A stretch of 64,000 bases of DNA from Candidatus Bathyarchaeota archaeon B24 (GTDB lineage Archaea; Thermoproteota; CALKCG01; B24): assembly GCA_001593865.1 (NCBI GenBank), contig LUCB01000001.1, positions 23,670 through 87,669 of the forward strand. The letters run 5' to 3'. Numbering within the stretch: the stretch's first letter is position 1; the number at the start of each line of letters is the position of its first letter. The notes below the pieces were generated by a model, which did not search any database, was not told where the DNA came from, and saw only the letters and a list, made by a program, of their open reading frames with translations. Positions 1 through 64,000 of this stretch are shown piece by piece. The position numbers were made by a program, and so were the translations under genes.

Positions 1-435
1 GTCCTATCGGCTGGGTTGGTCGCCCTAACCCTTTGGCTTGTAGGGTCGACTGTTTACAGCGGTGTCGTAGAGGCCTACATAGGGTCGTCCCTAATAGCTA
101 CGGGAGAGGTGTCGAAGCTATTCTGGCTCATTCTAGCAGGATTAGCCTTCACATCCATAGCTGTATCGTCTTTCAAAATTGAGCCGAATCTGAGCATGCT
201 GATAGTCGCCGTCCTCATCGGAGGTTCTGAAATGGTCTTAGGATACTACCTCTATGAAAGCCTGATATTAGGCTACTACGCTTTAGCAGAGGTTCCTGTA
301 AACATCGGGCAGATGACTATAGGGCTCATAGCTTCTCTACCGCTCGTGAAAACTCTAAACAGGATAAGTTTATTTAAGATTCTGAAGGCCGAGCAGAAGG
401 TTTCGCAAATCGTAAAATCTACATCGAACCCCTAG
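1..435 (+). CDS. hypothetical integral membrane protein, possibly 5'-partial (reading frame open to window start)
   Basis: The ORF track gives 16..435 with a TTG start. The frame has no stop between base 1 and 16. The translation is hydrophobic and multi-TM (LILAGLAFTSIAVS, IVAVLIGG). No recognisable family. Confidence 0.3.
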   Translation, partial: VLSAGLVALTLWLVGSTVYSGVVEAYIGSSLIATGEVSKLFWLILAGLAFTSIAVSSFKIEPNLSMLIVAVLIGGSEMVLGYYLYESLILGYYALAEVPVNIGQMTIGLIASLPLVKTLNRISLFKILKAEQKVSQIVKSTSNP

Positions 436-467
436 AGCTTCGGAGTGAAAGTGTGGTATTAATAAAG

Positions 468-2903
468 TCATTGGGCGGTGTAATATACACCTTCACCTAT
501 TTCTTCAGCCTCTTTAGTTGGTTTACGGAATTCTATTCTCTCTAAGCGATGCATATGCTTCAGGTCGTCGACGAATATTTCTAGGCACTTCGGTGCGAAG
601 ACTACTCCGGGTAAAGATGCGCTCAGAGGTAGTCCAAGCTTCTTCTTAAGCCTCCATATGCTGCTGTTGAGCTTCATGAAGGGTTCGGTTAAGTTCGTCA
701 GCTCCTCTTTAACCGGTATTTTTTCCGGCAAGCTTTCTTTGTGAACCGTTCCTCCGTACAGCTCTCTCCATATGCCGTCGGTTATGAAGGGACATATGGG
801 TGCTAAAAGCCTTAAGACGGTCTTCAAAACCTGGTGTAAGGTATACCACGCCGACCGCTGAGCCTCAGAGCTAAACCGTCCGTCTTTATTATACGCCCTA
901 GGCTTAATAGCCTCTAGATAGTGGTCAGCCAGTATACGCCACACGAAGTACTTTATACCATTACTCGCCTCGAAGAAATCTAAGCTCTCATAATCCTTTT
1001 CACATACCTCGATCAGTTTGTTGGCTTCGGCAAGTATCCACTCGTCCAGGGGTTCAAGCTTACTAGGTCTCTCCGCCTGAGGGAAGGACGATATAAACCT
1101 CGCGACGTTCCAAAGCTTTGTCATAAATAGTCTCGCGGCTTTGACCTTCTCCTCAGAGTACCGATAATCTGAGCCGAGTTTAACCTCTGAGGCAGTCCAG
1201 AACCTGAAGGCGTCGGCACCGTATTTTTCGAGTATAGGCTCCGGATAGACTACGTTACCTTTAGATTTATGCATAGCCTCACCCTTCTCGTCAAGACCCA
1301 TACCGGAGATCCTTACATACTTAAACGCAGGTCTACCCAGAAGCTGATAAACCCTCAGAATCGTGTAGTACAGCCAAGTTCGTATTATCTCATAGCCCTG
1401 CGGTCTCAATATAGACTGAGACGCTTTCTTAAACAGCTCGTCATCCCTCATGTATCCTGAGACGTATAAGGGGCTTATGCTGGAGTCCATCCACGTATCT
1501 AACGTCCTCCACTCGCCTTCAAACTCTGTAGAACCGCAGTACCGACACTTCTCGAAAGGCGGCTTCTCCATCCATGGCTTATAGTATCTTCCAGGCTCCG
1601 GCAGGTTCGGTTTACCGCATTTTTTACAGTACCATATCGGTATCTCCGTCCCATAGAACCTCCTTCTCGATATAGGCCAATCTATCGATACGCTGTCGAC
1701 CCAATCTAGAAGCAGCCGCTTAAACCTTTCAGGATAGAACTTCATCTCGTCTATTATACGTCTCAAGTCTTCGATGAAGTCAAGCTGCTTCAGGTAGAAC
1801 TCTTTGACATAGATGAACTCTATAGGGTCTTTAGACCTCCAACAGATAGGTGTCTTATGCTTTATAGTCTCTACCTTCTCCAGCAGCCCCGCGGATTCGA
1901 GGTCCTCTACGACCTTAGCCCTAGCCTCCTCGACTTTAAGCCCCTGGTATTTCCCGGCGTTTGCGTTCATCCGTCCATCCGGGTCGATGGCTATGACAGG
2001 TTTCAACCCAAGCTCCCTGAAAAGCCGTATATCCGCCTTATCTCCGTAAGAGCAGACCATCACAAGACCTGAACCGAACTCGGGCCTAGCGTAGGGATGC
2101 GACAATATCGGAACCTCTCTATTGTAAAGCGGAACTATTGCGGTTAGCCCTTCTAGATGCCGATACCGTTCATCCTCCGGGTTGAATATGACGGCCGCGC
2201 ATGTACATAGGAGTTCAGGTCTTGTAGAGGCCACGACGATGTCTTTATCCAGCTCCTTGACTTTGAACCTCATATAGACGAGCTTGGTCTCCTTCTCCGC
2301 ATACTCGACTTCAGCGTCGGCTATCGTGGTTCTACATGAGGGACACCAGTTTACAGGATATTCCGCTTCATAGATCAAGCCTTTATTCCAAAGCGCTATG
2401 AACGTCGACTGGGTGACCCTTCGATAATCCGGGTTATCCGTCTGATAGTAGTTTTCGAAGTCGCAACTCAAACCCAAGCGCCTAGCTATGTTCAGTAGAC
2501 CCTTCTCGATCTCGTCTAGAAACTTACGGCAAAGCTCCTCGAATTTTATCCTATCTGATTCATGAGCACGTATTCCATACCTCTTCTCGACCTGAACCTC
2601 TACCGGTAGGCCGTTTCGGTCTACACCGAAGGGGAATAAAACCTCGTAACCTCGCATCCTGAAGCTTCGGGCTACCATGTCTATCTGCGCGTAGTGCGCC
2701 GCTCCGCCCACATGCCATCTCCCAGACGCATACGGAGGAGGTGTATCGATAACTATGATGGGTTTTTCTGAAGACTCGTTAAAACGGTAGAGGTTTTCCT
2801 CCGCCCAGGTCTCCAGAAGCTCTACTTCTCTCTCGATTTTCCACCGCTTACTCTTTAGCCTCGGTCTGAATCCTCCACCAGCCATATCTTTATCCACTAC
2901 CAT
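468..2903 (-). CDS. valS: valyl-tRNA synthetase (class I)
   Basis: 811 aa. Class I core PPPYASGRWHVGGAAHYAQIDMVARSFRMRGYEVLFPFGVDRNGLPVEVQVEKRYG, KMSKS-type MHKSKGNVV, editing and anticodon-binding regions. The length fits archaeal ValRS. An alternative ATG at 2885 (MAGGG...) is possible. Confidence 0.9.
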   Translation of the reverse strand: MVVDKDMAGGGFRPRLKSKRWKIEREVELLETWAEENLYRFNESSEKPIIVIDTPPPYASGRWHVGGAAHYAQIDMVARSFRMRGYEVLFPFGVDRNGLPVEVQVEKRYGIRAHESDRIKFEELCRKFLDEIEKGLLNIARRLGLSCDFENYYQTDNPDYRRVTQSTFIALWNKGLIYEAEYPVNWCPSCRTTIADAEVEYAEKETKLVYMRFKVKELDKDIVVASTRPELLCTCAAVIFNPEDERYRHLEGLTAIVPLYNREVPILSHPYARPEFGSGLVMVCSYGDKADIRLFRELGLKPVIAIDPDGRMNANAGKYQGLKVEEARAKVVEDLESAGLLEKVETIKHKTPICWRSKDPIEFIYVKEFYLKQLDFIEDLRRIIDEMKFYPERFKRLLLDWVDSVSIDWPISRRRFYGTEIPIWYCKKCGKPNLPEPGRYYKPWMEKPPFEKCRYCGSTEFEGEWRTLDTWMDSSISPLYVSGYMRDDELFKKASQSILRPQGYEIIRTWLYYTILRVYQLLGRPAFKYVRISGMGLDEKGEAMHKSKGNVVYPEPILEKYGADAFRFWTASEVKLGSDYRYSEEKVKAARLFMTKLWNVARFISSFPQAERPSKLEPLDEWILAEANKLIEVCEKDYESLDFFEASNGIKYFVWRILADHYLEAIKPRAYNKDGRFSSEAQRSAWYTLHQVLKTVLRLLAPICPFITDGIWRELYGGTVHKESLPEKIPVKEELTNLTEPFMKLNSSIWRLKKKLGLPLSASLPGVVFAPKCLEIFVDDLKHMHRLERIEFRKPTKEAEEIGEGVYYTAQ

Positions 2904-2981
2904 AAGGGGCTTTAAGTAGGGTTTTAAAGATTACCATCACCTAATCAACGAGGCGGGAAAGACCATGAAGTATAAAGTGTT

Positions 2982-5900
2982 CTATCCAAGTCTGTTTATT
3001 CCTATGAGATACTTCCCGTCTTCCAAGTCCCACTCCTTACAATACTCCGTCTCAGGTATCTCCTCCGTCGTCAGTACAAGCCTCTTAGCCCTCACCTCAC
3101 CCGCTATGTAATCCCTCGTGCTCTCCAAGAGACTTAAAGACTCTGCGCTAGGGGCTTTAACGTAGACCTCTATGTACGCATCCACCGGAAGGTCCATCTC
3201 CTTACGCATATACTGCACCCTCCTGACGAGGTCTCTACCCAACCCCTCGGCCTGTAGAGCCCTGTCTATCCTCGTGTCTAGGTATAAAACCCCGTGGCTA
3301 AACTCGGTGTAGGCTAAACCTTCTCTAAGCATCTTCTCTACAGATACGTGCTCAGGTCTAACCTCGAAGACCTCTCCCTCGACCTCGAGCATGCACCTAC
3401 CCGATTCCCTGAGCTCTTTAAGCTGGTTCGAAGTCAGACTCTTTATAGCCTCCGCCACCAAGGGAGCTTTAGACCTAAACTCCTTACCCACAGCAGGCAT
3501 ATTAGGCGTGGCTTTCTCCACCCATAGCGTCTTCTCCTCGTCGGACTTGAGGAGCAAAACCTCTTTAACGTTAACTTGCTCCTTAAGCACGTCTGTCAAG
3601 GGTTTAAGCTTCTCGGCTAACGCTTCAGGAATTCTCAGATATAGCCTTTTGACCGGTTGTCTAAGCTTTAACCCAGCCCTCTGTCTGACTTTAGCAGAAG
3701 CTTCAACTATTTCCCTGGCGACCTCCATAGCCTCCTCGAGAGTCAGATTCTTCCACATAGGGTCGGGCTTAGGCCACTTGTTCATGTGTACGCTCTCGGG
3801 TAGATTCGGCTCCGCGGGTCTGAAGACGTGCTGGTAGATCTTCTCGGTTATGAACGGTATGATAGGCGCCGCGAGTATGAGAAACATCTTCAGCACGTTG
3901 TATAGAACGCTGTAGGACGCGAGTTTCTCAGGATCCTCCTCCTCTATCCACGTCTTACGGCGTATAAGCCTGATGTACCATCTACTCACGTCTTCGACCA
4001 TGAAATCTCTAAGCATCCTAACGGCTTCGTGGATATGGTAATTCTCGAAGCTCTCAGTAACGCTCTCGATTAAACGCTGCGTTCTGGAGAGAATCCATAG
4101 GTCTTCAGGCTTCATATGGCCCTTAACCTTCTCCAAGCTCCATTTCGATGGGTTAAACTTATCTAAATTCATGTAGGTCGATGCGAACACGTAAACGTTC
4201 CAAAGAATATTCATGAAAGACAAGGTCTCCTTAACACCTTTCCAAGAGAACCTCAGGTCTTCCCATAGGGTATGCTGAAGCTCGTAAAACCTTAGGATGT
4301 CTCTGCCGAACTTCTCTATAACCTCCTCCGGGGCTATGTAGTTGCCCCAAGACTTATGCATCTCTCTACCGGTTTCATCTAGCACGAATCCATGCATTGC
4401 CACAGACCTATAAGGCGCCGAGCCGAAAACCAGAATACCGCACGCCAGTAGCGAGTAGAACCATCCCCTTGTCTGGTCATGACCCTCGACCACGAAGTCT
4501 ACTGGATACCATTCCTTAAGCCCTTTATCGCTAGACGGGTATCCGAGCGACGCCCAGGACGCCGACCCGGAATCCATCCACACATCGACGACATCCAGAA
4601 CCCTACGCATCTCTCCTCCACACTCACATCTCAAAATGACCTTATCGACCCATGGCCTATGAAGCTCGACATCCTTCCCCTTAGACGCCTCGAGAAGCTC
4701 CCTCTTAGAGCCTATGACCCTACGCTTACCACATTTGCGGCATATCCATATCGGCAGTGGAACCCCCCAGTATCTCTGCCGGGAGATCACCCAGTCCGAT
4801 ATACCCCTAAGCCAGTTTCCGAACCTATTCTTACCTGCCCACTCAGGTATCCACTTCACCTTACTGTTCTCTTTAAGCAAAAGGTCTCTGAGCCTACTCA
4901 TCCTTATGACCCATTGCCTAGTGGCTCTTAGCAGCAGAGGGGTTTTGCATCTCCAACAGTGTGGATACCTGTGAACTACCGTTCCGCTGTAGAGTAGAAG
5001 CCCTTTCCTACGTAGATCCTCGATTATCAATGGGTCTGCGTCTTTCACGTAAAGACCTGCGTATTTACCGGCCTCATCCGTGAACCTACCTGCCTCGTCT
5101 ACAGGTGAAACCACGGGTAAACCGTAGCGCATACCTACCTCGAAGTCTTCCTCACCATGACCGGGAGCCGAATGGACTAGACCCGTTCCCTCGGTCAAGT
5201 ACACATACTCCTCAGATAGGACAACCTTATGGGCATCTTTAAGGTTCCTCTGAACCGGTACCTCTTCGGCTAACGGAGGCTTATACCGCAACCCCTCAAG
5301 CTTACTACCTTCAAACGTCTCCAAAATCTCATAGCTGAGACCAGCTTCTTCAAAAACCGGGTCGACCCGTTCCTCAGCCAGTATATAGACTTCGTCTCCG
5401 ACCTTAACCCTCGCATATCTATAATTCGGATGCGCCATGACGGCCACGTTAGCGGGTAGGGTCCAAGGCGTCGTAGTCCATATGAGGAGATACTCACCCT
5501 CTCTACCTTCAACCGGGAACTTCACGTATATCGACGGGTCCTCTACATCCCTATACTCCTGCGAAACCTCGTAACCGGCAGCTAAAGCGGTCTCACACCT
5601 GGGACACCAATGGGTAACCCTTAGCGTGTTCTCTAGTAGACCTAGCTCCTCAGCCCTCTTGATGACGAGCCACACGGCCTCTATGTATTCATCCTTGATC
5701 GTCATGTAGGGGTTTTCCCAATCCATCCAAACGCCTAGGTTCTTAAACTGCTTAGTGAGGATCCGGAGGTTTCTGAGGGCGAATTTTTTACACTCCTCGA
5801 CGAACTTATCTATGCCGATATGCTCCTCTATCTCCTTCTTGCTCCTTATTCCAAGGGACTTCTCGACCATAACCTCTATCGGTAGTCCATGCATATCGAA

Positions 5901-6155
5901 GCCTGGCCTGTCCCTGACCTTGAAGCCTCTCATCCGTTTATACCGAAGCACGCTATCCTTGATCACCTTATTCCATGCCGTCCCGAGGTGTATGGAGCTA
6001 GTGACGTAAGGCGGTCCGTCTAAGAAATAGAACTTCTCACCGTCTTCAGAGAACCTCTTGGTTTTCTCATATATCCTATTCTCCTTCCACCAACGGAAGA
6101 TTTCCTCCTCGACTTTTTTAGGTTCATAGTGTTTAGGTAGTAGACCTACATACAT
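2982..6155 (-). CDS. ileS: isoleucyl-tRNA synthetase (class I)
   Basis: The ORF track gives 2982..6236 (1084 aa). The conserved IleRS N-terminus begins at MYVGLLPKHYEPKKVEEEIFRWW, ATG at 6153-6155. Contains YFLDGPPYVTSSIHLGTAWNKV (HIGH-type), MHKSWGNYI (KMSKS) and a Zn-finger CWRCKTP. About 1057 aa is typical of archaeal IleRS. Confidence 0.9.
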   Translation of the reverse strand: MYVGLLPKHYEPKKVEEEIFRWWKENRIYEKTKRFSEDGEKFYFLDGPPYVTSSIHLGTAWNKVIKDSVLRYKRMRGFKVRDRPGFDMHGLPIEVMVEKSLGIRSKKEIEEHIGIDKFVEECKKFALRNLRILTKQFKNLGVWMDWENPYMTIKDEYIEAVWLVIKRAEELGLLENTLRVTHWCPRCETALAAGYEVSQEYRDVEDPSIYVKFPVEGREGEYLLIWTTTPWTLPANVAVMAHPNYRYARVKVGDEVYILAEERVDPVFEEAGLSYEILETFEGSKLEGLRYKPPLAEEVPVQRNLKDAHKVVLSEEYVYLTEGTGLVHSAPGHGEEDFEVGMRYGLPVVSPVDEAGRFTDEAGKYAGLYVKDADPLIIEDLRRKGLLLYSGTVVHRYPHCWRCKTPLLLRATRQWVIRMSRLRDLLLKENSKVKWIPEWAGKNRFGNWLRGISDWVISRQRYWGVPLPIWICRKCGKRRVIGSKRELLEASKGKDVELHRPWVDKVILRCECGGEMRRVLDVVDVWMDSGSASWASLGYPSSDKGLKEWYPVDFVVEGHDQTRGWFYSLLACGILVFGSAPYRSVAMHGFVLDETGREMHKSWGNYIAPEEVIEKFGRDILRFYELQHTLWEDLRFSWKGVKETLSFMNILWNVYVFASTYMNLDKFNPSKWSLEKVKGHMKPEDLWILSRTQRLIESVTESFENYHIHEAVRMLRDFMVEDVSRWYIRLIRRKTWIEEEDPEKLASYSVLYNVLKMFLILAAPIIPFITEKIYQHVFRPAEPNLPESVHMNKWPKPDPMWKNLTLEEAMEVAREIVEASAKVRQRAGLKLRQPVKRLYLRIPEALAEKLKPLTDVLKEQVNVKEVLLLKSDEEKTLWVEKATPNMPAVGKEFRSKAPLVAEAIKSLTSNQLKELRESGRCMLEVEGEVFEVRPEHVSVEKMLREGLAYTEFSHGVLYLDTRIDRALQAEGLGRDLVRRVQYMRKEMDLPVDAYIEVYVKAPSAESLSLLESTRDYIAGEVRAKRLVLTTEEIPETEYCKEWDLEDGKYLIGINRLG

Positions 6156-6273
6156 GTAACCACTTCCCTTAGAGCCTAGACCCTTAGAACGTTCGTACGA
6201 TAAGAAGTTACGTTTAGTGTTTAATTTTTGAACCACCCATCGTCCTCAAGCACATAGTAACCATAGAGGTTAG

Positions 6274-6282
6274 TATTTAAAA
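6274..6282 (+). promoter_or_regulatory. candidate TATA box (TATTTAAAA) upstream of nucS, in the divergent ileS/nucS intergenic region
   Basis: AT-rich TATTTAAAA about 34 nt upstream of the TTG start at 6316. The spacing and composition fit an archaeal BRE/TATA promoter. Sequence-only inference. Confidence 0.3.
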
Positions 6283-6315
6283 GTTGTGCAGATGTTTATG
6301 GTTTAGAGAGACGAC

Positions 6316-7086
6316 TTGACGGGGTTCATAATTCAAAACCCGACTTTAGAGCAATGCTTAAAAGCCGTCAAGATGGGTATCGGCGCTAGAAGGCTACTCA
6401 TCATGCTCGGGGAGCTACGCGTAGACTACTTCGGTAGAGGAAGCTCCGAACTCGATTATGGTGAGAGGCTTCTCATAGTCAAAAGCGACGGCTCTCTTCT
6501 GATACATAGACCGACAAACGTCGAGCCTGTGAACTGGCAGCCTCCTGGAAGCCTATATAGGGCTTACGTCAAGAGGGGTTTACTCGTCCTAGAGGCTTAC
6601 CGCAAAAGACCTGAGGAGAGGGTGAAAGTAACGTTCAGACGGGTTTCCCTGGTCGGCGTCTACCATCTCAAAGATGAAGCTGAATTCAAACTCTACACAG
6701 CCGAGGAGATCATGAAGAAGGCTTTCATAAAGAGACCTGACCTTGTGGAGAAAGGGCTTAGGGTAGTTCTGGAAGAGAAGAGGCTTAGGGCCGGTCTGGT
6801 GGACTGTTTCTGTGTGGATTCGTCGAACAGGCCGGTGGTCGTCGAGTTCAAAAAGGACAGAGCCAGCGTTGAAGCAGTCGAGCAGCTTTCGAGATATGTC
6901 GATGAGCTTAGGAGGGGAAACCCCGAGGTCAGAGGAATACTCGTGGCGCCATCGATAACCAGGGAAGCTCTCGAAAGAGCTAGGTCTCTGAACCTCGAAT
7001 ACCGCAGGCTCGACGTTAGGAGTTGTATTAGGGTTTTAGAGTCCATAGGAGAATCTGTTAAGCCCCTCGAATACTTCGAGGGCTAA
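6316..7086 (+). CDS. nucS: endonuclease NucS/EndoMS (mismatch-specific RecB-like nuclease)
   Basis: 256 aa. N-terminal ssDNA-binding-type domain, then a RecB-family nuclease core VDCFCVDSSNRPVVVEFKKDRAS (D...ExK) and QLSRY (QxxxY). Size and architecture match archaeal NucS. Confidence 0.8.
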   Translation: MTGFIIQNPTLEQCLKAVKMGIGARRLLIMLGELRVDYFGRGSSELDYGERLLIVKSDGSLLIHRPTNVEPVNWQPPGSLYRAYVKRGLLVLEAYRKRPEERVKVTFRRVSLVGVYHLKDEAEFKLYTAEEIMKKAFIKRPDLVEKGLRVVLEEKRLRAGLVDCFCVDSSNRPVVVEFKKDRASVEAVEQLSRYVDELRRGNPEVRGILVAPSITREALERARSLNLEYRRLDVRSCIRVLESIGESVKPLEYFEG

Positions 7087-7122
7087 CTTTAAATTAAATG
7101 CTAATCCTTAAACTTTAGGGCT

Positions 7123-7386
7123 ATGGGGGTTTACGGCTTAGACCCTGTGACGTTGGGTTTGGTTATGGTAGTAATCGGAGTAGCCTTAGTTTTCATAGGT
7201 ATTGTGGCGGAGTTTCTTAGAAGCGTTAGAGGAGGTACCAAGGTTAAAGCCGGGGGAGCCGTTTTAATAGGACCTTTTCCGATAGTTTTCGGAGATAGGG
7301 AGCTTGTGAAGTACTCTTTCATACTTCTATTGGTCTTAGTCGTTTTAACTATAATATTTATGGTGATCCCGGGTGTCTTGAGATGA
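7123..7386 (+). CDS. small 2-TM membrane protein (TIGR00304/DUF131-like)
   Basis: 87 aa. Two hydrophobic helices flank GGAVLIGPFPIVFGDRE. Overlaps the next gene by 4 nt (ATGA), implying translational coupling. Confidence 0.45.
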   Translation: MGVYGLDPVTLGLVMVVIGVALVFIGIVAEFLRSVRGGTKVKAGGAVLIGPFPIVFGDRELVKYSFILLLVLVVLTIIFMVIPGVLR

Positions 7387-7796
7387 CTGTTCTATGCGAA
7401 GTCTGCGGTCGGTTCGAGGCTAGGTACGTATGTCGGGAATGCGGGGCTAGGGTATGCCCCATGTGCTTCGACCAGTCTACGTTGCTTTGTGTAAACTGTT
7501 TACACAGAGAGGAGCTGGCAAAACAGGAAAGCTACACTGAGACAGAGTTTCCTATAGGGTTTAAGCTTATCCTCGCGGGGTTCGTATTAACGTTTATAGG
7601 CATACTGACCATCGTTTTAGCTACTCTAGCGGGCAGTAGGATAGGTGACATAAGCTTTGTGATCCTTCTTCTCCCGATACCCTTGGGCGTCGTAGTAGGC
7701 CCCTATGGCTGGCTTCTCCTCATAGTGGCGTTGATTTTAACAGCGATCCTCATGTTTCTGATCGTTAAGTGGGGGAAACTTTTAAGACTACCATGA
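7383..7796 (+). CDS. zinc-ribbon membrane protein (N-terminal CxxC...CxxC...CxxC, C-terminal 2 TM)
   Basis: 137 aa. CEVCGRFEARYVCRECGARVCPMCFDQSTLLCVNC is a double Zn-ribbon. Two TM helices follow, with a PIPLGVVVGPYG motif resembling the preceding gene. Confidence 0.45.
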   Translation: MTVLCEVCGRFEARYVCRECGARVCPMCFDQSTLLCVNCLHREELAKQESYTETEFPIGFKLILAGFVLTFIGILTIVLATLAGSRIGDISFVILLLPIPLGVVVGPYGWLLLIVALILTAILMFLIVKWGKLLRLP

Positions 7797-7827
7797 CTTG
7801 TAATGGTTATGCGAAAGGTGTCTATGT

Positions 7828-8490
7828 TTGGCTAGAGGCGGCTTACTCGCAAGCTGGCTCACTAAGAGGAGACGTAGTAAGAGTATAGACCTTGCGTATA
7901 GGCAGATGAAGAACTCGGTCGAGACCGTTAACGAGCTCAAGAGGTGTCTTTCCGCCGTGATCGAAGATAGGCTTTCTGAGGCTAGAAAAAGCATCGAGAG
8001 GCTTTTCCTTATGGAAGCAGACATAGACGAGCTTAGGAGAAGGGTTTTCGCCGAGCTCTCTAGAGAGGAGGAGGCGTCCAAGTTTAGGGAAGACCTGATG
8101 CGTCTCGTCTGGGGCTTAGACGTCATGGCAGACCACGTTAAAGATTCTGCTAGAAACCTTCTCATACTCCTAGACGAGAACGTTTCTCCAGACCTTTGGG
8201 GTAAATATCTTAAGCTCGTGGAAGACCTCGTCTCCTGCGCTCAAGCACTTCTTAAGGCCATAGAGGCACTCGCCGGTAGGGGAAGAGAAGCTATACGGTA
8301 TATCGGAGAAGTCGATAGGTTTGAAGAACGCGTAGATGAGCAATACTTAGCGATTAGAAGGACGCTTATCAAGTCTGAGGATCTAAAACCTGGCGTGCTC
8401 ATGGCTTTAAGAGACTTACTCGAGTTCCTCGAAAGAGCCGCAGATATGTGCGCAGACACGGCAGATTACGTTAGGCTTCTCTTAGTTTAG
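7828..8490 (+). CDS. DUF47 family protein (PhoU-like helical bundle, phosphate-transport-regulator-like)
   Basis: 220 aa, all-helical, with the paired three-helix repeats typical of DUF47/TIGR00153. No Pit permease nearby. Confidence 0.65.
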   Translation: MARGGLLASWLTKRRRSKSIDLAYRQMKNSVETVNELKRCLSAVIEDRLSEARKSIERLFLMEADIDELRRRVFAELSREEEASKFREDLMRLVWGLDVMADHVKDSARNLLILLDENVSPDLWGKYLKLVEDLVSCAQALLKAIEALAGRGREAIRYIGEVDRFEERVDEQYLAIRRTLIKSEDLKPGVLMALRDLLEFLERAADMCADTADYVRLLLV

Positions 8491-8537
8491 CCGGTGAAAA
8501 CTTATCAGACCTGAGGATAAATTAGAGATCGAGCGCG

Positions 8538-10877
8538 TTGACTGAAGTTAGATTTTACCTCCTAGACTTAGACTATAGGTTTAGAAGCGGTAAGACTGAG
8601 GTTAGGCTCTGGGGCATAACTGACGAAGGGAAGAGAGTCGTCTTATTCGACAGCTCACTTAGACCGTACTTCTACGTCGTAACCGAAAAACCAGAATTTC
8701 TTGAGCCGTCCTTAAAGGATGTTCCAGGAGTCGGGGGTTACGAGCTTAAGCAGGTCAAACTGTTCGGAAAACCCGTTAACGCGTTCAAGGTTTACGTGTC
8801 GAACCTGGATAAGCTGGAATCCGTGGCTAAGACGGTTTCCAAACTCGACGGCTCTAGCGGGGTTTACGAGGACGACCTACGTCATAGTCAGCATTATCTG
8901 TTGGACTATGACGTTAGACCGTGTGGATGGCACGTAGTCGAAGTCGAGAAGGTCGATAGAGACGGACTTAAAGTCGACGGAGCCTATAAGGTTTTAACTC
9001 CTCCTAAGGCGATAGAACACGTAGGTCGCGTCGCGTTTAGGGTTTTAGCATTTTACATGGTTCCATTACCGTCAAAGGGCTCTCCCAAACCCGAACGGGA
9101 TAGGATCGCTTGTTTAGCTGTCAGGACCAACGACGGGCTTGAGAAGGTTTTAGACTCTGAAAGACTCAGCGAGAGGGAAGTGTTGCAGAGGTTCATCGAA
9201 ATAGTCGACGAGTTCGACCCAGATATAATAGTGGGTTATGGAACAAACAGGAGGGACTGGGAGTATCTAGTTAAACGGGCGAAGATAAACGGTTTAGTTC
9301 TCAAAGTCGGTAGGGATGGGGCTGAGCCTCATAGAAGCCTCTACGGGCATATTTCGATAGCGGGTAGGATCGCGTTAGACCTGTATGACTACGCCGAGGA
9401 TATACCGGATATAAAGATCAAAACGCTTGAGAACCTTGCTTCATACATAGGGGCGGAGGTTAAGGCCGAGCCTCTAGAGGAGCCCGATATAGCGGCTCTA
9501 TGGGCTACCTCAGAAGGTAGACGGAGGGTCTTAGAGTACTCGGCCGATAGGTGTAGGCTCGTGATGGAGGCTTTCGAGGAGTTCATCGAGTATGGATGTC
9601 AGCTATCTAACCTCGTCTGCATACCCCTAGACCACGTATGCACCGCTGCCGTAGGTTTCAGGGTGGAGTCCTACCTTATGAAATGTAGCCGGCTCTTCGG
9701 TGAGCTGATACCTAAACGCGTCGAGAAACCCTACAGACCATACGCAGGAGCCATAGTTCTAAACCCCAAGCCCGGTCTACACGAAAACATAGCCGTCCTA
9801 GACTTTAGATCTATGTATCCTAACATCATGATGAAGTATAACGTGTCGCCTGACACATACGTCGAGCCTGGAGTCGAAGTTGACCCAGAAAAGGTCTATG
9901 TCGCCCCAGAAGTCGGTCACAGGTTTCTGAAGAAGCCCGACGGGTTCTATAGGGAGGCTCTTAGGAGGCTACTAGAGGCTAGGGCTGAGGTTAGGCAGAA
10001 ACTTAAGGGGTTGAACCCTGAATCCGCCGAGTATAGAGTCTTAGACGCTAGGCAGAGAGCCATCAAAGTCGTCACGAACGCCGTATACGGCTACGCCGGG
10101 TGGATAGGTGCCAGATGGTATAGACGCCCCATAGCAGAGGCTACGACCGCTTGGGGCCGGGAGACCCTTAGGAAGACCATAGAATACGCGAGAAGCATAG
10201 GTCTCGACATAATCTACGGCGACACAGATTCAATATTCGTCCGATACGACGAGGATAAGGTGGAGAAGCTCATCCGCTACGTGGCCGAGCATGAAGGTTT
10301 GGAGATAAAGCCAGACGCGATATATGTTAGGATAATATTCACCGAAGCCAAAAAGCGATATGCCGGAATCCTCACAGACGGTAGAGTAGATATCGTGGGT
10401 CTAGAAGCGGTTAGAGGCGATTGGTGCGAAGCTGCGAGAAGAATTCAGAGAGAAGTAATCAAGATAATACTCGAAACAGGTTCACCGGACAGAGCAGTTG
10501 AGAAAGCTAGAGACCTGATCGCGGAGGTTAAGGCGGGCAAGGTTCCGCTCAGGGAGCTTGTCATATGGAAGGCCATAACGAGACCTATCGAAGAGTATAG
10601 GGTTAGGGCACCGCATGTCGAGGCGGCTAAGAGGCTTATTAAAATGGGCTGGGAGGTCGAACCGGGCGACAAGGTGGGCTTCGTGATCGTTAGGGGTAGT
10701 GGTAAACTCTATGATAGGGTTCAGCCCTACCAGTTCGTCAAGCAGGAGGATGTGGACTATAGCTATTACGTCGAGAATCAGGTTCTGCCTGCTGTGTTGA
10801 GGGTGCTTAAAGTGTTCGACTATGATAGAAGTTCTTTAGAGACCGTTAGGCAGAAGGGGCAGATGAGACTATTCTAG
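8538..10877 (+). CDS. polB: family B DNA polymerase, PolB3/Dpo3-like, with a degenerate 3'-5' exonuclease motif I
   Basis: 779 aa. N-terminal FYLLDLDY...VRLWGITDEGKRVVL. Pol motif A VLDFRSMYPNIMMKYNVSPDTY, motif B KVVTNAVYGYAGW, motif C IYGDTDSIFV. Exo I reads VLAFYMVPL where FDIET is expected. Exo II is NRRDWEYL with the Asp kept. Confidence 0.85.
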   Translation: MTEVRFYLLDLDYRFRSGKTEVRLWGITDEGKRVVLFDSSLRPYFYVVTEKPEFLEPSLKDVPGVGGYELKQVKLFGKPVNAFKVYVSNLDKLESVAKTVSKLDGSSGVYEDDLRHSQHYLLDYDVRPCGWHVVEVEKVDRDGLKVDGAYKVLTPPKAIEHVGRVAFRVLAFYMVPLPSKGSPKPERDRIACLAVRTNDGLEKVLDSERLSEREVLQRFIEIVDEFDPDIIVGYGTNRRDWEYLVKRAKINGLVLKVGRDGAEPHRSLYGHISIAGRIALDLYDYAEDIPDIKIKTLENLASYIGAEVKAEPLEEPDIAALWATSEGRRRVLEYSADRCRLVMEAFEEFIEYGCQLSNLVCIPLDHVCTAAVGFRVESYLMKCSRLFGELIPKRVEKPYRPYAGAIVLNPKPGLHENIAVLDFRSMYPNIMMKYNVSPDTYVEPGVEVDPEKVYVAPEVGHRFLKKPDGFYREALRRLLEARAEVRQKLKGLNPESAEYRVLDARQRAIKVVTNAVYGYAGWIGARWYRRPIAEATTAWGRETLRKTIEYARSIGLDIIYGDTDSIFVRYDEDKVEKLIRYVAEHEGLEIKPDAIYVRIIFTEAKKRYAGILTDGRVDIVGLEAVRGDWCEAARRIQREVIKIILETGSPDRAVEKARDLIAEVKAGKVPLRELVIWKAITRPIEEYRVRAPHVEAAKRLIKMGWEVEPGDKVGFVIVRGSGKLYDRVQPYQFVKQEDVDYSYYVENQVLPAVLRVLKVFDYDRSSLETVRQKGQMRLF

Positions 10878-10938
10878 CGTTAAGATTTAAGTAACCCGTC
10901 TTTACGTATAGTTTTAGCTTCGGAGGTCTAGGTGCTCC

Positions 10939-12021
10939 TTGTCCATAGATCCATGGGGCTCAGAAATCATAGAGGATTATGAGAGGATCTTCGTAGACTT
11001 CGGCGTAAAGAGAATCCCTGAGTATATTAGGACCGGGCTTAAACACATAAGCTTCGAGAGGGGAATTGTGATCGGTCACAGGGATTTCGAGAAGGTCTAC
11101 CAGAGAATAGTCTCCGGTAGACCCTTCATAAACATGACGGGAATAGCTACCTCGGGAGAGCTCCACTTTGGGCATAAGATGATCATAGATATCTTCAAAT
11201 TCCTCAAGGACTGTGGGGGTAGAAACTACTTCGCCATCTGCGACATAGACGCCTATGTGAGTAGACCTGACAGTAGGATTCCGAGTCTAGAAGTCGCTAA
11301 GAAGTATGCCGTCGAAAACTTGTCGCATGCGTTAGCCCTGGGGTTGGATGAGAAGGACGTCTATGTTCAAAGCCGTAAAGAGAGGAGATACTACGAGTTC
11401 GCCTTCGAACTTTCCAAGAAAATAACCGAAAGCACTTTCAGAGCCATATACGGGCATCTAGACATAGGTAAGGTGGCGGCTAATCTGCTTCAGTATGCCG
11501 ACATACTTCACCCTCAGCTTCCGGAGTATGAGGGGAAGATGCCTTCGGTGACCGTCATAGCCGCAGAGCAGGACCCGCATATAAGGGCGGTCAGAGATAT
11601 AGCCGCCCGTCTACCATACGACTTTGAGCTTCCATCAGCTTTGATAATAGTTCACCTGCCAGGGCTTAAAGCCGGTAGAAAAATGTCTAAGAGCGAGCCT
11701 GAAACCTGTATATTTCTTAGAGACCCCCCAGAGGTCGCGGCTAAGAAGATTATGAATGCCTTCACAGGTGGTCAGCCAACGGTCGAGGAGCAGAGGAAAC
11801 TTGGGGGAAAGCCTGAGATCTGTAGGGTCTACGAGTTTCTCAAGTTTAATCACCCTGATAGTGCTATGCTTAGGAAGATGTATGAAGACTGCGTCTCAGG
11901 TAGGATACTGTGTGGCGAGTGTAAGCTCCTCACGGCAGAGTTCGTTAAACAATTCCTCGAAAGACATAGGGAAAAGTTGAAAGATGCCGTGGAGCTGGCT
12001 GAGAGAATCGTTTACGGATAA
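10939..12021 (+). CDS. trpS: tryptophanyl-tRNA synthetase (archaeal/eukaryal type)
   Basis: 360 aa. HIGH-type ELHFGH, KMSKS, and NAFTGGQPTVEEQRKLGGKPEICRVYEF, which matches the eukaryal/archaeal TrpRS AFSGG...QFGG block. Confidence 0.85.
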   Translation: MSIDPWGSEIIEDYERIFVDFGVKRIPEYIRTGLKHISFERGIVIGHRDFEKVYQRIVSGRPFINMTGIATSGELHFGHKMIIDIFKFLKDCGGRNYFAICDIDAYVSRPDSRIPSLEVAKKYAVENLSHALALGLDEKDVYVQSRKERRYYEFAFELSKKITESTFRAIYGHLDIGKVAANLLQYADILHPQLPEYEGKMPSVTVIAAEQDPHIRAVRDIAARLPYDFELPSALIIVHLPGLKAGRKMSKSEPETCIFLRDPPEVAAKKIMNAFTGGQPTVEEQRKLGGKPEICRVYEFLKFNHPDSAMLRKMYEDCVSGRILCGECKLLTAEFVKQFLERHREKLKDAVELAERIVYG

Positions 12022-12034
12022 GAGGTGTAGGTAG

Positions 12035-13540
12035 TTGAAGGTTAGACTTCTGGAGGGTGAGATGCAACTTCTTAAGGCCCTCGAGAAGTTGAATGGAGAG
12101 GCCTACGACGAGAGGCTCGTCTCTGAGACCGGTTGGCCGTCTGACAAGGTTACTACTATGGCTTTGAACATGAGCGAGAGAGGGATAGTGAAGGTCTCGG
12201 TCGAGGAGGAGGTTTGGATTTGGCTGACAGATGAGGGGTTAAGATATGCACGGATGGGACTACCTGAGAGGCGTATACTCGAGCAGGCTATGGCTAAAGG
12301 TGGAGTAGAAATTTCGAAGCTTGAGAGGGTTGAGGACTGGGAAAAACCCATAGGCTTGGCTTGGCTCAGGAGGAAGGGCTGGGGCGTTATACGAGGCGGT
12401 AGAGTAGAAGCGGCCGGTGAGTTCCCTAAGGGAGCCGATGAGAAGCTTATAGAACTCATAGCCTCTAAGGGTAAGGTTCGTTTAACAGAGTTACCAGAGG
12501 AACTGAGAAAGACGGTTAAGACCTTGAGATCTAGAAGGCTTGTCGAGACCGGGAAGGTCACTAGAAGACTGATCTCTCTTACGGAATTGGGTTGGGGCGT
12601 TTTAAGGGGTGATGTCGAGGTTCTGGAGGAGGTTTCGAGGCTAACGAGAGACTTGATCGTCTCCGGCAGATGGAGGAGTGTGGTTCTTAAGAAATACGAT
12701 GTGTCGCTTCCCAGCTATAGGATACCCATAGGCCGGCTACACTTCTGGAGAGATATTTTAAACCACATCAGAAGGGTTTGGGTCGAGATGGGGTTCAAAG
12801 AGATGGAAGGCCCCATACTCGAGACATGCTTCTGGGACTACGACGCCCTATACGTACCTCAAGACCATCCTGCTAGAGACCTTCAGGATACGTTTTATGT
12901 TAAAACCCCTGGAAGAGGTAGACTCCCGAGTCCTGAGTTTGTCGACAAGATTAGACAAACTCATGAGGATGGGTGGACTACAGGCTCCATAGGATGGGGG
13001 TACAAATGGGATGTCGAGGAGGCTAAGAGAACGCTACTTAGAACGCATACGACCGCGGTATCGGTCAGGACTTTAGCGGCTCTTAAGGAGGCTGAGCTAC
13101 CTGCTAAGTTCTTCTCTGTCGGTAGGGTTTTCAGAAACGAAAAACCAGACCGAACGCATCTATGCGAATTCTACCAGACTGAGGGCATAGTGGTGGACGA
13201 GAACGCTAATATGAAGCATCTGGTGGGCTATCTCAAAGAGTTCTTCAAGAGACTTGGGTTCCCAGAGGCTAGGTTCCGACCTGCATACTTCCCGTATACA
13301 GAGCCGTCGCTAGAGGTCGAAGTATACCATCCACCGACGGGTAGATGGATCGAGCTAGGTGGAGCCGGGATCTTCAGACCCGAGGTTGTAAAGCCGCTGT
13401 TAGGTAGGGACATCCCCGTTTTGGCATGGGGTCTCGGACCTGAGAGGATGGTCATGCTAAACTACGGGCTTAAAGACATTAGAGAACTCGTCATGAACGA
13501 CTTGGAGATGCTTAGAAGAGCACCGGTCTGGATGGGGTGA
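12035..13540 (+). CDS. pheS: phenylalanyl-tRNA synthetase alpha subunit
   Basis: 501 aa. Class II motifs: FRNEKPDRTHLCEFYQTEG (motif 2), GAGIFRPEV...GLGPERM (motif 3). Winged-helix N-terminus typical of archaeal PheS. Confidence 0.9.
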   Translation: MKVRLLEGEMQLLKALEKLNGEAYDERLVSETGWPSDKVTTMALNMSERGIVKVSVEEEVWIWLTDEGLRYARMGLPERRILEQAMAKGGVEISKLERVEDWEKPIGLAWLRRKGWGVIRGGRVEAAGEFPKGADEKLIELIASKGKVRLTELPEELRKTVKTLRSRRLVETGKVTRRLISLTELGWGVLRGDVEVLEEVSRLTRDLIVSGRWRSVVLKKYDVSLPSYRIPIGRLHFWRDILNHIRRVWVEMGFKEMEGPILETCFWDYDALYVPQDHPARDLQDTFYVKTPGRGRLPSPEFVDKIRQTHEDGWTTGSIGWGYKWDVEEAKRTLLRTHTTAVSVRTLAALKEAELPAKFFSVGRVFRNEKPDRTHLCEFYQTEGIVVDENANMKHLVGYLKEFFKRLGFPEARFRPAYFPYTEPSLEVEVYHPPTGRWIELGGAGIFRPEVVKPLLGRDIPVLAWGLGPERMVMLNYGLKDIRELVMNDLEMLRRAPVWMG

Positions 13541-13546
13541 AATAGC

Positions 13547-15241
13547 ATGCCGGTTATAAGAGTCGGATTAGAGGATTTCAGAAGGCTGGTTGGGCTTAGG
13601 CTTTCCTTGAGTCGTCTTAGAGAGGAAATCCCTATGATGGGGCTAGGGTGGGAGAGAGATGACCCTGAGGGGTTTGAGGTGGAAGTCTTTCCCAATAGAC
13701 CTGATATGCTTAGCCCCGAAGGACTTGCCAGGGCCTATAAGGGGTTTATAGGTCTCGAGAGAGGTGTGCCTGATTACGTGGTTAAACGCGGTTTCTACGA
13801 GGCTTATGTAGACGCCGCCGTTAAATCCGTCAGACCGTATATAGCCTTCGCGACTATTAAAAACGTCCCCATGGATGAGGAGGTGTTTAAGAGCATCATC
13901 CAGATCCAGGAGAAGCTTCACATATCATATTGTAGAAACCGTAGAAAGGGCTCTATCGGTGTCCACGACCTCGATAAGCTTAAACCCCCGGTGAGGTATA
14001 CGGTTAAGCCTCTTAACTTCAGGTTTAGACCGCTAGACTCTGAGGAAGAGATGAGTATACGTGAAATCCTTCGGAGACATCCGAAGGGCGTAGAATATGG
14101 CCATCTATTAAGCGGGTTTAAGTATTGCCCGATCTTAGAGGACTCTCAGGGCATGGTTCTATCCATGCCACCGGTGATAAACTCTGAGTACACGAGGGTA
14201 ACCCTCGAAACCAAAAACCTCTTCATAGACTGTACGGGTCTAGACTGGAAGACCGTGAACTCCATCTTAAATATAATAGCCACCTCCCTTGCAGAGCGGG
14301 GTTGCCAGATATATACCGTCAAGATTCATTATCCATACGATACCCCCGTCGGTAAAGAGGTTGAAACCCCTGACCTAGCCCCTAGCGAGATGAAGCTTCC
14401 ACTAAGCCTCGTCGATAAAGTCTTTGGTGAACATCTCGATGCCGAAGAGGTCGTTAAACTCTTGGCTAAGATGAGGTTCGACGCGGTCAAGCTTTCTGAG
14501 AGAGAACTCCTCGTAAAGGTCCCGGCGTATAGAGTCGATATAATGCACCCGGTGGACCTGGTTGAGGACGTTATCATAGCGTACGGCTACAACCGTATAG
14601 AGCCTGAGATCCCTCAGTTCGCGACCATAGGTGGTGAAAGCCTGTTAGAAAGATTTTCCTCTAAGGTTAGGAGTATTATGGTAGGCTTAGGCTACCAGGA
14701 GGTTATGACAGAGGTTCTGACGAACCCTAGAGACCTGTTCGTTAAGATGAGGGTTAAAGCTGGGCCTGTGGTGGAGCTTGAGAATCCCAAGACTGTCGAG
14801 TATACGGTTTGCAGGAGCTGGCTTCTACCAAGTTTGATGAAGGTTCTAGCTAGGAATAGGCATAGGGAATATCCGCAGAGGATATTCGAGGTCGATGATG
14901 TAGTCATCTTAGATGAGAATTCTGAAACCGGAGGGCGGTCTCTCAGAAAGCTAGCTGCGGTATCGATACACTCAGAGGCCGACTACGCGGAGGTTAAAGC
15001 CGTAGTAGACACTTTTCTCGAAATCCTCGCAGTCGAGCATAGGGTCGAGCCAGGGATTCATCCGAGTTTCATAGAAGGAAGGACAGGGTTTATAAAAACC
15101 CTTAAGGGAGAGACCATCGGATTCCTAGGTGAGATCCACCCAGAGGTCCTGATAAACTTCGGATTAGAAAACCCTACGGTAGGGTTCGAGATAGACCTCG
15201 AGGCAGTCATGAGGCTTAAAGGGTTTGGACGGAGACCCTAG
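13547..15241 (+). CDS. pheT: phenylalanyl-tRNA synthetase beta subunit
   Basis: 564 aa. B3/4 and B5 domain pattern; length typical of archaeal PheT; 6 nt downstream of pheS. Confidence 0.9.
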   Translation: MPVIRVGLEDFRRLVGLRLSLSRLREEIPMMGLGWERDDPEGFEVEVFPNRPDMLSPEGLARAYKGFIGLERGVPDYVVKRGFYEAYVDAAVKSVRPYIAFATIKNVPMDEEVFKSIIQIQEKLHISYCRNRRKGSIGVHDLDKLKPPVRYTVKPLNFRFRPLDSEEEMSIREILRRHPKGVEYGHLLSGFKYCPILEDSQGMVLSMPPVINSEYTRVTLETKNLFIDCTGLDWKTVNSILNIIATSLAERGCQIYTVKIHYPYDTPVGKEVETPDLAPSEMKLPLSLVDKVFGEHLDAEEVVKLLAKMRFDAVKLSERELLVKVPAYRVDIMHPVDLVEDVIIAYGYNRIEPEIPQFATIGGESLLERFSSKVRSIMVGLGYQEVMTEVLTNPRDLFVKMRVKAGPVVELENPKTVEYTVCRSWLLPSLMKVLARNRHREYPQRIFEVDDVVILDENSETGGRSLRKLAAVSIHSEADYAEVKAVVDTFLEILAVEHRVEPGIHPSFIEGRTGFIKTLKGETIGFLGEIHPEVLINFGLENPTVGFEIDLEAVMRLKGFGRRP

Positions 15242-15242
15242 A

Positions 15243-15510
15243 AGGGTTCCATGCCGACGGACCCCTCCGAGAAGCCGAAAGGCTGGCTATGAGGACGGGG
15301 TTACCCAAGCATGGAACAGGCCCTATGGGCCGCAATCCAAACCCTTATAAAACGGCCTACAAACCTCTCTCACGGTGGACACCTGGGTCCCATACGGAGA
15401 GAGCCGGCCGAGCAGGGCGTAGACGCCTTTCGATGACGCTTGGGTGTTAGTCGTATGGGATATAGACACCCAGGTGTCCACCCATAGGACCGGCTTCTAA
15501 ATCTTTTTAA
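15243..15510 (+). ncRNA. candidate structured non-coding RNA, tentatively RNase P RNA-like; SRP RNA not excluded; strand tentative
   Basis: A ~270 nt GC-rich non-coding gap between pheT and the EamA gene. GNRA hairpin AGCC-GAAA-GGCT at 15273-15284; hairpin GGCCC-TAT-GGGCC at 15320-15332. A ~24-bp interrupted helix joins 15375-15397 (GTGGACACCTGGGTCCCATACGG) and 15452-15481 (CGTATGGGATATAGACACCCAGGTGTCCAC). GAAAG-GCUGGCU (15277-15288) resembles CR-I and can form 8 bp with AGAGAG-CCGGCC (15398-15409, CR-V-like). An oligo-T CTTTTTAA follows at 15503-15510. No protein-coding potential. Confidence 0.4.
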
Positions 15511-15563
15511 CAGAGCGCTATGTATTTGGGATATCCGCCAGGGACTTACATCGAGGTGGTTCG

Positions 15564-16418
15564 TTGAAGAGACTTAGAAATTGGCTATTGTTTTCGATAG
15601 TCGTTTTGATATGGAGCTCCAACTGGTCTGTCATGAAGATGGGTCTTAGCTACGTTGATCCATGGAGCTTCATTTACCATAGGTTTCTACTGTCTACGAC
15701 CGCTCTTTCTCTACTTCTATTCATCTTAAAGAGGAGAATTCCGGCCGATAAGAGGGGTCTAGTTAGACTTTTCATATTGGGCCTTATCACGAGCATAGGG
15801 ATAACATCGACGAGTTTAGGCTTAGTGTATGAAAAGTCTGGTGTGAGCGCGATCTTGACATATACCCAACCCTTGTTCGTCTTCTGTATGGCCATACCGT
15901 TTTTAGGGGAAAAGATGAACATCGGTCGAGCCTTAGGGGTTTTAATAGGGTTTCTAGGAGTCATGATTCTCTCTACTAGAGGTGATAGCTTTATCGATAG
16001 CCTCGATTTCCCTGTTTTCCTTTTAGTAGCCGGAGCATTTCTATGGGCTACTGCGATAATATACTATAAGAAGTTTCTAAGTCATATAGACCCCACAGTG
16101 GCGAATACATTTCAGCTAGGAGTAGGCGTGGTCTTACTCACCCCGGTGATCGCTCTTAAGGGCTTAGCATTCCCCCCTTCACTGGATTACATTGCCGTCA
16201 TCCTATACACTTCGATTTGTGCCCAAGGCGTGGCGTTAACCCTATGGGTTCTTCTGTTAAGAGAAGAGGAGGCGACGGTCTTATCTTCTTCGAGCTTTAT
16301 GGTCCCGGTGGCCGCCATCATATTCGGATGGCTGATACTTGGAGAAACTGTGGAGCCGAAGGTATTGTTCGGGTCGGCTCTCATACTTGCTGGCGTTTAC
16401 ATGGTTAACAAGGTTTAG
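15564..16418 (+). CDS. EamA/DMT-superfamily transporter (10 TM)
   Basis: 284 aa with two repeated 5-TM EamA-like halves. GGAGGTG-like SD upstream of the TTG start. Confidence 0.75.
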   Translation: MKRLRNWLLFSIVVLIWSSNWSVMKMGLSYVDPWSFIYHRFLLSTTALSLLLFILKRRIPADKRGLVRLFILGLITSIGITSTSLGLVYEKSGVSAILTYTQPLFVFCMAIPFLGEKMNIGRALGVLIGFLGVMILSTRGDSFIDSLDFPVFLLVAGAFLWATAIIYYKKFLSHIDPTVANTFQLGVGVVLLTPVIALKGLAFPPSLDYIAVILYTSICAQGVALTLWVLLLREEEATVLSSSSFMVPVAAIIFGWLILGETVEPKVLFGSALILAGVYMVNKV

Positions 16419-16519
16419 GCACCCATCTTATCCGAGGAACTGAGAACAACATTTCACTATCTTCCTTAGGGCTTCAGAATAGCATCAAACAGCAAGGTTA
16501 TTACCGAGATAAACTTCTT

Positions 16520-16596
16520 GCATAATAAACATTTTATAAAACTCAAATTTTAATCGTATTACATCCTTGCATATTATTTTTGAAGATTATTGAAGT
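16520..16596. terminator. AT-rich convergent intergenic region with oligo-T tracts on both strands (bidirectional terminator zone)
   Basis: CATTTTATAAAACTCAAATTTTAATCG and ATTATTTTTGAAG lie between the EamA gene (+, ends 16418) and gdh (-, ends 16597). Archaeal termination uses oligo-T; no experimental support. Confidence 0.25.
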
Positions 16597-17859
16597 TTAC
16601 GGCCATATTCCTAGCGTTTTTACAGCTTCAGCTACTCTCTTAACGGCTATGACCATGGCTTCTGTTCGCATGTCTCTACCGTTTTCGACAGAGTTCTTGT
16701 AGACCTCCCAAAACACCCTAACCATTCTCTCCTCGAGACGCTTGTGAACCTCGTCTAGACTCCAGTGCTCCCTATGCAGGTTCTGGATCCATTCCAGGTA
16801 GCTTACAGTCACTCCTCCGCCATTGGCTAATATGTCCGGGACTACTAAGACGTTTCTCTCCCTCAATATCTTAGCCGCTTCGTGAGTTGTGGGACCGTTA
16901 GCACCCTCCACCACGGCTCTAGCCTCTATGATGTCGGCGTTTCTGGATGTAAGCACGTTCTCGATGGCCGCTGGTATGAGAATGTCGCATTTCAAGGCTA
17001 GAAGCTCCTCGTTGGTTATGGTTCTAGCCCCCTCAAAACCGACTACGGATCCAGTGGCCTTTTTATGAGCCATAAGCTTATACGGGTTCAGCCCTTCAAG
17101 CGAATATATACCTCCCTTAGAGTCGCTAACACCAATTATTCTGAAGCCCATATCGTATAGGGTTTTCGCGGCGTTGAAGCCGACGTTTCCAAACCCTTGA
17201 ATAGCAACTGTGACTCGACCTCTTATGTTTAAAGCTTTAACGACCTCCCTAGCACATATAGCTACCCCACGGCCGGTAGCACCGGTCCTCCCCTCTGAGC
17301 CCCAAATACATGTGGGCTTCCCCGTTACAACCTCTGGGACTAAGTAGCCTTTAAGCTGGCTGTAGGTATCCATCATCCAAGCCATTTCTCTAGGACCAGT
17401 ATAAAGATCAGGTGCAGGGACATCTCTAAAGGGTCCTATAAAGTCAGCTATCATAAATGTATAGCGTCTAGTCAGTCTCTCAATCTCCTCGGTGCTCATC
17501 TCTTTAGGATTGCAGACAACACCTCCCTTGGCTCCACCATAAGGGAGGTCATGAACCGCGCACTTCCAAGTCATAATCATTGCTAAGGCTTTAACCTCAT
17601 CTAAAGTCACCTTAGGATGATACCTTACACCGCCCTTACAGGGTCCTCTAGCATCGTTATGCTGAACCCTATAGCCGGTGAAAATCTCGAGGTGACCATC
17701 GTCCATCTTCACAGGTATGGAGACCTCTAGAACCCTCTTAGGCACCTTAAGGAACTCCAGGATATCCCTGTCCAGCTCGATGATGCCGGCGACATACTCA
17801 AGATCCCTAATAACATTACTTAAAAGACTAAACTCGCTCAAACCAGAACCTCCACACAT
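16597..17859 (-). CDS. gdhA: glutamate dehydrogenase (NAD(P)+)
   Basis: The ORF track gives 16597..17928. The conserved GDH N-terminus begins at MCGGSGLSEFSLLSNV..., ATG at 17857-17859, about 420 aa. Catalytic PYGGAKGGV, and Rossmann AIQGFGNVG. Confidence 0.9.
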   Translation of the reverse strand: MCGGSGLSEFSLLSNVIRDLEYVAGIIELDRDILEFLKVPKRVLEVSIPVKMDDGHLEIFTGYRVQHNDARGPCKGGVRYHPKVTLDEVKALAMIMTWKCAVHDLPYGGAKGGVVCNPKEMSTEEIERLTRRYTFMIADFIGPFRDVPAPDLYTGPREMAWMMDTYSQLKGYLVPEVVTGKPTCIWGSEGRTGATGRGVAICAREVVKALNIRGRVTVAIQGFGNVGFNAAKTLYDMGFRIIGVSDSKGGIYSLEGLNPYKLMAHKKATGSVVGFEGARTITNEELLALKCDILIPAAIENVLTSRNADIIEARAVVEGANGPTTHEAAKILRERNVLVVPDILANGGGVTVSYLEWIQNLHREHWSLDEVHKRLEERMVRVFWEVYKNSVENGRDMRTEAMVIAVKRVAEAVKTLGIWP

Positions 17860-17986
17860 AAATGAGGGAAAAACAAAGTATTTAATGATTTTCTCGGAAA
17901 ACGGGCGTCGAATGCCGTGAACATACATTTCCTCCCAAAGCTTAAATAAAAAACTAATGGAAAATAATATTCGCGGGATCCTAGAT

Positions 17987-19225
17987 ATGGCTAGGTTGGC
18001 TTTAATGGGTGGTCCTAGGGAGGCGGAGAGGCTTAAGGAGCTTGTTCCGCCTTGGCCTATCTACGATGAGGAAGATGAGAAGGCTGTAGTGGAGGTCGTT
18101 AGGAGTAGACGGTGGTGTAGGCTTTACCCCGGTTCTAAAGCTGAAGTTTTTGAGAGGATGTTTTCAGAGTATCATCAGGCTAAGTATGGGATAGCTGTGG
18201 CAAACGGGACCGTGGCTCTGGAACTAGCCCTTAAAACCGTTGGAGTAGGTATAGGTGATAAGGTTATAGTGCCGGCTGTGACGTTTATAGCCACGGCCTC
18301 AGCCGTGAGCGAGGTGGGGGCTATACCGGTCTTCGCAGACATAGACCCTGAGACCGCGACCATAAGTGCGAAATCCATAGAGGAGAACATAGACAAGAAA
18401 ACTAAGGCCGTTATAGGTGTTCACTATGCAGGCTACCCCATAAACTTCGACGAAATTCTTCCAATAGTGGAGGAATACGATCTAGCACTGATAGAGGATG
18501 CGGCCCACGCCCACGGCTCAGAGTGGAGAGGCCGTAAAGTCGGGGCGATCGGAGATATGGGAGGGTTCAGCCTGCAGGAGAGTAAAACCCTGACGGCTGG
18601 AGAGGGAGGGATTGTTTTAACGAACTACGATGAGCTTGCCGAGCGGGCTAGGCTCATCCATAACATAGGTAGGGTTCTCGGTAAGCCGGGGTATATGCAC
18701 TTCATCCTAAGCTCGAACTACAGGCTTTCGGAGATACAGGCTGGTCTACTGATATCGCAGATGAGGAGGCTTAGAGGACATGTTGAACTTAAACACGATA
18801 CAGGAGAGTACTTGGCTTCTAAGCTTAGAAAAATAGGAGGTGTTGAACCTCTTAAGAGAGATCCAAGAGTTACTAAGAGGGGCTACTACTTCTTCGTAAT
18901 AAGATACTACCCTGAAGAGTTCCAAGGCCTTCCGAAGAAGACGTTCATAGAAGCCTTAAATGCTGAAGGTGTACCTGCAGGTACTGGATACGGTATGCCT
19001 TTATACAAACAACCAGCATTTAAGAGGGAAAACCTTAGAGAAATATTCCCGGAAAACTGGAAAATACCAGACTATGAAAATCTAAGCCTTCTAGGTGCAG
19101 AAGAGTACTGTAGAAGAGAAATAACTTTACCACATCAAATCCTCCTAGGAGGAAGAGAAGCAGCAGACCTCGTAGTAGCGGCTATAGAGAAGATAAAGAA
19201 AAACGTGGATGAACTTTTAAAGTAA
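17987..19225 (+). CDS. DegT/DnrJ/EryC1/StrS-family PLP-dependent sugar aminotransferase/dehydratase
   Basis: The ORF track starts at 17957. The alignment with the paralog at 19261..20481 begins near MARLALMGGP (ATG 17987). VANGTVALELALKTVGVGIGDKVIVPAVTFIATASAV is the DegT signature region. Confidence 0.8.
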   Translation: MARLALMGGPREAERLKELVPPWPIYDEEDEKAVVEVVRSRRWCRLYPGSKAEVFERMFSEYHQAKYGIAVANGTVALELALKTVGVGIGDKVIVPAVTFIATASAVSEVGAIPVFADIDPETATISAKSIEENIDKKTKAVIGVHYAGYPINFDEILPIVEEYDLALIEDAAHAHGSEWRGRKVGAIGDMGGFSLQESKTLTAGEGGIVLTNYDELAERARLIHNIGRVLGKPGYMHFILSSNYRLSEIQAGLLISQMRRLRGHVELKHDTGEYLASKLRKIGGVEPLKRDPRVTKRGYYFFVIRYYPEEFQGLPKKTFIEALNAEGVPAGTGYGMPLYKQPAFKRENLREIFPENWKIPDYENLSLLGAEEYCRREITLPHQILLGGREAADLVVAAIEKIKKNVDELLK

Positions 19226-19260
19226 GGTAAACTACCCTTCATTATTTTAATAGCTGAAAT

Positions 19261-20481
19261 CTACAGTTCATCAGCATATTTCTGTATTTTAATTATCGCC
19301 TCGGCTATATCGTCCATGTCTTTCTCGGTTGCTAGGAAGATGTTCTGAGGAAGTTCAACGAGCTCTTTATAGTATGCTTTAACGGATACTGGGTATCTCT
19401 CTTCAGCCTTATCCCTCTCCTCGACGTAAAGCCTGTAAGCCTTCGTACCTTTCAAGGGCCTAAGAGACTCGTGAAGCGGTGGCTCAGTCCTCCAGCATGG
19501 TATGCCCTCTGCGTTTAAAGCCTCTATGAAACGCTCCAACGAAGTATTTCGGAAGAAGCTCGAGTCGTATTTAAACGCGTATGGCCAAGGCTGATGTCTG
19601 GTTAACCGAGGGTCTACTTTAACGGGTGTAATGCCCTCTATCTCCATAAGCCTTTTGGATAAGTACTCGCTGTTTTTCTGTCTTGTTTTGAGCTGCTCTT
19701 CAAACCTATCGAGCTGTGCTAAGAGGACAGCAGCTTGGAACTGGGTCATCCTATAGTTAAACCAGTTTAGCACACCTTCACTATACTTATCACCTTTTCT
19801 AACTCTCCCGCAGTCTTTAATAGCGTGACACTTCTCCTTATATTCTTCACTATTCGTTACTATCATTCCACCTTCACCTGCAGTCATGAACTTCCCCTGC
19901 TGAAAGCTGAAACAGCCCATATCGCCTATAGAACCGGCAGACTTATCTCCCCACATGAAGCCATGTCCTCTAGCGCAATCCTCTATGATCACGAGGCCGT
20001 GTTCTTTAGCAAACTTAACCAGCTTATCCATATCCGGGGCTGTTCCATAGTTGTATACTGGAATTATGGCTTTAGTCTTATCCGTAACCGCTTCCTCAGC
20101 CTTACCCACGTCTAAGCAACATGTTTCAGGGTCGACATCGACAACTATTGGTGTAGCACCTGTCATGAGAACCGCACTTCCAGTAGCCCAAAACGTTAAA
20201 TCAGGAACAATAACCTCATCACCTTCACCTATACCCGCAGCGAGTAGAGCCACGTGTAATGCGATCGTTCCGTTGGCCACACATATGCCATATCTGCATC
20301 CATGGTATCTCGCAAACCTTCTCTCGAACTCAGCTTCCCAAGGACCGCTACCAGCAACCCCACCTCCCCAGTATCGGCTTCGGACAACATCCTCCAAAGC
20401 CTTAATTTCACGCTCATCATAAACAGGCCACTGAGGCCACCTCTTAACCCTAACAGGTCTACCACCTTTAATAGCTAACAC
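19261..20481 (-). CDS. DegT/DnrJ-family PLP-dependent sugar aminotransferase (paralog)
   Basis: 406 aa. CVANGTIALHVALLAAGIGEGDEVIVPDLTFWATGSAV. Convergent with the preceding paralog. Confidence 0.8.
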   Translation of the reverse strand: MLAIKGGRPVRVKRWPQWPVYDEREIKALEDVVRSRYWGGGVAGSGPWEAEFERRFARYHGCRYGICVANGTIALHVALLAAGIGEGDEVIVPDLTFWATGSAVLMTGATPIVVDVDPETCCLDVGKAEEAVTDKTKAIIPVYNYGTAPDMDKLVKFAKEHGLVIIEDCARGHGFMWGDKSAGSIGDMGCFSFQQGKFMTAGEGGMIVTNSEEYKEKCHAIKDCGRVRKGDKYSEGVLNWFNYRMTQFQAAVLLAQLDRFEEQLKTRQKNSEYLSKRLMEIEGITPVKVDPRLTRHQPWPYAFKYDSSFFRNTSLERFIEALNAEGIPCWRTEPPLHESLRPLKGTKAYRLYVEERDKAEERYPVSVKAYYKELVELPQNIFLATEKDMDDIAEAIIKIQKYADEL

Positions 20482-20552
20482 AACTTACACCGAAAAACTC
20501 TAGAAAGTTAAACAATATAAAATTTACCTAGCTAATCATTCTATCATGCGTA

Positions 20553-20620
20553 TTTATTATATGCTGGGTAAAATGAAATTTCTAAGTGCATGCTACAATT
20601 TTAACCCGCCTTTATTATAT
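20553..20620. promoter_or_regulatory. two identical TTTATTATAT (TATA-like) elements 58 bp apart, in the 318-bp AT-rich divergent intergenic region
   Basis: Exact 10-mer direct repeat at 20553-20562 and 20611-20620. A T7 tract sits at 20631-20637. The region separates the divergent DegT (-) and tyrS (+) genes. Confidence 0.25.
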
Positions 20621-20799
20621 TTCTCAACAATTTTTTTCACTAACCGCACTTTCTCAAAACCTCATCCCTATGTATTCGATGTCCCAAACTTTCATAATGG
20701 ATAAAGGTCTGTTAAAGACATCTCCTTGGTAGAGAGCATGTAAATGTTTTTAAACCTGTAGGTTTTCTCCATGCTTATAGGTTAGAGGGTTGACCTGGT

Positions 20800-21882
20800 T
20801 TGAAGATCGAAGAGGCTGAAGCTTTGGTCAAGAGGGGGCTTGAGGAGGTTATAACAGAGGATAGGCTTAGGACTCTTCTAGAGGAGGATAGACGGTTAAG
20901 AGGCTATATAGGCGTAGAACCGTCGGGTTTGTTCACATTAGGATGGGTTATATGGGCTCGTAAGGTTAAAGACCTCATAGACTTAGGCGTCGACTTCATC
21001 CTTCTGCAGGCGACGTGGCACGCGTGGATAAACGATAAGCTAGGCGGAGACCTAGAGAATATAAGGCTATGCGCCGAGTATATCGAACACTGTCTCCAGG
21101 CTTTAGGCGTTTCTAGGGGCAGTTATAGGGTCGTCTACGCGGATGAACTTGTCTCTACAGGCGACTACTGGAGTATAGTACTCAGAGTCGCCAAGTCTCT
21201 GACGTTGAAGAGAGTTAGGAGGGCTTTAACCATAATGGGTCGTAGAGCAGAGGAGGGTGTTATGGACTTCTCTAAGCTCATATATCCATGCATGCAGGTG
21301 TCTGATATTTTCTATCTAGACCTTGACCTATGTCTTGGCGGTATGGATCAAAGGAGAGCCCACGTACTGGCCATCGAGGTCGCTAAAAGACTCGGTAGGA
21401 AGAAACCCGTAGCCCTTCATACACCCCTACTCATAGGGCTCGCAGGTTTGGGGAGGATGGAGGGAGCTATTAAGGGAGAGGCGCTGTATGAGTTTAAGAT
21501 GAGTAAATCCAAGCCTGAAACCGCCATATTTATACACGATACTGAAGAAGAGGTCGAGAAGAAGGTGTTGAAAGCCTACTGCCCTCCTAGGATGATAGAG
21601 AACAACCCGGTTCTAGAAATATGCCGTCTCATATTGTTTCCTGAGCCCGGGTTTAGGCTTAAGATAGAGAGACCGCTAAAATACGGTGGAGACTTAGAGA
21701 TCCAAAACTACGCCGAGCTTGAAGACCTATACTTTAAGGGGCAGTTGCATCCTCTAGACCTTAAAAACGCCGTGGCTAGGGCTTTGAATGAAAGACTTAA
21801 ACCAGTTAGGGATTATTTCAAAACCGTAAGCGAGGCTCGTGAACTCTACGATAAGATGATGAGCTTAACCGTTACGAGGTGA
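20800..21882 (+). CDS. tyrS: tyrosyl-tRNA synthetase (archaeal type) with a non-canonical HIGH motif
   Basis: 360 aa, collinear with archaeal TyrRS. GYIGVEPSG (Mj: YIGFEPSG), MQVSD (Tyr-binding Q/D), KMSKS, AYCPP, GDLEIQNYAELE. The HIGH position reads LFTLGW, not IHLGH. The following ADLHAY block reads ATWHAW. Confidence 0.8.
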   Translation: MKIEEAEALVKRGLEEVITEDRLRTLLEEDRRLRGYIGVEPSGLFTLGWVIWARKVKDLIDLGVDFILLQATWHAWINDKLGGDLENIRLCAEYIEHCLQALGVSRGSYRVVYADELVSTGDYWSIVLRVAKSLTLKRVRRALTIMGRRAEEGVMDFSKLIYPCMQVSDIFYLDLDLCLGGMDQRRAHVLAIEVAKRLGRKKPVALHTPLLIGLAGLGRMEGAIKGEALYEFKMSKSKPETAIFIHDTEEEVEKKVLKAYCPPRMIENNPVLEICRLILFPEPGFRLKIERPLKYGGDLEIQNYAELEDLYFKGQLHPLDLKNAVARALNERLKPVRDYFKTVSEARELYDKMMSLTVTR

Positions 21883-22343
21883 TATCGTTGAAGTGGAGCC
21901 TAGAGCGTATAGAGCTTCTCATAGATGTCCTTGACGAGTTATTTAGGGAGTGGAGGGATGGAGCATGCATAGTTGTCGAGGGAAGGAGAGATAGAGAGGC
22001 TCTTGAAGCCCTCGGTTTAAAAACCGGTGTCGTAGCGTTTAAGACGTTAAACTGTTGCATGTCGGATGCGATCGAGAGACTGCGCTATAAAGATAGAGTA
22101 ATTATCTTGACGGATTTCGACCGTGAAGGTGAGGAGTTAGCGTCTCGGATATCCGAGGTCTTAACCAAGAGGGGAGTCGACGTTAACCTTGAGCTCAGAC
22201 GGAAGCTCTCACACATCTTAAGAGGTGAAGTCAAAGGGTTCGAGGACCTCGGTCCTCTGCTCGATAGGTTATCGGCTAGGTTTAAGATCTCTCTAACTCC
22301 GTTTGCCGTAGGCTATACAAGACGTTTAGGGGAGAATCCTTGA
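21879..22343 (+). CDS. small Toprim-domain protein (COG1658/UPF0292-like)
   Basis: 154 aa. Toprim catalytic Glu in IVVEGRRDREAL and DxD in ILTDFDREGE. Overlaps the tyrS stop by 4 nt. Confidence 0.65.
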   Translation: MISLKWSLERIELLIDVLDELFREWRDGACIVVEGRRDREALEALGLKTGVVAFKTLNCCMSDAIERLRYKDRVIILTDFDREGEELASRISEVLTKRGVDVNLELRRKLSHILRGEVKGFEDLGPLLDRLSARFKISLTPFAVGYTRRLGENP

Positions 22344-23038
22344 AACGTATGTGGGCTTACAGTCCCCTCCCTGCCACAGACCTTCACACCCATAGCGAAT
22401 TCTCAAGATGCAGCGTAGACACAAGCGTACAAGGCAACATAGCTACGGCGGAGTTAAGAGGATTAAGAGCCATAGCTATAACCGACCACTCTTCTCACGT
22501 GAAGAAAACAGGCTTTAGAAGATATATTGAAACAGTCAGGGCAGCCGCCTATCGAGCTGATATAACGGTTTTAACAGGTTTAGAAGTCGATATAAGACCT
22601 GACGGGGAGCCTGAGTTAGGTAGAAGTCTGCTTAAGAAGCTGGACATCGTAATAGGTTCTCTTCATAAGCTCCCGAGGAGGGGGGTTTCTCTAGACGGCT
22701 ACAGGAAAACCGTTTTAACTGCCTTAAGAAAGAGTTGGATGAACATCCTAGCGCATCCGACATATGTGAACGGTCGCGAAGTCCATCTACCTGACTATAC
22801 AATCCAAGAAATATGCGACATAGCCTACGAGAATTCCATAGCGGTAGAGTTAAACTCACATCATAGAAGCCCTTCAGACGATTTCATCAAGGCTTGCGTG
22901 GATAGAGGTGTTAAGCTCACACCTACTTCAGACGCTCATAGGCTGAGGCAGATAGGGGTTTTCGACTGGCATCTCGAAAAGCTTAGGAGGCTTGACCTCT
23001 TGGATAAAGTCGTTTGGCTTCGTGTAGAAGACCTCTAG
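22340..23038 (+). CDS. PHP-domain metal-dependent phosphoesterase
   Basis: 232 aa. PHP motifs DLHTHSEFS (HxH), ITDHSSH, GSLHKLP, NSHH, TSDAH. Overlaps the Toprim gene by 4 nt. Confidence 0.65.
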   Translation: MKRMWAYSPLPATDLHTHSEFSRCSVDTSVQGNIATAELRGLRAIAITDHSSHVKKTGFRRYIETVRAAAYRADITVLTGLEVDIRPDGEPELGRSLLKKLDIVIGSLHKLPRRGVSLDGYRKTVLTALRKSWMNILAHPTYVNGREVHLPDYTIQEICDIAYENSIAVELNSHHRSPSDDFIKACVDRGVKLTPTSDAHRLRQIGVFDWHLEKLRRLDLLDKVVWLRVEDL

Positions 23039-23096
23039 GCTTTGCGTCTTCACCAGCCTCAGAGGTTTATAACCCCCTTCGGATATAGATTTAGAC

Positions 23097-25394
23097 GTGA
23101 ATAGAGAGGAGGCTCTAGAGGCTTTAAGGAAGTCCTTCGAGGCGGGGCTTTTTCTTAACCATAGGAGGCTTGTCTGCCTGGCTTTAAACGAGCCTTATGA
23201 GTATCTAGCCGATATTTTAAAGTGCTATGATGAACTTAACCCTAAGGATAAAACCTTACTTCTCGTCTCTGAATCTAGAAGAGAAGGCTTCCTATCGTCT
23301 ATAGAGAGGTCTGGCAGGTACATGGTTTCCCCCCTGGAATTCAGAGATATCGATGAGGCCTTAGGTGGAACTTACGACGTATTGCTTCTAGACCTTGCCG
23401 AGAGGTTTTCGGCCAATGACCTAGGTAAACTAGTCGAGGTGGTCAGGGGAGGGGGACTCGTTCTATTAACTACTCCCCCTCTTAAAGAGTTTTACAGCTT
23501 CATAACAGGCTTTCACGAAAGACTAGTCAGGACACCCTATACGATTAACGACCTTAGGAGAAACTTCGAAAAGAGGTTTCTCAGGAAGCTTACTAGCCAT
23601 AAAGCGATCTGGGTGCTTGACGAGGATAAGGGGCTTATGGGGTCAGAGTATATCCCGGCTAGGGTGGATAGGAGCGCGGTAAGATACGTGCGGTGCGATA
23701 TACCGGATGCCATAGTCGGTATGGCTGCGACCCAAGACCAAGTCGATGTCTTAGTGAGTTTCTCCAACCTTCTGAAGGATTCCCGGAGTAGGCGTAGGGT
23801 GTTCTTGGTTATGGCTAATAGGGGTAGGGGTAAATCGGCCGTCCTCGGGCTTATGCTTGCCAGTTTAACCGTTAGGAGGGAGTTTAGACGGTTCGACCGG
23901 ATCTACGTAACCGCGCCGACGATTAACAATGTTTTAACGCTGTTCGAGTTCCTCAGGAAGGGTTTAGAAGCTCTGGGTCAGAGGTTTAGAGAGGTCGAAG
24001 ATGAGTCGTTATCTCTGACCGTCAGAGGCCTTACGATTCAATATATCAAGCCCTTTGAGCTTATGACGAAGAGCGTCGACGTGGTTTTCGTGGACGAGGC
24101 CGCCGGCATACCACTTGAAGTACTATATGCGATCGTGGACAAGGCTAAGTTTTCGGTATTCGCGTCCACAATCCACGGATATGAGGGTGCCGGTAGAGGC
24201 TTCTATCTTAGGTTCAGGTCTAGGCTTAGGGGAGACCCATCCATAAGACTTGTCGAGATGAACATGAAGAAGCCGATAAGATACTCCGATGGAGACCCGG
24301 TCGAGAGCTGGCTTTACGACGTGCTTATGCTCAACGCCGAACCAGCCTCTCTACCGTTCAAACCAGAGGAACTCCCAGGTATAGGTCTTAAATACGAAAA
24401 ACTCGATACGGAGAGACTTTTCCAAGACGACAAGCTTCTTTCGGATTTCATAGGAATCTATGTCACGGCACACTACCGGAACGAGCCGGATGACCTACTT
24501 ATTCTAGGCGACTCACCTGGACACTATGCAAGGGCCCTTACGACCGAGGATGGATTAATACTCGTAGCGCTCCACATAGCCGACGAAGGCTCATTACCGG
24601 ATGAGGAGATCAAACTCATAGCCGAGGGCTATGCTCCGCCTGGAAACCTTATACCCTCTGTAGCTGTAAAATACTATACACCCTTCTCAGAGTTCGCGAA
24701 GCTTAGGGGTTTTAGGATAGTTCGAATAGCGACCCATCCCAGCCTGTTCAGGAGAGGATTGGGCTCTAAAGCCCTTAGGATGCTTGAAGAGGAGGCTTCT
24801 GAGCTGGGGCTTGATTGGGTCGGAGCAGGTTTCGGGGCTAGCTACGAGGTCCTATCGTTCTGGGTTAAAAACGGCTATATCCCGGTGCACCTAAGCCCTG
24901 TGAGAAATCCGTCGAGCGGAGAGTATAGTACAGTTGTGTTGAAGCCGTTGACCGAGAAGGCCTCTAAATTCATCAAGGAGATGAACTGGGAGTTTAGGCT
25001 TAGGCTGGTGAACTCGTTACAAGACCCATACTATCATATGCCTGCCAGGGTATGTAGGCTTCTTCTTACTCCATATCCATCGGACTACAAGCTTAAGCCT
25101 AGGCTCACAGAAAGCCAGCTTGTTAGGCTTAAGGGATACGCGGAGAGGGGTCTGCTCTACGAATCCTGTAGAGACGCCTTCTCAGAGCTCGTCAAAGCAC
25201 ATTTCCTAAGCTCCGGACAAGGTAGACTCGGTCTCGACAAAACCAGTGAGGAACTTCTAGCGGCGAAATGCCTTCAGGGTAAACCTTGGATGACCGTCGG
25301 AAACGAACTCGGGATGACGAGCATGGAGGTTAAACAAGCATGCAGAGGACTTGCCTATAAACTCCTTAAGTACTACGTAAACGTTGAACAATAA
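23097..25394 (+). CDS. tmcA: tRNA(Met) cytidine acetyltransferase TmcA (Nat10/Kre33 homolog; helicase + GNAT)
   Basis: 765 aa. Walker A VMANRGRGKSAVLG, DEAA Walker B-like VDEAAGIP, GNAT acetyl-CoA motif RIATHPSLFRRGLGSKAL. The length matches archaeal TmcA. Confidence 0.8.
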   Translation: MNREEALEALRKSFEAGLFLNHRRLVCLALNEPYEYLADILKCYDELNPKDKTLLLVSESRREGFLSSIERSGRYMVSPLEFRDIDEALGGTYDVLLLDLAERFSANDLGKLVEVVRGGGLVLLTTPPLKEFYSFITGFHERLVRTPYTINDLRRNFEKRFLRKLTSHKAIWVLDEDKGLMGSEYIPARVDRSAVRYVRCDIPDAIVGMAATQDQVDVLVSFSNLLKDSRSRRRVFLVMANRGRGKSAVLGLMLASLTVRREFRRFDRIYVTAPTINNVLTLFEFLRKGLEALGQRFREVEDESLSLTVRGLTIQYIKPFELMTKSVDVVFVDEAAGIPLEVLYAIVDKAKFSVFASTIHGYEGAGRGFYLRFRSRLRGDPSIRLVEMNMKKPIRYSDGDPVESWLYDVLMLNAEPASLPFKPEELPGIGLKYEKLDTERLFQDDKLLSDFIGIYVTAHYRNEPDDLLILGDSPGHYARALTTEDGLILVALHIADEGSLPDEEIKLIAEGYAPPGNLIPSVAVKYYTPFSEFAKLRGFRIVRIATHPSLFRRGLGSKALRMLEEEASELGLDWVGAGFGASYEVLSFWVKNGYIPVHLSPVRNPSSGEYSTVVLKPLTEKASKFIKEMNWEFRLRLVNSLQDPYYHMPARVCRLLLTPYPSDYKLKPRLTESQLVRLKGYAERGLLYESCRDAFSELVKAHFLSSGQGRLGLDKTSEELLAAKCLQGKPWMTVGNELGMTSMEVKQACRGLAYKLLKYYVNVEQ

Positions 25395-25504
25395 ATGGAT
25401 GATCAACATGTCGGTTTAATGGCTATAGTATGGGGGAAATTACTGGAGCTATCTATACTACCTCCAGGTTGCTTATTAAGTTTAAATACTACTAGCTACT
25501 AGTA

Positions 25505-26278
25505 TTGTGGTGTATGAGTATTTTTATGGAAAACCTGAGAAGAGATGTGAGAAAACGTGTGGAATCGGATAAAGTCATGTCGACAGCCTGGCTTCTTATA
25601 TATCTCATACCTGTCAGCTCGATAGTACTTCTAGTCTTTTCCCTGGCTTTGGCTCCGATAGCACTTCCTCCATGGGTTAAACCCACCGTGCCGTTCGCGA
25701 TCTCACTTACGATTTTAAGCACAATTTTGGGTATCTTCGCCTTCATAATCACTCTAGTGCTTCTCTATAAACTTGTTAACCGACGTAATATGCACTTCAG
25801 AAGGCAACTTCTTTTATTCGAGGATATTGTTAGAGCTGTAAGAGAGGCAGCTAATAGGAAAGGAGTTGATGTAAGCCTTCATCTAGGTATGTGTGAGCGA
25901 ACCATTAGGGAAGCTAAGGTCGAGGAAACTGAGAAAAACGCTGTTCTATGGGCTATTCTCTCAGCGATAACAGGTATAGCGGCGTTATACGTATACTATT
26001 TTCTCATGAAGGATTTCTATAGGCATGAGAGGAGGGAGGATGGTTTTCTAGAGGACCTAGGGAAAGCCCTAGCTGCATGCGGTATAACGTTCATACCTAG
26101 AAGAGACTACCAAATACCTAATAGAAGCTTCGTACTATACCTGATAATCACCATATTAACCTTAGGCATATTCGGGATTTATTGGCTTTATGTCCTTATA
26201 AAGGATCCGAACGAGCATTTCAAATATCATGTGATTTTCGAGGATTATCTGCTAAAACAACTTGAGACAACGGTTTAG
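25505..26278 (+). CDS. membrane protein with C-terminal DUF4234-like motif (GIFGIYWLY)
   Basis: 257 aa, multi-TM. TLGIFGIYWLYVLIK resembles the DUF4234 signature. The true start may lie downstream (MENLRR... or MSTAW...). Confidence 0.4.
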   Translation: MWCMSIFMENLRRDVRKRVESDKVMSTAWLLIYLIPVSSIVLLVFSLALAPIALPPWVKPTVPFAISLTILSTILGIFAFIITLVLLYKLVNRRNMHFRRQLLLFEDIVRAVREAANRKGVDVSLHLGMCERTIREAKVEETEKNAVLWAILSAITGIAALYVYYFLMKDFYRHERREDGFLEDLGKALAACGITFIPRRDYQIPNRSFVLYLIITILTLGIFGIYWLYVLIKDPNEHFKYHVIFEDYLLKQLETTV

Positions 26279-26354
26279 GAGAAATATGAGGGAATTGATT
26301 CGTAGTTTTAAATGATAAAGATGAATCTTTAAGCGCAAGGTAATATAGATAAAC

Positions 26355-29300
26355 TTAGTATATACTTTTTATGACTTCTATGTCCTTTCTAAGCTCTTTT
26401 ATTACAGCTTGATAGTCAAGTTTTCCGGCCTCGATCAGTCTCATGGCTTCCTCTAGTCTTCTAGTCGTCTCCTCGGATATGAATTTCTCGAACCGTGTGC
26501 TGAGGTACTCATAGACTTTAATCCCTATCCTCGTCGGTATCAAAGCCTTACGACGTTTGGAGCTGAGGACATAACCCCTCTCGAATAGCGTTTCGACGAT
26601 CTTAGCATACGTGGAGGGTCTACCGATACCACGCTCCTTCATCAAAGCGATTATATCACCCTGGGTGTACAGCGAGACGCTCGGAGCCCTCCAACGCCTA
26701 ACCTCGATTACCTTGGTGACGCCTTCCTCGACCGGCGGCAGGGTCCTCATAGGCCTGACGAGGTTGAAACCGTTCTCAAGTATCCTTGAGTAACCCTCGA
26801 CCTTCACGGTCTTATCCAGGACTCGGACTTCAAACGAGATTTTCTCGGCTTTAACAGATCGCATCTGGCTAGCTATGAACCTACGGAATATGAGTTCGTA
26901 GAGGGCTAGATGCCTACCCGTAACCCTCTTAGCAAACCTCAGCAGGCCTAGGGTCATAAGCTCTCTCAGCTTAGCAGAGTCCATGCTTCTAGTAGGTCTT
27001 ATACACTCATGCGCCCCTTCTGCAGGCCAAATCCTGGGTGCTGAGAAAGCCGGTCCAAACCTACTGATAATGTAGTCCTTCGCGATCTCTATACCGACCT
27101 GGGAGACCCTATGGCTATCCGTCCTATGGTATGTTATCAGACCGAGTTCGAAGAGGTCTTGAGCCAAAGCCATGGTCTCAGCCGCCCCCATTCCTAGGAA
27201 GGTTGAGGCATCTTTCAGCATCGAGTCGGTCGTAAACGGCGGAGGAGGCTTAACCTCAACCTCTTCCCTGACTAGGTTCGCTATCTCCACTTTAGCTTCT
27301 TTAAGCTTCTCAAGATACTCCTTGAGTTCTCTCCTACCCATCCGCGGCTCAGATATAACGACCCTAAGACCGTTCTCAAGCCTCAGCTCGAAGAAGTCTC
27401 TGAGAGACTTCTTCGACTCATACATCCTGTTGATTATCCATCCGAGAACCGGCGTCTGAACCCTACCTGCCGAGAGCCTCTTACTCCCGAAGACCTTCCA
27501 AAGCTTATGGCTCAGCTCGAACCCTATCCACCTATCTTCGACCCTCCGGGTTATCTGTGCCTCTACAAGGTTAAGGTTTATATCTCTAAGATTCTTAAGT
27601 GCCTCTCTCAAAGCCCTTCGGGTAACTTCGTGAAACTCAGCCCTCTTAACCTCCTGCGTAAACGGCTTCATGGCCATGTAGAGATCCCAGGATATTTTCT
27701 CACCCTCGGCGTCGGCGTCTGTACCGAGGATCACCAAATCGACCTCCTTAGCAGCTTCCCTTAAGCTATCTATCAAAACCTTCTTGTCAAGGATCTTCTC
27801 AGACCCGCATACCGGGCATTTGCTTCCGAAGTCCTCGGTGAATGTATACCCACACCTCAAGCACCTCTTAATCGTAGAGTAGACAGGAACGTACTCTCCG
27901 TCGACCTCTAAAACTCCATGTAAACCGACGTTGCCGGTTATCAAGTCCATTATATGCCCCCCTGTAGCCGTGATGTTGAGTATATATTCTCCCGTGTTCA
28001 CCTCGAACACCGTTAAGTCCCCGACCTGTCTCCTGCTGGGTCTACCGAAGAGCCTAGCGATCGTCCTAGCCTTGTTAGGAGATTCGACGACGAAAAGCGC
28101 AAACTTAATCAAGTCCTTAAACTCGGCTTTAACCCTTCCCTCCAGTAGATCCTTTATAGCCCTACGGTCCCTATCTACCTCCTCTATGACCTTGTCCAAG
28201 TCCACCTCCGATAGCCTACGCCAGACGATATCCTCCATGAACCACCTAGTCTCCCTCATCAAGCCGTTGAAGGCCCTGTCGTTGTCGACGAGGACTATGG
28301 AAATTCCTTTAGAGACGCCTCCTGCGTACATTCTAGACACTCTACCTGATGCCTGTATATACGCCACGGGGTCTGGGATTATGAGGTAGAATACTTCACC
28401 CCTCTTCTCCAAGCCTATGTATGGGCTCTCCTCCAAGGCCTTGAGCACACTAGGTCTCGACAGGATATCGCTTAGAAACTCTAAAGCCTCCTCAACGGCT
28501 ATTTTAGCTCTCTCAGGTATCGAGGGTAAAGGCCTACCTTCGGCTATCGACTTCGCTATCTCCTCCCTAAGCTCCCTAGGTATTATCCTGTTAGCTATCC
28601 TTAGCTCGTTTATGAGCCTCAAAGCCTCGAGTTGATCCCTCTCAGGCAATAGTTCCCGGATGTTTGCAAGCAAAATTATAGCTTTAGATATCCTGAACCG
28701 TTGTCTTATATCGAGGTCTATGAGCATCTTAGGTACGCCTATGAAAAGCGCATATCTCACCGTGTAAGGTAGGTCTATACCTCTTACCAGGGGGCTTCTA
28801 TATGAAGCCATACCTATCAACACGTCATAGACGCCCTGGGAAAACTTCTCTAGAATCCTTTTTCTGGGCCGCGTATAGGCTTCCGCGTTTATACCTCTTT
28901 CGACCAAGTACCTCTTAATCCTCTCAGCATACTCAGCTCCGAGATCCATAGGGATATACACTAAGCCTCCAGGGCCAAGTTTCTGGATGAGCCTATAAGC
29001 CTCCTCCTCGAGGTTTTCAGACTCGATGTATAGGTCGACTACGTTACGTCCGATATCTATCCTCGAGGCCACCTCAAAGCCTAAAAGCTCCCTGAACAAT
29101 CTAACCCGTTTAGTACGCCTAGCCCTTATCGAGGCTCCTGAAACCACTAAGACACCCACGTTTTTCCTATTCTCCTCAAGCTCCTCCATGAGCTTGACCA
29201 TCTTATCGTAAAGCTTCGAAGACTCAGGGTATCTTCTACTTCTAAGGAGCCTCCCCAGCTGGGTTCTTAAGTCCATGAGGTTAAACGCCTTTTCAAGGTC

Positions 29301-29987
29301 CTCCTGCTTAAATCCGAGAAGCATTAGAACCTTATCCACGCTCTTCGAAGACCTTAAAAGCGAGTCTACGTCGTCTACAAATATGAAATCAAACTTCTCC
29401 CCCTCTATGAACTCAAACTTCATGTTTAGAAAGCTAAGCGTAGTGACGAGTATCTGGAAATCGCGGTTCTTTATCTCCTCGAGCCTCGACTTAGCCTCCT
29501 TCTTGGTTAAGAGAGAATGATAGTAGGAGATTTTAATGTCTAAACCAAGTCTCTCAGCGTAGCTCAAGAGCCTCTCAGAAACCTGCTTGGCGAGCAGGGC
29601 CGTAGGTACGACTATGTAGCTTCTCCAACCCCTCTTATAGGCTAGGAAGAGCGCGAACACGGAGCCGAAAACGGTCTTACCCATCCCGGTGGGAGCTATG
29701 AGGGCGAAGCTTCTACCGGCTATAATCCTCCTAGCCCAGACCCTCTGAGCCGCCCAAGGCTTACTACCGGTAGCCTTCTCGAAGAACGAGATGAACTCCT
29801 CAAGCTGTTTAGACTCATATACAAGCCTTAAATAGGCTTGACTCGGATTATGAATATAAGCCAAAGGATTAGAATGCTTCAAGTACGCATCCGGCAGACA
29901 CATTCTGCAGGGTAACCCCATAGACGCTCTCTCGTCGTCTATATCACCTCCGCAGTTAGGACAAAGACCCTTGAAGACGGCTTTCAT
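26355..29987 (-). CDS. rgy: reverse gyrase (helicase-topoisomerase IA fusion)
   Basis: 1210 aa. N-terminal Zn finger CPNCGG...CRMC, helicase Walker A APTGMGKT, Toprim VVESPNKA, topo IA active-site Tyr LGLITYHRTDS. No intein. Confidence 0.95.
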   Translation of the reverse strand: MKAVFKGLCPNCGGDIDDERASMGLPCRMCLPDAYLKHSNPLAYIHNPSQAYLRLVYESKQLEEFISFFEKATGSKPWAAQRVWARRIIAGRSFALIAPTGMGKTVFGSVFALFLAYKRGWRSYIVVPTALLAKQVSERLLSYAERLGLDIKISYYHSLLTKKEAKSRLEEIKNRDFQILVTTLSFLNMKFEFIEGEKFDFIFVDDVDSLLRSSKSVDKVLMLLGFKQEDLEKAFNLMDLRTQLGRLLRSRRYPESSKLYDKMVKLMEELEENRKNVGVLVVSGASIRARRTKRVRLFRELLGFEVASRIDIGRNVVDLYIESENLEEEAYRLIQKLGPGGLVYIPMDLGAEYAERIKRYLVERGINAEAYTRPRKRILEKFSQGVYDVLIGMASYRSPLVRGIDLPYTVRYALFIGVPKMLIDLDIRQRFRISKAIILLANIRELLPERDQLEALRLINELRIANRIIPRELREEIAKSIAEGRPLPSIPERAKIAVEEALEFLSDILSRPSVLKALEESPYIGLEKRGEVFYLIIPDPVAYIQASGRVSRMYAGGVSKGISIVLVDNDRAFNGLMRETRWFMEDIVWRRLSEVDLDKVIEEVDRDRRAIKDLLEGRVKAEFKDLIKFALFVVESPNKARTIARLFGRPSRRQVGDLTVFEVNTGEYILNITATGGHIMDLITGNVGLHGVLEVDGEYVPVYSTIKRCLRCGYTFTEDFGSKCPVCGSEKILDKKVLIDSLREAAKEVDLVILGTDADAEGEKISWDLYMAMKPFTQEVKRAEFHEVTRRALREALKNLRDINLNLVEAQITRRVEDRWIGFELSHKLWKVFGSKRLSAGRVQTPVLGWIINRMYESKKSLRDFFELRLENGLRVVISEPRMGRRELKEYLEKLKEAKVEIANLVREEVEVKPPPPFTTDSMLKDASTFLGMGAAETMALAQDLFELGLITYHRTDSHRVSQVGIEIAKDYIISRFGPAFSAPRIWPAEGAHECIRPTRSMDSAKLRELMTLGLLRFAKRVTGRHLALYELIFRRFIASQMRSVKAEKISFEVRVLDKTVKVEGYSRILENGFNLVRPMRTLPPVEEGVTKVIEVRRWRAPSVSLYTQGDIIALMKERGIGRPSTYAKIVETLFERGYVLSSKRRKALIPTRIGIKVYEYLSTRFEKFISEETTRRLEEAMRLIEAGKLDYQAVIKELRKDIEVIKSIY

Positions 29988-30055
29988 GATTTTCGAGGGA
30001 TTTTTCTCTAAGAGATATTCATAAAGTTTCCGTGTTTAAACGTTTAAAAACATCG

Positions 30056-30859
30056 TTAAAACGGCGTAGAGAGACTAAGCCAAACAGCTAATACGGATAC
30101 AAGAACCGAAAACCAGACACTTCTACTCCATCTGAAGACCTTAGCTCCATCCAAGGGACCGAAGGGTATGAGATTAAACAAGGCTAAGCTTAAATTCAGA
30201 ACCGCTAGTATATGCAGAGCTATGCTCATAAGGCTTCCAAAAGCCACGAACCTTCTCAGGGCTATGTATATTACCGCTTGAACCACGTTCGTCAATGGTC
30301 CCATAAGCGCCACCTTACCCACATCTTCTTTACTGAACCTCAGCCCGATCACCTTAACCGCACCTGGGGCCACTATTTTGATGGGTAATATAATCGATAG
30401 AAGCGTCATGAATAGGCCTGATATGCTGAGCCTAAACTCGGCCCAATACCCCATTCTCTGAGCAGCGAGCTTATGGGCGAGTTCGTGAATAAGGAAAGAA
30501 GTCAACATACCGGTTAAAGTCACGAGGAGTATATCGGGCTTTAGAAGAAAGATGGGCATCGACTCGGCGAGCATAGAGAACCCTATCAACGCAAAAACGG
30601 CTAACCCAATCGCCAGATGTTTAACCTCGGTCGAACTGGTCATCTTGAACACATCTGAAAACTTAGGTTTAGCCATGCTTGCCTGGGTTAAGGTTCTAGC
30701 AGGTGTTCTAGGGGTAAGACGTGGGACATAGAACCTTGACCTAAGCTCCTTGCAACCGTGGTTCTCCGGAAGCCTATGCTCGTAGCAGAAGTATTTCCTA
30801 CAATATGGACATCTGAACGGTAAGACTACTTCTTTACCGCAGTATTCACACTTAACCAT
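30056..30859 (-). CDS. AN1-type zinc finger fused to an M50/site-2-protease-like intramembrane metalloprotease
   Basis: 267 aa. The N-terminus fits the AN1 pattern exactly: CEYC-x9-CPYC-x4-C-x2-H-x5-H-x-C. The membrane domain has HELAH (HExxH in a TM helix) and NLIPFGPLDG (the S2P LDG motif). Confidence 0.7.
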   Translation of the reverse strand: MVKCEYCGKEVVLPFRCPYCRKYFCYEHRLPENHGCKELRSRFYVPRLTPRTPARTLTQASMAKPKFSDVFKMTSSTEVKHLAIGLAVFALIGFSMLAESMPIFLLKPDILLVTLTGMLTSFLIHELAHKLAAQRMGYWAEFRLSISGLFMTLLSIILPIKIVAPGAVKVIGLRFSKEDVGKVALMGPLTNVVQAVIYIALRRFVAFGSLMSIALHILAVLNLSLALFNLIPFGPLDGAKVFRWSRSVWFSVLVSVLAVWLSLSTPF

Positions 30860-30940
30860 CAGATTCCCTCGATATATTACGAGATCGGCGTCGTTAAAAA
30901 CTTATTCCCGACATCAGATCATTAGATTCGAGAGACGAAG

Positions 30941-31315
30941 ATGTCCAAGTTAAGCCCATTCAATTACACCCAGAACATAATAGTCCGAACCGACCTGGTT
31001 ATAAGTTGTGGAAAACTCTCCGCCCAGGTAGCCCACGCAGCGGTCGCAGCCTCAGAGGAGGCTAGGAGAAAACGCTCAGAGTGGTTTGAGGCTTGGCTTA
31101 AAGAGGGACAGCGGAAAGTCGTCTTAAAAGTGGACTCCCTAGAAGAGCTTATGGCTCTTAAAAAGGAGGCGGACAGGCTAGGTATACCAAACGCTCTCAT
31201 TAAGGATAGGGGTTTAACCGAGCTTCCACCTGGAACTATCACATGCCTAGCCGTCGGTCCGGCGCCTAGAGAGCTAGTCGATAAAATAACTGGTAAGCTG
31301 AAGTTGTTAGAATAA
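30941..31315 (+). CDS. pth2: peptidyl-tRNA hydrolase, archaeal/eukaryal PTH2 type
   Basis: 124 aa. [23 protein letters not shown] matches the Pth2 core (VVRTDL...GKIAAQCSHAAV). Confidence 0.8.
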
Positions 31316-33151
31316 CTCTTCAGCTTTGGGAAAGTTGAGGTTTTCTAAGAAGACCTTCTTGAACTCGGGTTTAAGGTAGAATTCTACAAACCTTATGCGC
31401 TGAGCTAAGATCCTAGCTCTAGCCCTCTCCTCTTGAGATATGAGACACATCTTAGCACCAGCTCCTGCAGAGTTACCTACGCTTTTAATCTTGTCAAGAC
31501 TTACGTTAGGTAGTAGACCTATTCTTACCGCACTTCTAGGGTTTATATAAGAACCGAAGGAGCCGGCCAGATAAATCGCCGATAGCTCTTCCAATTCGAC
31601 ACCTGCCTCCTTCATCAATAGGCTTATACCGGTGGCGATAGCGGACTTAGCGAGCTGGATCTCCCTTATGTCCCTCTGGGTTATGGTTATAGCTTCACCT
31701 ACACCGGTTTCTTCAGGCTTGGCTAAAACAAACTCGTAGCCCAAACTACCCTTGACAAATCTACTAGGCATCTTAGACACTCTAAACCTACCGTCTAGAC
31801 TTAACACCCCTACACGTAAAAGCTCGGAGACCGCGTCTACGACACCTGAACCGCATATCCCTATCGGTTTAACGTCTCCTACGACCTTATAGCTAATTCC
31901 GTCAGAATCTATGCGTATGCTCTCTATCGCACCTTCAGCGGCTCTCATACCATGCCTTATACGAGCACCCTCAAAGGCAGGACCCGAAGCACAGCTACAT
32001 GCGTACAAGTTTTCCCCGTCGTTAAGGATTATCTCCGTGTTCGTACCGACATCTATGACCATGCTAGGCTTCTTGGACTCGTAGACTCTAGTAGCTATGA
32101 CATCGGCTATGGCATCCGCCCCCACAAAACCAGCTACTACCGGTAAAAAGTGGAGATTAGCCGACTCGTTAACCCTTAACCCTAGCTCAGAAGCCGGTAA
32201 GTCTATGGAATCCTGCACCACCGGAGCGAAAGGCGCTAAACCCAGGGTCTTAGGTGTTATTCCGAGAAGTATATGGTGCATGACCGTGTTCCCGACGGCT
32301 ACAATCTCATATATCTCCTGAGGATCCACCTCCGTATACTCACAAGCCTCCTCTATGAGATTGTTCAGCCCCTCTATAACCGCTCTTTGAAGAACCGTTG
32401 TTCTTTCAGGGTTAGACGCGTATGAGATTCTGGAGATCACATCCTCTCCATATCGGACTTGAGGGTTTAACATAGACTTCGCGGTCTCGGTCTTGCCCGT
32501 CCTGAGGTCTACAAGGTATATGGCAAGCTTGGTCGTACCTATGTCCACGGCTAAGCCGTATAATCCAACCTCTTTATCAATGGGGTTAACGTCTAAAATC
32601 CCTAATTTGGTGTGGTAGACAACTCTAATACTCCATCCGCTAGTTCTGAAAACAGCGGGTAGCTTCCTTATAACGCGGAGATTCGGCCTAGATGCCGCTT
32701 CGACATCTATAGATGCTTTTAGAGCGTCTAAAAGCCTTCGATAATCCGCCCTCAAATCGGTTAAACCCGGTTTATCTACATGAACATAGACCTCTCTAAC
32801 CATCGGGTTAAACGTCACAGCAGCTTCTAGCCCTTCGACCACAATCCTAGGAACTCTTTTTAGACTTTCTCTCGGTATCTCCACCTCCACGTCTCCTAGT
32901 ATCTTTGTCTGACAGGCCAGCCTGAAACCCATTCTAATTTTTTCACCTAAGAGTTTGAGTTCTTGTCTTGAAGGAGAGGAGACATCACCCTTTAAAACTC
33001 GGATTACGCATTTACCACATAGACCTTTACCACCACATATACTCGGAAGCTTTACGCCGCTTCTTCCAATAGCTTCAAGAATCGTTTCCCCTTTATGTAC
33101 TTCAATCCTTAAACCTAGAGGATGGATCGTAAGCCTAGCCAGAAGGATCAC
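31307..33151 (-). CDS. COG3894/DUF4445 protein: plant-type [2Fe-2S] ferredoxin domain fused to an ASKHA-fold ATPase (RACo/corrinoid-activase-like)
   Basis: 614 aa. N-terminal [16 protein letters not shown]...LACQT has ferredoxin Cys spacing. The C-terminal DIGTT...GICGSG ASKHA ATPase follows. Begins 4 nt after the DHS stop. Confidence 0.7.
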
Positions 33152-33155
33152 CTCT

Positions 33156-34079
33156 TTAGCTTGGGCTTGTCTTATCGATAAGCGCCGCCGCCAAAATAGG
33201 TAATGCCACCGTGAAATCGCAGGGTACCGTGACCTTATAGGCGTCAGGTTTCACTTTACCCCAGCTTACGGCTTCCTCGAACGTTGCACCGGACAGCCCA
33301 CCGTATTCAGGCCTGTCCGTCGTTATTTGGACGGCGTATGTTAGGGGCTTCGAAGCGGTCATAAGGGCTTGGTTGAGATAATTCTTCGGCACACCCCCGC
33401 CAAGTATGAGGGCACCGGTTTTCTTGGAAGACCATACTAGGTCCAGTATCTCAGCTTGGTCTTTGAACAGGTCTACCTTTAGACCGCTGGTCTGAGTGTA
33501 CATCCATACCTGTAGACCTAGTATGCTATCGTTTAAAGCCGGGCAGAATATCGGTATCCCTCTTTCACTACAAACCCTCAGTATAGAGTTTTCATCTTCA
33601 AGCTGTTCACCTAGTTTACTTAGGAACTCCCTACCGCTCATGGTCCTCTGGGGGAAACTCTTAAGAAGCTCTCGCAACTTCCTCTCCATGGCCGTGAAGC
33701 TCTCCACCTTAACATAAACGTCGTATATTCTACTCAAGCCCTTTTCTCTAAGCTCTTGATCGTCGATGTATGGACTACCTCTCAGGTGATGTTCGCCAAT
33801 AGCCTCTAAAAAGTCATGTGTCAGATTAGCCCCGGTAGTAACTAAAACGTCGAACAGCCTCCTCTTCAACAGGTCAGATATCACTAGCCTCAAACCTCCT
33901 GGGACGGCGGCACCTGCAACCGTTAGGAACTTTAGGCAATCAGGGTCATCTACCATACGTACCAATATGCTGTAGGCTTCGTGAAGTCGTCTCGCGGTGA
34001 AGGAGCAGTTACCGAACTCTTCCAAAAGCATCGAAACGTCCATGCGAGGCTTGACTTTCACGTGACGTATGGCCTTCAA
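33156..34079 (-). CDS. dys: deoxyhypusine synthase
   Basis: 307 aa. DHS-family features: TVAGAAVPGGLR, NAD-binding GGGVPKNY, catalytic-Lys region. Size typical of archaeal DHS. Confidence 0.7.
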   Translation of the reverse strand: MKAIRHVKVKPRMDVSMLLEEFGNCSFTARRLHEAYSILVRMVDDPDCLKFLTVAGAAVPGGLRLVISDLLKRRLFDVLVTTGANLTHDFLEAIGEHHLRGSPYIDDQELREKGLSRIYDVYVKVESFTAMERKLRELLKSFPQRTMSGREFLSKLGEQLEDENSILRVCSERGIPIFCPALNDSILGLQVWMYTQTSGLKVDLFKDQAEILDLVWSSKKTGALILGGGVPKNYLNQALMTASKPLTYAVQITTDRPEYGGLSGATFEEAVSWGKVKPDAYKVTVPCDFTVALPILAAALIDKTSPS

Positions 34080-34146
34080 TTCTAGACCCCGAGCCGTATT
34101 CTCTGGTTAAGCTTATCTATAGTAGCAGGAAGATCTTAGTTAAGGG

Positions 34147-34389
34147 TTGCTGTTGGCGGTCGAGAAGTATCGGCTCGAGGTTAAGCCTTTGAAGAGAGCT
34201 ATGAGGGTCGACCGTAGCCTTTTAGATAAAGTGGAGGGTTTAGGAGCTAAGTTTGTCAGAAGGATGCGGAGGGAAGCCGTGGATTGCCCCGTTAAGAACC
34301 GTACGGTTTCCTTTCTCGAATGCTTCACGTGTCCGAACTTTATCAGAAGGTTTAAGGGAGTTGTTTATTGTAAAGGTGATAGTGTTTGA
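34147..34389 (+). CDS. small Cys-rich hypothetical protein (C-x12-C-x2-C-x11-C)
   Basis: 80 aa. DCPVKNRTVSFLECFTCPNFIRRFKGVVYC with a basic N-terminal half. No family recognised; could be spurious. Confidence 0.3.
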   Translation: MLLAVEKYRLEVKPLKRAMRVDRSLLDKVEGLGAKFVRRMRREAVDCPVKNRTVSFLECFTCPNFIRRFKGVVYCKGDSV

Positions 34390-34628
34390 GAATTAAAGCT
34401 AGAAGTATTTTCCTTATGGTGAACGTAATTCTCTTCGCTATGCTCTTCTACTATATATGGAACGTTTTTCTTCCCCAATACGAAGGACAAACCTACTACG
34501 ATACCGTCGAGAAAACAGTTATAGTCGTAACGATAATGCTCGTCATAGCTATGATAATATCCTCTGCGGCGATCCTCATGTCTAAGGAGCCTGAAGAACC
34601 TGAGATTATAGACGTAGGGAAACACTAG
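34386..34628 (+). CDS. small 2-TM hypothetical membrane protein
   Basis: 80 aa. The TTG start overlaps the TGA of the preceding small ORF. Confidence 0.3.
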   Translation: MRIKARSIFLMVNVILFAMLFYYIWNVFLPQYEGQTYYDTVEKTVIVVTIMLVIAMIISSAAILMSKEPEEPEIIDVGKH

Positions 34629-36505
34629 CCACCAGCCGTGCACTTATATAGGTCTTCAGCCACCCCCTCTAGACCAAGTTGCTTAAGCCTTTCACGGCTC
34701 GGCACACCATCACTCCTCCATCCTCTGAGCCTATAGTATTCGGGTAACATCTTATCGAGCTCCACTATCTGACCTGTAGCTCCACCCTCTTTCAAGGGTT
34801 CCTTAAGGAGCCTCTCCGGAAGCCTATCGTCCTTAGCTCTCACACCCCTCTTAACGCATATAACCCGTTTGAGGTTGTAGATGCGTTCCCCTATCTCCAT
34901 GAGAGCCTTAACCGTTATACGCTGGCCGGTGACCATGGACAATATAGCAGCCACAGCCGCGGGTGGTATGAAGGTAAACTTACATAGAATCAACGAGTCC
35001 AATACATCATGCCAATCCTGCATAGTCTTGACGATCTTAGGCTTGGACTCTAGGTCGAACCTGTATACCCTCTCATGTATACCTAAGTCTGGTATACGTT
35101 CACCTTGCTCTATGAGAAATACTTCACCCCTAAGATGGCAGGCGCCTCTGTGTGAGGTAGCATACTGGAGACCCATGCCTTTAAAAGCCCTGGGGTCGTG
35201 CATCGGTATCTCGAGCCCCTTAACGTGCATAGCTATGCGTTCGGCCTCCCCACCGATCTGCTTGGACATTCTTCTAACCCCCTCGGAGAGTAGGGCACCT
35301 ATGCCCCTGCGGAAAGCTATTCGCTTTATGAGTTCGATCAACAAGTCAGGGTCGCCCCATCGAATCTCCAAACCGTCGACCTCTCTAGAGACTAACCCCC
35401 TGTCGCAGCATTCCATGAGGAACGCTATAGAGACACCTGTGGTTATGGTATCTATACCATATCGGTTACATAACTCGTTAGCCTTGGCTAAGGCTTCAAG
35501 GTTATCGATTAAACATAGTGCTCCTAGGGAAGCTACGGTCTCGTATTCGGGACCCATCCCTTCCTCAGTCTTATAAGGCCCCTCTTTGACCTCTACTATT
35601 CTGCCGCATGCTATCGGGCATCTAAAACACGCCCAATTCCTCTTCAAGATACTCTTAGACATCGCCTCCCCGCTGATTTTCTTTATACCATCCCAGACAC
35701 CTAAGGTGAAATGCTTTATTGGTACGTCCCCGTACTCATACATCATCTCCATAATACCGTCCGTACCGTAGGAAGAGTATATCTGAACGGTCGGATGGCT
35801 TCTGATAGTTACGTAAAGCCTCCTTATATAAGAAGAGAGCCTGGCCTCCTCGGCGGCCGGTATGGTTCTAACAGAGCCTTTAACGGCTATGGCCTTCAGG
35901 TTTTTAGAACCCATAACTGCTCCAAGCCCGCATCTACCAGCCGCCCTACCTCTATCGTTTATTATATTCGCGTATCTTACAAGCCTCTCACCTGCCGGAC
36001 CTATGCAAGCCACCTTGACGCCGGGTTCCAGCTCCTTCTTCAGGGCGTCTTCACACTCGTAAGTGTCTAAGCCCCAGAGATGCTTGGCGTCCCTTATCTC
36101 GCATCCATCTTCGTGGATCCAGAGATACACAGGCTTATCGGCCTTGCCTTCGACGATCACCCCGTCGAAACCCGCGAACTTAAGCTCTGGACCCCAGTAA
36201 CCGGCTGAATGGGACTCAGCCCATATACCCGTCAGGGGCGATAGAGCACAGACCGTATAGCGCCCGGCCGACGGAGTTATCGTCCCGGTCAGAGGCCCGG
36301 TCATGAAGATCAGTTTGTTATAGGGGCTTAGGGGGTCTACATCCATCGGGGTTTCCCGGTATATAATCCATGCGGCATATCCGCTTCCACCTATGAACTT
36401 TTCGGCCACGGCTTCGTCTAAAGGCTCTATAGAGTATGAAGAGACGCTTAGATTTACCCGTAATATCCGACCGGTATAGCCTCCTTTGAAACGTTTAGCG
36501 GCCAT
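34625..36505 (-). CDS. aor: tungsten-containing aldehyde:ferredoxin oxidoreductase (AOR family)
   Basis: The ORF track gives 34625..36658. The conserved AOR N-terminus begins at MAAKRFKGGYTGRILRVNLS (ATG at 36503-36505, 626 aa). Cys ligands for the pterin/4Fe-4S cluster are present. Confidence 0.85.
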   Translation of the reverse strand: MAAKRFKGGYTGRILRVNLSVSSYSIEPLDEAVAEKFIGGSGYAAWIIYRETPMDVDPLSPYNKLIFMTGPLTGTITPSAGRYTVCALSPLTGIWAESHSAGYWGPELKFAGFDGVIVEGKADKPVYLWIHEDGCEIRDAKHLWGLDTYECEDALKKELEPGVKVACIGPAGERLVRYANIINDRGRAAGRCGLGAVMGSKNLKAIAVKGSVRTIPAAEEARLSSYIRRLYVTIRSHPTVQIYSSYGTDGIMEMMYEYGDVPIKHFTLGVWDGIKKISGEAMSKSILKRNWACFRCPIACGRIVEVKEGPYKTEEGMGPEYETVASLGALCLIDNLEALAKANELCNRYGIDTITTGVSIAFLMECCDRGLVSREVDGLEIRWGDPDLLIELIKRIAFRRGIGALLSEGVRRMSKQIGGEAERIAMHVKGLEIPMHDPRAFKGMGLQYATSHRGACHLRGEVFLIEQGERIPDLGIHERVYRFDLESKPKIVKTMQDWHDVLDSLILCKFTFIPPAAVAAILSMVTGQRITVKALMEIGERIYNLKRVICVKRGVRAKDDRLPERLLKEPLKEGGATGQIVELDKMLPEYYRLRGWRSDGVPSRERLKQLGLEGVAEDLYKCTAGG

Positions 36506-36589
36506 ACATGAGGGGTTCTGTAGAGGGCTTATTAAGCGTGATGGTTCTTGGTAAGACTTAAATAAAATGCGCTGCTCTTCTGAAATCGA

Positions 36590-37966
36590 GTGCGTCCTAT
36601 GGTTAAGATCTCTGTAATAGGAGCAGGAAGTATAGCTTGGTTCTCGACCCTGATTCACGACATTTGCCTGACCAAAAGCCTATGGGGTAGTACAGTCTCA
36701 CTCATGGATATAAACGAGGAGCGTTTAAACCTTAGTTATCTCTTCGCTAAACGATATGCCTCTGAGGTGGGGGCTGATTTAAAGTTCGAGAAAACCACGG
36801 ATAGACGAGAGTCTTTGAGAGACGCCGACTTTGTGATAAACACTGCCATGGCGGGAGGGCATCAGTATTATGAGGATATGAGGAGGATCTCTGAGAAACA
36901 TGGGTATTATAGGGGTATAAACAGCGTAGAGTGGAATATGGTTTCAGACTATCATACGATCTGGGGTTACTATCAGTTTAAACTTATGATGGATGTAGCC
37001 CGAGATATGGAAGACATATGTCCAGATGCGTGGTTAATTTTACTTGCAAACCCCGTATTCGAGGGTACTGCGCTCATCTCAAGGGAAAGCAAGGTGAAGG
37101 TTATAGGTCTCTGTCACGGACACTTGGAGGCTAGGGATATAGCACATGTCCTAGGGTTGGATCTGAACGATGTAGAGATGGAGGCTATAGGGTTCAACCA
37201 CTGCATATGGCTGACGAAGTTCCGGTATAAGGGAGAGGATGCGTATCCGCTTATAGACGAATGGATCGAGAAGAAGTCGCAAGAGTACTGGAAGACTTGG
37301 TATAAGACTCAGAAAAGTCCCTTCGACCTACAGATGTCCCCCGCGGCAGTGGATATGTATAAGACGTATGGGCTTTTCCCGGTGGGCGATACCATACGGA
37401 GCGGTACGTGGAAATACCATTGGAACCTAGAATTAAAGAAGCGGTGGTTTGGCCCCGCCGGTGGCCCAGACTCTGAGATAGGTTGGCGTATCTACCTAGA
37501 GAACCAGAGGAAGTGGATAGATTACTTAACTGAGCGAGTCCGCGACCAGACTAAACCGTTGACGGACATATTTCCATCTCGTTTAAGTGAAGAATCTGTC
37601 GTACCTATAATAAACTCCATAGCAAACGACCGGAAAGGTGTATACCAGGTTAATATTCCGAATGAAGGGATGATAACCGGTATTCCCGACGACGTAGTGG
37701 TCGAGGTACCAGCTGAGGTAGATGGCAAAGGTGTACACAGAATATACTCAGGGTCCTTACCTAAGCGTGTGATGAACTACGTCATATATCCGAGGATGCT
37801 GAGGATGGAATGGGCTCTCGAGGCATTTCTGGAAGGTGGAAGAGACCTGCTATTCGAGTGGCTCATAGTAGACCCGAGGACAAAGTCGAATGAACAGGTG
37901 AATAAGGTAATAGACGACTTACTTTCGCTACCTGGGAACGAGGAGATGGCTAGACACTTCAAGTAA
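36590..37966 (+). CDS. glycoside hydrolase family 4 (NAD+/Mn2+-dependent glucosidase/galacturonidase-type)
   Basis: 458 aa. N-terminal Rossmann KISVIGAGSIAW and the GH4 catalytic GLCHG. Confidence 0.75.
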   Translation: MRPMVKISVIGAGSIAWFSTLIHDICLTKSLWGSTVSLMDINEERLNLSYLFAKRYASEVGADLKFEKTTDRRESLRDADFVINTAMAGGHQYYEDMRRISEKHGYYRGINSVEWNMVSDYHTIWGYYQFKLMMDVARDMEDICPDAWLILLANPVFEGTALISRESKVKVIGLCHGHLEARDIAHVLGLDLNDVEMEAIGFNHCIWLTKFRYKGEDAYPLIDEWIEKKSQEYWKTWYKTQKSPFDLQMSPAAVDMYKTYGLFPVGDTIRSGTWKYHWNLELKKRWFGPAGGPDSEIGWRIYLENQRKWIDYLTERVRDQTKPLTDIFPSRLSEESVVPIINSIANDRKGVYQVNIPNEGMITGIPDDVVVEVPAEVDGKGVHRIYSGSLPKRVMNYVIYPRMLRMEWALEAFLEGGRDLLFEWLIVDPRTKSNEQVNKVIDDLLSLPGNEEMARHFK

Positions 37967-37985
37967 CCCTTTTTATTGTTCTTGG
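37967..37985 (+). terminator. oligo-T terminator directly after the GH4 stop (CCCTTTTTATTGTTCTT)
   Basis: A T5 tract starts 4 nt after the TAA. A second, GTTATTTTTC, lies about 35 nt further on. Confidence 0.4.
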
Positions 37986-38215
37986 AAATATGCTTCGGAG
38001 TGTTATTTTTCAGAGTTTTCTATGCAAAAATTTATAAGCATAAGAGTGTCTAATTAAGAGACAAGATAGCCGATGTTTAACACGGAGAATCTATGCCCCG
38101 GCTTCGGAAAAACCTTTGACAGCTATAGCTTTAGCTATTTCTTCTTCTATAGCTTTTGAAGCTGGGGACCGTCTCCGGTTCTCTTTCTCCGTCATCCTCT
38201 CCGGAGGTGTTCTCC

Positions 38216-39475
38216 ATGGTCTCTGGCGGGAAGGTTATCGTCGCGAAATTCGGTGGGAAGACCCTGTCGGACGGCTCTAGGGTTAGAGCAGCCGCTGAGA
38301 TGGTCGTTAAAGCCGTCAAAAACGGATTGAAACCCGTAGTGGTTGTATCAGCGATTGGTCATACTACGGATGACCTCATAAAACTGGCCCGCGAAGCCTC
38401 GGAGAATAGAATATCTCCCGAGGATCTCGACGATATACTCTCTATGGGAGAGAGGACGAGCGCCCGAGTTTTCGCATCGGTTTTGAAGACCTTCAGCTTA
38501 GAAGCCGTTTACCTAGACCCATGTATGGATGAATGGCCTATAATCACGAACGATGTTTTCGGCAATGCTGAACCGATTCTACCGCTGACATACGAACGGA
38601 TCAAGAGGGTAGTAAAGCCGCTAGTCGAGAAGAATATAGTTCCGGTTATACCTGGCTTCATAGGTAAAACTTTAGATGGACGTACTACAACCCTCGGTAG
38701 GGGTGGAAGCGATATAACGGCTTTGCTCATAGGTAAGGCGTTAGACTCTGAAAAAGTCGTGCTCGTCTCGGATGTCGACGGTATAATGACGGGAGACCCG
38801 AAGGTCGTAAGCAACCCGAAGGTTCTGAAGGAAGTCGACGTTAAGACCCTGGCCGGCTTAGCCGATTCAGACGTGAAGTTCATCAAGAAGAAAACTTTGA
38901 AGTATAAACCATCGAACATCTCGGTGAAGCTCATAAGCTTTAAAACCGGTAGCTTAGACGCGGAGGGTACGACCATCAAAGGCTCGTTATCTAACCCAGG
39001 CTTAAAATTCGATGTAGAGGTCTGCGAAAAAAACGTCGCAGCCCTAACGGTCGTAGGCAGGAACATCACAAGTCGACCAGAGGTCTTAGCCAAGCTTCTT
39101 AAAGCCATCGGCGATTGTGGTCTAAGTCCTCTAGGCATATCTACAGATTCTGACTCGATAATTCTCTATATCCCAGAGACTAAGGGCGTAGAAGCGGCCA
39201 AGAGAGCCCACTCTGTGGTTTTAGAAAACCAAGAAGTTCTCATCGCCGTGGCCTTAAAGAGAAAATTATCCATGGTTAGAGTTAAGGGTTTAGGCCTTGA
39301 GGAGACGCCGGGGATCATATTCAAGATCTCTGGTCCATTGAAGGAGAGGGGGATGAATATACACGGTATGCTTACGATAACTTCAAGCGTGGTGGTGATA
39401 CTTGACAGAGATAAAGTTGAAGAGGCAGCTAAGCTGATAGACGAGTCGTTAAACAGGGGTGGAAACCATGGTTGA
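38216..39475 (+). CDS. lysC: aspartate kinase
   Basis: The ORF track starts at TTG 38156. ATG 38216 is preceded by GGAGGTG at a 6-nt spacing and opens with the aspartokinase N-terminus VIVAKFGGKTL. C-terminal ACT domains. Confidence 0.85.
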   Translation: MVSGGKVIVAKFGGKTLSDGSRVRAAAEMVVKAVKNGLKPVVVVSAIGHTTDDLIKLAREASENRISPEDLDDILSMGERTSARVFASVLKTFSLEAVYLDPCMDEWPIITNDVFGNAEPILPLTYERIKRVVKPLVEKNIVPVIPGFIGKTLDGRTTTLGRGGSDITALLIGKALDSEKVVLVSDVDGIMTGDPKVVSNPKVLKEVDVKTLAGLADSDVKFIKKKTLKYKPSNISVKLISFKTGSLDAEGTTIKGSLSNPGLKFDVEVCEKNVAALTVVGRNITSRPEVLAKLLKAIGDCGLSPLGISTDSDSIILYIPETKGVEAAKRAHSVVLENQEVLIAVALKRKLSMVRVKGLGLEETPGIIFKISGPLKERGMNIHGMLTITSSVVVILDRDKVEEAAKLIDESLNRGGNHG

Positions 39476-40544
39476 GGTAATGGTCATAGGCGCGACAGGG
39501 GTCGTTGGTCAACAGTTTCTGGTGGCCTTAGCAGACCATCCATGGTTTCATGTCGCTAAGCTCGTAGCTTCCCCTAGGTCAGCGGGCAAACGCTACGTCG
39601 ACGCTATAAGGGATAGAGCGACAGGCTCCATAAGATGGTATTGTGACGAGCCTTTACCGGAGCAGTTCAGAGAAATCGTAGTGGAGAGCTTTAGAGAGGA
39701 GCTTTTGGACGATGTAGACTTAGTCTTCACGGCCGTAGAATCAGATGTAGCTAGGGAAATCGAGCCTAAGATAGCTGAGAAGAAACCCGTCATAAGTACG
39801 GCTTCGGCTTTCAGATATGAGGAAGATGTGCCGTTGATAATTCCAGGGGTGAATCACGACCATGCCCCCCTCATAGAGAGACAGAGACAGAATAGGGGCT
39901 GGAAGGGTTTTATAGCTCCGATACCGAACTGTACGACGACTGGCTTGGCTATATCCCTTAAGCCTATAATGGATGCGTTCGGGCTTAAAATCGTGCTCAT
40001 GACATCTTTACAGGCTTTATCAGGTGCTGGGAGGTCTCCAGGCGTTATAGGGCTGGATATACTTGACAACGTAATCCCCTACATACCTAAGGAGGAGGAA
40101 AAAGTTCAGAAGGAAACCTTGAAGATACTTGGCAATTATGCGGGAGACCACGTCAAGCCTGCCAGGTTTAAAGTCAGCTGCACGTGTACTAGGGTTAACG
40201 TTAGAGACGGCCACACAGAGTGCGTATTCCTCTCCACCGAGAAAAAAGCTACCGTAGACGAGGTTAAGAAGGTTTTAAGAGAGTTTAGAGGATGCTCAGA
40301 TATGGGATTGCCCTCATCTCCTAAGAGGATGATAGTCGTTCACGAAGACCCGTTTAGACCCCAGCCTAGGCTTGATAGGAACACAGAAGACGGTATGGCC
40401 ACCGTAGTCGGTAGGGTTAGAGAAGACCCGGCTCTCGAAAACGGCATAAAATACGTTCTTCTCTCTCATAACACTAAGATGGGCGCGGCCAAGGGCGCCG
40501 TCTTGTTAGCCGAACTTCTATATAAGGAGGGATACATTTGTTAG
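39459..40544 (+). CDS. asd: aspartate-semialdehyde dehydrogenase
   Basis: 361 aa. N-terminal [14 protein letters not shown], catalytic Cys IPNCTTTGL. Overlaps lysC by 17 nt. Confidence 0.85.
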
Positions 40545-40557
40545 AGGAGGGATTTCC

Positions 40558-41343
40558 GTGAACGGGAAGGTTAGAAGACTCTCCCGGATCTTTCGAAGCG
40601 ACTGTAGAACAGTGATAGTCCCTATGGACCATGGAGTGACGCTTGGACCGGTGAAGGGGATAGTAAACATATCTAAGACTGTAGAGGTTTTGAAAAAAGG
40701 CGGTGTAGACGCTGTCCTTGTCCATAAGGGTTGGGCTAAGAGAATAGATACTCGCGGTATAGGGCTTATTGTGCACATATCCGCTAGCACAAGGCTCGGT
40801 CCAGACCCGAATTGGAAGGTTGTAGTAGCCTCGGTCGAAGAAGCCATTAGGCTAGGGGCGGATGGATTATCCATGCACGTGAACATAGGATGCGAAAGAG
40901 AACCTGAGATGCTCAACCTCCTAGGTTTGGTCGCTGAGTCATGTGAAGACTGGGGTATGCCTCTTCTAGTCATGGCTTATCCCAGAGGCCCGAAGATTTC
41001 GAATCAACATGATCCAGAGTTGGTGGCCCACGTAGCCAGGGTAGCGGCTGAACTCGGAGCCGATGTCGTTAAGACAAACTATACCGGTAGCGTCGAAAGC
41101 TTTAGAAGAGTCGTCGATGGATGTCCCGTTCCTGTCGTCATAGCTGGTGGGCCTAAAGCTCACTCGGTCAAGGAGGTCCTTCAGATGGTCAAAGACTCTA
41201 TAGACGCGGGTGGAGCAGGAGTCTCGATGGGTAGGAACATCTTCCAACATGATAACCCTGAGCTGATGGCTAAAGCTGTCGCAGGTATCGTGCATGAGGG
41301 ACTTAGCGTAGACGAGGCATTAGAGATCTTACGTGGTGGTTAG
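40558..41343 (+). CDS. aroA': 2-amino-3,7-dideoxy-D-threo-hept-6-ulosonate (ADH) synthase, DhnA-type class I aldolase family
   Basis: 261 aa. DhnA/FbaB-family barrel: VIVPMDHG, Schiff-base Lys region GADVVKTNY. Placed between asd and DHQ synthase II. Confidence 0.65.
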
Positions 41344-41345
41344 GC

Positions 41346-42401
41346 TTGGCTAAAGAAGTTTGGATTCGATTCCGCGGTGAACCTGAAGGGTTTAGACGAT
41401 TTGTGGAAGAGACCAGGGGGCTTGTGGACTACTATCTGGTCGAGGATGAACGATTGGCTTCAGAGGCTAAATCTCTTGATGTTAAGACCGTTTCAGAGAG
41501 ATTGGGGGATCTGAAACTCGTCTCTCGCCTAGAGGACGTTTCTCCGAACTCTTGCTTAAAAATCGAAGTCAAAAGCGGGGGGGACGAGGAAAAGGCTGTC
41601 AAAGCCTCTGATATGGGGTGCAGATACGTTCTCGTTAGATGCTCTGACTGGAAGATCATTCCGTTAGAGAATTTAGTTGCAAAGCTTCACGGTAGAACCA
41701 AGATAATAGCGGAGGCTTCCGGAATAGAGGATGCCGAAACCCTTCTGAAGGTTCTTGAACTGGGTGTCGATGGTGTTTTGATAGAAACTGATGACCCAAA
41801 GGAGGTTAGGAAGCTACGGGAATCCGTCGATAGAGTAGTTTTAAAAACCAATGTTTTAGAGCTGAGGAGAGCCAAGGTCATATCCATTAGACCTCTTAAG
41901 CTCGGAGCTAGGGTATGCTTAGACACGTGCGACATGCTAAGCCCGTGCGAGGGGTTTCTAGTAGGATGTCAGTCGGCAGGGCTTTTCCTTATAGAAGCAG
42001 AGGTGCATGGAAACCCCTACGTCGAAGCCAGACCCTTCAGAGTCAACGCAGGTCCACCCGCATTGTATATCCTCGCTCCTAGTGGAAAGACCAGATACCT
42101 ATCGGAGCTTAGGGCAGGTGAGACCCTCCTAGCGGTTAAAGGCGACGGAACTTTCAGAGAAGTGGAGCTTTGCAGGGTTAAGATAGAATGGAGACCCCTT
42201 AAACTCGTCGAAGCCGAGTACGAAGGAAAGGTCTATAAGGTTGTTGTTCAAGACGCCGAAACCATAAGATTCGTTACCCCAGAGGGGTCGATATCGCTGG
42301 CTGAGCTTTCGCCGGGGGATGAGATTCTCATATTTGTTCAAGAGGAGGGGGGAAGGCACTTCGGAACTCTTGTAAAGGGAGAGAGGATAATCGAGAGGTG
42401 A
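41346..42401 (+). CDS. aroB': 3-dehydroquinate synthase II (archaeal, NAD-dependent, ADH-utilising)
   Basis: 351 aa, PF01959-like. 2 nt after aroA'. Confidence 0.75.
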   Translation: MAKEVWIRFRGEPEGFRRFVEETRGLVDYYLVEDERLASEAKSLDVKTVSERLGDLKLVSRLEDVSPNSCLKIEVKSGGDEEKAVKASDMGCRYVLVRCSDWKIIPLENLVAKLHGRTKIIAEASGIEDAETLLKVLELGVDGVLIETDDPKEVRKLRESVDRVVLKTNVLELRRAKVISIRPLKLGARVCLDTCDMLSPCEGFLVGCQSAGLFLIEAEVHGNPYVEARPFRVNAGPPALYILAPSGKTRYLSELRAGETLLAVKGDGTFREVELCRVKIEWRPLKLVEAEYEGKVYKVVVQDAETIRFVTPEGSISLAELSPGDEILIFVQEEGGRHFGTLVKGERIIER

Positions 42402-42411
42402 ACTTTCAAGT

Positions 42412-43107
42412 TTGACTAAGAACTATAGGGTGTGTGTTTGTATAAAGGCTAGGGACGGTAAGGAAGCCGTTAGACTGCTCGAGGAGGCGGAGGCATTATC
42501 TGTAGACCTTGCCGAGGTTCGATTAGACCATATGACGAAGCTTGACGGCCTGGGGGAATTGCCTTGTTCGACTAGACTTCCTCTTATCGCTACCCTTCGA
42601 CCTAAGAGGCAGGGTGGTATGTTCGAAGGAGAAGAGGTTGAACGGATAGATATTCTACGGAAGTCGGCTGTCTTAGGCTTCGAATACGTGGATTTAGAAC
42701 TAGACACACCCGGTATAGATGGATTAGTTGAGGAGCTCAAAGGGCTCGGCATTAAGGTGATCGTTTCTCACCATGATTTTAAGAGAACCCCCGATATCGA
42801 AGAACTCAGATGGCTGCTCTCAAGAGAACTGAGTTATCAACCAGATGTATGTAAACTCGTCACTTATGCTAGAAGCCTAAGGGATAACCTCACTTGTCTA
42901 ACCTTATTATCGGGACTAAGAAGTGATATTAGAGCCGTATGCTTCGCTATGGGCGAGCTGGGCTTGGTCTCCCGAGTCTTAAGCCCCCTATATGGTGGGT
43001 TCTTCACTTACGCTTCTCTTAGGAGGGGCTTGGAAACGGCTCCAGGCCAGCTGACGGTCGAGGACTTAAGAACGATCGTTAAGCTCATCGGAGGGTTAGA
43101 GAGTTGA
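42412..43107 (+). CDS. aroD: 3-dehydroquinate dehydratase, type I
   Basis: 231 aa. CVCIKARDGKEA...EVRLDHM...KVIVSHHDF. Confidence 0.8.
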   Translation: MTKNYRVCVCIKARDGKEAVRLLEEAEALSVDLAEVRLDHMTKLDGLGELPCSTRLPLIATLRPKRQGGMFEGEEVERIDILRKSAVLGFEYVDLELDTPGIDGLVEELKGLGIKVIVSHHDFKRTPDIEELRWLLSRELSYQPDVCKLVTYARSLRDNLTCLTLLSGLRSDIRAVCFAMGELGLVSRVLSPLYGGFFTYASLRRGLETAPGQLTVEDLRTIVKLIGGLES

Positions 43108-43970
43108 GGATAGACGGTAAGACGAGGCTTCTATGCCTTATAGGAGACCCTGTTGAACATTCTCTAAGCCCTATGATGCATAACCTATCCTTCGAGGAAC
43201 TAGGGTTAAACTATGTCTATATGGCTTTCAGGGTAACTAAGGAGAGGCTTGAGACCGTAGTCGAGGGATTTAGAGCAATAGGGGTTAAAGGGTTTAACGT
43301 TACGACCCCTTTGAAAAGGGATATAGTGGTTTTCTTGGATAAGTTAGACCCGAGGGCGGCTAAGATAGGTGTGGTTAATACTGTTCTAAACGACCACGGT
43401 GAATTCATAGGATTTAACACAGATGGCGTCGGCGTCGTCAAGGCTTTAGAGGATAGAGACCTCAAACTAGACGGCTTAAGCATAGTTCTCCTAGGAGCCG
43501 GTAGCGCGGGCAGAGCGATCGCGTACGCTCTTTCCGAGATTCCATGCCGCTTAACGATTTTAAACCGAACCGCCGAGAAGGCTAAATCCCTAGCCGAGGA
43601 GCTTTCAGATGGTTTAGCCGAGGTCTCCTGGAAACAGTTAACCATAGACTCGTTGACCGAATGTGTTCCTCGAGCCGACATCCTGATAAACGCTACATCG
43701 GTCGGTATGAAACCCAAGGATGCGGAGACACCTGTTCCCAAGAGGCTTCTGAGGAAGGAGCTGATAGTGTTCGATATAGTTTACAACCCGCTTGAGACGA
43801 GGCTTCTTAAAGAGGCTAGGGAAGTAGGGGCTACTACGTTGGACGGCTTAGAGATGCTCTTACATCAAGGTATTGAGGCATTTAAGATATGGTTTAATCT
43901 TGAACCACCTGTCGGGCTTCTCAAAAAGGCCATCGAGGAGGTTAGGAGGAGACGTCTTGGCTGTAGGTGA
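43104..43970 (+). CDS. aroE: shikimate 5-dehydrogenase
   Basis: 288 aa. LIGDPVEHSLSPMMHN, GAGSAGRAIAYAL. 4-nt overlap with aroD. Confidence 0.85.
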   Translation: MRIDGKTRLLCLIGDPVEHSLSPMMHNLSFEELGLNYVYMAFRVTKERLETVVEGFRAIGVKGFNVTTPLKRDIVVFLDKLDPRAAKIGVVNTVLNDHGEFIGFNTDGVGVVKALEDRDLKLDGLSIVLLGAGSAGRAIAYALSEIPCRLTILNRTAEKAKSLAEELSDGLAEVSWKQLTIDSLTECVPRADILINATSVGMKPKDAETPVPKRLLRKELIVFDIVYNPLETRLLKEAREVGATTLDGLEMLLHQGIEAFKIWFNLEPPVGLLKKAIEEVRRRRLGCR

Positions 43971-44826
43971 AGCAGTAGCTTACGGCGCCATCACGGTTGT
44001 AAATGCCTTGGCAACCGGTAGAGGAGCAGCTCTGGGTGTCAAGCTTTGGACTAGGGCGAGGGTCAGGTTGACCGATAAACCGGGTATAGTGGAGGGGGCT
44101 ATACTTTCAGACCCGAGAGAGGATAAGACCCTCATGAAAAAATGTGTTCTTAGGGTTCTCAAGAGATTTGGTCTCGAGAAGATATATGGAGCATATGTCG
44201 AGACTGAATCGAATATCCCGATAGCTAAGGGTCTTAAAAGCAGCAGTGTAGCATCAAACGCCGTAGTCTTAGCAACGTTAAACGCCCTAGACGAGCGTTT
44301 ACCCGATATGGAAATCTTAAGGCTCGGTGTCGAAGCAAGCTTTGATGCAGGAGTGACGGTTACGGGGGCACTAGACGACGCATCTGCGTCTTATCTAGGA
44401 GGGATAACGGTTACCGACAATAGGGCATTTAAGATTCTCAAGCGATTTGAGGTGGATGAGCGGCTTAAGGTTATCATATCCGTCCCTGAGTTTAAACGGT
44501 ATACCACCAAGATAGACTTATCTCGACTTAAGCTTATGGCAGATGGCCTCGACTCGGCTTTCAGAGAGGCTTTAGAAGGTAGATGGCAGACTGCTATGAA
44601 GCTTAACGGCGTTGTTTGCGCTTCTGCCTTAGGCTATAGAGTTGAACCCATTTTTAAAGCACTAGAACTAGGCGCGGTAGCATCAGGTCTATCGGGTAAA
44701 GGACCTGCTATAGCGGCCATAGCCTACGAAGATGCTATTCCACGAATCATAGAAGTATGGAAAAGTCTAGGAGGTACTATCATCAAGACCTCTGTGAATA
44801 ACGAGAAAGCGCATATGCTCAGGTGA
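43957..44826 (+). CDS. aroK: shikimate kinase, archaeal GHMP-kinase type
   Basis: The ORF track starts at 43873 inside aroE. The conserved start is TTG 43957 (MAVGEAVAYGAITVVNALATGRGAALGV), giving a 14-nt overlap with aroE. GHMP motif region. Confidence 0.75.
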   Translation: MAVGEAVAYGAITVVNALATGRGAALGVKLWTRARVRLTDKPGIVEGAILSDPREDKTLMKKCVLRVLKRFGLEKIYGAYVETESNIPIAKGLKSSSVASNAVVLATLNALDERLPDMEILRLGVEASFDAGVTVTGALDDASASYLGGITVTDNRAFKILKRFEVDERLKVIISVPEFKRYTTKIDLSRLKLMADGLDSAFREALEGRWQTAMKLNGVVCASALGYRVEPIFKALELGAVASGLSGKGPAIAAIAYEDAIPRIIEVWKSLGGTIIKTSVNNEKAHMLR

Positions 44827-44832
44827 CAAACG

Positions 44833-46137
44833 ATGAAAGCGGTTTTAAAGAGCGGCGTCGTCAACGGGATCGCTAAAGCGCCGCCGTCTAAGTCGCAGAC
44901 CCACCGGTTTTACGTAGCAGCTTTACTTAGCGAGGGGTTAAGCATAGTCGAAAACCCTTCGACGTGTCTAGACGCTAAGGCTACGCTCAGAGCCGTTAAG
45001 CTCATGGGATGTAAGGTCTATAGGAGAGGCTCAGAGGTTAAGCTTCTAAGTAGAGGATTTCCAGAGTCTCCAGAAGATGTTATATATTGCGGGGGCTCCG
45101 GAACTACTATGAGAATTTTTACGGCGGTATCGGCATTGGCATCCGGCCTAACGGTTCTTACAGGCGATAGGTCGCTTAGGAGACGGCCTATGAGCCCTTT
45201 GTTGGATGCGTTGAGGCAACTAGGTATTCGATGCTACTCATCTAGAGGCGGACGGCCTCCTATAGCGGTATTAGGGGGCTCTCTTAAGCCCGGTCTTGTG
45301 AAGATAAGAGGAGACATAAGTTCCCAATACATATCTGGGCTGTTGTTTACTTTGGCCAAGGTTGAGGGGGAGTCTATTATTCGGTTGACTACGCCCTTGG
45401 TTTCTAAGCCCTACGTCGACATGACCTTGGATACCCTTAAGATATGTGGAGTGAACGTTTATGCGTCTGAAGACTATAGGGTTTTCAAGGTAAATGGCTC
45501 TTACGAGTTTAAACCGTTTAAAGCTATGGTGGAGGGGGACTACTCCTCCGCAGCCGTCTTGATGGTTGCTGCAGCCGTTACAGGTGGTAGAGTCAAAATC
45601 GAGGGACTTAAGAAGGACAGCCTTCAACCCGATAGACGCATTTTGAAAGTTCTCGAAGAGGTCGGTTGCCATGTTAGGGTCGAAGACCAGTACGTGGAGG
45701 TAAACGGCTCGGTAGGCGTCTATGAGCCGTTTGAAATAGACGTGTCTGATAGCCCAGACCTAGCGCCTATTCTAGCGGTTTTAGCGTCCTCTTGTGAAGG
45801 AGTGTCCAAGATAACCGGTGTATCTAGACTCAGGTTTAAAGAATCCGATAGAATCGAGGCTCTAACGTCTCAGCTGGGTAAGATGGGTTTAAGGATCAGG
45901 GCTTATGAAGACTGCATAACGGTTGAGGGGCCTTCGAGGTTAAGGGGGGCTGTTATAGACCCAAGTAACGACCATAGAATAGCCATGGCATGCTCTGTAG
46001 CCGCTTTAAAGGCTCAGGGTGAGACCGTTATAAGGAACGCGTCTTGCGTGAATAAATCATACCCCGACTTCTATCGGGATCTGAAGAACTTAGGCGTCGA
46101 CGTTAAAGTGATAAGCCGGAAAGGAACGCTTGGTTAA
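44833..46137 (+). CDS. aroA: 3-phosphoshikimate 1-carboxyvinyltransferase (EPSP synthase)
   Basis: 434 aa. AKAPPSKSQTHRF, LGNSGTT-like GGSGTTMR. Confidence 0.9.
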   Translation: MKAVLKSGVVNGIAKAPPSKSQTHRFYVAALLSEGLSIVENPSTCLDAKATLRAVKLMGCKVYRRGSEVKLLSRGFPESPEDVIYCGGSGTTMRIFTAVSALASGLTVLTGDRSLRRRPMSPLLDALRQLGIRCYSSRGGRPPIAVLGGSLKPGLVKIRGDISSQYISGLLFTLAKVEGESIIRLTTPLVSKPYVDMTLDTLKICGVNVYASEDYRVFKVNGSYEFKPFKAMVEGDYSSAAVLMVAAAVTGGRVKIEGLKKDSLQPDRRILKVLEEVGCHVRVEDQYVEVNGSVGVYEPFEIDVSDSPDLAPILAVLASSCEGVSKITGVSRLRFKESDRIEALTSQLGKMGLRIRAYEDCITVEGPSRLRGAVIDPSNDHRIAMACSVAALKAQGETVIRNASCVNKSYPDFYRDLKNLGVDVKVISRKGTLG

Positions 46138-47026
46138 TTTTTATATCGGTTATAGGAGTCTCCTAGGTGGTCTTATGATCCCTAAACCCGGAAAAACCCC
46201 TTTAAGGCTTCTTAGGAGCTTCTCCAGGCTCTTCGAGGTTAAGGTCTACGGTAAGCTTGAGCTTGTAAACCCGACTGGCTCTCATAAGGACCGTGAGAGC
46301 TGGGAGGTTTTAAGAGATGTCAAGGCTAAGGGGTTTAAGTCCGTCGGATGTGCAAGCACCGGTAACGCTGCGATATCTTTAGCCGCTTACGCTTTTATGG
46401 CGGGGATCGAATGCCACATATACGTCTCGGAGAGTATAAATCCGGATAAGCTCGCGTTGATAGAGGCTTTCCACCCGAAGATACACATCGTTAAAGGAGG
46501 CTATGAAGAGGCTATAGAGAGATGCAATAGAGACGCCGAGTCCATGGGTTTTTACGATGCTAACCCAGGAGTCTGCTATGCCAAGATCGTAGGCAACTCT
46601 CATATAGGAGCCGAGATCGCGAGTAGACTCAAGCCTAAATATGTAATATGTCCGACGAACAACGGAACTCATATCGTAGGCGTATGGACTGGGTTAAGGG
46701 ATGCCGGTGTCAAACCTGTGATGGTGGCTGCAACAGCCGAGGAAACAAGGGTCGCAGATAGTATAGCTGGCTTTCACAGACTCGAGGGTGAAAGACTTAG
46801 AAATACCCTTCAGGAAAGTAGCGGCTTTGCGGTAGACGTCTCAGACGCAGAGATAGAGAAAGCCCTAAAACTTCTTGTGAGGAAGGAAGGCATAATAGCC
46901 GAGCCTGCCTCAGCCGCCTCCTTAGCGGCTTTAAAACATATACCCCTAGAACCCGGAGACGTAGTCTGCTGTACGATAACTGGTTTGGGGTTAAAGTTCC
47001 CTAGGATACTGAAGCTGGTCTTATGA
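46130..47026 (+). CDS. short threonine-synthase-like PLP-dependent enzyme (fold type II) embedded in the aro operon
   Basis: 298 aa. PLP-Lys motif NPTGSHKDR, and the ThrC-like block GCASTGNAAISLAAYA. 8-nt overlap with aroA. About 100 aa shorter than typical ThrC. Confidence 0.6.
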   Translation: MVNFYIGYRSLLGGLMIPKPGKTPLRLLRSFSRLFEVKVYGKLELVNPTGSHKDRESWEVLRDVKAKGFKSVGCASTGNAAISLAAYAFMAGIECHIYVSESINPDKLALIEAFHPKIHIVKGGYEEAIERCNRDAESMGFYDANPGVCYAKIVGNSHIGAEIASRLKPKYVICPTNNGTHIVGVWTGLRDAGVKPVMVAATAEETRVADSIAGFHRLEGERLRNTLQESSGFAVDVSDAEIEKALKLLVRKEGIIAEPASAASLAALKHIPLEPGDVVCCTITGLGLKFPRILKLVL

Positions 47027-47099
47027 AGCAACCTTTTACCGGAGTGTTATTGGGGAAACCCTAAATTCACCTTAGATACCTTTTAAGCATGGGATCTTT

Positions 47100-48200
47100 T
47101 TGAACTCTATAGGCCGTCATCTCATTATGACATGCTTTGGTGAGAGCCATGGAAGGCTTGTAGGGGTCGTCTTAGACGGCTGTCCCGCAGGTCTCCCGCT
47201 TAAGGAGGGGGATATTCAAAGAGAACTTGACAAGAGGCGGCCTGGTCTTTCGGAGTTATATTCCTCAAGGGCTGAGGCCGACAAGGTTGAGATCATTTCA
47301 GGCGTCTTCAGAGGCTACACGACAGGTGCTCCGATATGTATGGTCGTTAAAAACCTAGACGTAGATTCTTCCGTGTATGAGGAATACCGGTTTAAACCCA
47401 GACCTGGTCATGCGGATTACCCAGCCTACGTCAGATACGGAGGGTTCAACGATTATAGAGGAGGAGGGATGTTCTCTGGACGCTTAACCATAGCGTACGT
47501 CATGTCCGGCGCTGTGGCTAAAAAGCTCTTGTCAACGATCGGCATCGAGGTTTACGCCCATACCGTTCAAATAGGTCCTGTGAAACTTGACAGAAAGCCG
47601 ACCCTTGAAGAGCTGCGTACTAAGGTTTACGCAAGCCCTGTCAGGTGCGTAGACCGGGAGATATCGGAAAAGATGGAGGCTATCATAAGGGAGGTTAAGT
47701 CCAGGGGAGATAGCATAGGAGGGGTTGTCGAAGGTTTAGCGTTTAACGTACCGCCGGGTTTAGGAGACCCGTTATTCGGAAGCCTAGATGGAGACCTAGC
47801 TCATCTCTTGTTCAACATACCCGCCGTTAAAGGCGTAGAGTTCGGGGCAGGCTTCAGGGCGGCTACTATGAAAGGGTCGGAGTTTAACGACCAGTACGTC
47901 TACAGAGGCGATAGAGTCGAGACTTTAACGAATAATTCAGGTGGGATCCTAGGGGGTTTATCAAACGGGATGCCGATATCTGTTAGAGTTGCTTTTAAAC
48001 CCACTCCTTCAATAGCTATAAGGCAGAGAACGGTAGACCTACGTGAAAAGGTCGACACATTTATAGAGGTTAAGGGTCGACACGACCCGTGTATAGTCCC
48101 TAGAGCCGTACCCGTCGTGGAGGCTTGTATAGCGTTCACCCTAGCCGACCACTGTATAGGGCTAGGTTTGATACCGAAGGTTTTAGGCCGTAAATCTTAA
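47100..48200 (+). CDS. aroC: chorismate synthase
   Basis: 366 aa. MTCFGESHGRLVGVVLDGCPAG and conserved C-terminal motifs. Confidence 0.9.
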   Translation: MNSIGRHLIMTCFGESHGRLVGVVLDGCPAGLPLKEGDIQRELDKRRPGLSELYSSRAEADKVEIISGVFRGYTTGAPICMVVKNLDVDSSVYEEYRFKPRPGHADYPAYVRYGGFNDYRGGGMFSGRLTIAYVMSGAVAKKLLSTIGIEVYAHTVQIGPVKLDRKPTLEELRTKVYASPVRCVDREISEKMEAIIREVKSRGDSIGGVVEGLAFNVPPGLGDPLFGSLDGDLAHLLFNIPAVKGVEFGAGFRAATMKGSEFNDQYVYRGDRVETLTNNSGGILGGLSNGMPISVRVAFKPTPSIAIRQRTVDLREKVDTFIEVKGRHDPCIVPRAVPVVEACIAFTLADHCIGLGLIPKVLGRKS

Positions 48201-48252
48201 ACCTTAGAACCATACAAAGCCATCTTAAGTTTTAGGGGGTCGGTGTAGATTT

Positions 48253-49335
48253 TTGGATATTAAGGAACTGAGGAAGCAGATAGATCGGATAGACTCTGAG
48301 GTTCTTAGGCTTCTAAAGGAGCGGGTTAAGATAGCTAAGGAGATTTTAAAAGTTAAAAGAGAGCTGAGCATGCCTCTTAGAGATATTGGACGTGAAAGGA
48401 GGATACTAGAACGTATAAGGGATGAAGCCGATAAACTTGGGCTTAACAAGACGATAGTGGAGACGATATTCAAAGAGATCATAGGATTATGCCTTTCGGC
48501 TCAGCATAGAATTAGAGTTGCATATCTCGGGCCTAGAGGCTCGTTCACCGAGGAGGCTGCCAAGAAGTTTTTCCATGGAGCTGAGATGGAGTACATACCT
48601 AAGCCATCGATACCCGAGGTGTTCAGAGGAGTTGTAGCAGGGGAGGTCGATATGGGGGTTGTGCCCGTAGAAAACTCGTTAGAGGGCTCAGTAAACCTCA
48701 CGCTAGACCTTCTCTTCGACACGCCTTTGAAAGTTTGTGGTGAAATCGAGCTTAAAGTTGAACATTGTTTACTGGCGAATCCAGGCTCTAGGGTCGAAGA
48801 TATACGGGTCATCTTCTCCCATCCCCAGGCCATAGCCCAATGTAGGCGGTTTATCGAAACTATGCTTCCACAGGTCGAGGTCGTCGAGGTCCAGAGCACG
48901 TCTAAAGCCGCCGAGGTGGTCAAAGGGTTAAGGGGTGCCGCGGCGATAGCGTCCGAGTTCACGGCGGATATCTATGGCTTAGAAGTACTAGCTAAATCGA
49001 TTCAAGACTATCACGACAACTATACGAGGTTCTTCGTCTTAAGCCCTGAGGACCATCCACCCACAGGTAACGACAAGACCTCTCTAATCTTCTCAGTCCC
49101 TGATAAGCCCGGCGCGCTATACGAGGCTTTAAAGCCGTTCGCAGCTAGAGGTATAAACCTGACTAAGATAGAGTCTAGACCAACCAGAGGTAAGCCTTGG
49201 GAATACGTCTTCTATATGGATATGGAGGGACATAGATTCGACGATGAAATCAAAGAAGCTATAGAGGAGCTTAAAGCGATCGCAAGCTTCGTTAAAGTTC
49301 TGGGAAGCTACCCGATGGCTAGGAAGAGCGATTAA
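48253..49335 (+). CDS. pheA: bifunctional chorismate mutase / prephenate dehydratase with ACT domain
   Basis: 360 aa. AroQ CM domain MDIKELRKQIDRIDSEVLRLLKERVKIAKEI, then the PDT domain RVAYLGPRGSFTEEAA, then ACT. Confidence 0.85.
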   Translation: MDIKELRKQIDRIDSEVLRLLKERVKIAKEILKVKRELSMPLRDIGRERRILERIRDEADKLGLNKTIVETIFKEIIGLCLSAQHRIRVAYLGPRGSFTEEAAKKFFHGAEMEYIPKPSIPEVFRGVVAGEVDMGVVPVENSLEGSVNLTLDLLFDTPLKVCGEIELKVEHCLLANPGSRVEDIRVIFSHPQAIAQCRRFIETMLPQVEVVEVQSTSKAAEVVKGLRGAAAIASEFTADIYGLEVLAKSIQDYHDNYTRFFVLSPEDHPPTGNDKTSLIFSVPDKPGALYEALKPFAARGINLTKIESRPTRGKPWEYVFYMDMEGHRFDDEIKEAIEELKAIASFVKVLGSYPMARKSD

Positions 49336-49422
49336 ACTTAACGTTAAATTTTACCACCGGCATTAGAGTCTCTCTGAGAGGGGTGTAGAAAACTGCTTAG
49401 GAGGTTTTTAGAAGAGGTTGAG

Positions 49423-50652
49423 GTGCTTTACGTAGACGATGAGGTAGAGCCGGATTACGGTTTTACCGAGTACTTGAAAAGAGAGGATAAACCTGTCGTC
49501 TTCAATAGGGTTAAAGGGTATAGAGGTCTGAGGGTTGTGGGGAACCTATGCGCCTCGAGAAAGATGATGGCCAAGGCCTTAAACGTGCCCTATGATAAGC
49601 TTCACGATGTCTGGGTCGAGGCCTTGGAACATCCCAAGCCATACGGGTATACGGATTCGGCGCCTTTTATGGGGGAAAAATTCGAGAACCCGGAAATCTC
49701 AAGACATTTACCCTTTCCCCGGTTTTACAGAGGGCTTGAGAAACACTACGCTACAGGGACGATAGTATTGGCTAGAGACCCTGAGACCGGCAGGATGAAC
49801 GCATCCTTTCACAGACTTATGCTACTTGAGGATAATAGGCTGGCGATCAGACTCGTTCCAAGAGATTTATACAGGTTTTATATGGTTAACAAGGAGGCTG
49901 GTAGAGACACTAGGGTTGCTATAGTTTCAGGGGTTCATCCATCGATATGTATGGCCGCCGCTACGTCCTATCCGGACCTTAACGAGCTACAGTTAGCTAG
50001 GGTTTTCCATGAATTTGAATGCGTAGACTTGGACGGTTTAGACGTACCGGCGGAGGCTGAAGTCGTCATGCTCGGCAGAATCTTGAAAGACGTGGAGGTG
50101 AACGAGGGGCCCTTCGTAGATTTGACGGAAACTTTAGACATAGTCAGGCGTCAACCCGTCGTAGAGGTGGAGAGGCTTTACATGCGGAATGAGGCATTAT
50201 GGCATGTAATACTACCTGGTGGCCTGGAGCATAAGCATCTCATGGGTGTACCTCAGGAGGTTAGGATGCTTAGGATCGTTAGAAACACTGTACCCACCGT
50301 TAAGAGGATATACCTCACACCTGGTGGATGTTGCTGGCTCCACGCTGTGGTTTCGATCAGGAAGCTTCGTGAAGGTGATGGAAAGAACGCGGGATTAGCC
50401 GCCTTAGCAGCCCATCCGAGTTTGAAGATGGTTATAGTGGTGGACGACGACATAGACGTCGAAAACCCGTATGAGGTCGAATGGGCTTTAGCGACTAGAC
50501 TTCAACCGGATAAAGGCATCGTTGTGATCCCCGGCGCTAGGGGGTCGAGTCTAGACCCGTCTCAAGGTAAAAAGGGCCTTACAGCCAAGTGGATCATAGA
50601 TGCTACGATACCCTTGGAGATGAATAAGGGATCCTTCAGGAGGATCGTTTAA
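49423..50652 (+). CDS. UbiD-family decarboxylase; candidate trans-anhydromevalonate-5-phosphate decarboxylase of the archaeal modified mevalonate pathway
   Basis: 409 aa, UbiD-like fold, immediately upstream of the AcnX large and small subunit genes. In Aeropyrum-type archaea this gene context is the mevalonate route (established knowledge). Substrate assignment is by context. Confidence 0.6.
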   Translation: MLYVDDEVEPDYGFTEYLKREDKPVVFNRVKGYRGLRVVGNLCASRKMMAKALNVPYDKLHDVWVEALEHPKPYGYTDSAPFMGEKFENPEISRHLPFPRFYRGLEKHYATGTIVLARDPETGRMNASFHRLMLLEDNRLAIRLVPRDLYRFYMVNKEAGRDTRVAIVSGVHPSICMAAATSYPDLNELQLARVFHEFECVDLDGLDVPAEAEVVMLGRILKDVEVNEGPFVDLTETLDIVRRQPVVEVERLYMRNEALWHVILPGGLEHKHLMGVPQEVRMLRIVRNTVPTVKRIYLTPGGCCWLHAVVSIRKLREGDGKNAGLAALAAHPSLKMVIVVDDDIDVENPYEVEWALATRLQPDKGIVVIPGARGSSLDPSQGKKGLTAKWIIDATIPLEMNKGSFRRIV

Positions 50653-50654
50653 AC

Positions 50655-51851
50655 TTGTACTTAACCAGACATGAGGAGCGTATTCTCAAGGGTGAAGAGG
50701 GTTATGCTAGGCAGAAGGCTATGGAGATACTGGTAGCCTTAGGCGAGATCTATGAGGCGGATAGGCTTATACCCGTCTCTTCGGCTCAGATAGCCGGTGT
50801 CAGTTATACGTCCTTAGGGGACGACGGTATAGAATGGCTTGAGTCGTTAGAAGGAGCTCATGTAACGATACCTGCGGTGCTTAACCCAGCCGGCATGGAC
50901 CTTGAAAACTGGAGACGCATGGGAGTAGACCCTGAGTACGCTAGAAAGCAAATTAGGATCATAGAAGCGTATAAGAGGCTTGGTGTTAGACCATTATGCT
51001 CCTGTACTCCATACTTACTAGGTATGGTTCCTATGCTCGGTGAACATGTAGCTTGGTCCGAGTCCTCAGCCGTGTGCTACGCTAACTCCGTCTTAGGAGC
51101 TAGGACGAACCGAGAGGGAGGGCCATCAGCCTTAGCGTCGGCGATAATAGGTAAAACGCCTAATTATGGATACCACCTTGACGAAAATCGTAAAGCTGGT
51201 TTAATCATAGAAGTCGAGGTTGAACTTAAGACGATAAGTGATTATAGTGCCTTAGGATATTGGGCTGGTAAGCTAGCTGAGTCTAACGTACCGTATTTCA
51301 AAGGCTTGAAGGGTGTGGATAGCGTACGTTTGAAAGCTCTGGGTGCCGGCTTAGGTGCCGGGGGTAGCGTAGCTTTATATCACGTCGAAGGTGTTACACC
51401 TGAGCATAAAACGGCGCTGGTAGAGAGGGTTGAGAGACATCAGTTCGGAGAGGTTGAACTTGGAGAAGTGTATACGAACTACTTTAAGCCGATACCCGAC
51501 CGTGTCGACTTAGCGGCTATAGGATGCCCTCATGCGTCTCTCGATGAGGTTAAGGAAGTCGCCGAACTCGTGAAGGGTAGACGTATCAAAGACGATTCTA
51601 GGCTTTGGGTCTTCACCTCGATAGCCGTCAAGAGGATGGCCGAGAGGTGCGGATACCTAGATATCATAAGAGCCGCTGGGGGGGAAGTTTACGCAGACGG
51701 CTGTATGGCCTTAGCTCCGCTTAAAGACATGGGTATAGAGAGAGTCGCGGTAAACAGCTCTAAAGCCGCCTTTTACACTCGTCTTTTGGCTAAGGTTGAT
51801 GCGTACTTCGGAGATCTTAGGCAGTGTATAGAATCGGTTATAGGGAGGTGA
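50655..51851 (+). CDS. aconitase X (AcnX, DUF521) large subunit; candidate phosphomevalonate dehydratase large subunit
   Basis: 398 aa, collinear with the DUF521/AcnX catalytic domain. Followed in the same frame by the DUF126 small subunit. Confidence 0.75.
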   Translation: MYLTRHEERILKGEEGYARQKAMEILVALGEIYEADRLIPVSSAQIAGVSYTSLGDDGIEWLESLEGAHVTIPAVLNPAGMDLENWRRMGVDPEYARKQIRIIEAYKRLGVRPLCSCTPYLLGMVPMLGEHVAWSESSAVCYANSVLGARTNREGGPSALASAIIGKTPNYGYHLDENRKAGLIIEVEVELKTISDYSALGYWAGKLAESNVPYFKGLKGVDSVRLKALGAGLGAGGSVALYHVEGVTPEHKTALVERVERHQFGEVELGEVYTNYFKPIPDRVDLAAIGCPHASLDEVKEVAELVKGRRIKDDSRLWVFTSIAVKRMAERCGYLDIIRAAGGEVYADGCMALAPLKDMGIERVAVNSSKAAFYTRLLAKVDAYFGDLRQCIESVIGR

Positions 51852-51908
51852 GGTCTTACGATTATCCGGTGTAGACGCATATCCGGTGGATACGGTGAAG
51901 GCTATGCT

Positions 51909-52253
51909 TTGGTCTCCCCTGAGCCGATAAGCTTCTTCGGTCAAGTTGATAGGTCCACAGGGGTTATATGCGACGAGAAGCATCCTCTTTACGGAGAGAG
52001 CGTATCGGGTAAAGTTCTGATACTCCCTCGGGGTAAGGGCTCGACCGTCGGATCTTATGTCTTATACGGTCTAGCTAAGAGAGGTAAGGCCCCCTCAGCC
52101 ATAATATGCCTAGAGGCTGAACCTATTATAGCGGTTGGGGCGATAATAGCGGGTATACCTATGGTGGATAAGCCTGAGAGCTACGTTTTCAAAACAGGTA
52201 TGTTCGTCAAAGTATACGCGGATAGGGGCGTCATAGAAGTCCCGGGTCTTTAA
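51909..52253 (+). CDS. AcnX small subunit (DUF126); conserved N-terminus extends upstream to the acnX-large TGA with no canonical start codon
   Basis: The ORF track gives a TTG start at 51909 (114 aa). The 19 codons from 51852 to 51908 (GLTIIRCRRISGGYGEGYA) continue the DUF126 N-terminal consensus (...GEAEGEVLVS.EPISF). They lie in the same frame as the large subunit, separated by one TGA (51849-51851). No ATG/GTG/TTG occurs in between. A GGAGGTGA sits at 51844-51851. Confidence 0.65.
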   Translation: MVSPEPISFFGQVDRSTGVICDEKHPLYGESVSGKVLILPRGKGSTVGSYVLYGLAKRGKAPSAIICLEAEPIIAVGAIIAGIPMVDKPESYVFKTGMFVKVYADRGVIEVPGL

Positions 52254-52812
52254 CCTGGTTTTCGAGAGCCTTCACTATCCTAGCTACCGTTTCATCTTGC
52301 TGCTTCAAATCTAAGCCGTAGAAGGCTACGTCTAAACCCTTGGCTTTCAGCATTTTCTCGAGCATCTCGATGAATACTCCCTTTCCCGGAATCCGGATGC
52401 TTCCAACAGCTGTACGTTTGGATGTCGTGTAGACTCCGCATGTCGGAGAGCCTTCTACGCCTATTACCGCTAGAACCCTCAGTTTTGGATCGGCCGAAAA
52501 CCTTGTAAAAGCCGTTAGGTCCTCCACGGCCTTTTCCGCCAGCTTCCTACAGTGGTCTGTAAACCCAGGTAGACTCATATACTCCTCCTTCGTCATGGGT
52601 TTCCTAGGATTACCTAGAAAACCGAATTCAGGACATGGAAGCTGGTAAAGACCGATTCCCAAGGGTTTAAGTCTTTCGAGAAATTTGACTATGAACCCCT
52701 CGACCCATCCACCTGAACCTTTCCAGAACCATCGCGTAGTTTGGTTAAGTATACAGTGGGAAACGGCCACTACATAGCCTACATATGGAGCACCGTTCAA
52801 CAGAGACCCCAA
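52231..52812 (-). CDS. DUF523 (TudS-like) family protein, tentative
   Basis: 193 aa. Cys-containing N-terminal block YVVAVSHCILNQTTRW, reminiscent of the DUF523/TudS cluster-binding region. Low-confidence family call. Confidence 0.35.
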   Translation of the reverse strand: MGSLLNGAPYVGYVVAVSHCILNQTTRWFWKGSGGWVEGFIVKFLERLKPLGIGLYQLPCPEFGFLGNPRKPMTKEEYMSLPGFTDHCRKLAEKAVEDLTAFTRFSADPKLRVLAVIGVEGSPTCGVYTTSKRTAVGSIRIPGKGVFIEMLEKMLKAKGLDVAFYGLDLKQQDETVARIVKALENQVKDPGLL

Positions 52813-52865
52813 GTAAACATCTATCCCAGGTTAGGCTTTTACTTTTACCGTCACGCTTTCCCTGT

Positions 52866-53678
52866 CTACACGGGTATCTTTACGCCGTCTGGACCGCGTT
52901 TGTACAGACCTAGTTCAGGCATCTTCCTCAGCTGAGGAGCTGAAAAGACAGGGCCGTCTTTGCAAACTCTGTAAGGTCCTATACAGCAACTTCCGCATAT
53001 GCCTATTCCGCATTTCATGTACGCCTCTAGGCTCGCCTGAATCTTTAGATTCCATGCCTCACATAGCTCGTAGACCCTACGTATCATAGCCGGTGGACCG
53101 CACGTATAAACCACGTCATAGCTAGGTTTAGACCTCTTCAAATGCGTCTCGAAGAGCTCGGAGACTAGGCCTTTAAACCCGATGCTACCATCATCCGTCG
53201 CTATCATGACAGCGCCGTTCGGTCTCACCGCTCTCTCGACCCTAGCTAGTTGGAAGACATCGTGTTTGCTTCTAAATCCTAGAAACACTTCGATCCAGCA
53301 TCCATAGTCTTTAAGCTTATCCACCAAAGGTAGTAAGGTAGCCAGTCCTACACCGCCTGCCACCACGGCTACGCGACCTTTAACGATCTTGAATCCGTTA
53401 CCGTAGGGTCCTCTTACGCCTATGAGGTCATCCGGCTTTAGCCTATGCATAGCCTCGGTTGCATCGCCAACTTTAGCGACGGTTACGCTGCATAAATCTC
53501 CTATCGTGGAGAGGCTTAGGGGTATCTCATCGACCCCGATTATCCAGACCATAATGAACTGACCTGGCTTAGCCTTCGAGCATAGAGCGTCTTTAAACCA
53601 GAACGTTTTAACCCGCGGGTTTTCTTCGACGACTCGGACGAGTTTTACTATCCGTCTAAAGTTGATATTCGTACTCAC
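52866..53678 (-). CDS. pyrK: dihydroorotate dehydrogenase electron-transfer subunit
   Basis: 270 aa. FAD/NAD-binding barrel; C-terminal [2Fe-2S] motif CGIGICGSCC. Confidence 0.85.
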   Translation of the reverse strand: MSTNINFRRIVKLVRVVEENPRVKTFWFKDALCSKAKPGQFIMVWIIGVDEIPLSLSTIGDLCSVTVAKVGDATEAMHRLKPDDLIGVRGPYGNGFKIVKGRVAVVAGGVGLATLLPLVDKLKDYGCWIEVFLGFRSKHDVFQLARVERAVRPNGAVMIATDDGSIGFKGLVSELFETHLKRSKPSYDVVYTCGPPAMIRRVYELCEAWNLKIQASLEAYMKCGIGICGSCCIGPYRVCKDGPVFSAPQLRKMPELGLYKRGPDGVKIPV

Positions 53679-53683
53679 AAAAC

Positions 53684-54589
53684 CTACCTCCTGTGCGCTA
53701 AACCCCTCACCTCATCTATGGAACTATAGCCCCTCTCCTCAAGAAAGTCTCTCAAACCCTTGAGTATCCTCTTGAAAACCCTTAGTCCACCTCTAGCTAT
53801 GACCGAACCGAGTTGAACGGCCGTAGCCCCAGCCATCAGGAATTCGATAACATCATGTGCGGTCTCTATTCCTCCACATCCGAAGACCGGTACGTTCAGG
53901 GATTCTGTGATCTCGTAGACGCATCTAACCGCTATCGGTCTTATAGCTGGACCTGATAAGCCTCCGAAGATCCCTGCTAAGACCGGCCTACCCACCTCTA
54001 TGTCTATACTCATGGCTCTAACAGTGTTTATGGCCGTTAACGCGTCAGCACCGCCGTCTACAGCCGCCTCGGCGATTCTGACTATATCGGAAACGTTGGG
54101 TGAAAGCTTAACTATGACAGGCTTATCGAGATGTCTCTTTAGTGTTTGAACGTAGGATTCTACGAGGACCGGGTTTTTAGCGATTTCCGATATACCATCC
54201 ACGTGAGGACAGGAGACGTTGAGTTCGACCGCGGAGACTACATTGAAGTCTGAGACGATTCTACCGATTTCGACCAATTCGTCCTCGGAGAACGCGTAGA
54301 TGCTCAATATGATGGGGGCTTCCAAGCCTCTAAGCGTCTCTAGCTCTTTCATAAACTCCTCCAGACCTGGGTTTGGCAATCCCATAGAGTTAAGGAGTCC
54401 GAAGCCTAGGTCGACGACCGTGGGATTTGGATGACCTTTTCTAGGCTTAAGCCCTATGGACTTGGTGACAACTCCTCCGGCTCCAGATTCGATAACTCTT
54501 TTGAGAATAGGAGCCGTCAAACCCAGTATTCCAGCGGCTAATATGAGGGGGTTCCTAAACCGCAAACCCAGCGTTTCCACTTTTAACAT
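53684..54589 (-). CDS. pyrD: dihydroorotate dehydrogenase catalytic subunit (class 1B)
   Basis: The ORF track gives 53684..54640. The conserved start is MLKVETLGLRFRNPLILAAG (ATG at 54587-54589, 301 aa). FMN-binding GAGGVVTKSIG. 5 nt upstream of pyrK. Confidence 0.85.
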   Translation of the reverse strand: MLKVETLGLRFRNPLILAAGILGLTAPILKRVIESGAGGVVTKSIGLKPRKGHPNPTVVDLGFGLLNSMGLPNPGLEEFMKELETLRGLEAPIILSIYAFSEDELVEIGRIVSDFNVVSAVELNVSCPHVDGISEIAKNPVLVESYVQTLKRHLDKPVIVKLSPNVSDIVRIAEAAVDGGADALTAINTVRAMSIDIEVGRPVLAGIFGGLSGPAIRPIAVRCVYEITESLNVPVFGCGGIETAHDVIEFLMAGATAVQLGSVIARGGLRVFKRILKGLRDFLEERGYSSIDEVRGLAHRR

Positions 54590-54686
54590 GGGTTCGATAG
54601 ATGCTAGGTCTGTCAAGCCTAAAAATAGTTTAAACATCAAGTTTTTAAGGTTGTTCGACTAGTCTCCTCCTGGAGGTGTTTGACAC

Positions 54687-54863
54687 ATGCCGACCCATGG
54701 AAGCCTAACTAAAGCCGGTAAGGTTAGAAGCCAGACTCCTAAGATACCTGGAAGACCTAGGAAGTTTCCACCGCCCAAGGTTAGGAATAGAAGAAATTAC
54801 GTTAAACGCCTTATACTGAATAGAAAACCTGGTCAAAACTGGATGCTAGGAAGAGGAAGATAG
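54687..54863 (+). CDS. rps30e: ribosomal protein S30e (eS30)
   Basis: 58 aa, below the ORF-track length cut-off. MPTHGSLTKAGKVRSQTPKIPGRPRKFPPPKVRNRRNYVKRLILNRKPGQNWMLGRGR matches the eS30 HGSLTKAGKVR signature. GGAGGTG SD lies 7 nt upstream. Confidence 0.8.
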   Translation: MPTHGSLTKAGKVRSQTPKIPGRPRKFPPPKVRNRRNYVKRLILNRKPGQNWMLGRGR

Positions 54864-55118
54864 CCGCTCCTTCCCTTTCTCACCTTCTGGCAAAGGTGGT
54901 GGCGGAGTTTTAGTAGTCGCCATAGCCCAACCTATCCATATGAGAATTCCCCAGAAGACCAGTACGAGTATGTAAACAGGTACCGCTAGGGCCCACCAGC
55001 TAAGTTGCCTACCGAGAATCTGCCAATCAGATGGGGATAGGAACAGTAGCCATGTGTAAAGTAATACTGTTATTACACTCGAAACGCATATTATTGCCCC
55101 TATGGTCCTCTCGTTCAT
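54846..55118 (-). CDS. small 3-TM hypothetical membrane protein
   Basis: 90 aa. Three hydrophobic helices and a Pro/Lys-rich tail. Overlaps the rps30e 3' end by 18 nt (convergent). Could be spurious. Confidence 0.3.
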   Translation of the reverse strand: MNERTIGAIICVSSVITVLLYTWLLFLSPSDWQILGRQLSWWALAVPVYILVLVFWGILIWIGWAMATTKTPPPPLPEGEKGKERLSSSS

Positions 55119-55160
55119 TGTAAAACCTCTAAAATTTAGATCGAGACCATGCTAATATTA

Positions 55161-55430
55161 TTAACTTCTAGCTCTCACGGTTAATACATCTCCTTCCACC
55201 GAAACCTTGAAGTCCTCCTCCAACCTCTCCTTTCGAAGCAGATGCTTAATCCAAACTTTAAGTGTCTTTTTACTCAACCCCACGGCATCGGGTATCTCGA
55301 TGATCCCATCTTTGAGAACAAGCTTCGAGCCGAGTTTAGTCTCTAGAAAGCTTAGCAGAGCCTTAGATGCGTCGCGGTTCTTTTTCTCAAGCGCCTTCAC
55401 ATCTACCTTATATCCGACCATAAGGCTCAT
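55161..55430 (-). CDS. small basic protein with ribosomal-protein-L22e-like sequence pattern
   Basis: 89 aa. ASKALLSFLETKL aligns with eL22 AANFEQFLQERIK. LSKKTLKVWIKHLLRKERLEEDFKVSVEGDVLTVR aligns with eL22 [36 protein letters not shown] (about 12 of 22 core positions conserved). Overlaps the DUF47 gene stop by 4 nt. Confidence 0.4.
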   Translation of the reverse strand: MSLMVGYKVDVKALEKKNRDASKALLSFLETKLGSKLVLKDGIIEIPDAVGLSKKTLKVWIKHLLRKERLEEDFKVSVEGDVLTVRARS

Positions 55431-56110
55431 CCTCCGGGCTTCGAAACTCTAACGGCTATAACCCTAACCTGGTCTGCGGTGTTCTCACACCAATCCGCCA
55501 CGTTTTCGAGAGCGTCTAGAAACTGAGCCACCATTATCACCTCGCCTATGGCAAAGTCTCTACAGCATTCAGCCTTAGCAAATACCCTACGACAGTTCTC
55601 ATAGAGGTCATCGATATTTTCTTCAAGTTTTTCGACCTGATCAGCGTTTTCAAGAGCTTTATCTACATCCGTCAACAGAAACTTCACAGATTTCTTAACT
55701 ATGTAAACGCATTCTTTAACCCTCTCAGCCATCCTTAAGATGTTATCCTTAAGCTCTTCGTTAAGCTTCTCTATCCGAATAATGGACATGATCCTGCCAG
55801 CTTCCCTAGCCCAGTCAGCTATCCAATCGATCCTTCTTACCAGATCCATCAAAACAGCCTTATCCTCGGACAGAAGCTCACTACCTGATAGCTCGTTTAA
55901 GATATCTCTCCTAACGTAGTCAGCCTCCTCCTCTTTACGGGAAAGCTCTTTAAGCTTTTGGATGGGGCTTTCTAAACCGCTTATGGAGAGAGCGATTGCC
56001 TCATATAATGCTTCGACGCAACCTACGGTTAGGTTAAGGTGCGACTCGATATGTCTTATAGCTAGGGTTCTACGTCGTCTACGAAACCATTCTAAAAGCT
56101 CCATACTCAC
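55427..56110 (-). CDS. DUF47 family protein (PhoU-like), second paralog in window
   Basis: 227 aa, helical repeat architecture matching the gene at 7828..8490. Co-transcribed with the eL22-like gene. Confidence 0.7.
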   Translation of the reverse strand: MSMELLEWFRRRRRTLAIRHIESHLNLTVGCVEALYEAIALSISGLESPIQKLKELSRKEEEADYVRRDILNELSGSELLSEDKAVLMDLVRRIDWIADWAREAGRIMSIIRIEKLNEELKDNILRMAERVKECVYIVKKSVKFLLTDVDKALENADQVEKLEENIDDLYENCRRVFAKAECCRDFAIGEVIMVAQFLDALENVADWCENTADQVRVIAVRVSKPGG

Positions 56111-56214
56111 TCGTAAGCCTCCAGAGTAAGCTATTACTAAATTAGTTAGAGATAGGATGCTAAAAAAGATTATTTAGGCTCTGTCTATTCTATGTTTAGT
56201 CTCAGAGGGGATAA

Positions 56215-57357
56215 TTGATGTCTTGGAGACGACGAAGGATCATACCCTCAGAGGGATACCTCTTACTTTTGGTGGGAATTCTGATAGGCTTCTTGCTTTT
56301 CACGATTATATCCGCCGTGTTTTCACTTGAGGCTTTGAAATCGCTGATCCCAGGTGAAAAAAAGCATACTCTACATGTCCTCTACACAAGTGAAAAACAA
56401 AGCTGGATGGAGGAAGTCGTACCGATGTTTGTAGAGAAATTCAAGGAGGAACACGGCTACGAGATAAGGGTCGAGCTTACCGTAGCGGGCTCCCATGAGA
56501 CAGTAAACCTAATTTTACACGGTTCCGTCAAGCCTGTAGTTTGGAGCCCGGCGTCGAGCATATGGATCCCTTACATAAACTATAAGTGGAAGAAACTGGG
56601 TTATAGATACGCCCTCGTCGAGGAATGGGAGCCGGTCTTAATAACCCCCACGGTGATAGTAACCTGGCGTTCTTTCCTAGAAAAGTACAAAGTCACGGGG
56701 TTTCTGAGTCTTTACGAGCTTGCTAAGAGGGGGGTTGAGTTTAAATATGGGCATCCAGACCCGATGTTGAGCAACGGAGGTGTTACAGCTGTTCTACTGG
56801 AGATAGCAGAGGCTGCTCATAAACCTGTCGACGAGCTTACGGTAGAGGATTTAGTCGACCCGCATGTCCAAGAGATTGTTAAGACGATAGAGTCTAAGGC
56901 TGTCTACTACGGTAGGAGCACCGGATTTTTCGGTAGATGGGCGGTGGAGAACGGTCCCTCGGCTATAACGGTTTTCTCGGTCTACGAGAACGTTGTGATA
57001 GATAACTCGGTCAAGGCTTTGAGAAAATGGAACGACCAGCTTGTGGCGGTGTATCCCAGCTTCGGTACCATACTTAACGACCATCCCTTCGCTATCTTAA
57101 ACGCACCATGGGTCGGTGAAGAAGAGAAGGCTATAGCTAAAGAGTTCATACAGTTTCTCCTCAGCAAAGAGGCTCAGGAAAAGGCGGTAAAGCACGGTTT
57201 TAGACCTGTTAGAAGCGACGTCGAGCTTGACCCCGAGGTCTTCAGCCCAGAAAATGGTGTAAGCTATACGTTAAACGTAACTTTTCACAATCCGCCTAAA
57301 GGAGAGGTGCTAGACGGTCTCTTTACGGTATGGGTTAAACTTAGAAGCAGAGGGTAG
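56215..57357 (+). CDS. ABC transporter substrate-binding protein, FbpA/iron(III)-thiamine-type, with N-terminal membrane anchor
   Basis: 380 aa. An N-terminal TM anchor typical of archaeal SBPs. TLHVLYTSEKQSW...GSHETVNLIL...VVWSPAS resembles the FbpA/ModA-type class II SBP fold. Confidence 0.65.
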   Translation: MMSWRRRRIIPSEGYLLLLVGILIGFLLFTIISAVFSLEALKSLIPGEKKHTLHVLYTSEKQSWMEEVVPMFVEKFKEEHGYEIRVELTVAGSHETVNLILHGSVKPVVWSPASSIWIPYINYKWKKLGYRYALVEEWEPVLITPTVIVTWRSFLEKYKVTGFLSLYELAKRGVEFKYGHPDPMLSNGGVTAVLLEIAEAAHKPVDELTVEDLVDPHVQEIVKTIESKAVYYGRSTGFFGRWAVENGPSAITVFSVYENVVIDNSVKALRKWNDQLVAVYPSFGTILNDHPFAILNAPWVGEEEKAIAKEFIQFLLSKEAQEKAVKHGFRPVRSDVELDPEVFSPENGVSYTLNVTFHNPPKGEVLDGLFTVWVKLRSRG

Positions 57358-57364
57358 ATAAGAT

Positions 57365-59068
57365 ATGCCGACCATATGGAGAATCCTTTCTAAGACTATC
57401 TTATGTTCAACTATGGTCGCCTTAGCCGTTTTAGTCCTCCTTCCAACGGTCTTTTTAGCATCGTTTCCGATCGTTTACTTCGACGAGGTTAGATACGAGG
57501 TATTCGAGAACCCGTTGGTCGGAGACGAAAATCTTAGAATGATAATATCCGTCCTACTGTTTTCGTTTAAACTCTCTATTTCCGCGGTTATTATAGACCT
57601 GGTGTTGGGAATACCCTTAGCTTTTCTACTGGCTAGGGGGAGATTCCCAGGTAAAACCCTACTCGAAACTTTGGTGACCCTCCCCCTAGTCATACCGACT
57701 TCAGGTTTTGGGTTTGCGTCGTTACTGACATGGACCACAGTTTCAGGGATAGGAGGATGGTTAGGTCTAGGTAGAGGAATCTTAGAAACTAGCGCGACCA
57801 TCCCTGGTACAGGCATTCCGATTCTCATGCTTATAGTCCATGTAAGCCTAACCCTACCTTACGTCGTTAGAACCCTTCAGGCTAAACTAGTCGAGTTAAA
57901 CCCAGTCTACGAGGATGCCTCTAGGACATTAGGAGCTACCTCCCTGACGACCTTCAGGAAAATCCTACTACCCCAAATTCTTCCCGCCGTTTTCTCAGGC
58001 TCTGTATTGGCGTTCGCCAGGTCGTTGGGTGAAACGGGGGCAACCATGGTCGTATCGGGTGTTAGGATAACCGCGGCGATAGCTGTCGTGAGGTGGGAGT
58101 TCGAGTTTAAGCTTGGCGCTGCGGCATTTTTAGGGCTTATTCTCGTTCTCATAACTTGGCTAATTATACTGCCGGTGGAACTCCTTTTAACCGGTAAGCA
58201 GGGGATAATCAAGCCTCCACCCCTGATATATAAAACCGGCTTAGAGAAGGTTTTCTTAAAACTGGAATCGAAGCTATCGAAAAGGGGGCTTAGAAACCTT
58301 CTATACGTTGTATGCATATTTGCGGTGGCTATTCTAGTGGTTATTCCCGTCATAGTGGTGGGCGAGTCTGTCGTCGCTTATTGGTACGCAGACCCCTATA
58401 CCGGTAAGAGGGAGGGAGGTGTGGTCTATCAGCTTTTAGGACCTCCAAACTATCTCCCGGCGATACTTAGGGCTACGGCTATCTCTTTCACCTCAGCATT
58501 TGTTTCGACTTACATCTCTGTGTTCCTATCCATACCTCTTGCATACATAATCGAGAGGTATAGATTCGGTAGGGTCTTAAGAGCCATACTGAAGATACCG
58601 CTTGTAGTACCTTCCTCGGCCCTAGGATTGTCGACGCTGCTCATGTGGGGTCCTAAGTTTATGGGGCTCATCACACCCGGTATATGGCTTATAATACTAA
58701 CGCATATAGTATTCTCCGTTCCGGTGATAGTCGAGACGATCATAGCGGTCTATGAGGGGTCGGATATCAAGCTCTACGAGGATGCTGCTAGAACCCTCGG
58801 TGCAAACCCATACTATACGGCTGAGAAGATAAGTCTCCCAGTTCTTAAGGAGGGTATAATAACCGGGGCTATCCTATCGTTCACCCATTCACTGGGCGAG
58901 ACCGGGGCTACGATGATCGTTATGGGCTCTGATATACCTATATCTGCCCTCGTGGTTAACATGGTCGAGTCTTTAGCTATCCCCGCCGCCCTCTTCACGT
59001 CGACATACCTCATATTCATATCCATGGCTCTGATATTCGTCTTCAGGCTAGCCACTAGAAGGAAGTAG
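57365..59068 (+). CDS. ABC transporter permease with two fused transmembrane domains (FbpB/ThiP-like)
   Basis: 567 aa, about 12 TM. Two EAA-loop motifs: ARSLGETGATMVVSG and THSLGETGATMIVMG. Confidence 0.8.
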   Translation: MPTIWRILSKTILCSTMVALAVLVLLPTVFLASFPIVYFDEVRYEVFENPLVGDENLRMIISVLLFSFKLSISAVIIDLVLGIPLAFLLARGRFPGKTLLETLVTLPLVIPTSGFGFASLLTWTTVSGIGGWLGLGRGILETSATIPGTGIPILMLIVHVSLTLPYVVRTLQAKLVELNPVYEDASRTLGATSLTTFRKILLPQILPAVFSGSVLAFARSLGETGATMVVSGVRITAAIAVVRWEFEFKLGAAAFLGLILVLITWLIILPVELLLTGKQGIIKPPPLIYKTGLEKVFLKLESKLSKRGLRNLLYVVCIFAVAILVVIPVIVVGESVVAYWYADPYTGKREGGVVYQLLGPPNYLPAILRATAISFTSAFVSTYISVFLSIPLAYIIERYRFGRVLRAILKIPLVVPSSALGLSTLLMWGPKFMGLITPGIWLIILTHIVFSVPVIVETIIAVYEGSDIKLYEDAARTLGANPYYTAEKISLPVLKEGIITGAILSFTHSLGETGATMIVMGSDIPISALVVNMVESLAIPAALFTSTYLIFISMALIFVFRLATRRK

Positions 59069-59108
59069 CTAAGGCTTTATACCTGTGTTAGCCATCTTAT
59101 TGTGCTAG

Positions 59109-60206
59109 ATGGGGAGTCTTAGGCTCGTCGACATCTCGAAGCGGTTCGATAGGGTCGAGGCTCTTAAAGATGTGGATTTGGAGATTTATGACGGAGAGTA
59201 TGCAGTGGTTCTCGGCCCGACAGGAGCGGGTAAGACTACACTTCTCAGGATAATAGCCGGTCTTCTGAGACAGGATAACGGCGAAGTCTACATAAACGAG
59301 GTTCAGGTAGACGACCTTCCACCGGAGGAGCGGGGTGTTGCATTATTCTTTCAGAACTTCGCTCTTTTCCCACATATGACGGTACTCGATAACGTCGCCT
59401 TCAGTTTAAGGGTTAAGGGGTTAAGCCTTGAAGAGTCTGAGAGGAAAGCGATGGATATTCTCAGGATGGTGCATCTAGACCATAGGGCCTATTCGTATCC
59501 TCGGGAACTCAGCGGAGGTATGCAGCAGAGGGTTGCCTTGGCTAGAACCATAGCCGCGGGCGTGGATATACTGCTTTTAGACGAGCCGCTCAGCCAGCTA
59601 GACGCTAAGATAAAATCTGAGATTCAATACGAGCTTAGAGACCTTGCCAAGAGCCTTGGGCTGACGGTTCTTCATGTAACTAACGATGTCGAGGAGGCCT
59701 TAGCCGTAGCCGACCGCATAGCGATTCTTAACAAGGGTGAAATAGTCCAGGTAGGTACTCCGGTGGAGATTATGGAGAATCCAAAAACGGCCTTCGTAGC
59801 AAGCTTCATAGCCGAGATGAACCTCATGGAAGGCGTCGTCGAGGAGTCTTCAGAGAACAGGGTGGTAGTGGATATCGGCGGAGGATTTAAGGTCGAATCT
59901 TCTAGGAATGGCTTCAAAAAAGGTGAGCTAGTGATCGTCGGCGTCAAACCGAGCAGTTTCAAGATCGGTGGAGACGGTAAAAATGGTCTAACAGGTAAGG
60001 TTGAGGACTGGGTTTTCTCCTTCGGCTTTAGGAGGGTAACTGTTCAGCTGGATAATGGTTCTAGAGTATCCGTTAAGACTGAGAGGAAGGATATCGAGAG
60101 GGGAAGTTCCATATCATTGACCGTAGACCCTAGAGATGTCTACTTGTTCCCCTATCTTAAGGGAGGCTTAAGAACGGTGTTAGCTGAGGTCTCGGGGGTT
60201 TTCTGA
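59109..60206 (+). CDS. ABC transporter ATP-binding protein with C-terminal TOBE-like domain (NBD 1)
   Basis: 365 aa. Walker A GPTGAGKTTLL, signature LSGGMQQRVALAR, Walker B LLLDEPLSQLD. Confidence 0.85.
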   Translation: MGSLRLVDISKRFDRVEALKDVDLEIYDGEYAVVLGPTGAGKTTLLRIIAGLLRQDNGEVYINEVQVDDLPPEERGVALFFQNFALFPHMTVLDNVAFSLRVKGLSLEESERKAMDILRMVHLDHRAYSYPRELSGGMQQRVALARTIAAGVDILLLDEPLSQLDAKIKSEIQYELRDLAKSLGLTVLHVTNDVEEALAVADRIAILNKGEIVQVGTPVEIMENPKTAFVASFIAEMNLMEGVVEESSENRVVVDIGGGFKVESSRNGFKKGELVIVGVKPSSFKIGGDGKNGLTGKVEDWVFSFGFRRVTVQLDNGSRVSVKTERKDIERGSSISLTVDPRDVYLFPYLKGGLRTVLAEVSGVF

Positions 60207-61327
60207 TGCCTGAAGTTAAGCTTGTGAACATCGTTAAAAGATTCGGAAACATCACAGCCTTACGTGGGATAAACCTAACGGTAGAGAATGGAGAATATGT
60301 ATGCATACTCGGCCCGAGCGGATGCGGTAAGACTACACTTCTCAGGATAATAGCCGGTCTGTTGAAGCCCGATGAAGGTCAAGTCTATATAGATGGAGAA
60401 GATGTCACCCATAAACCCCCAGAGTATAGGGGGGTAGGCTTCGTATTCCAAAGTATCGCTTTGTTTCCGCATATGAACAGCTGGGAAAACGTCCTTTATG
60501 GGCCTACAGTTAAGGGGCTTGATAAGAGTATATCCCATAGAATCGCCAGGGAGATCATGAGGACCCTAAAGACCATAGACTATAGCGGCCTATACCCGGG
60601 AGAGCTTAGCGGAGGAATAGCTCAGATGATAGCCATAGCTAGAGCGTTGGCCACAGGAGCTAAGCTTTTACTTTTAGACGAGCCTTTGGGTGCGTTAGAC
60701 CCAAGGATAAGAGTCGACCTAAGATATGAGCTCAGGAGGATCGTTAAAGGTCTGGGTTTAACGGCGATACATGTGACGCACAATCAGGAGGAGGCTTTAA
60801 CAATAGCCGATCGGATCGTAGTCATGCGTAGCGGCATGGTCGAAGCCTACGATACGCCTGAAAACCTGTATTGGCATCCTAAAAACCTATTCGTAGCAGA
60901 CTTCATAGGCAAAGTCAACGTCTTAGAGGGGTTTATCAAGAAGGCGCTTACCGGAGGCAAAGCTCTCGTAGAGCTCACAGGAGGTATATCGATCGAAGTA
61001 TATGCTAAAGGCTTTTCAGAAGGCGACAAAGTCGTCGTAGCCGTAAGACCTGAGAACTTTGAAATCCTAGACCGTTCGGAAGCTGATAAACCAAACTTGT
61101 TAAGAGGTGTTGTGACAAGGGCCAGGTTTATGGGCGACTACTACCGATACGATGTCACACTTGAGTCCGGTGAACGTGTAACCGTAAATACCCCGTTATA
61201 TAGGTCTGAAAAAATTCAGGTGAGAAAAAAGGGAGAACCGGTCTTGGTCAGGTTCGACCCTGAGAAAGCACTTGTATACGCCTACCCGAAGAGGGGTATA
61301 GAGAGGGAGCTTTCCATAGAGGTTTAG
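60206..61327 (+). CDS. ABC transporter ATP-binding protein with C-terminal TOBE-like domain (NBD 2, variant signature motif)
   Basis: 373 aa. GPSGCGKTTLL, signature LSGGIAQMIAIARA, LLLDEPLGALD. The start overlaps NBD1's stop by 1 nt (TGATG). Confidence 0.85.
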   Translation: MPEVKLVNIVKRFGNITALRGINLTVENGEYVCILGPSGCGKTTLLRIIAGLLKPDEGQVYIDGEDVTHKPPEYRGVGFVFQSIALFPHMNSWENVLYGPTVKGLDKSISHRIAREIMRTLKTIDYSGLYPGELSGGIAQMIAIARALATGAKLLLLDEPLGALDPRIRVDLRYELRRIVKGLGLTAIHVTHNQEEALTIADRIVVMRSGMVEAYDTPENLYWHPKNLFVADFIGKVNVLEGFIKKALTGGKALVELTGGISIEVYAKGFSEGDKVVVAVRPENFEILDRSEADKPNLLRGVVTRARFMGDYYRYDVTLESGERVTVNTPLYRSEKIQVRKKGEPVLVRFDPEKALVYAYPKRGIERELSIEV

Positions 61328-62316
61328 AACCTTCTGTCCACTACGTCGTAGACGCCTGGTCCCGTGCCTATGAGCGTAACAGGAACCCTAAGTTTCTCTT
61401 CGACCTCTCTTATGAAACGTTTAGCTTCTGAAGAGAGTTCTTCGAACGTCCTTGCCCCTGAGCACTCAGGATATAGGATATCTATCTTCGTTATAGCTAG
61501 CTGCGTAGCCGTGTTGAGCATGATAGCCCTCTTTGCAAGGTTGAAGTTGAAAGGTGCGGCTCTCCGTTCTCTACCGGTTACCGTCGCTCTCTCTAGCCAC
61601 CCTCTTCTTAAAGCCTCATCACGGCTGAGTTCGCCTTCAAGCGGACCCTTACCGACCCTTGTGACGTAGGCTTTAAACACTACCACGACATCCGTCACCC
61701 TTTTAGGTCCTATACCTGCTTCACTACAGACCGCCGAAGCGGTCGTATCCCTCCCCGTAACGTAGGGATACGTACCGTGGATCAGCGACAGAAACGTCCC
61801 TTGAGTCCCTTCTACCAAAACTTTACCCCCTTCATCGAGTATCCTGTTAAGTTCTACCGGGACATCCGCTAGATACGGTTTAAGCTCAGGTAGGTCTTTG
61901 GCGAGCCTAGCTATACGTCGCACCCTATCGGCTATGGCGGGTCCGACACCTTGCCCGGTAGTTCCTATACGTTTACCCGTTGCCCTATCCTCCTCTATAT
62001 GCTTAGCCTCTATGATCGAGCTATGCCTATCCACCCAGACCCTTCCCTTAACCCCTGTCTCCTCGACTTCCTTAAGAAATACTTGTGGGTTGACGTTAGC
62101 TCCTGAGGCCACGTATAATCGACATTTCTCATAGACGAAAGCCGATGGAACCATCCTCAGCCCATAGGTTTTCCCTTTCCATACGACCGTGTGTCCTGCG
62201 TTTACAGAGCCTGTTCTAACGGTTGCATCGACTCTATCCTTGAGGGCTAGGTAGGCTACGATCTTACCCTTCCCCTCGTCTCCGAAAAAACCTCCCACGA
62301 TGACTGTGCAAGGCAT
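61324..62316 (-). CDS. purA: adenylosuccinate synthetase (short archaeal type)
   Basis: The ORF track gives 61324..62340. The conserved start is MPCTVIVGGFFGDEGKGK (ATG 62314-62316, 330 aa). GDEGKGK P-loop and GTTGQGVGP. Confidence 0.85.
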   Translation of the reverse strand: MPCTVIVGGFFGDEGKGKIVAYLALKDRVDATVRTGSVNAGHTVVWKGKTYGLRMVPSAFVYEKCRLYVASGANVNPQVFLKEVEETGVKGRVWVDRHSSIIEAKHIEEDRATGKRIGTTGQGVGPAIADRVRRIARLAKDLPELKPYLADVPVELNRILDEGGKVLVEGTQGTFLSLIHGTYPYVTGRDTTASAVCSEAGIGPKRVTDVVVVFKAYVTRVGKGPLEGELSRDEALRRGWLERATVTGRERRAAPFNFNLAKRAIMLNTATQLAITKIDILYPECSGARTFEELSSEAKRFIREVEEKLRVPVTLIGTGPGVYDVVDRRF

Positions 62317-62393
62317 AACTATCCCGATTCTAGAAAGCATCTATCAGTATTTAACCATTAGCTTTACATAATCCGAACGCTTCAAGTCGTTCT

Positions 62394-62421
62394 AACCTAT
62401 GGAACGGTCTGTTTCATAGGT
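62394..62421. promoter_or_regulatory. inverted repeat AACCTATG-N13-CATAGGTT in the divergent purA/DUF541 promoter region (candidate operator)
   Basis: 8-bp perfect arms at 62394-62401 and 62415-62422. Flanked by AT-rich TATA-like tracts (TATTTAACC, AGATATAA). Confidence 0.25.
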
Positions 62422-62471
62422 TAGATATAACATAGAGTAGTCCCTAAATGTTTGTCAGGAGGTGAATTCAC

Positions 62472-63218
62472 GTGAAAGTTTTAGAAAAGACTAGAACCAT
62501 ATTCACCGTGGTCGTCATAGTAGCCATATCGACTCTGTTTTTGATGTTAACGTTCACACCTGAAAACTCCACAGCTACCGATGGAAATGAAGAAGCCAAA
62601 CCTACCTTATCCGTTATGGGAGTAAGCTCCATGAACGTCCAACCAGATCTGGCTTCCGTAGCTCTCACGGTCGAAGTGAAGGCTGAGAACGCGTCAGAGG
62701 CTATGGGTAAAAACGCCGAGATAATGTCGAGAGTTATAAACGCCCTTAAACAGCTGGGTCTTGAAGATGACGAGATAAGAACTAGACACGTAGGACTCTA
62801 CCCAGAGTATTTCTATCCTAAGGATAAACCACCGGTGTTGATAGGCTATAAGGCTGTTAACAGTATAACCGTTACCACCCAGAAATTCGACATATTAGGT
62901 TTGATCATCGACACAGCGGTAGCAAACGGGGTTAACAAGGTCGAGGGCGTATGGTTCACCCTATCGAAGAAGCTTCAGGACAGCGTTAAACTTCAGTTAA
63001 TATCCTCAGCCATGGAGAACGCCAAGCTTAAAGCCGAGGCCGCTTTGGAGCCGCTGGGTATGTCGATCACGGGTGTTAAAAGCATCGAGATAAAGGAAGC
63101 CGGATGGTATTACCCAGTTGTATATAGAGAAGCCGCCGAAACCGTCGCTACGACTCCGATAATGCCTGGCGAAATCGAAGTTACCGTGATGGTCTATGTG
63201 GTTTTCTACATAGGATGA
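62472..63218 (+). CDS. SIMPL/DUF541 family protein with N-terminal TM anchor
   Basis: 248 aa. TM anchor, then a domain with the beta-rich DUF541 pattern (NVQPDLASVALTVEV...GYKAVNSITV). Confidence 0.55.
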   Translation: MKVLEKTRTIFTVVVIVAISTLFLMLTFTPENSTATDGNEEAKPTLSVMGVSSMNVQPDLASVALTVEVKAENASEAMGKNAEIMSRVINALKQLGLEDDEIRTRHVGLYPEYFYPKDKPPVLIGYKAVNSITVTTQKFDILGLIIDTAVANGVNKVEGVWFTLSKKLQDSVKLQLISSAMENAKLKAEAALEPLGMSITGVKSIEIKEAGWYYPVVYREAAETVATTPIMPGEIEVTVMVYVVFYIG

Positions 63219-63329
63219 CCGTCCTCTCGACAATCTCTTTTTAAACCGTCGACTATATGGATGGGTAAAGGTTAAATATGCACGAGGTCTCTCATACGTT
63301 TGTCTATTCACGGTGGTCGACGGTGAGAG

Positions 63330-64000
63330 GTGGTCGTATTCCAAAATAGCGAAGAATTCTCCCAAGAGGTTGAGCTTGAGGGTCATCTTATAGACTCGCT
63401 GATTCTTCCGAAGGTCTTCGACGTGATAATGGAGCTGGGTGGAGATTTCGAGGTTTTAGAGTTCCGTATAGGCCGTCGCAAGACCGAGACAAGTTATGCT
63501 AAGTTACTGATCAAGGGTCGAAACAGACGGCATCTGGAGATGATCCTGAAGGAGGTCTACCGTCTAGGAGCCGTCACTCCTCTTCCTCAGGAAGTCGAGG
63601 TTAGGGAGGCCCCGGCCGATATGGTTTTGCCGGATAACTTCTACGTTACGACGAACCATCCTACTTACGTCTACTACAAGGGAGGCTGGGTCGAGGTCGA
63701 AGGTATATGCATGGATAAGGTCATATGCGTAGACCCATCTTCGAGAAGGGCTTTCTGTAAGCCGATAAGAGAGGTTAAGGCAGGAGACCTCATAGTAGTC
63801 GGTGAGAAAGGAATCAAAGTTAGGCCTCCTGAGTATCCTAGAGAGGGGCTGGGAATATTCGAGTTCATGGGTAGTAGAAGTTCTCCTGAGAAGCCCTCTA
63901 CCTCTATAATCAGGATAATAGCCGAGGACATGTTCAGGGTTAAGAAGGAGGGGGGGAAGATCGTTGTCGTGGCCGGACCAGCCGTCGTGCATACAGGAGC
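63330..64000 (+). CDS. conserved hypothetical protein, 3'-partial (runs off window); possibly LOR/SDH-like (TIGR00300-type)
   Basis: Not in the ORF track because no stop lies within the window. The open frame runs from GTG 63330, just after an in-frame TGA, to the window end (>223 aa): MVVFQNSEEFSQEVELEGHLIDSLILPKVFDVIMELGGDFEVLEFRIGRRKTE...GKIVVVAGPAVVHTG. The family call is tentative. The overlapping minus-strand ORFs 63564..63992 and 63674..63931 are probably spurious. Confidence 0.45.
   Translation, partial: MVVFQNSEEFSQEVELEGHLIDSLILPKVFDVIMELGGDFEVLEFRIGRRKTETSYAKLLIKGRNRRHLEMILKEVYRLGAVTPLPQEVEVREAPADMVLPDNFYVTTNHPTYVYYKGGWVEVEGICMDKVICVDPSSRRAFCKPIREVKAGDLIVVGEKGIKVRPPEYPREGLGIFEFMGSRSSPEKPSTSIIRIIAEDMFRVKKEGGKIVVVAGPAVVHTG

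Follow-up and report, generated by a model that had tools for sequence, protein, structure and literature searches.

The closest described relatives of the locus considered here are the AcnX enzymes. In type II AcnX, for example Thermococcus kodakarensis TK1248-TK1249 (PDB 7CNR/7CNS) and Aeropyrum pernix APE_2087.1/APE_2089, the large (PF04412) and small (PF01989) subunits are encoded by separate, adjacent and tightly coupled genes that adjoin a gene for a UbiD-family decarboxylase. The two subunits form a 1:1 heteromer (PMC10040528). Type I AcnX, represented by Agrobacterium tumefaciens (PDB 7CNP), is bacterial or fungal, differs in function and carries the same two modules fused, in the order small then large (4-linker-1-2-3).

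Two other systems are useful for comparison. The E. coli genes infC and pcnB have AUU starts. In each case the protein is conserved and the only plausible start, following a Shine-Dalgarno sequence, is a one-base variant of AUG. The termination-reinitiation pairs of Huber et al. (2019, 2023) are co-directional genes for two subunits of a 1:1 complex. Stop and start are between -8 and +10 nt apart, the Shine-Dalgarno sequence is inside the upstream gene, and canonical starts are used.

We analysed a 64-kb stretch of DNA, hereafter the window, in which genes for both AcnX subunits lie side by side. Unlike type II systems, the small-subunit gene has ACG in place of an ATG, GTG or TTG start, and the stop-start distance is +6 nt, compared with overlaps of -4 or -10 nt in most archaea. 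This distance, and a Shine-Dalgarno sequence inside the upstream gene, match the pairs of Huber et al., but the candidate start is ACG or AUU. The likeness to infC and pcnB also has limits: this is an archaeon, whose initiation factors resemble those of eukaryotes, there is no evident autoregulatory logic, and ACG, the use of which is putative, is a second-position mismatch that is not a Table 11 initiator. We consider it probable that we are dealing with a split (type II) AcnX/phosphomevalonate dehydratase gene pair of the ordinary kind, in an uncultured Bathyarchaeia species (Candidatus Bathyarchaeota archaeon B24 and close strains), a judgement made jointly with that on near-cognate initiation below. 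The source samples, with runs and assemblies such as SRR7051320, SRR6823442 and ERZ27248349, are probably hydrothermal sediments of the Guaymas type.

The AcnX gene pair and its neighbours

The cluster begins with a UbiD-family decarboxylase gene (49423..50652, + strand), recognised by Pfam models UbiD_N, UbiD and UbiD_C and by NCBIfam TIGR00148 (336 bits). Its GTG start is also kept in relatives. The gene lies directly upstream of the AcnX genes and this synteny is kept in relatives, associating the cluster with the archaeal mevalonate pathway. From the adjacency to AcnX, and the published pathway (PMC10040528), the product is a putative anhydromevalonate-phosphate decarboxylase. The UbiD-type assignment is one of family membership.

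The AcnX (phosphomevalonate dehydratase) large subunit, of 398 aa, is encoded from 50655 to 51851 (+ strand) and matches PF04412 over its full length (E = 1.2e-153). Its TTG start, 2 nt past the UbiD stop, is kept in the window clade and in the relatives L003 and L006. The small-subunit gene is separate, adjacent and co-oriented. Read at full length, it spans 51858..52253 (+ strand), with 131 codons and a TAA stop. The product is a swivel domain (DUF126) that matches PF01989 (E = 1.3e-35) with 121.5 bits, against a gathering score of 27, across profile positions 1-80 of 80. Residues 4-128 align to TK1248 (E = 5.5e-38), and the protein P0001, which has 131 aa and begins MIIRCRRIS, is 89% identical. 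The small-subunit region also aligns to the type I protein of 579 aa, at residues 23-122. As an AcnX type II pair, the two subunits would be expected to form a mevalonate-5-phosphate dehydratase that carries an Fe-S cluster.

A convergent neighbour (52231..52812, - strand), taken from the list of open reading frames, weakly resembles PF04463, the 2-thiouracil desulfurase family (29.8 bits, below the gathering score of 34.7). It overlaps the 3' end of the small-subunit gene by 23 nt, and gene calls in relatives show this convergent overlap too. No second small-subunit copy was found in the 64-kb window. A crude scan of the window's open reading frames for odd starts in further genes was uninformative. 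Separately, what looked like a gap of 1.5 kb without genes (36.6-38.2 kb) is an artefact of overlap filtering.

The beginning of the small subunit

The large-subunit reading frame ends with TGA at 51849-51851 and, as the earlier note recorded, the same frame runs on as GLTIIRCRRISGGYGEGYALVSPEPISF. We confirmed these coordinates. The 19 codons from 51852 to 51908 include no ATG, GTG or TTG, and TTG 51909 is the first canonical start. By our own arithmetic, 19 codons lack a start with a chance of about (61/64)^19 = 0.4, so the absence is not unusual alone. Its significance derives from homology. The segment xxKCRxIxxGxxEGxALVS is encoded after the start codon in nearly all homologues retrieved, the exceptions being P0003 and P0058. 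Alignment to the Thermococcus small subunit of known structure starts at its residue 5, and in TkAcnX the N-terminal region forms barrel strand beta1 (PMC8184944). At some 70 loci of other archaeal species, a canonical start is found 1-4 codons ahead of this conserved strand. Here, none occurs from the preceding in-frame stop up to the conserved residues. Canonical starts ahead of the conserved stretch are also missing from this gene in L101/L102, a second and independent lineage.

Could the protein simply start at the TTG (51909..51911, + strand), as in GenBank entry KYH38104.1, and work without its first 17 residues? This is the first canonical start in frame, a weak Shine-Dalgarno-like GGTGA lies 10 nt upstream (-8.2 kcal/mol), and the match to the Pfam swivel model lies farther downstream, from residue 26 of the extension. 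However, the codon is CTG in strain L090, TTA in L003 and CTA in L006, while the 17 codons upstream are intact and have changed almost only synonymously. The 114-aa protein (MVSPEP...), from which IIRCRRISGGYGEGYA is absent, scores 155.7 bits against NCBIfam NF003046, below the cut-off of 163, and covers profile positions 19-129. The 131-aa reading scores 173.3 bits and covers positions 3-129 of 132. Hence, a TTG start would indeed remove conserved residues, the shorter protein being without profile positions 1-18. These are kept in nearly all surveyed homologues and form barrel strands in the solved structure. The conserved N-terminus noted earlier is covered by the NF003046 equivalog, but the Pfam model starts only after the TTG. 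With CTG in L090, we rejected TTG 51909 as the main reading. Initiation there is very unlikely and, on comparison of strains and relatives, the triplet is most likely an internal leucine codon.

At the homologous position of the relatives' start codon is ACG (51858..51860, + strand), as seen by alignment of the relatives and ten loci of the lineage. Column by column, it lines up with the ATG of L003-L006; by homologous position, it matches ATG in L009, TTG in L095/L096 and GTG in L097/L098. In the closest relatives, this column is ATG in three lineages, GTG in one and TTG in one. Because the column varies among ATG, TTG and GTG, it is best understood as an initiation site that tolerates several variants of AUG. 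The alignment thus identifies an ATG to ACG transition, a single T-to-C change, that is fixed in the species and leaves ACG where orthologues have a canonical start. Two more near-cognate codons, ATT ATC, follow immediately (51861..51866, + strand). Read from the sequence, these are candidate alternative initiation sites and encode Ile-Ile in all relatives. GenBank proteins of two sister MAGs begin at the ATT (MIRCRR..., 130 aa; RLI24217.1 and MCD6444174.1). The earlier suggestion of a rare initiation codon survives as the best remaining option. Only its choice of ATT 51861 or ATC 51864 needs revision, since the relatives' start aligns with ACG 51858-51860. The ACG at the ancestral start codon had been overlooked.

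Ten loci of the ACG lineage were available, from three separate GenBank MAG assemblies (B24, GCA_003662455.1 and GCA_021161255.1) and from ENA, Logan and JGI assemblies. All read TGA-N6-ACG ATT ATC, with the ACG invariant. The loci are 97-99% identical over 4.5 kb and fall into four sequence groups with at least six junction haplotypes. A metagenome pattern scan returned only two contigs, one of which was new (L007, also ACG). A scan of GTDB genomes with the large subunit, for which the best match was 68% and the window's own species was not returned, was used to survey junctions. A sequencing or assembly error might have made the TGA, as the earlier note allowed, or destroyed the ATG, and nothing beyond the oddity itself favours this. 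Ten concordant assemblies, which stem from different projects and between them show at least six junction haplotypes with the same TGA and ACG, refute it; we give this explanation practically no weight.

The codons after the ACG are under constraint. Compared with L006, a 77%-identical relative, the N-terminal 17 codons have 11 synonymous and no non-synonymous differences; compared with L003 the numbers are seven and one. All five lineage-specific changes in these codons are synonymous, and the ATG could have been lost only after most of the synonymous changes on the stem. Within the lineage the sample is small, at two synonymous changes and one non-synonymous. No indels or stops occur in these codons in any of the ten strains. 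In the rest of the small-subunit gene, variable sites within the lineage are distributed 3/2/18 over the codon positions. This third-position bias indicates that the gene still evolves as coding sequence after ATG loss.

These data bear on the idea that the change from ATG to ACG crippled expression, leaving a decaying or hypomorphic copy whose function is dispensable or provided elsewhere in the genome. In its favour, E. coli initiates very poorly at near-cognate codons (10.1101/063800), and the part of the genome inspected was 64 kb. Against decay, variation since the mutation is third-position biased, the ten strains have no indels or stops, and no second copy lies in the window. The change is also fixed across a diversified population, with an ATG sister species in the same sample (L001 and L005 are both from ERZ27248349). 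Decay consequently seems a poor explanation. Alternatively, C-to-U editing of the mRNA, as in plant organelles, could restore AUG. A genomic ACG is exactly the codon that such editing turns into a start, but no supporting feature was found and we know of no C-to-U mRNA editing in archaea. We regard editing as barely credible.

Stop codon, spacer and Shine-Dalgarno sequence

The TGA that ends the large subunit (51849..51851, + strand) is present in all ten ACG-lineage loci and is conserved in every relative examined, whether the start is ATG, GTG or TTG. Between stop and ancestral start position is a 6-nt spacer, GGTCTT (51852..51857, + strand). Within the lineage the spacer is GGTCTT or AGTCTT, in the ATG relatives it is GACCGT or GACCGC, and the amino acids that it would encode (GL, SL or DR) are not conserved. 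Its length is 6 nt in the window clade, L003 and L006, and 5 nt, hence out of frame, in L009 and L095-L098. In L099/L100 the genes overlap by 4 nt. Consequently, the in-frame relation is not conserved among orthologues.

With two reading frames joined across a single TGA, read-through or recoding could join the large and small subunits in one polypeptide of about 530 aa, the 6-nt spacer keeping the frame and loss of the ATG being tolerated. The aconitase superfamily does include 1-2-3-linker-4 architectures, such as mitochondrial aconitase (PMC8184944). However, joining domains 3 and 4 in that enzyme needs a long linker (PMC8184944), and here there would be three residues. The in-frame spacer predates the loss of the ATG, since L003 and L006 have TGA, 6 nt, then ATG, and it is 5 nt in the next relatives. 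We found no conserved stimulatory context after the TGA: the next base varies (G or A), as does the spacer from strain to strain and in relatives. Likewise, no Rfam family, and hence no recoding element, reached its gathering score in a scan of the whole window. As a stop, TGA is ordinary here, ending 15 of 52 crude open reading frames in the window. Finally, a strong and well-spaced Shine-Dalgarno sequence is maintained, which read-through would not need. We judge read-through improbable. Reassignment of TGA was considered separately and rejected; the codon ends the same 15 of 52 frames and the family-length proteins.

The earlier note had also viewed the locus as intermediate between the fused and the split type of AcnX. 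In naturally fused AcnX the order is opposite (4-linker-1-2-3), with the swivel domain N-terminal. In the profile of fused AcnX, NF051439, the small subunit matches positions 4-94 and the large subunit 146-543. Here, the order is large (1-2-3), conserved TGA, small (4), and read-through would give the reverse of type I. The locus is therefore not a fusion/split intermediate. A recent fusion or split event fares no better: the TGA is in every relative examined, the 6-nt spacer is common to the ATG relatives and the next relatives have 5 nt. The idea is unsupported and no new enzyme architecture is revealed.

The Shine-Dalgarno-like core, GGAGGTGA (51844..51851, + strand), overlaps the last codons and stop of the large subunit. 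It is an 8-nt exact complement of the assumed archaeal 16S 3' tail, with a duplex energy of -14.0 kcal/mol. A Rfam scan of the whole window found no 16S gene, so the anti-Shine-Dalgarno sequence was assumed rather than taken from this genome; on that assumption, GGAGGTGA is 6 nt before the ACG, 9 nt before the ATT and 12 nt before the ATC. A tRNA scan of the whole window also found nothing. In the ACG lineage the core is 7-8 nt long with 6-nt spacing. Relatives with canonical starts have cores of only 4-5 nt (-6.1 to -11.3 kcal/mol), and the L003 version, GGAGGAGTGA, is weaker than that of the ACG lineage. This pattern suggests that the Shine-Dalgarno sequence may compensate for a weak codon, an argument drawn from one evolutionary event and an assumed anti-Shine-Dalgarno sequence.

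Probable near-cognate initiation and its implications

Our preferred reading, to which we attach good though incomplete confidence, is that translation of the small subunit initiates on its own, at ACG or at one of the neighbouring codons AUU and AUC. Following mutation of the ATG to ACG, and fixation of the change in the species, a ribosome would be held by the strong Shine-Dalgarno sequence GGAGGTGA, would have just terminated at the TGA 6 nt upstream, or both. Initiator Met-tRNA would then initiate on a near-cognate codon: ACG 51858, which keeps the ancestral P-site register, AUU 51861 or AUC 51864. The product would be a separate, full-length small subunit of about 131 aa.

Published work bears on these steps. 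For archaeal termination-reinitiation, a 6-nt stop-start distance is within the compatible range (PMC10666635). In E. coli, ACG initiation with incorporation of an N-terminal Met has been measured; codons of the ACG class initiate at about 0.1-1% of the AUG level, and AUU and AUC at 1-2% (10.1101/063800). Ribosome profiling in Haloferax assigned about 30% of putative alternative initiation sites to near-cognate codons (PMC7261190). Counting against near-cognate initiation, Sulfolobus aIF1 discriminates against AUU (PMC4705826). A literature search returned no documented natural ACG start in archaea, which is absence of evidence only. Since the enzyme is a 1:1 heteromer, and near-cognate initiation is weak, the small subunit could be limiting.

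A stronger claim, which we put forward tentatively and think rather less likely to hold than not, is that in Bathyarchaeia ACG, or the ACG-AUU-AUC cluster, initiates translation well enough to meet the physiological need for one subunit of an enzyme that is probably essential. If so, archaeal ribosomes that are led by a Shine-Dalgarno sequence, or that reinitiate, would accept second- and third-position near-cognates far better than those of E. coli. A lengthened Shine-Dalgarno sequence could then compensate for a near-cognate start. The L101/L102 lineage hints that start-codon tolerance may be general in the class.

The main interest is in annotation and translation mechanism. Gene callers either shorten the protein to 114 aa (KYH38104.1) or start it at ATT (RLI24217.1, MCD6444174.1), and no standard caller can propose ACG. 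The natural series of ATG, GTG, TTG and ACG at one and the same codon, with an apparently co-evolving Shine-Dalgarno sequence, provides material for studying archaeal start-codon stringency, which is poorly characterised. If confirmed, this would be natural, population-fixed near-cognate initiation in an archaeon, in a gene whose product is required at 1:1 stoichiometry in isoprenoid lipid synthesis.

Genes at the AcnX subunit junction

The AcnX large subunit gene (50655-51851, + strand; PF04412, E = 1.2e-153) has a TTG start and a TGA stop codon at 51849-51851. Directly after it, in the same orientation, is the gene for the small subunit, a swivel domain (DUF126; PF01989, E = 1.3e-35); read from ACG 51858, this encodes 131 amino acids. 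Upstream is a UbiD-family decarboxylase gene (49423-50652, + strand). The order of UbiD-like, AcnX large and AcnX small genes fits the archaeal modified mevalonate pathway (PMC10040528). All sequence tests place the locus in the split AcnX type II/phosphomevalonate dehydratase (PMDh) family, and the test that defines fused AcnX (type I) excludes it from that class. Note that starts in the cluster are all non-ATG (GTG 49423, TTG 50655 and the proposed ACG 51858). The GTG and TTG are kept in the window clade and in a relative, L003; the TTG is also kept in a second relative, L006. In a crude ORF scan of the window, a biased count, the most-upstream canonical start was TTG for 24 of 52 ORFs.

Immediately before the mevalonate-pathway cluster, on its upstream side, is a gene for a bifunctional chorismate mutase / prephenate dehydratase (48253-49335; CM_2, PDT and ACT domains, from precomputed Pfam matches of syntenic loci), and this synteny is kept across relatives. 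At the other end, a convergent gene (52231-52812, - strand) overlaps the small-subunit 3' end by 23 nt (52231-52253), an overlap called in all relatives too. The product resembles PF04463 (2-thiouracil desulfurase family) at 29.8 bits, short of the gathering score, and is 189-207 amino acids long in the window and other strains. In two close strains (L001:3323-3670 and L002:2067-2414) the gene is called at just 115 amino acids, with no Pfam match, which may reflect disruption or another start call.

Past the TGA, the large-subunit frame reads GLTIIRCRRISGGYGEGYALVSPEPISF... The earlier note described 19 codons (51852-51908) lacking ATG, GTG or TTG, with TTG 51909 the first canonical start. Coordinates, frame and TTG were re-read from the sequence and the description is accurate. 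By our own arithmetic, the chance of 19 such codons is ~0.4, and so not improbable by itself. Rather, the missing start is meaningful because of homology, since the N-terminus is conserved.

The ancestral start and its loss

A protein search provided 3737 homologues. The closest full-length examples are from Bathyarchaeia, have 129-132 amino acids, and begin MIIRCRRISxGYGEGYALVSPEP (clusters P0001, P0002, P0007 and P0008). A 114-amino-acid cluster, P0003, begins at the TTG, and the TTG-start protein of the window is identical to GenBank KYH38104.1 (Ca. Bathyarchaeota archaeon B24). In a junction DNA alignment, ACG 51858-51860 aligns exactly with the ATG of four syntenic relatives (L003-L006). 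Hence, ACG is a one-base variant of ATG at the ancestral start position. Directly before IIRC, the homologous codon is TTG in L095 and L096, GTG in L097 and L098, and ATG in L009; in L099 and L100 the start is an ATG overlapping the large-subunit stop. Since relatives carry ATG, TTG and GTG here, the start codon has drifted among AUG variants, the window version being ACG. The earlier note had listed rare-codon initiation at ATT 51861 or ATC 51864 among its options. Both are still candidates, but the ancestral position, ACG, had been overlooked.

We compared ten loci of the ACG lineage (the window and L001, L002, L007 and L089-L094), drawn from three separate GenBank MAG assemblies (B24, GCA_003662455.1 and GCA_021161255.1) and ENA, Logan and JGI assemblies. 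These are 97-99% identical over 4.5 kb; the ATG-bearing sister L003 is 87% identical, and L006 77%. All ten have TGA, six bases, then ACG ATT ATC, with SNPs nearby and at least six junction haplotypes. Such concordance rules out a base-call error, raised previously as a possible origin of the TGA. That the ACG feature is real and evolutionarily fixed is well supported, and it is confined to one species-level lineage. One ENA assembly, ERZ27248349, holds both an ACG strain (L001) and an ATG sister species (L005, 87% identical). Hence, the two alleles coexist in one community.

TTG 51909 is CTG in L090, TTA in L003 and CTA in L006, and so appears to behave as a normal leucine codon. Conversely, the 17 codons that separate ACG from TTG are constrained: there are 11 synonymous and no non-synonymous differences from L006, seven and one from L003, and all five ACG-lineage-specific changes are synonymous. 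Indels and stops were absent from these codons in every strain. Across the rest of the gene, most variable sites within the ACG lineage are third positions (3/2/18 for codon positions 1/2/3), which argues that the gene stayed functional after ATG loss. The NCBIfam equivalog NF003046 (cut-off 163) scores the 131-amino-acid version at 173.3 bits (profile 3-129), and the TTG-start version at only 155.7 bits. In ~70 loci of other archaeal species, a canonical start is 1-4 codons before a conserved xLKGRxIxxGxAEGEALV segment, usually with a 4- or 10-nt overlap with the large-subunit stop. One extra beta-strand of the barrel in a Thermococcus structure comes from the N-terminal region (PMC8184944). 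Because TTG is not conserved, the 17 codons are constrained, and both family model and other archaea favour the longer version, the small subunit very probably begins at or beside 51858. A start at TTG 51909 is thus unlikely and, as noted earlier, would remove conserved residues.

A second, independent lineage, represented by two Bathyarchaeota MAGs (L101:1447-1503 and L102:1447-1503; GCA_018396595.1 and GCA_018396395.1), likewise lacks a canonical start ahead of the conserved N-terminus of the small subunit. The frame after TAG 1447 reads ERITIVVRLKCRRISKG, then the called ATG 1501, with no ATG, GTG or TTG between. The called product is MAEGLALVSS... (118 amino acids, P0058). In these MAGs, 118 nt separate the large-subunit gene from the small-subunit gene. 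The small subunit might start at ATC 1462, located 9 nt downstream of AGGAG, or at CTG 1474, the codon aligned with the Met of P0010. In another Bathyarchaeota MAG (L073, CAWDBB010000004.1, ~4190-4433), the small-subunit match covers the query only from residue 46 onward, and the stretch expected to encode the N-terminus is not in frame, probably through a frameshift or assembly error. In eleven Methanobacterium/Methanobacteriaceae loci (L012, L014, L015, L017, L021, L023, L024, L030, L031, L032 and L035), no small-subunit match was found within 3 kb of the large subunit. Hence, the subunit genes are non-adjacent in Methanobacteriaceae.

Fusion, splitting and read-through

The earlier note viewed the locus as an intermediate between fused and split AcnX, and suggested comparing orthologous junctions. 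In that comparison the TGA is present in every relative examined. The TGA-to-start spacer is 6 nt, and in frame, already in ATG-bearing L003 and L006. In L009 and L095-L098 it is 5 nt, which puts the genes out of frame, and in L099 and L100 the genes overlap. The shared frame thus depends entirely on the 6-nt spacer. Furthermore, natural fused AcnX has the swivel domain N-terminal (order 4-linker-1-2-3), as also given by the AcnX structural paper (PMC8184944), in which aconitase members of 1-2-3-4 order use a long linker. Consistently, residues 5-105 of our query align with 23-122 of 579 in a fused AcnX PDB entry, and the NCBIfam fused-enzyme profile places the small subunit at 4-94 and the large at 146-543. 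With TGA conserved, the in-frame spacer incidental and the fused order opposite, an intermediate is unsupported.

Low-level read-through of the TGA may still yield a large-small product. However, its order would be the reverse of fused AcnX, with a three-residue linker, and the in-frame spacer predates ATG loss. In addition, either G or A follows the TGA, the two spacer codons show no conservation (GL, SL or DR), many ORFs of the window end in TGA, and no Rfam element was found there.

Proposed initiation without a canonical start

At 51844-51851, the end of the large-subunit gene, stop codon included, reads GGAGGTGA. ACG follows after 6 nt, ATT after 9 nt and ATC after 12 nt. This sequence is exactly complementary, over 8 nt, to an assumed typical archaeal 16S 3' tail, rather than this genome's own (predicted duplex -14.0 kcal/mol). 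L001, L002 and L007 have a 7-nt core, GAGGTGA (-11.7 kcal/mol); relatives with ATG, GTG or TTG have cores of only 4-5 nt (-6.1 to -11.3 kcal/mol). Hence, the lineage whose start codon is weakest has the strongest Shine-Dalgarno, which is suggestive of compensation but represents a single evolutionary event.

In Haloferax and E. coli, termination-reinitiation coupling works over a range of stop-start distances that includes 6 nt, and it is over-represented among subunits of heteromeric complexes (PMC10666635). The two PMDh subunits form a 1:1 heteromer (PMC10040528). Given these properties and the Shine-Dalgarno, we propose that a ribosome, recruited by that sequence or reinitiating after TGA, would initiate with Met-tRNAi at ACG (the ancestral register) or the adjacent AUU or AUC. 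In favour, ACG-initiated GFP in E. coli carries an N-terminal Met (10.1101/063800), and near-cognate codons made up ~30% of the putative alternative initiation sites identified by profiling in Haloferax (PMC7261190). Conversely, ACG is in the 0.1-1% efficiency class in E. coli, with AUU and AUC at 1-2% (10.1101/063800), and Sulfolobus aIF1 rejects AUU in vitro (PMC4705826). In GenBank, the small subunit of two sister MAGs is annotated from ATT.

Near-cognate starts are familiar from infC and pcnB of E. coli, which use AUU. The present case differs in coming from an archaeon and in having ACG as the homologous codon. As ACG is outside the Table 11 initiators, no standard gene caller proposes it. 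We found no documented natural ACG start for archaea in the literature searched, which is absence of evidence only. Together, the window and its relatives offer a natural set of alleles with which archaeal start-codon stringency could be tested.

What the first reader, a model, noticed from the sequence alone, without database searches (positions are those of the whole stretch)
55161..56110. eL22-like small protein co-transcribed with a DUF47 (PhoU-like) protein
The 89-aa product shows a convincing positional match to eukaryotic ribosomal protein L22e across the conserved core (A..(L/F)..FL(E/Q).(K/R)(L/I); (L/F)SK(K/R).LK.(W/L).K.(L/Y)L(R/K)K..L.(E/D).(F/L)(K/R)V....L.(V/L)R). The classical archaeal r-protein set does not include eL22, so a homolog in a TACK-type genome would be noteworthy. 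Oddly, it overlaps the stop of a DUF47 gene by 4 nt (ATGA), implying co-translation with a putative transport-regulator-like protein rather than with ribosomal genes. rps30e lies 300 bp away on the other strand.
Basis: inference. Interest (0 to 1): 0.5.

Follow-up and report, generated by a model that had tools for sequence, protein, structure and literature searches.

The report
Divergent eL22 ribosomal-protein homolog in Bathyarchaeia
A small, unannotated gene in this Bathyarchaeota-type archaeal genome encodes a compact, highly diverged relative of ribosomal protein eL22, which the literature reports only from eukaryotes and some Asgard archaea, and similar genes occur in Nitrososphaerota (Thaumarchaeota) genomes.

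Summary
Both ORFs are real and under purifying selection. The downstream one (conserved form 86 aa, 55161..55421 minus strand) is a true eL22 homolog.

- **Pfam:** no significant hit. PF01776 is the top hit at 13.6 bits, below the gathering score of 23.6.
- **Iterated profile search:** it leads through intermediate archaeal groups to Asgard proteins that pass PF01776 and that NCBI names "60S ribosomal protein L22".
- **hhalign:** the close family alone against 25 Asgard eL22 gives 88.5% probability, or 96.7% with one more group added.
- **RNA-binding helix:** six of the seven basic residues of human eL22 residues 80-93 are basic here too.

Relatives carry the labels Candidatus Bathyarchaeota and Nitrososphaerota/Thaumarchaeota, both in the TACK group and not Asgard.

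The conserved start codon lies 9 nt downstream of the ATGA overlap, with GGAGG 9 nt upstream of it. DUF47 linkage also varies between lineages, and the more constant neighbour is purA. A DUF47 gene also lies 1.4-1.9 kb upstream of eL22 in several Asgard loci.

Whether the protein sits in the ribosome is inferred, not shown.

The parts
55161..55421 (-). [quoted passage not shown]
55422..55430 (-). Optional 3-codon extension (MSL) from the upstream ATG that overlaps the DUF47 stop (ATGA). Probably not translated as part of the protein.
   Evidence: The ATG is present only in the window and L026-L028. L001-L004 have CTG at this position.
55431..55435 (-). GGAGG Shine-Dalgarno-like motif inside the last codons of DUF47, 9 nt upstream of the conserved ATG
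   Evidence: Read directly from the sequence. Conserved in L001-L004 and L026-L028.
55221..55274 (-). Helix alpha-2 (residues 50-67, SKKTLKVWIKHLLRKERL). This is the most conserved segment of the superfamily and aligns with human eL22 residues 79-96.
   Evidence: Alignments; K59, L62 and L67 are invariant in A8. Human basic residues 80-93 are required for 28S rRNA binding and for incorporation into ribosomes (PMC2668802). Six of the seven basic positions are K/R here: K51, K52, K55, K59, R63, K64.
55427..56110 (-). DUF47 / PhoU_div gene (227 aa), immediately upstream in the same transcription unit
   Evidence: PF01865 E 2e-24; PF01895 E 4e-6; TIGR00153 74 bits, below its cut-off of 104. Closest solved structure 2iiu, E 3e-4. 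dN/dS 0.034.
54846..55118 (-). 90-aa predicted membrane protein, 42 nt downstream of the eL22-like gene. Possibly the third gene of the unit.
   Evidence: ORF. Conserved after the eL22-like gene in L001-L004, L005, L031 and L032. No Pfam family above threshold.
54687..54863 (+). rps30e (eS30), convergent with the unit. Its 3' end overlaps the membrane-protein gene by 18 nt.
   Evidence: PF04758 E 9e-11; NF006817 80.3 bits, above its cut-off of 75.
61324..62340 (-). purA (adenylosuccinate synthetase), the most constant upstream neighbour of the eL22-like gene across the TACK groups. Here it is separated from DUF47 by an ABC-transporter operon.
   Evidence: NF003295 499.7 bits, above its cut-off of 368. 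purA sits directly upstream in L005, L007, L011, L021, L022, L030 and L031. It sits upstream of DUF47 plus the small gene in L006 and L008.
56215..61327 (+). ABC-transporter operon transcribed divergently from DUF47: solute-binding protein, fused double permease, two TOBE-type ATPases. It lies between purA and DUF47 only in the window's sub-lineage.
   Evidence: Pfam and NCBIfam hits. Present in L001 and, in part (solute-binding-protein gene only, at the contig end), in L003; absent in L006, L008 and L031.

Best explanation
The gene at 55161..55421 (-) encodes an 86-aa, basic, compact ortholog of large-subunit ribosomal protein eL22.

**Shown**
- It is a conserved, selected coding gene.
- It has the eL22 fold.
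- It is homologous in sequence to Asgard proteins that pass the eL22 Pfam model.
- It keeps the basic helix that in human eL22 binds 28S rRNA and is needed for incorporation into ribosomes.
- Relatives occur in genomes labelled Bathyarchaeota and Nitrososphaerota.

**Inferred**
- It binds the outer surface of domain III of 23S rRNA through helix alpha-2 (K51, K52, K55, K59, R63, K64). In eukaryotes that site lies between eL31, eL19 and eL38 near the tunnel exit.
- It acts as a non-essential stabiliser of rRNA folding and large-subunit assembly. A dispensable role would fit its patchy distribution.
- It is transcribed with the upstream DUF47 gene, given the 5-nt spacer, and translated from its own Shine-Dalgarno sequence, which lies inside the DUF47 3' end.
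- The purA-(DUF47)-eL22 arrangement is inherited gene order and does not indicate a shared biochemical pathway.

My confidence that this is a true eL22 homolog is about 0.93. My confidence that it is a ribosome component is about 0.6.
For: **Structure**
- The window protein's model has pLDDT 87.4.
- All of the top 50 Foldseek hits are eL22 chains, with TM-score 0.59-0.81.

**Sequence**
- PF01776 is the top Pfam hit in 8 members, all below threshold at 13.5-18.8 bits.
- The profile search returns 26 proteins that carry PF01776, with E 1.6e-5 to 1.7e-2 against 5.8e9 sequences. They include proteins that NCBI names 60S ribosomal protein L22 from Thor-, Hermod-, Odin- and Promethearchaeota.
- Five of these proteins were rescanned here and pass the Pfam gathering score at 26.9-32.9 bits.
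- hhalign against 25 Asgard eL22 gives 88.5% probability (E 2.7e-6) for the close family alone. With group B added it gives 96.7% (E 3.9e-10). Neither profile contains the bridging sequence P0011.
- Group B shares the motif LRVYLKRFLH with Asgard eL22.

**Function**
- Human residues 80-93 are required for 28S rRNA binding and ribosome incorporation (PMC2668802). They align with the most conserved segment here.
- The protein is basic, with pI 9.7.

**Taxonomy**
- The 83%-identical, syntenic relative is named Candidatus Bathyarchaeota archaeon.
- Four group-C genes lie in Thaumarchaeota, Nitrososphaerales or Nitrososphaerota genomes assembled from metagenomes. One lies on a 1.75-Mb contig.
- Both phyla belong to the kingdom Thermoproteati.
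Against: - No direct evidence places this protein, or even the Asgard eL22, in a ribosome. No archaeal ribosome chain appeared among the structural hits.
- The window protein fails the Pfam gathering threshold.
- It is only 17% identical to human eL22 and about 22% identical to Asgard eL22.
- It lacks the N-terminal extension and the acidic C-terminal tail.
- The family looks rare. About 20 sequence clusters were found. Groups A and B were not found among GTDB species representatives with the patterns used.
- The gene is not in a ribosomal-protein operon.
- Its repeated linkage to DUF47 and purA could point to a different role.
- AlphaFold was trained on eL22 structures and the input alignments were shallow, at 5 and 10 sequences.
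Confidence: 0.6

Rival explanations
1. It is an eL22-fold RNA- or protein-binding protein that has left the ribosome, or never joined it. It would work with the co-transcribed DUF47 (PhoU-like) protein, for example as a small regulator tied to phosphate or nucleotide homeostasis (purA, pyr genes).
For: - The small gene is separated from DUF47 by 5 nt in the window's group, 2 nt in L008 and 11 nt in L006.
- DUF47 also lies 1.4-1.9 kb upstream of eL22, on the same strand, in 3 of the 5 Asgard sequence clusters examined.
- The neighbours are purA, pyrD/pyrK or pyrF, not ribosomal operons.
- The patchy distribution suggests the protein is dispensable.
- From general knowledge, eukaryotic eL22 has known extra-ribosomal RNA-binding roles (see also PMC2668802, PMC13228614).
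Against: - DUF47 is absent next to the gene in L005 and L031 (the same group A), in all group-C loci and in L030.
- In Asgard the two genes are separated by 2-3 genes, one of them on the opposite strand in several of the loci, so they are not one operon.
- The best-conserved part of the protein is the helix that binds rRNA in eL22.
- From general knowledge, many archaeal 'e'-type ribosomal protein genes stand alone, as rps30e does here.
Confidence: 0.27
2. The resemblance to eL22 is convergent or due to chance. The protein would be an unrelated small alpha/beta-plait protein, or a helix-turn-helix protein as the weak GerE, HTH_23 and homeodomain hits suggest.
For: - Single-sequence searches are not significant: Pfam E 0.088, with GerE at 0.12.
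- phmmer against the PDB puts Hox-B13 first at E 0.22.
- The family profile against the PDB puts uS8 and NarL at the same level as eL22, E 0.3-0.9.
- hhalign against human eL22 alone gives only 16% probability.
Against: - The iterated search and profile-profile comparison are significant and align 70-76 of 86 columns.
- A graded series of intermediates shares exact motifs with Asgard eL22.
- The model contains a four- to five-stranded sheet, which is incompatible with a helix-turn-helix domain.
Confidence: 0.03
3. It is a real eL22 homolog, but TACK lineages acquired it by horizontal transfer from Asgard archaea and it is not part of their ancestral ribosome.
For: - The distribution within Thermoproteati is patchy, and no hits were found among GTDB representatives for groups A and B.
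- Group B shares the LRVYLKRFLH motif with Asgard eL22.
Against: - The TACK groups are as distant from Asgard eL22 (22-31% identity) as they are from each other (20-34%), so there is no sign of recent transfer.
- The TACK groups share their own conserved locus, purA-(DUF47)-eL22-like-(~230-aa protein)-pyrF. It is found in genomes labelled Bathyarchaeota and in genomes labelled Nitrososphaerota, and it differs from the Asgard locus TIM-(DUF47)-...-DUF2085-eL22-Arf.
Confidence: 0.1

Closest known systems
Eukaryotic ribosomal protein eL22 (Pfam PF01776, Ribosomal_L22e; e.g. human RPL22, PDB 4ug0 chain LU)
   Same: [quoted passage not shown]
- Same order of conserved segments: the FL motif in helix 1, then SK..LK...K..L+K..L in helix 2, then a +V strand.
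- The basic RNA-binding helix is retained (PMC2668802).
- Basic pI.
   Different: - Only 14-20% identical and below the Pfam gathering score.
- 86 aa instead of about 120-130 aa.
- No lysine-rich N-terminal extension and no acidic C-terminal tail.
- About 10 residues shorter between helix 1 and strand 2.
- Its place in the ribosome is untested.
Asgard archaeal eL22 (NCBI '60S ribosomal protein L22' of Thor-, Hermod-, Odin- and Promethearchaeota; reported from Loki onward: PMC4571567, PMC8997704, bioRxiv 10.1101/2021.04.02.438162)
   Same: - Homologous by profile-profile comparison, at 88.5% and 96.7% probability.
- Both lack the eukaryotic insertion after helix 1.
- Both are stand-alone genes outside ribosomal-protein operons.
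- A DUF47 gene lies nearby in several loci.
   Different: - Asgard proteins are 102-131 aa and pass PF01776.
- They have an N-terminal extension and an extra C-terminal strand (..RFAIIEFVTVVYVEE).
- They are 16-27% identical to the window's group.
- Their locus is different: TIM-...-DUF2085-eL22-Arf GTPase-thioredoxin, against purA-(DUF47)-eL22-like.
Other 'eukaryotic' ribosomal proteins with patchy archaeal distribution (eS25, eS26 and eS30 in TACK and Asgard; PMC11698992, PMC12993045)
   Same: Small 'e'-type ribosomal proteins that are present in TACK and Asgard archaea and absent from other archaea. eS30 is encoded 298 nt away in this window.
   Different: Those proteins are established ribosome components, seen in Saccharolobus structures. 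Papers that mention eL22 in archaea report it only from Asgard (PMC13228614, PMC8997704). No paper in the searchable library links eL22 to TACK.
DUF47 / PhoU_div family (PF01865; TIGR00153; solved example 2iiu/2olt)
   Same: The upstream gene is a clear member at domain level (86.5 bits).
   Different: - It is below the TIGR00153 cut-off (74 against 104 bits).
- It is not next to a Pit/PHO4 phosphate permease in this window.
- Its constant partners are purA and the eL22-like gene, not a transporter.

Membership tests
eL22 (Ribosomal_L22e, PF01776) | Scores above the curated Pfam gathering threshold (23.6 bits) | tested here: not met
   The window protein scores 13.6 bits, E 0.088. Relatives score 13.5-18.8 bits. 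PF01776 is nevertheless the top hit in 8 members.
eL22 (Ribosomal_L22e, PF01776) | Statistically supported sequence homology to accepted family members | tested here: met
   The profile search reaches 26 proteins carrying PF01776, at E 1.6e-5 to 1.7e-2 in a database of 5.8e9 sequences. hhalign against 25 Asgard eL22 gives 88.5% probability (group A alone) and 96.7% (groups A and B). Five of these Asgard proteins were rescanned and pass the gathering score.
eL22 (Ribosomal_L22e, PF01776) | [quoted passage not shown] | tested here: met
eL22 (Ribosomal_L22e, PF01776) | Basic RNA-binding helix equivalent to human residues 80-93 (PMC2668802) | tested here: met
   By alignment, human K80, R81, K84, K88, K89, K92, K93 correspond to window K51, K52, K55, K59, H60, R63, K64. 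RNA binding itself was not tested.
eL22 (Ribosomal_L22e, PF01776) | Stoichiometric component of the large ribosomal subunit, bound to rRNA domain III between eL31, eL19 and eL38 (PMC13228614) | not testable with these tools
   This needs proteomics or cryo-EM of ribosomes. No archaeal ribosome chain was found among the structural neighbours.
eL22 (Ribosomal_L22e, PF01776) | Lysine-rich N-terminal extension and acidic C-terminal tail, typical of eukaryotic members | tested here: not met
   Both are absent from the window protein. An acidic, lysine-rich tail is present in the Nitrososphaerota group C.
DUF47 / PhoU_div (PF01865), for the upstream gene | Pfam model above the gathering score over its full length | tested here: met
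   86.5 bits against a gathering score of 24.4, covering profile positions 11-213 of 214.
TIGR00153 family (NCBIfam hypothetical equivalog), for the upstream gene | Score above the curated cut-off of 104.3 bits | tested here: not met
   74.2 bits.

The most novel reading that the evidence does not exclude
eL22 is not a eukaryote-plus-Asgard innovation. It was already present, next to a DUF47 gene, in the common ancestor of TACK (Thermoproteati) and Asgard archaea, and most lineages later lost it. On this reading the compact 77-118-aa TACK forms are real subunits of the large ribosomal subunit and are invisible to current annotation models. eL22 should then be removed from the list of Asgard-specific eukaryotic signature proteins. 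The archaeal ribosome of some Bathyarchaeia and Nitrososphaerota would hold one more 'eukaryotic' protein than is currently recognised.
Probability: 0.4. Interest if true: 0.65.

Novelty: new member of a known kind. Interest (0 to 1): 0.55.

Why it matters
eL22 is listed as one of about a dozen eukaryote-specific ribosomal proteins. Its presence in some Asgard archaea is cited as support for the Asgard-eukaryote relationship (PMC8997704, PMC13228614).

Divergent orthologs in Bathyarchaeota- and Nitrososphaerota-labelled genomes would move the protein's origin, or at least its spread, beyond Asgard. They would add to the list of 'eukaryotic' ribosomal proteins shared with TACK, alongside eS25, eS26 and eS30. 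They also show that curated models miss such short, fast-evolving proteins, so presence/absence tables of eukaryotic signature proteins may be incomplete.

The finding also yields a testable prediction. Ribosomes of these archaea should carry an extra small protein on domain III, near the tunnel exit.

Tried and rejected
- **Single-sequence and shallow-profile searches** gave only noise-level hits. These were Pfam and NCBIfam on the 89-aa protein, phmmer and the family profile against PDB sequences (Hox-B13, uS8 and NarL at the same level as eL22), and hhalign against human eL22 alone (16%).
- **The weak helix-turn-helix, GerE and homeodomain hits** were rejected. The model has a beta-sheet, and fold search separates eL22 cleanly from everything else.
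- **The exhaustive HMMER search** of 1.84e9 representatives with the close-family profile added only two true relatives and one spurious repetitive protein. It gave no direct link to eL22.
- **The bridge to eL22** worked only after adding P0011, which scored E 0.13. P0011 was accepted because it shares the position directly after purA.
- **Check against profile contamination.** hhalign was repeated with profiles that contain neither P0011 nor any other group-C sequence.
- **The first genome-contig scan** found nothing, and the alignment of all groups was too diverse for that tool.
- **The second genome-contig scan** used a hand-made degenerate DNA pattern. It gave 4 true hits and 1 chance hit, the Poribacteria locus L019, which has an in-frame stop.
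- **The afdb50 structure library** was not available.
- **Rfam and tRNA scans** of the window found nothing.
- **DUF47 orthology.** Whether the DUF47 genes next to eL22 in TACK and in Asgard are orthologs could not be settled.
- **A constant DUF47-eL22 operon** was considered and rejected.
Full report
**What is in the sequence**

The minus strand carries a 227-aa ORF at 55427..56110 and an 89-aa ORF at 55161..55430. The larger one is a clear DUF47/PhoU_div protein (PF01865 E 2e-24, PF01895 E 4e-6). It falls below the TIGR00153 cut-off. Its closest solved relative is the hypothetical protein 2iiu.

rps30e lies 298 nt away on the other strand at 54687..54863. A 90-aa membrane-protein gene at 54846..55118 lies between the small ORF and rps30e. 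Neither tRNA genes nor Rfam families are found anywhere in the window.

Against a syntenic relative that is 83% identical at protein level, dN/dS is 0.14 for the small gene and 0.034 for DUF47. Both are therefore genuine coding genes.

**Start codon**

Homologs in the databases begin at or after the second ATG, 'M(V/N/S)GYK'. In the 83% relatives the upstream triplet is CTG and the DUF47 stop is followed by 5 nt before the ATG. GGAGG, which encodes the last Gly-Gly of DUF47, lies 9 nt upstream of the conserved ATG and touches the upstream one directly.

The product is therefore most likely 86 aa (55161..55421). The ATGA overlap is kept only in the three closest relatives, L026-L028, and is probably incidental. 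With a 5-nt spacer and the Shine-Dalgarno sequence inside the upstream gene, co-transcription remains the natural reading. This step is an inference.

**Is it eL22? Structure**

- Foldseek against the PDB gives eL22 chains for all of the top 50 hits, with TM-score 0.59-0.81.

**Is it eL22? Sequence**

Direct searches fail.

- PF01776 is the best Pfam hit but scores only 13.6 bits against a gathering score of 23.6.
- PDB sequence searches are at noise level.
- An exhaustive HMMER search of 1.84e9 representatives with the close-family profile adds only two true relatives.

Iteration succeeds. A profile of ten sequences (A3) retrieved seven further unannotated archaeal proteins. It then retrieved 26 proteins that all carry PF01776, at E 1.6e-5 to 1.7e-2 for a database of 5.8e9 sequences. 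Among them are NCBI '60S ribosomal protein L22' entries from Thor-, Hermod-, Odin- and Promethearchaeota. Five of them were rescanned here and pass the Pfam gathering score at 26.9-32.9 bits.

The bridging sequence P0011 might have contaminated the profile, so I compared profiles that exclude it, using hhalign against 25 Asgard eL22.

- The window's own group (7 sequences) gives 88.5% probability, E 2.7e-6, over 70 columns.
- Adding the next group (10 sequences) gives 96.7%, E 3.9e-10, over 76 of 86 columns.

The intermediates form a graded series:

| Source | Segment of helix alpha-2 and the following strand |
|---|---|
| Window | SKKTLKVWIKHLLRKERLEEDFKVSV |
| Group B | SKSRLRVYLKRFLHVNRLNDKFRVLV |
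| Asgard | SKTQLRVYLKRFLHLNALRDDLKIIS |
| Human | [26 protein letters not shown] |

PF01776 is the top hit, below threshold, in eight members of the new groups. I regard the homology as established.

**Functional signature**

Houmani and Ruf showed that the basic residues in positions 80-93 of human eL22 are required for 28S rRNA binding, nucleolar accumulation and incorporation into ribosomes (PMC2668802). That segment aligns with the most conserved part of the archaeal family. Six of the seven basic positions are Lys or Arg in the window protein, and the seventh is His. The protein is basic, with pI 9.7.

In eukaryotes eL22 is a non-essential, globular protein on the outer face of rRNA domain III, between eL31, eL19 and eL38 (PMC13228614). 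The same role is the most economical prediction here.

**Who has it**

- **Group A** (the window's group): 85-88 aa, about 7 sequence clusters. It includes a protein that NCBI names as from 'Candidatus Bathyarchaeota archaeon', on a 62-kb contig syntenic with the window.
- **Group B:** 77-80 aa, from metagenomes, with the same purA-DUF47-small arrangement.
- **Group C:** 93-118 aa with an acidic, lysine-rich tail. A custom degenerate DNA scan of GTDB species representatives found it in four genomes assembled from metagenomes and titled Thaumarchaeota, Nitrososphaerales or Nitrososphaerota. One copy lies on a 1.75-Mb contig.
- **Further variants:** P0018, L029 and L030.

Bathyarchaeota and Nitrososphaerota both belong to the kingdom Thermoproteati, that is TACK. 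Identities between groups are 20-34%, about the same as between each group and Asgard eL22 (22-31%).

Groups A and B were not found among GTDB representatives with the patterns used. The family is therefore either rare or poorly sampled, and I cannot state its full distribution.

**Gene neighbourhood**

The constant neighbour in TACK is purA.

- purA-small in L005, L007, L011, L021, L022, L030 and L031.
- purA-DUF47-small in L006 and L008.
- In the window: purA (61324..62340), then an ABC-transporter operon on the opposite strand, then DUF47, the small gene, the membrane protein, and convergent rps30e.

In groups B and C and in L030, a protein of about 230 aa with no Pfam hit follows the small gene, and pyrF comes after it.

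DUF47 is thus lineage-variable, and the ABC transporter is specific to the window's sub-lineage.

Unexpectedly, a DUF47 gene also lies 1.4-1.9 kb upstream of eL22, on the same strand, in 3 of the 5 Asgard sequence clusters examined. It sits within a conserved block of TIM, DUF47, one or two further genes (DUF2085 directly before eL22 in most of the loci), eL22, an Arf-like GTPase and, in most of the loci, a thioredoxin gene right after it. The window's DUF47 is 29% identical to that Asgard DUF47 and 28% identical to the group-B one. This may be a relic of an ancestral DUF47-eL22 adjacency. I could not test orthology.

**Comparison with what is known, and novelty**

Papers that mention eL22 in archaea report it only from Asgard lineages (PMC4571567, PMC8997704, bioRxiv 10.1101/2021.04.02.438162). 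[quoted passage not shown] Full-text searches that combined eL22 or L22e with TACK, Bathyarchaeota, Thermoproteota or Korarchaeota found no report of eL22 outside Asgard. That library does not cover subscription journals or database annotations.

The proteins found here carry no Pfam domain and are named 'hypothetical protein' where they are named at all.

The finding is therefore a new, divergent set of members of a known family in phyla where that family was not known. It is not a new kind of system.

**Verdict**

- Its interpretation is supported, with two corrections: the start codon, and the variable DUF47 linkage.
- Homology to eL22: about 0.93.
- Ribosomal function: about 0.6.
- Interest is moderate (0.55). 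The result changes the stated phyletic range of a 'eukaryote/Asgard-specific' ribosomal protein and gives a clear experimental prediction, but it extends a known pattern and does not reveal a new mechanism.

Noticed in passing
L012 3490-4164, L017 5432-6118 and L024 4900-5574 (Asgard loci), compared with window 55427..56110: A DUF47/PhoU_div gene lies 1.4-1.9 kb upstream of the Asgard eL22 gene on the same strand in 3 of the 5 Asgard sequence clusters examined. It is 29% identical to the window's DUF47. This may be a relic of DUF47-eL22 synteny shared by TACK and Asgard archaea, or a functional link.
   Followed up: partly
window 54846..55118 (-): A 90-aa protein with two predicted transmembrane helices lies 42 nt downstream of the eL22-like gene. 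It is conserved at that position in group-A relatives (L001, L005, L031, L032). Its 3' end overlaps the 3' end of rps30e by 18 nt. It has no family assignment.
   Followed up: partly
window 56215..61327 (+): An ABC-transporter operon lies between purA and DUF47 only in the window's sub-lineage, so it looks like an insertion into the purA-DUF47-eL22-like block. It comprises an SBP_bac_11 solute-binding protein, a 567-aa fused double permease (best match ModB, CysT or WtpB type) and two TOBE-type ATPases. The substrate is unknown; an oxyanion such as molybdate, tungstate or sulfate is suggested.
   Followed up: partly
L006 4859-5563; L008 10570-11274; L021 260-973; L022 4338-5051; L030 6408-7082: A conserved protein of about 224-237 aa follows the eL22-like gene and precedes pyrF (OMP decarboxylase) in groups B and C and in L030. 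It has no Pfam hit where one was looked up or scanned (L006, L008, L021, L022); the L030 copy was not scanned. Its function is unknown.
   Followed up: no
L029 60-500: A 146-aa variant of the eL22-like protein carries an N-terminal extension of about 65 residues, on a 1.1-kb metagenome contig. The start codon was not verified.
   Followed up: no
window 52866..54640 (-) and 62472..63218 (+): pyrD and pyrK (dihydroorotate dehydrogenase and its electron-transfer subunit) lie just beyond rps30e. A SIMPL/YggE-like 'oxidative stress defense protein' gene is divergent from purA. Together with purA and pyrF in relatives, the eL22-like gene sits in a nucleotide-biosynthesis neighbourhood.
   Followed up: partly
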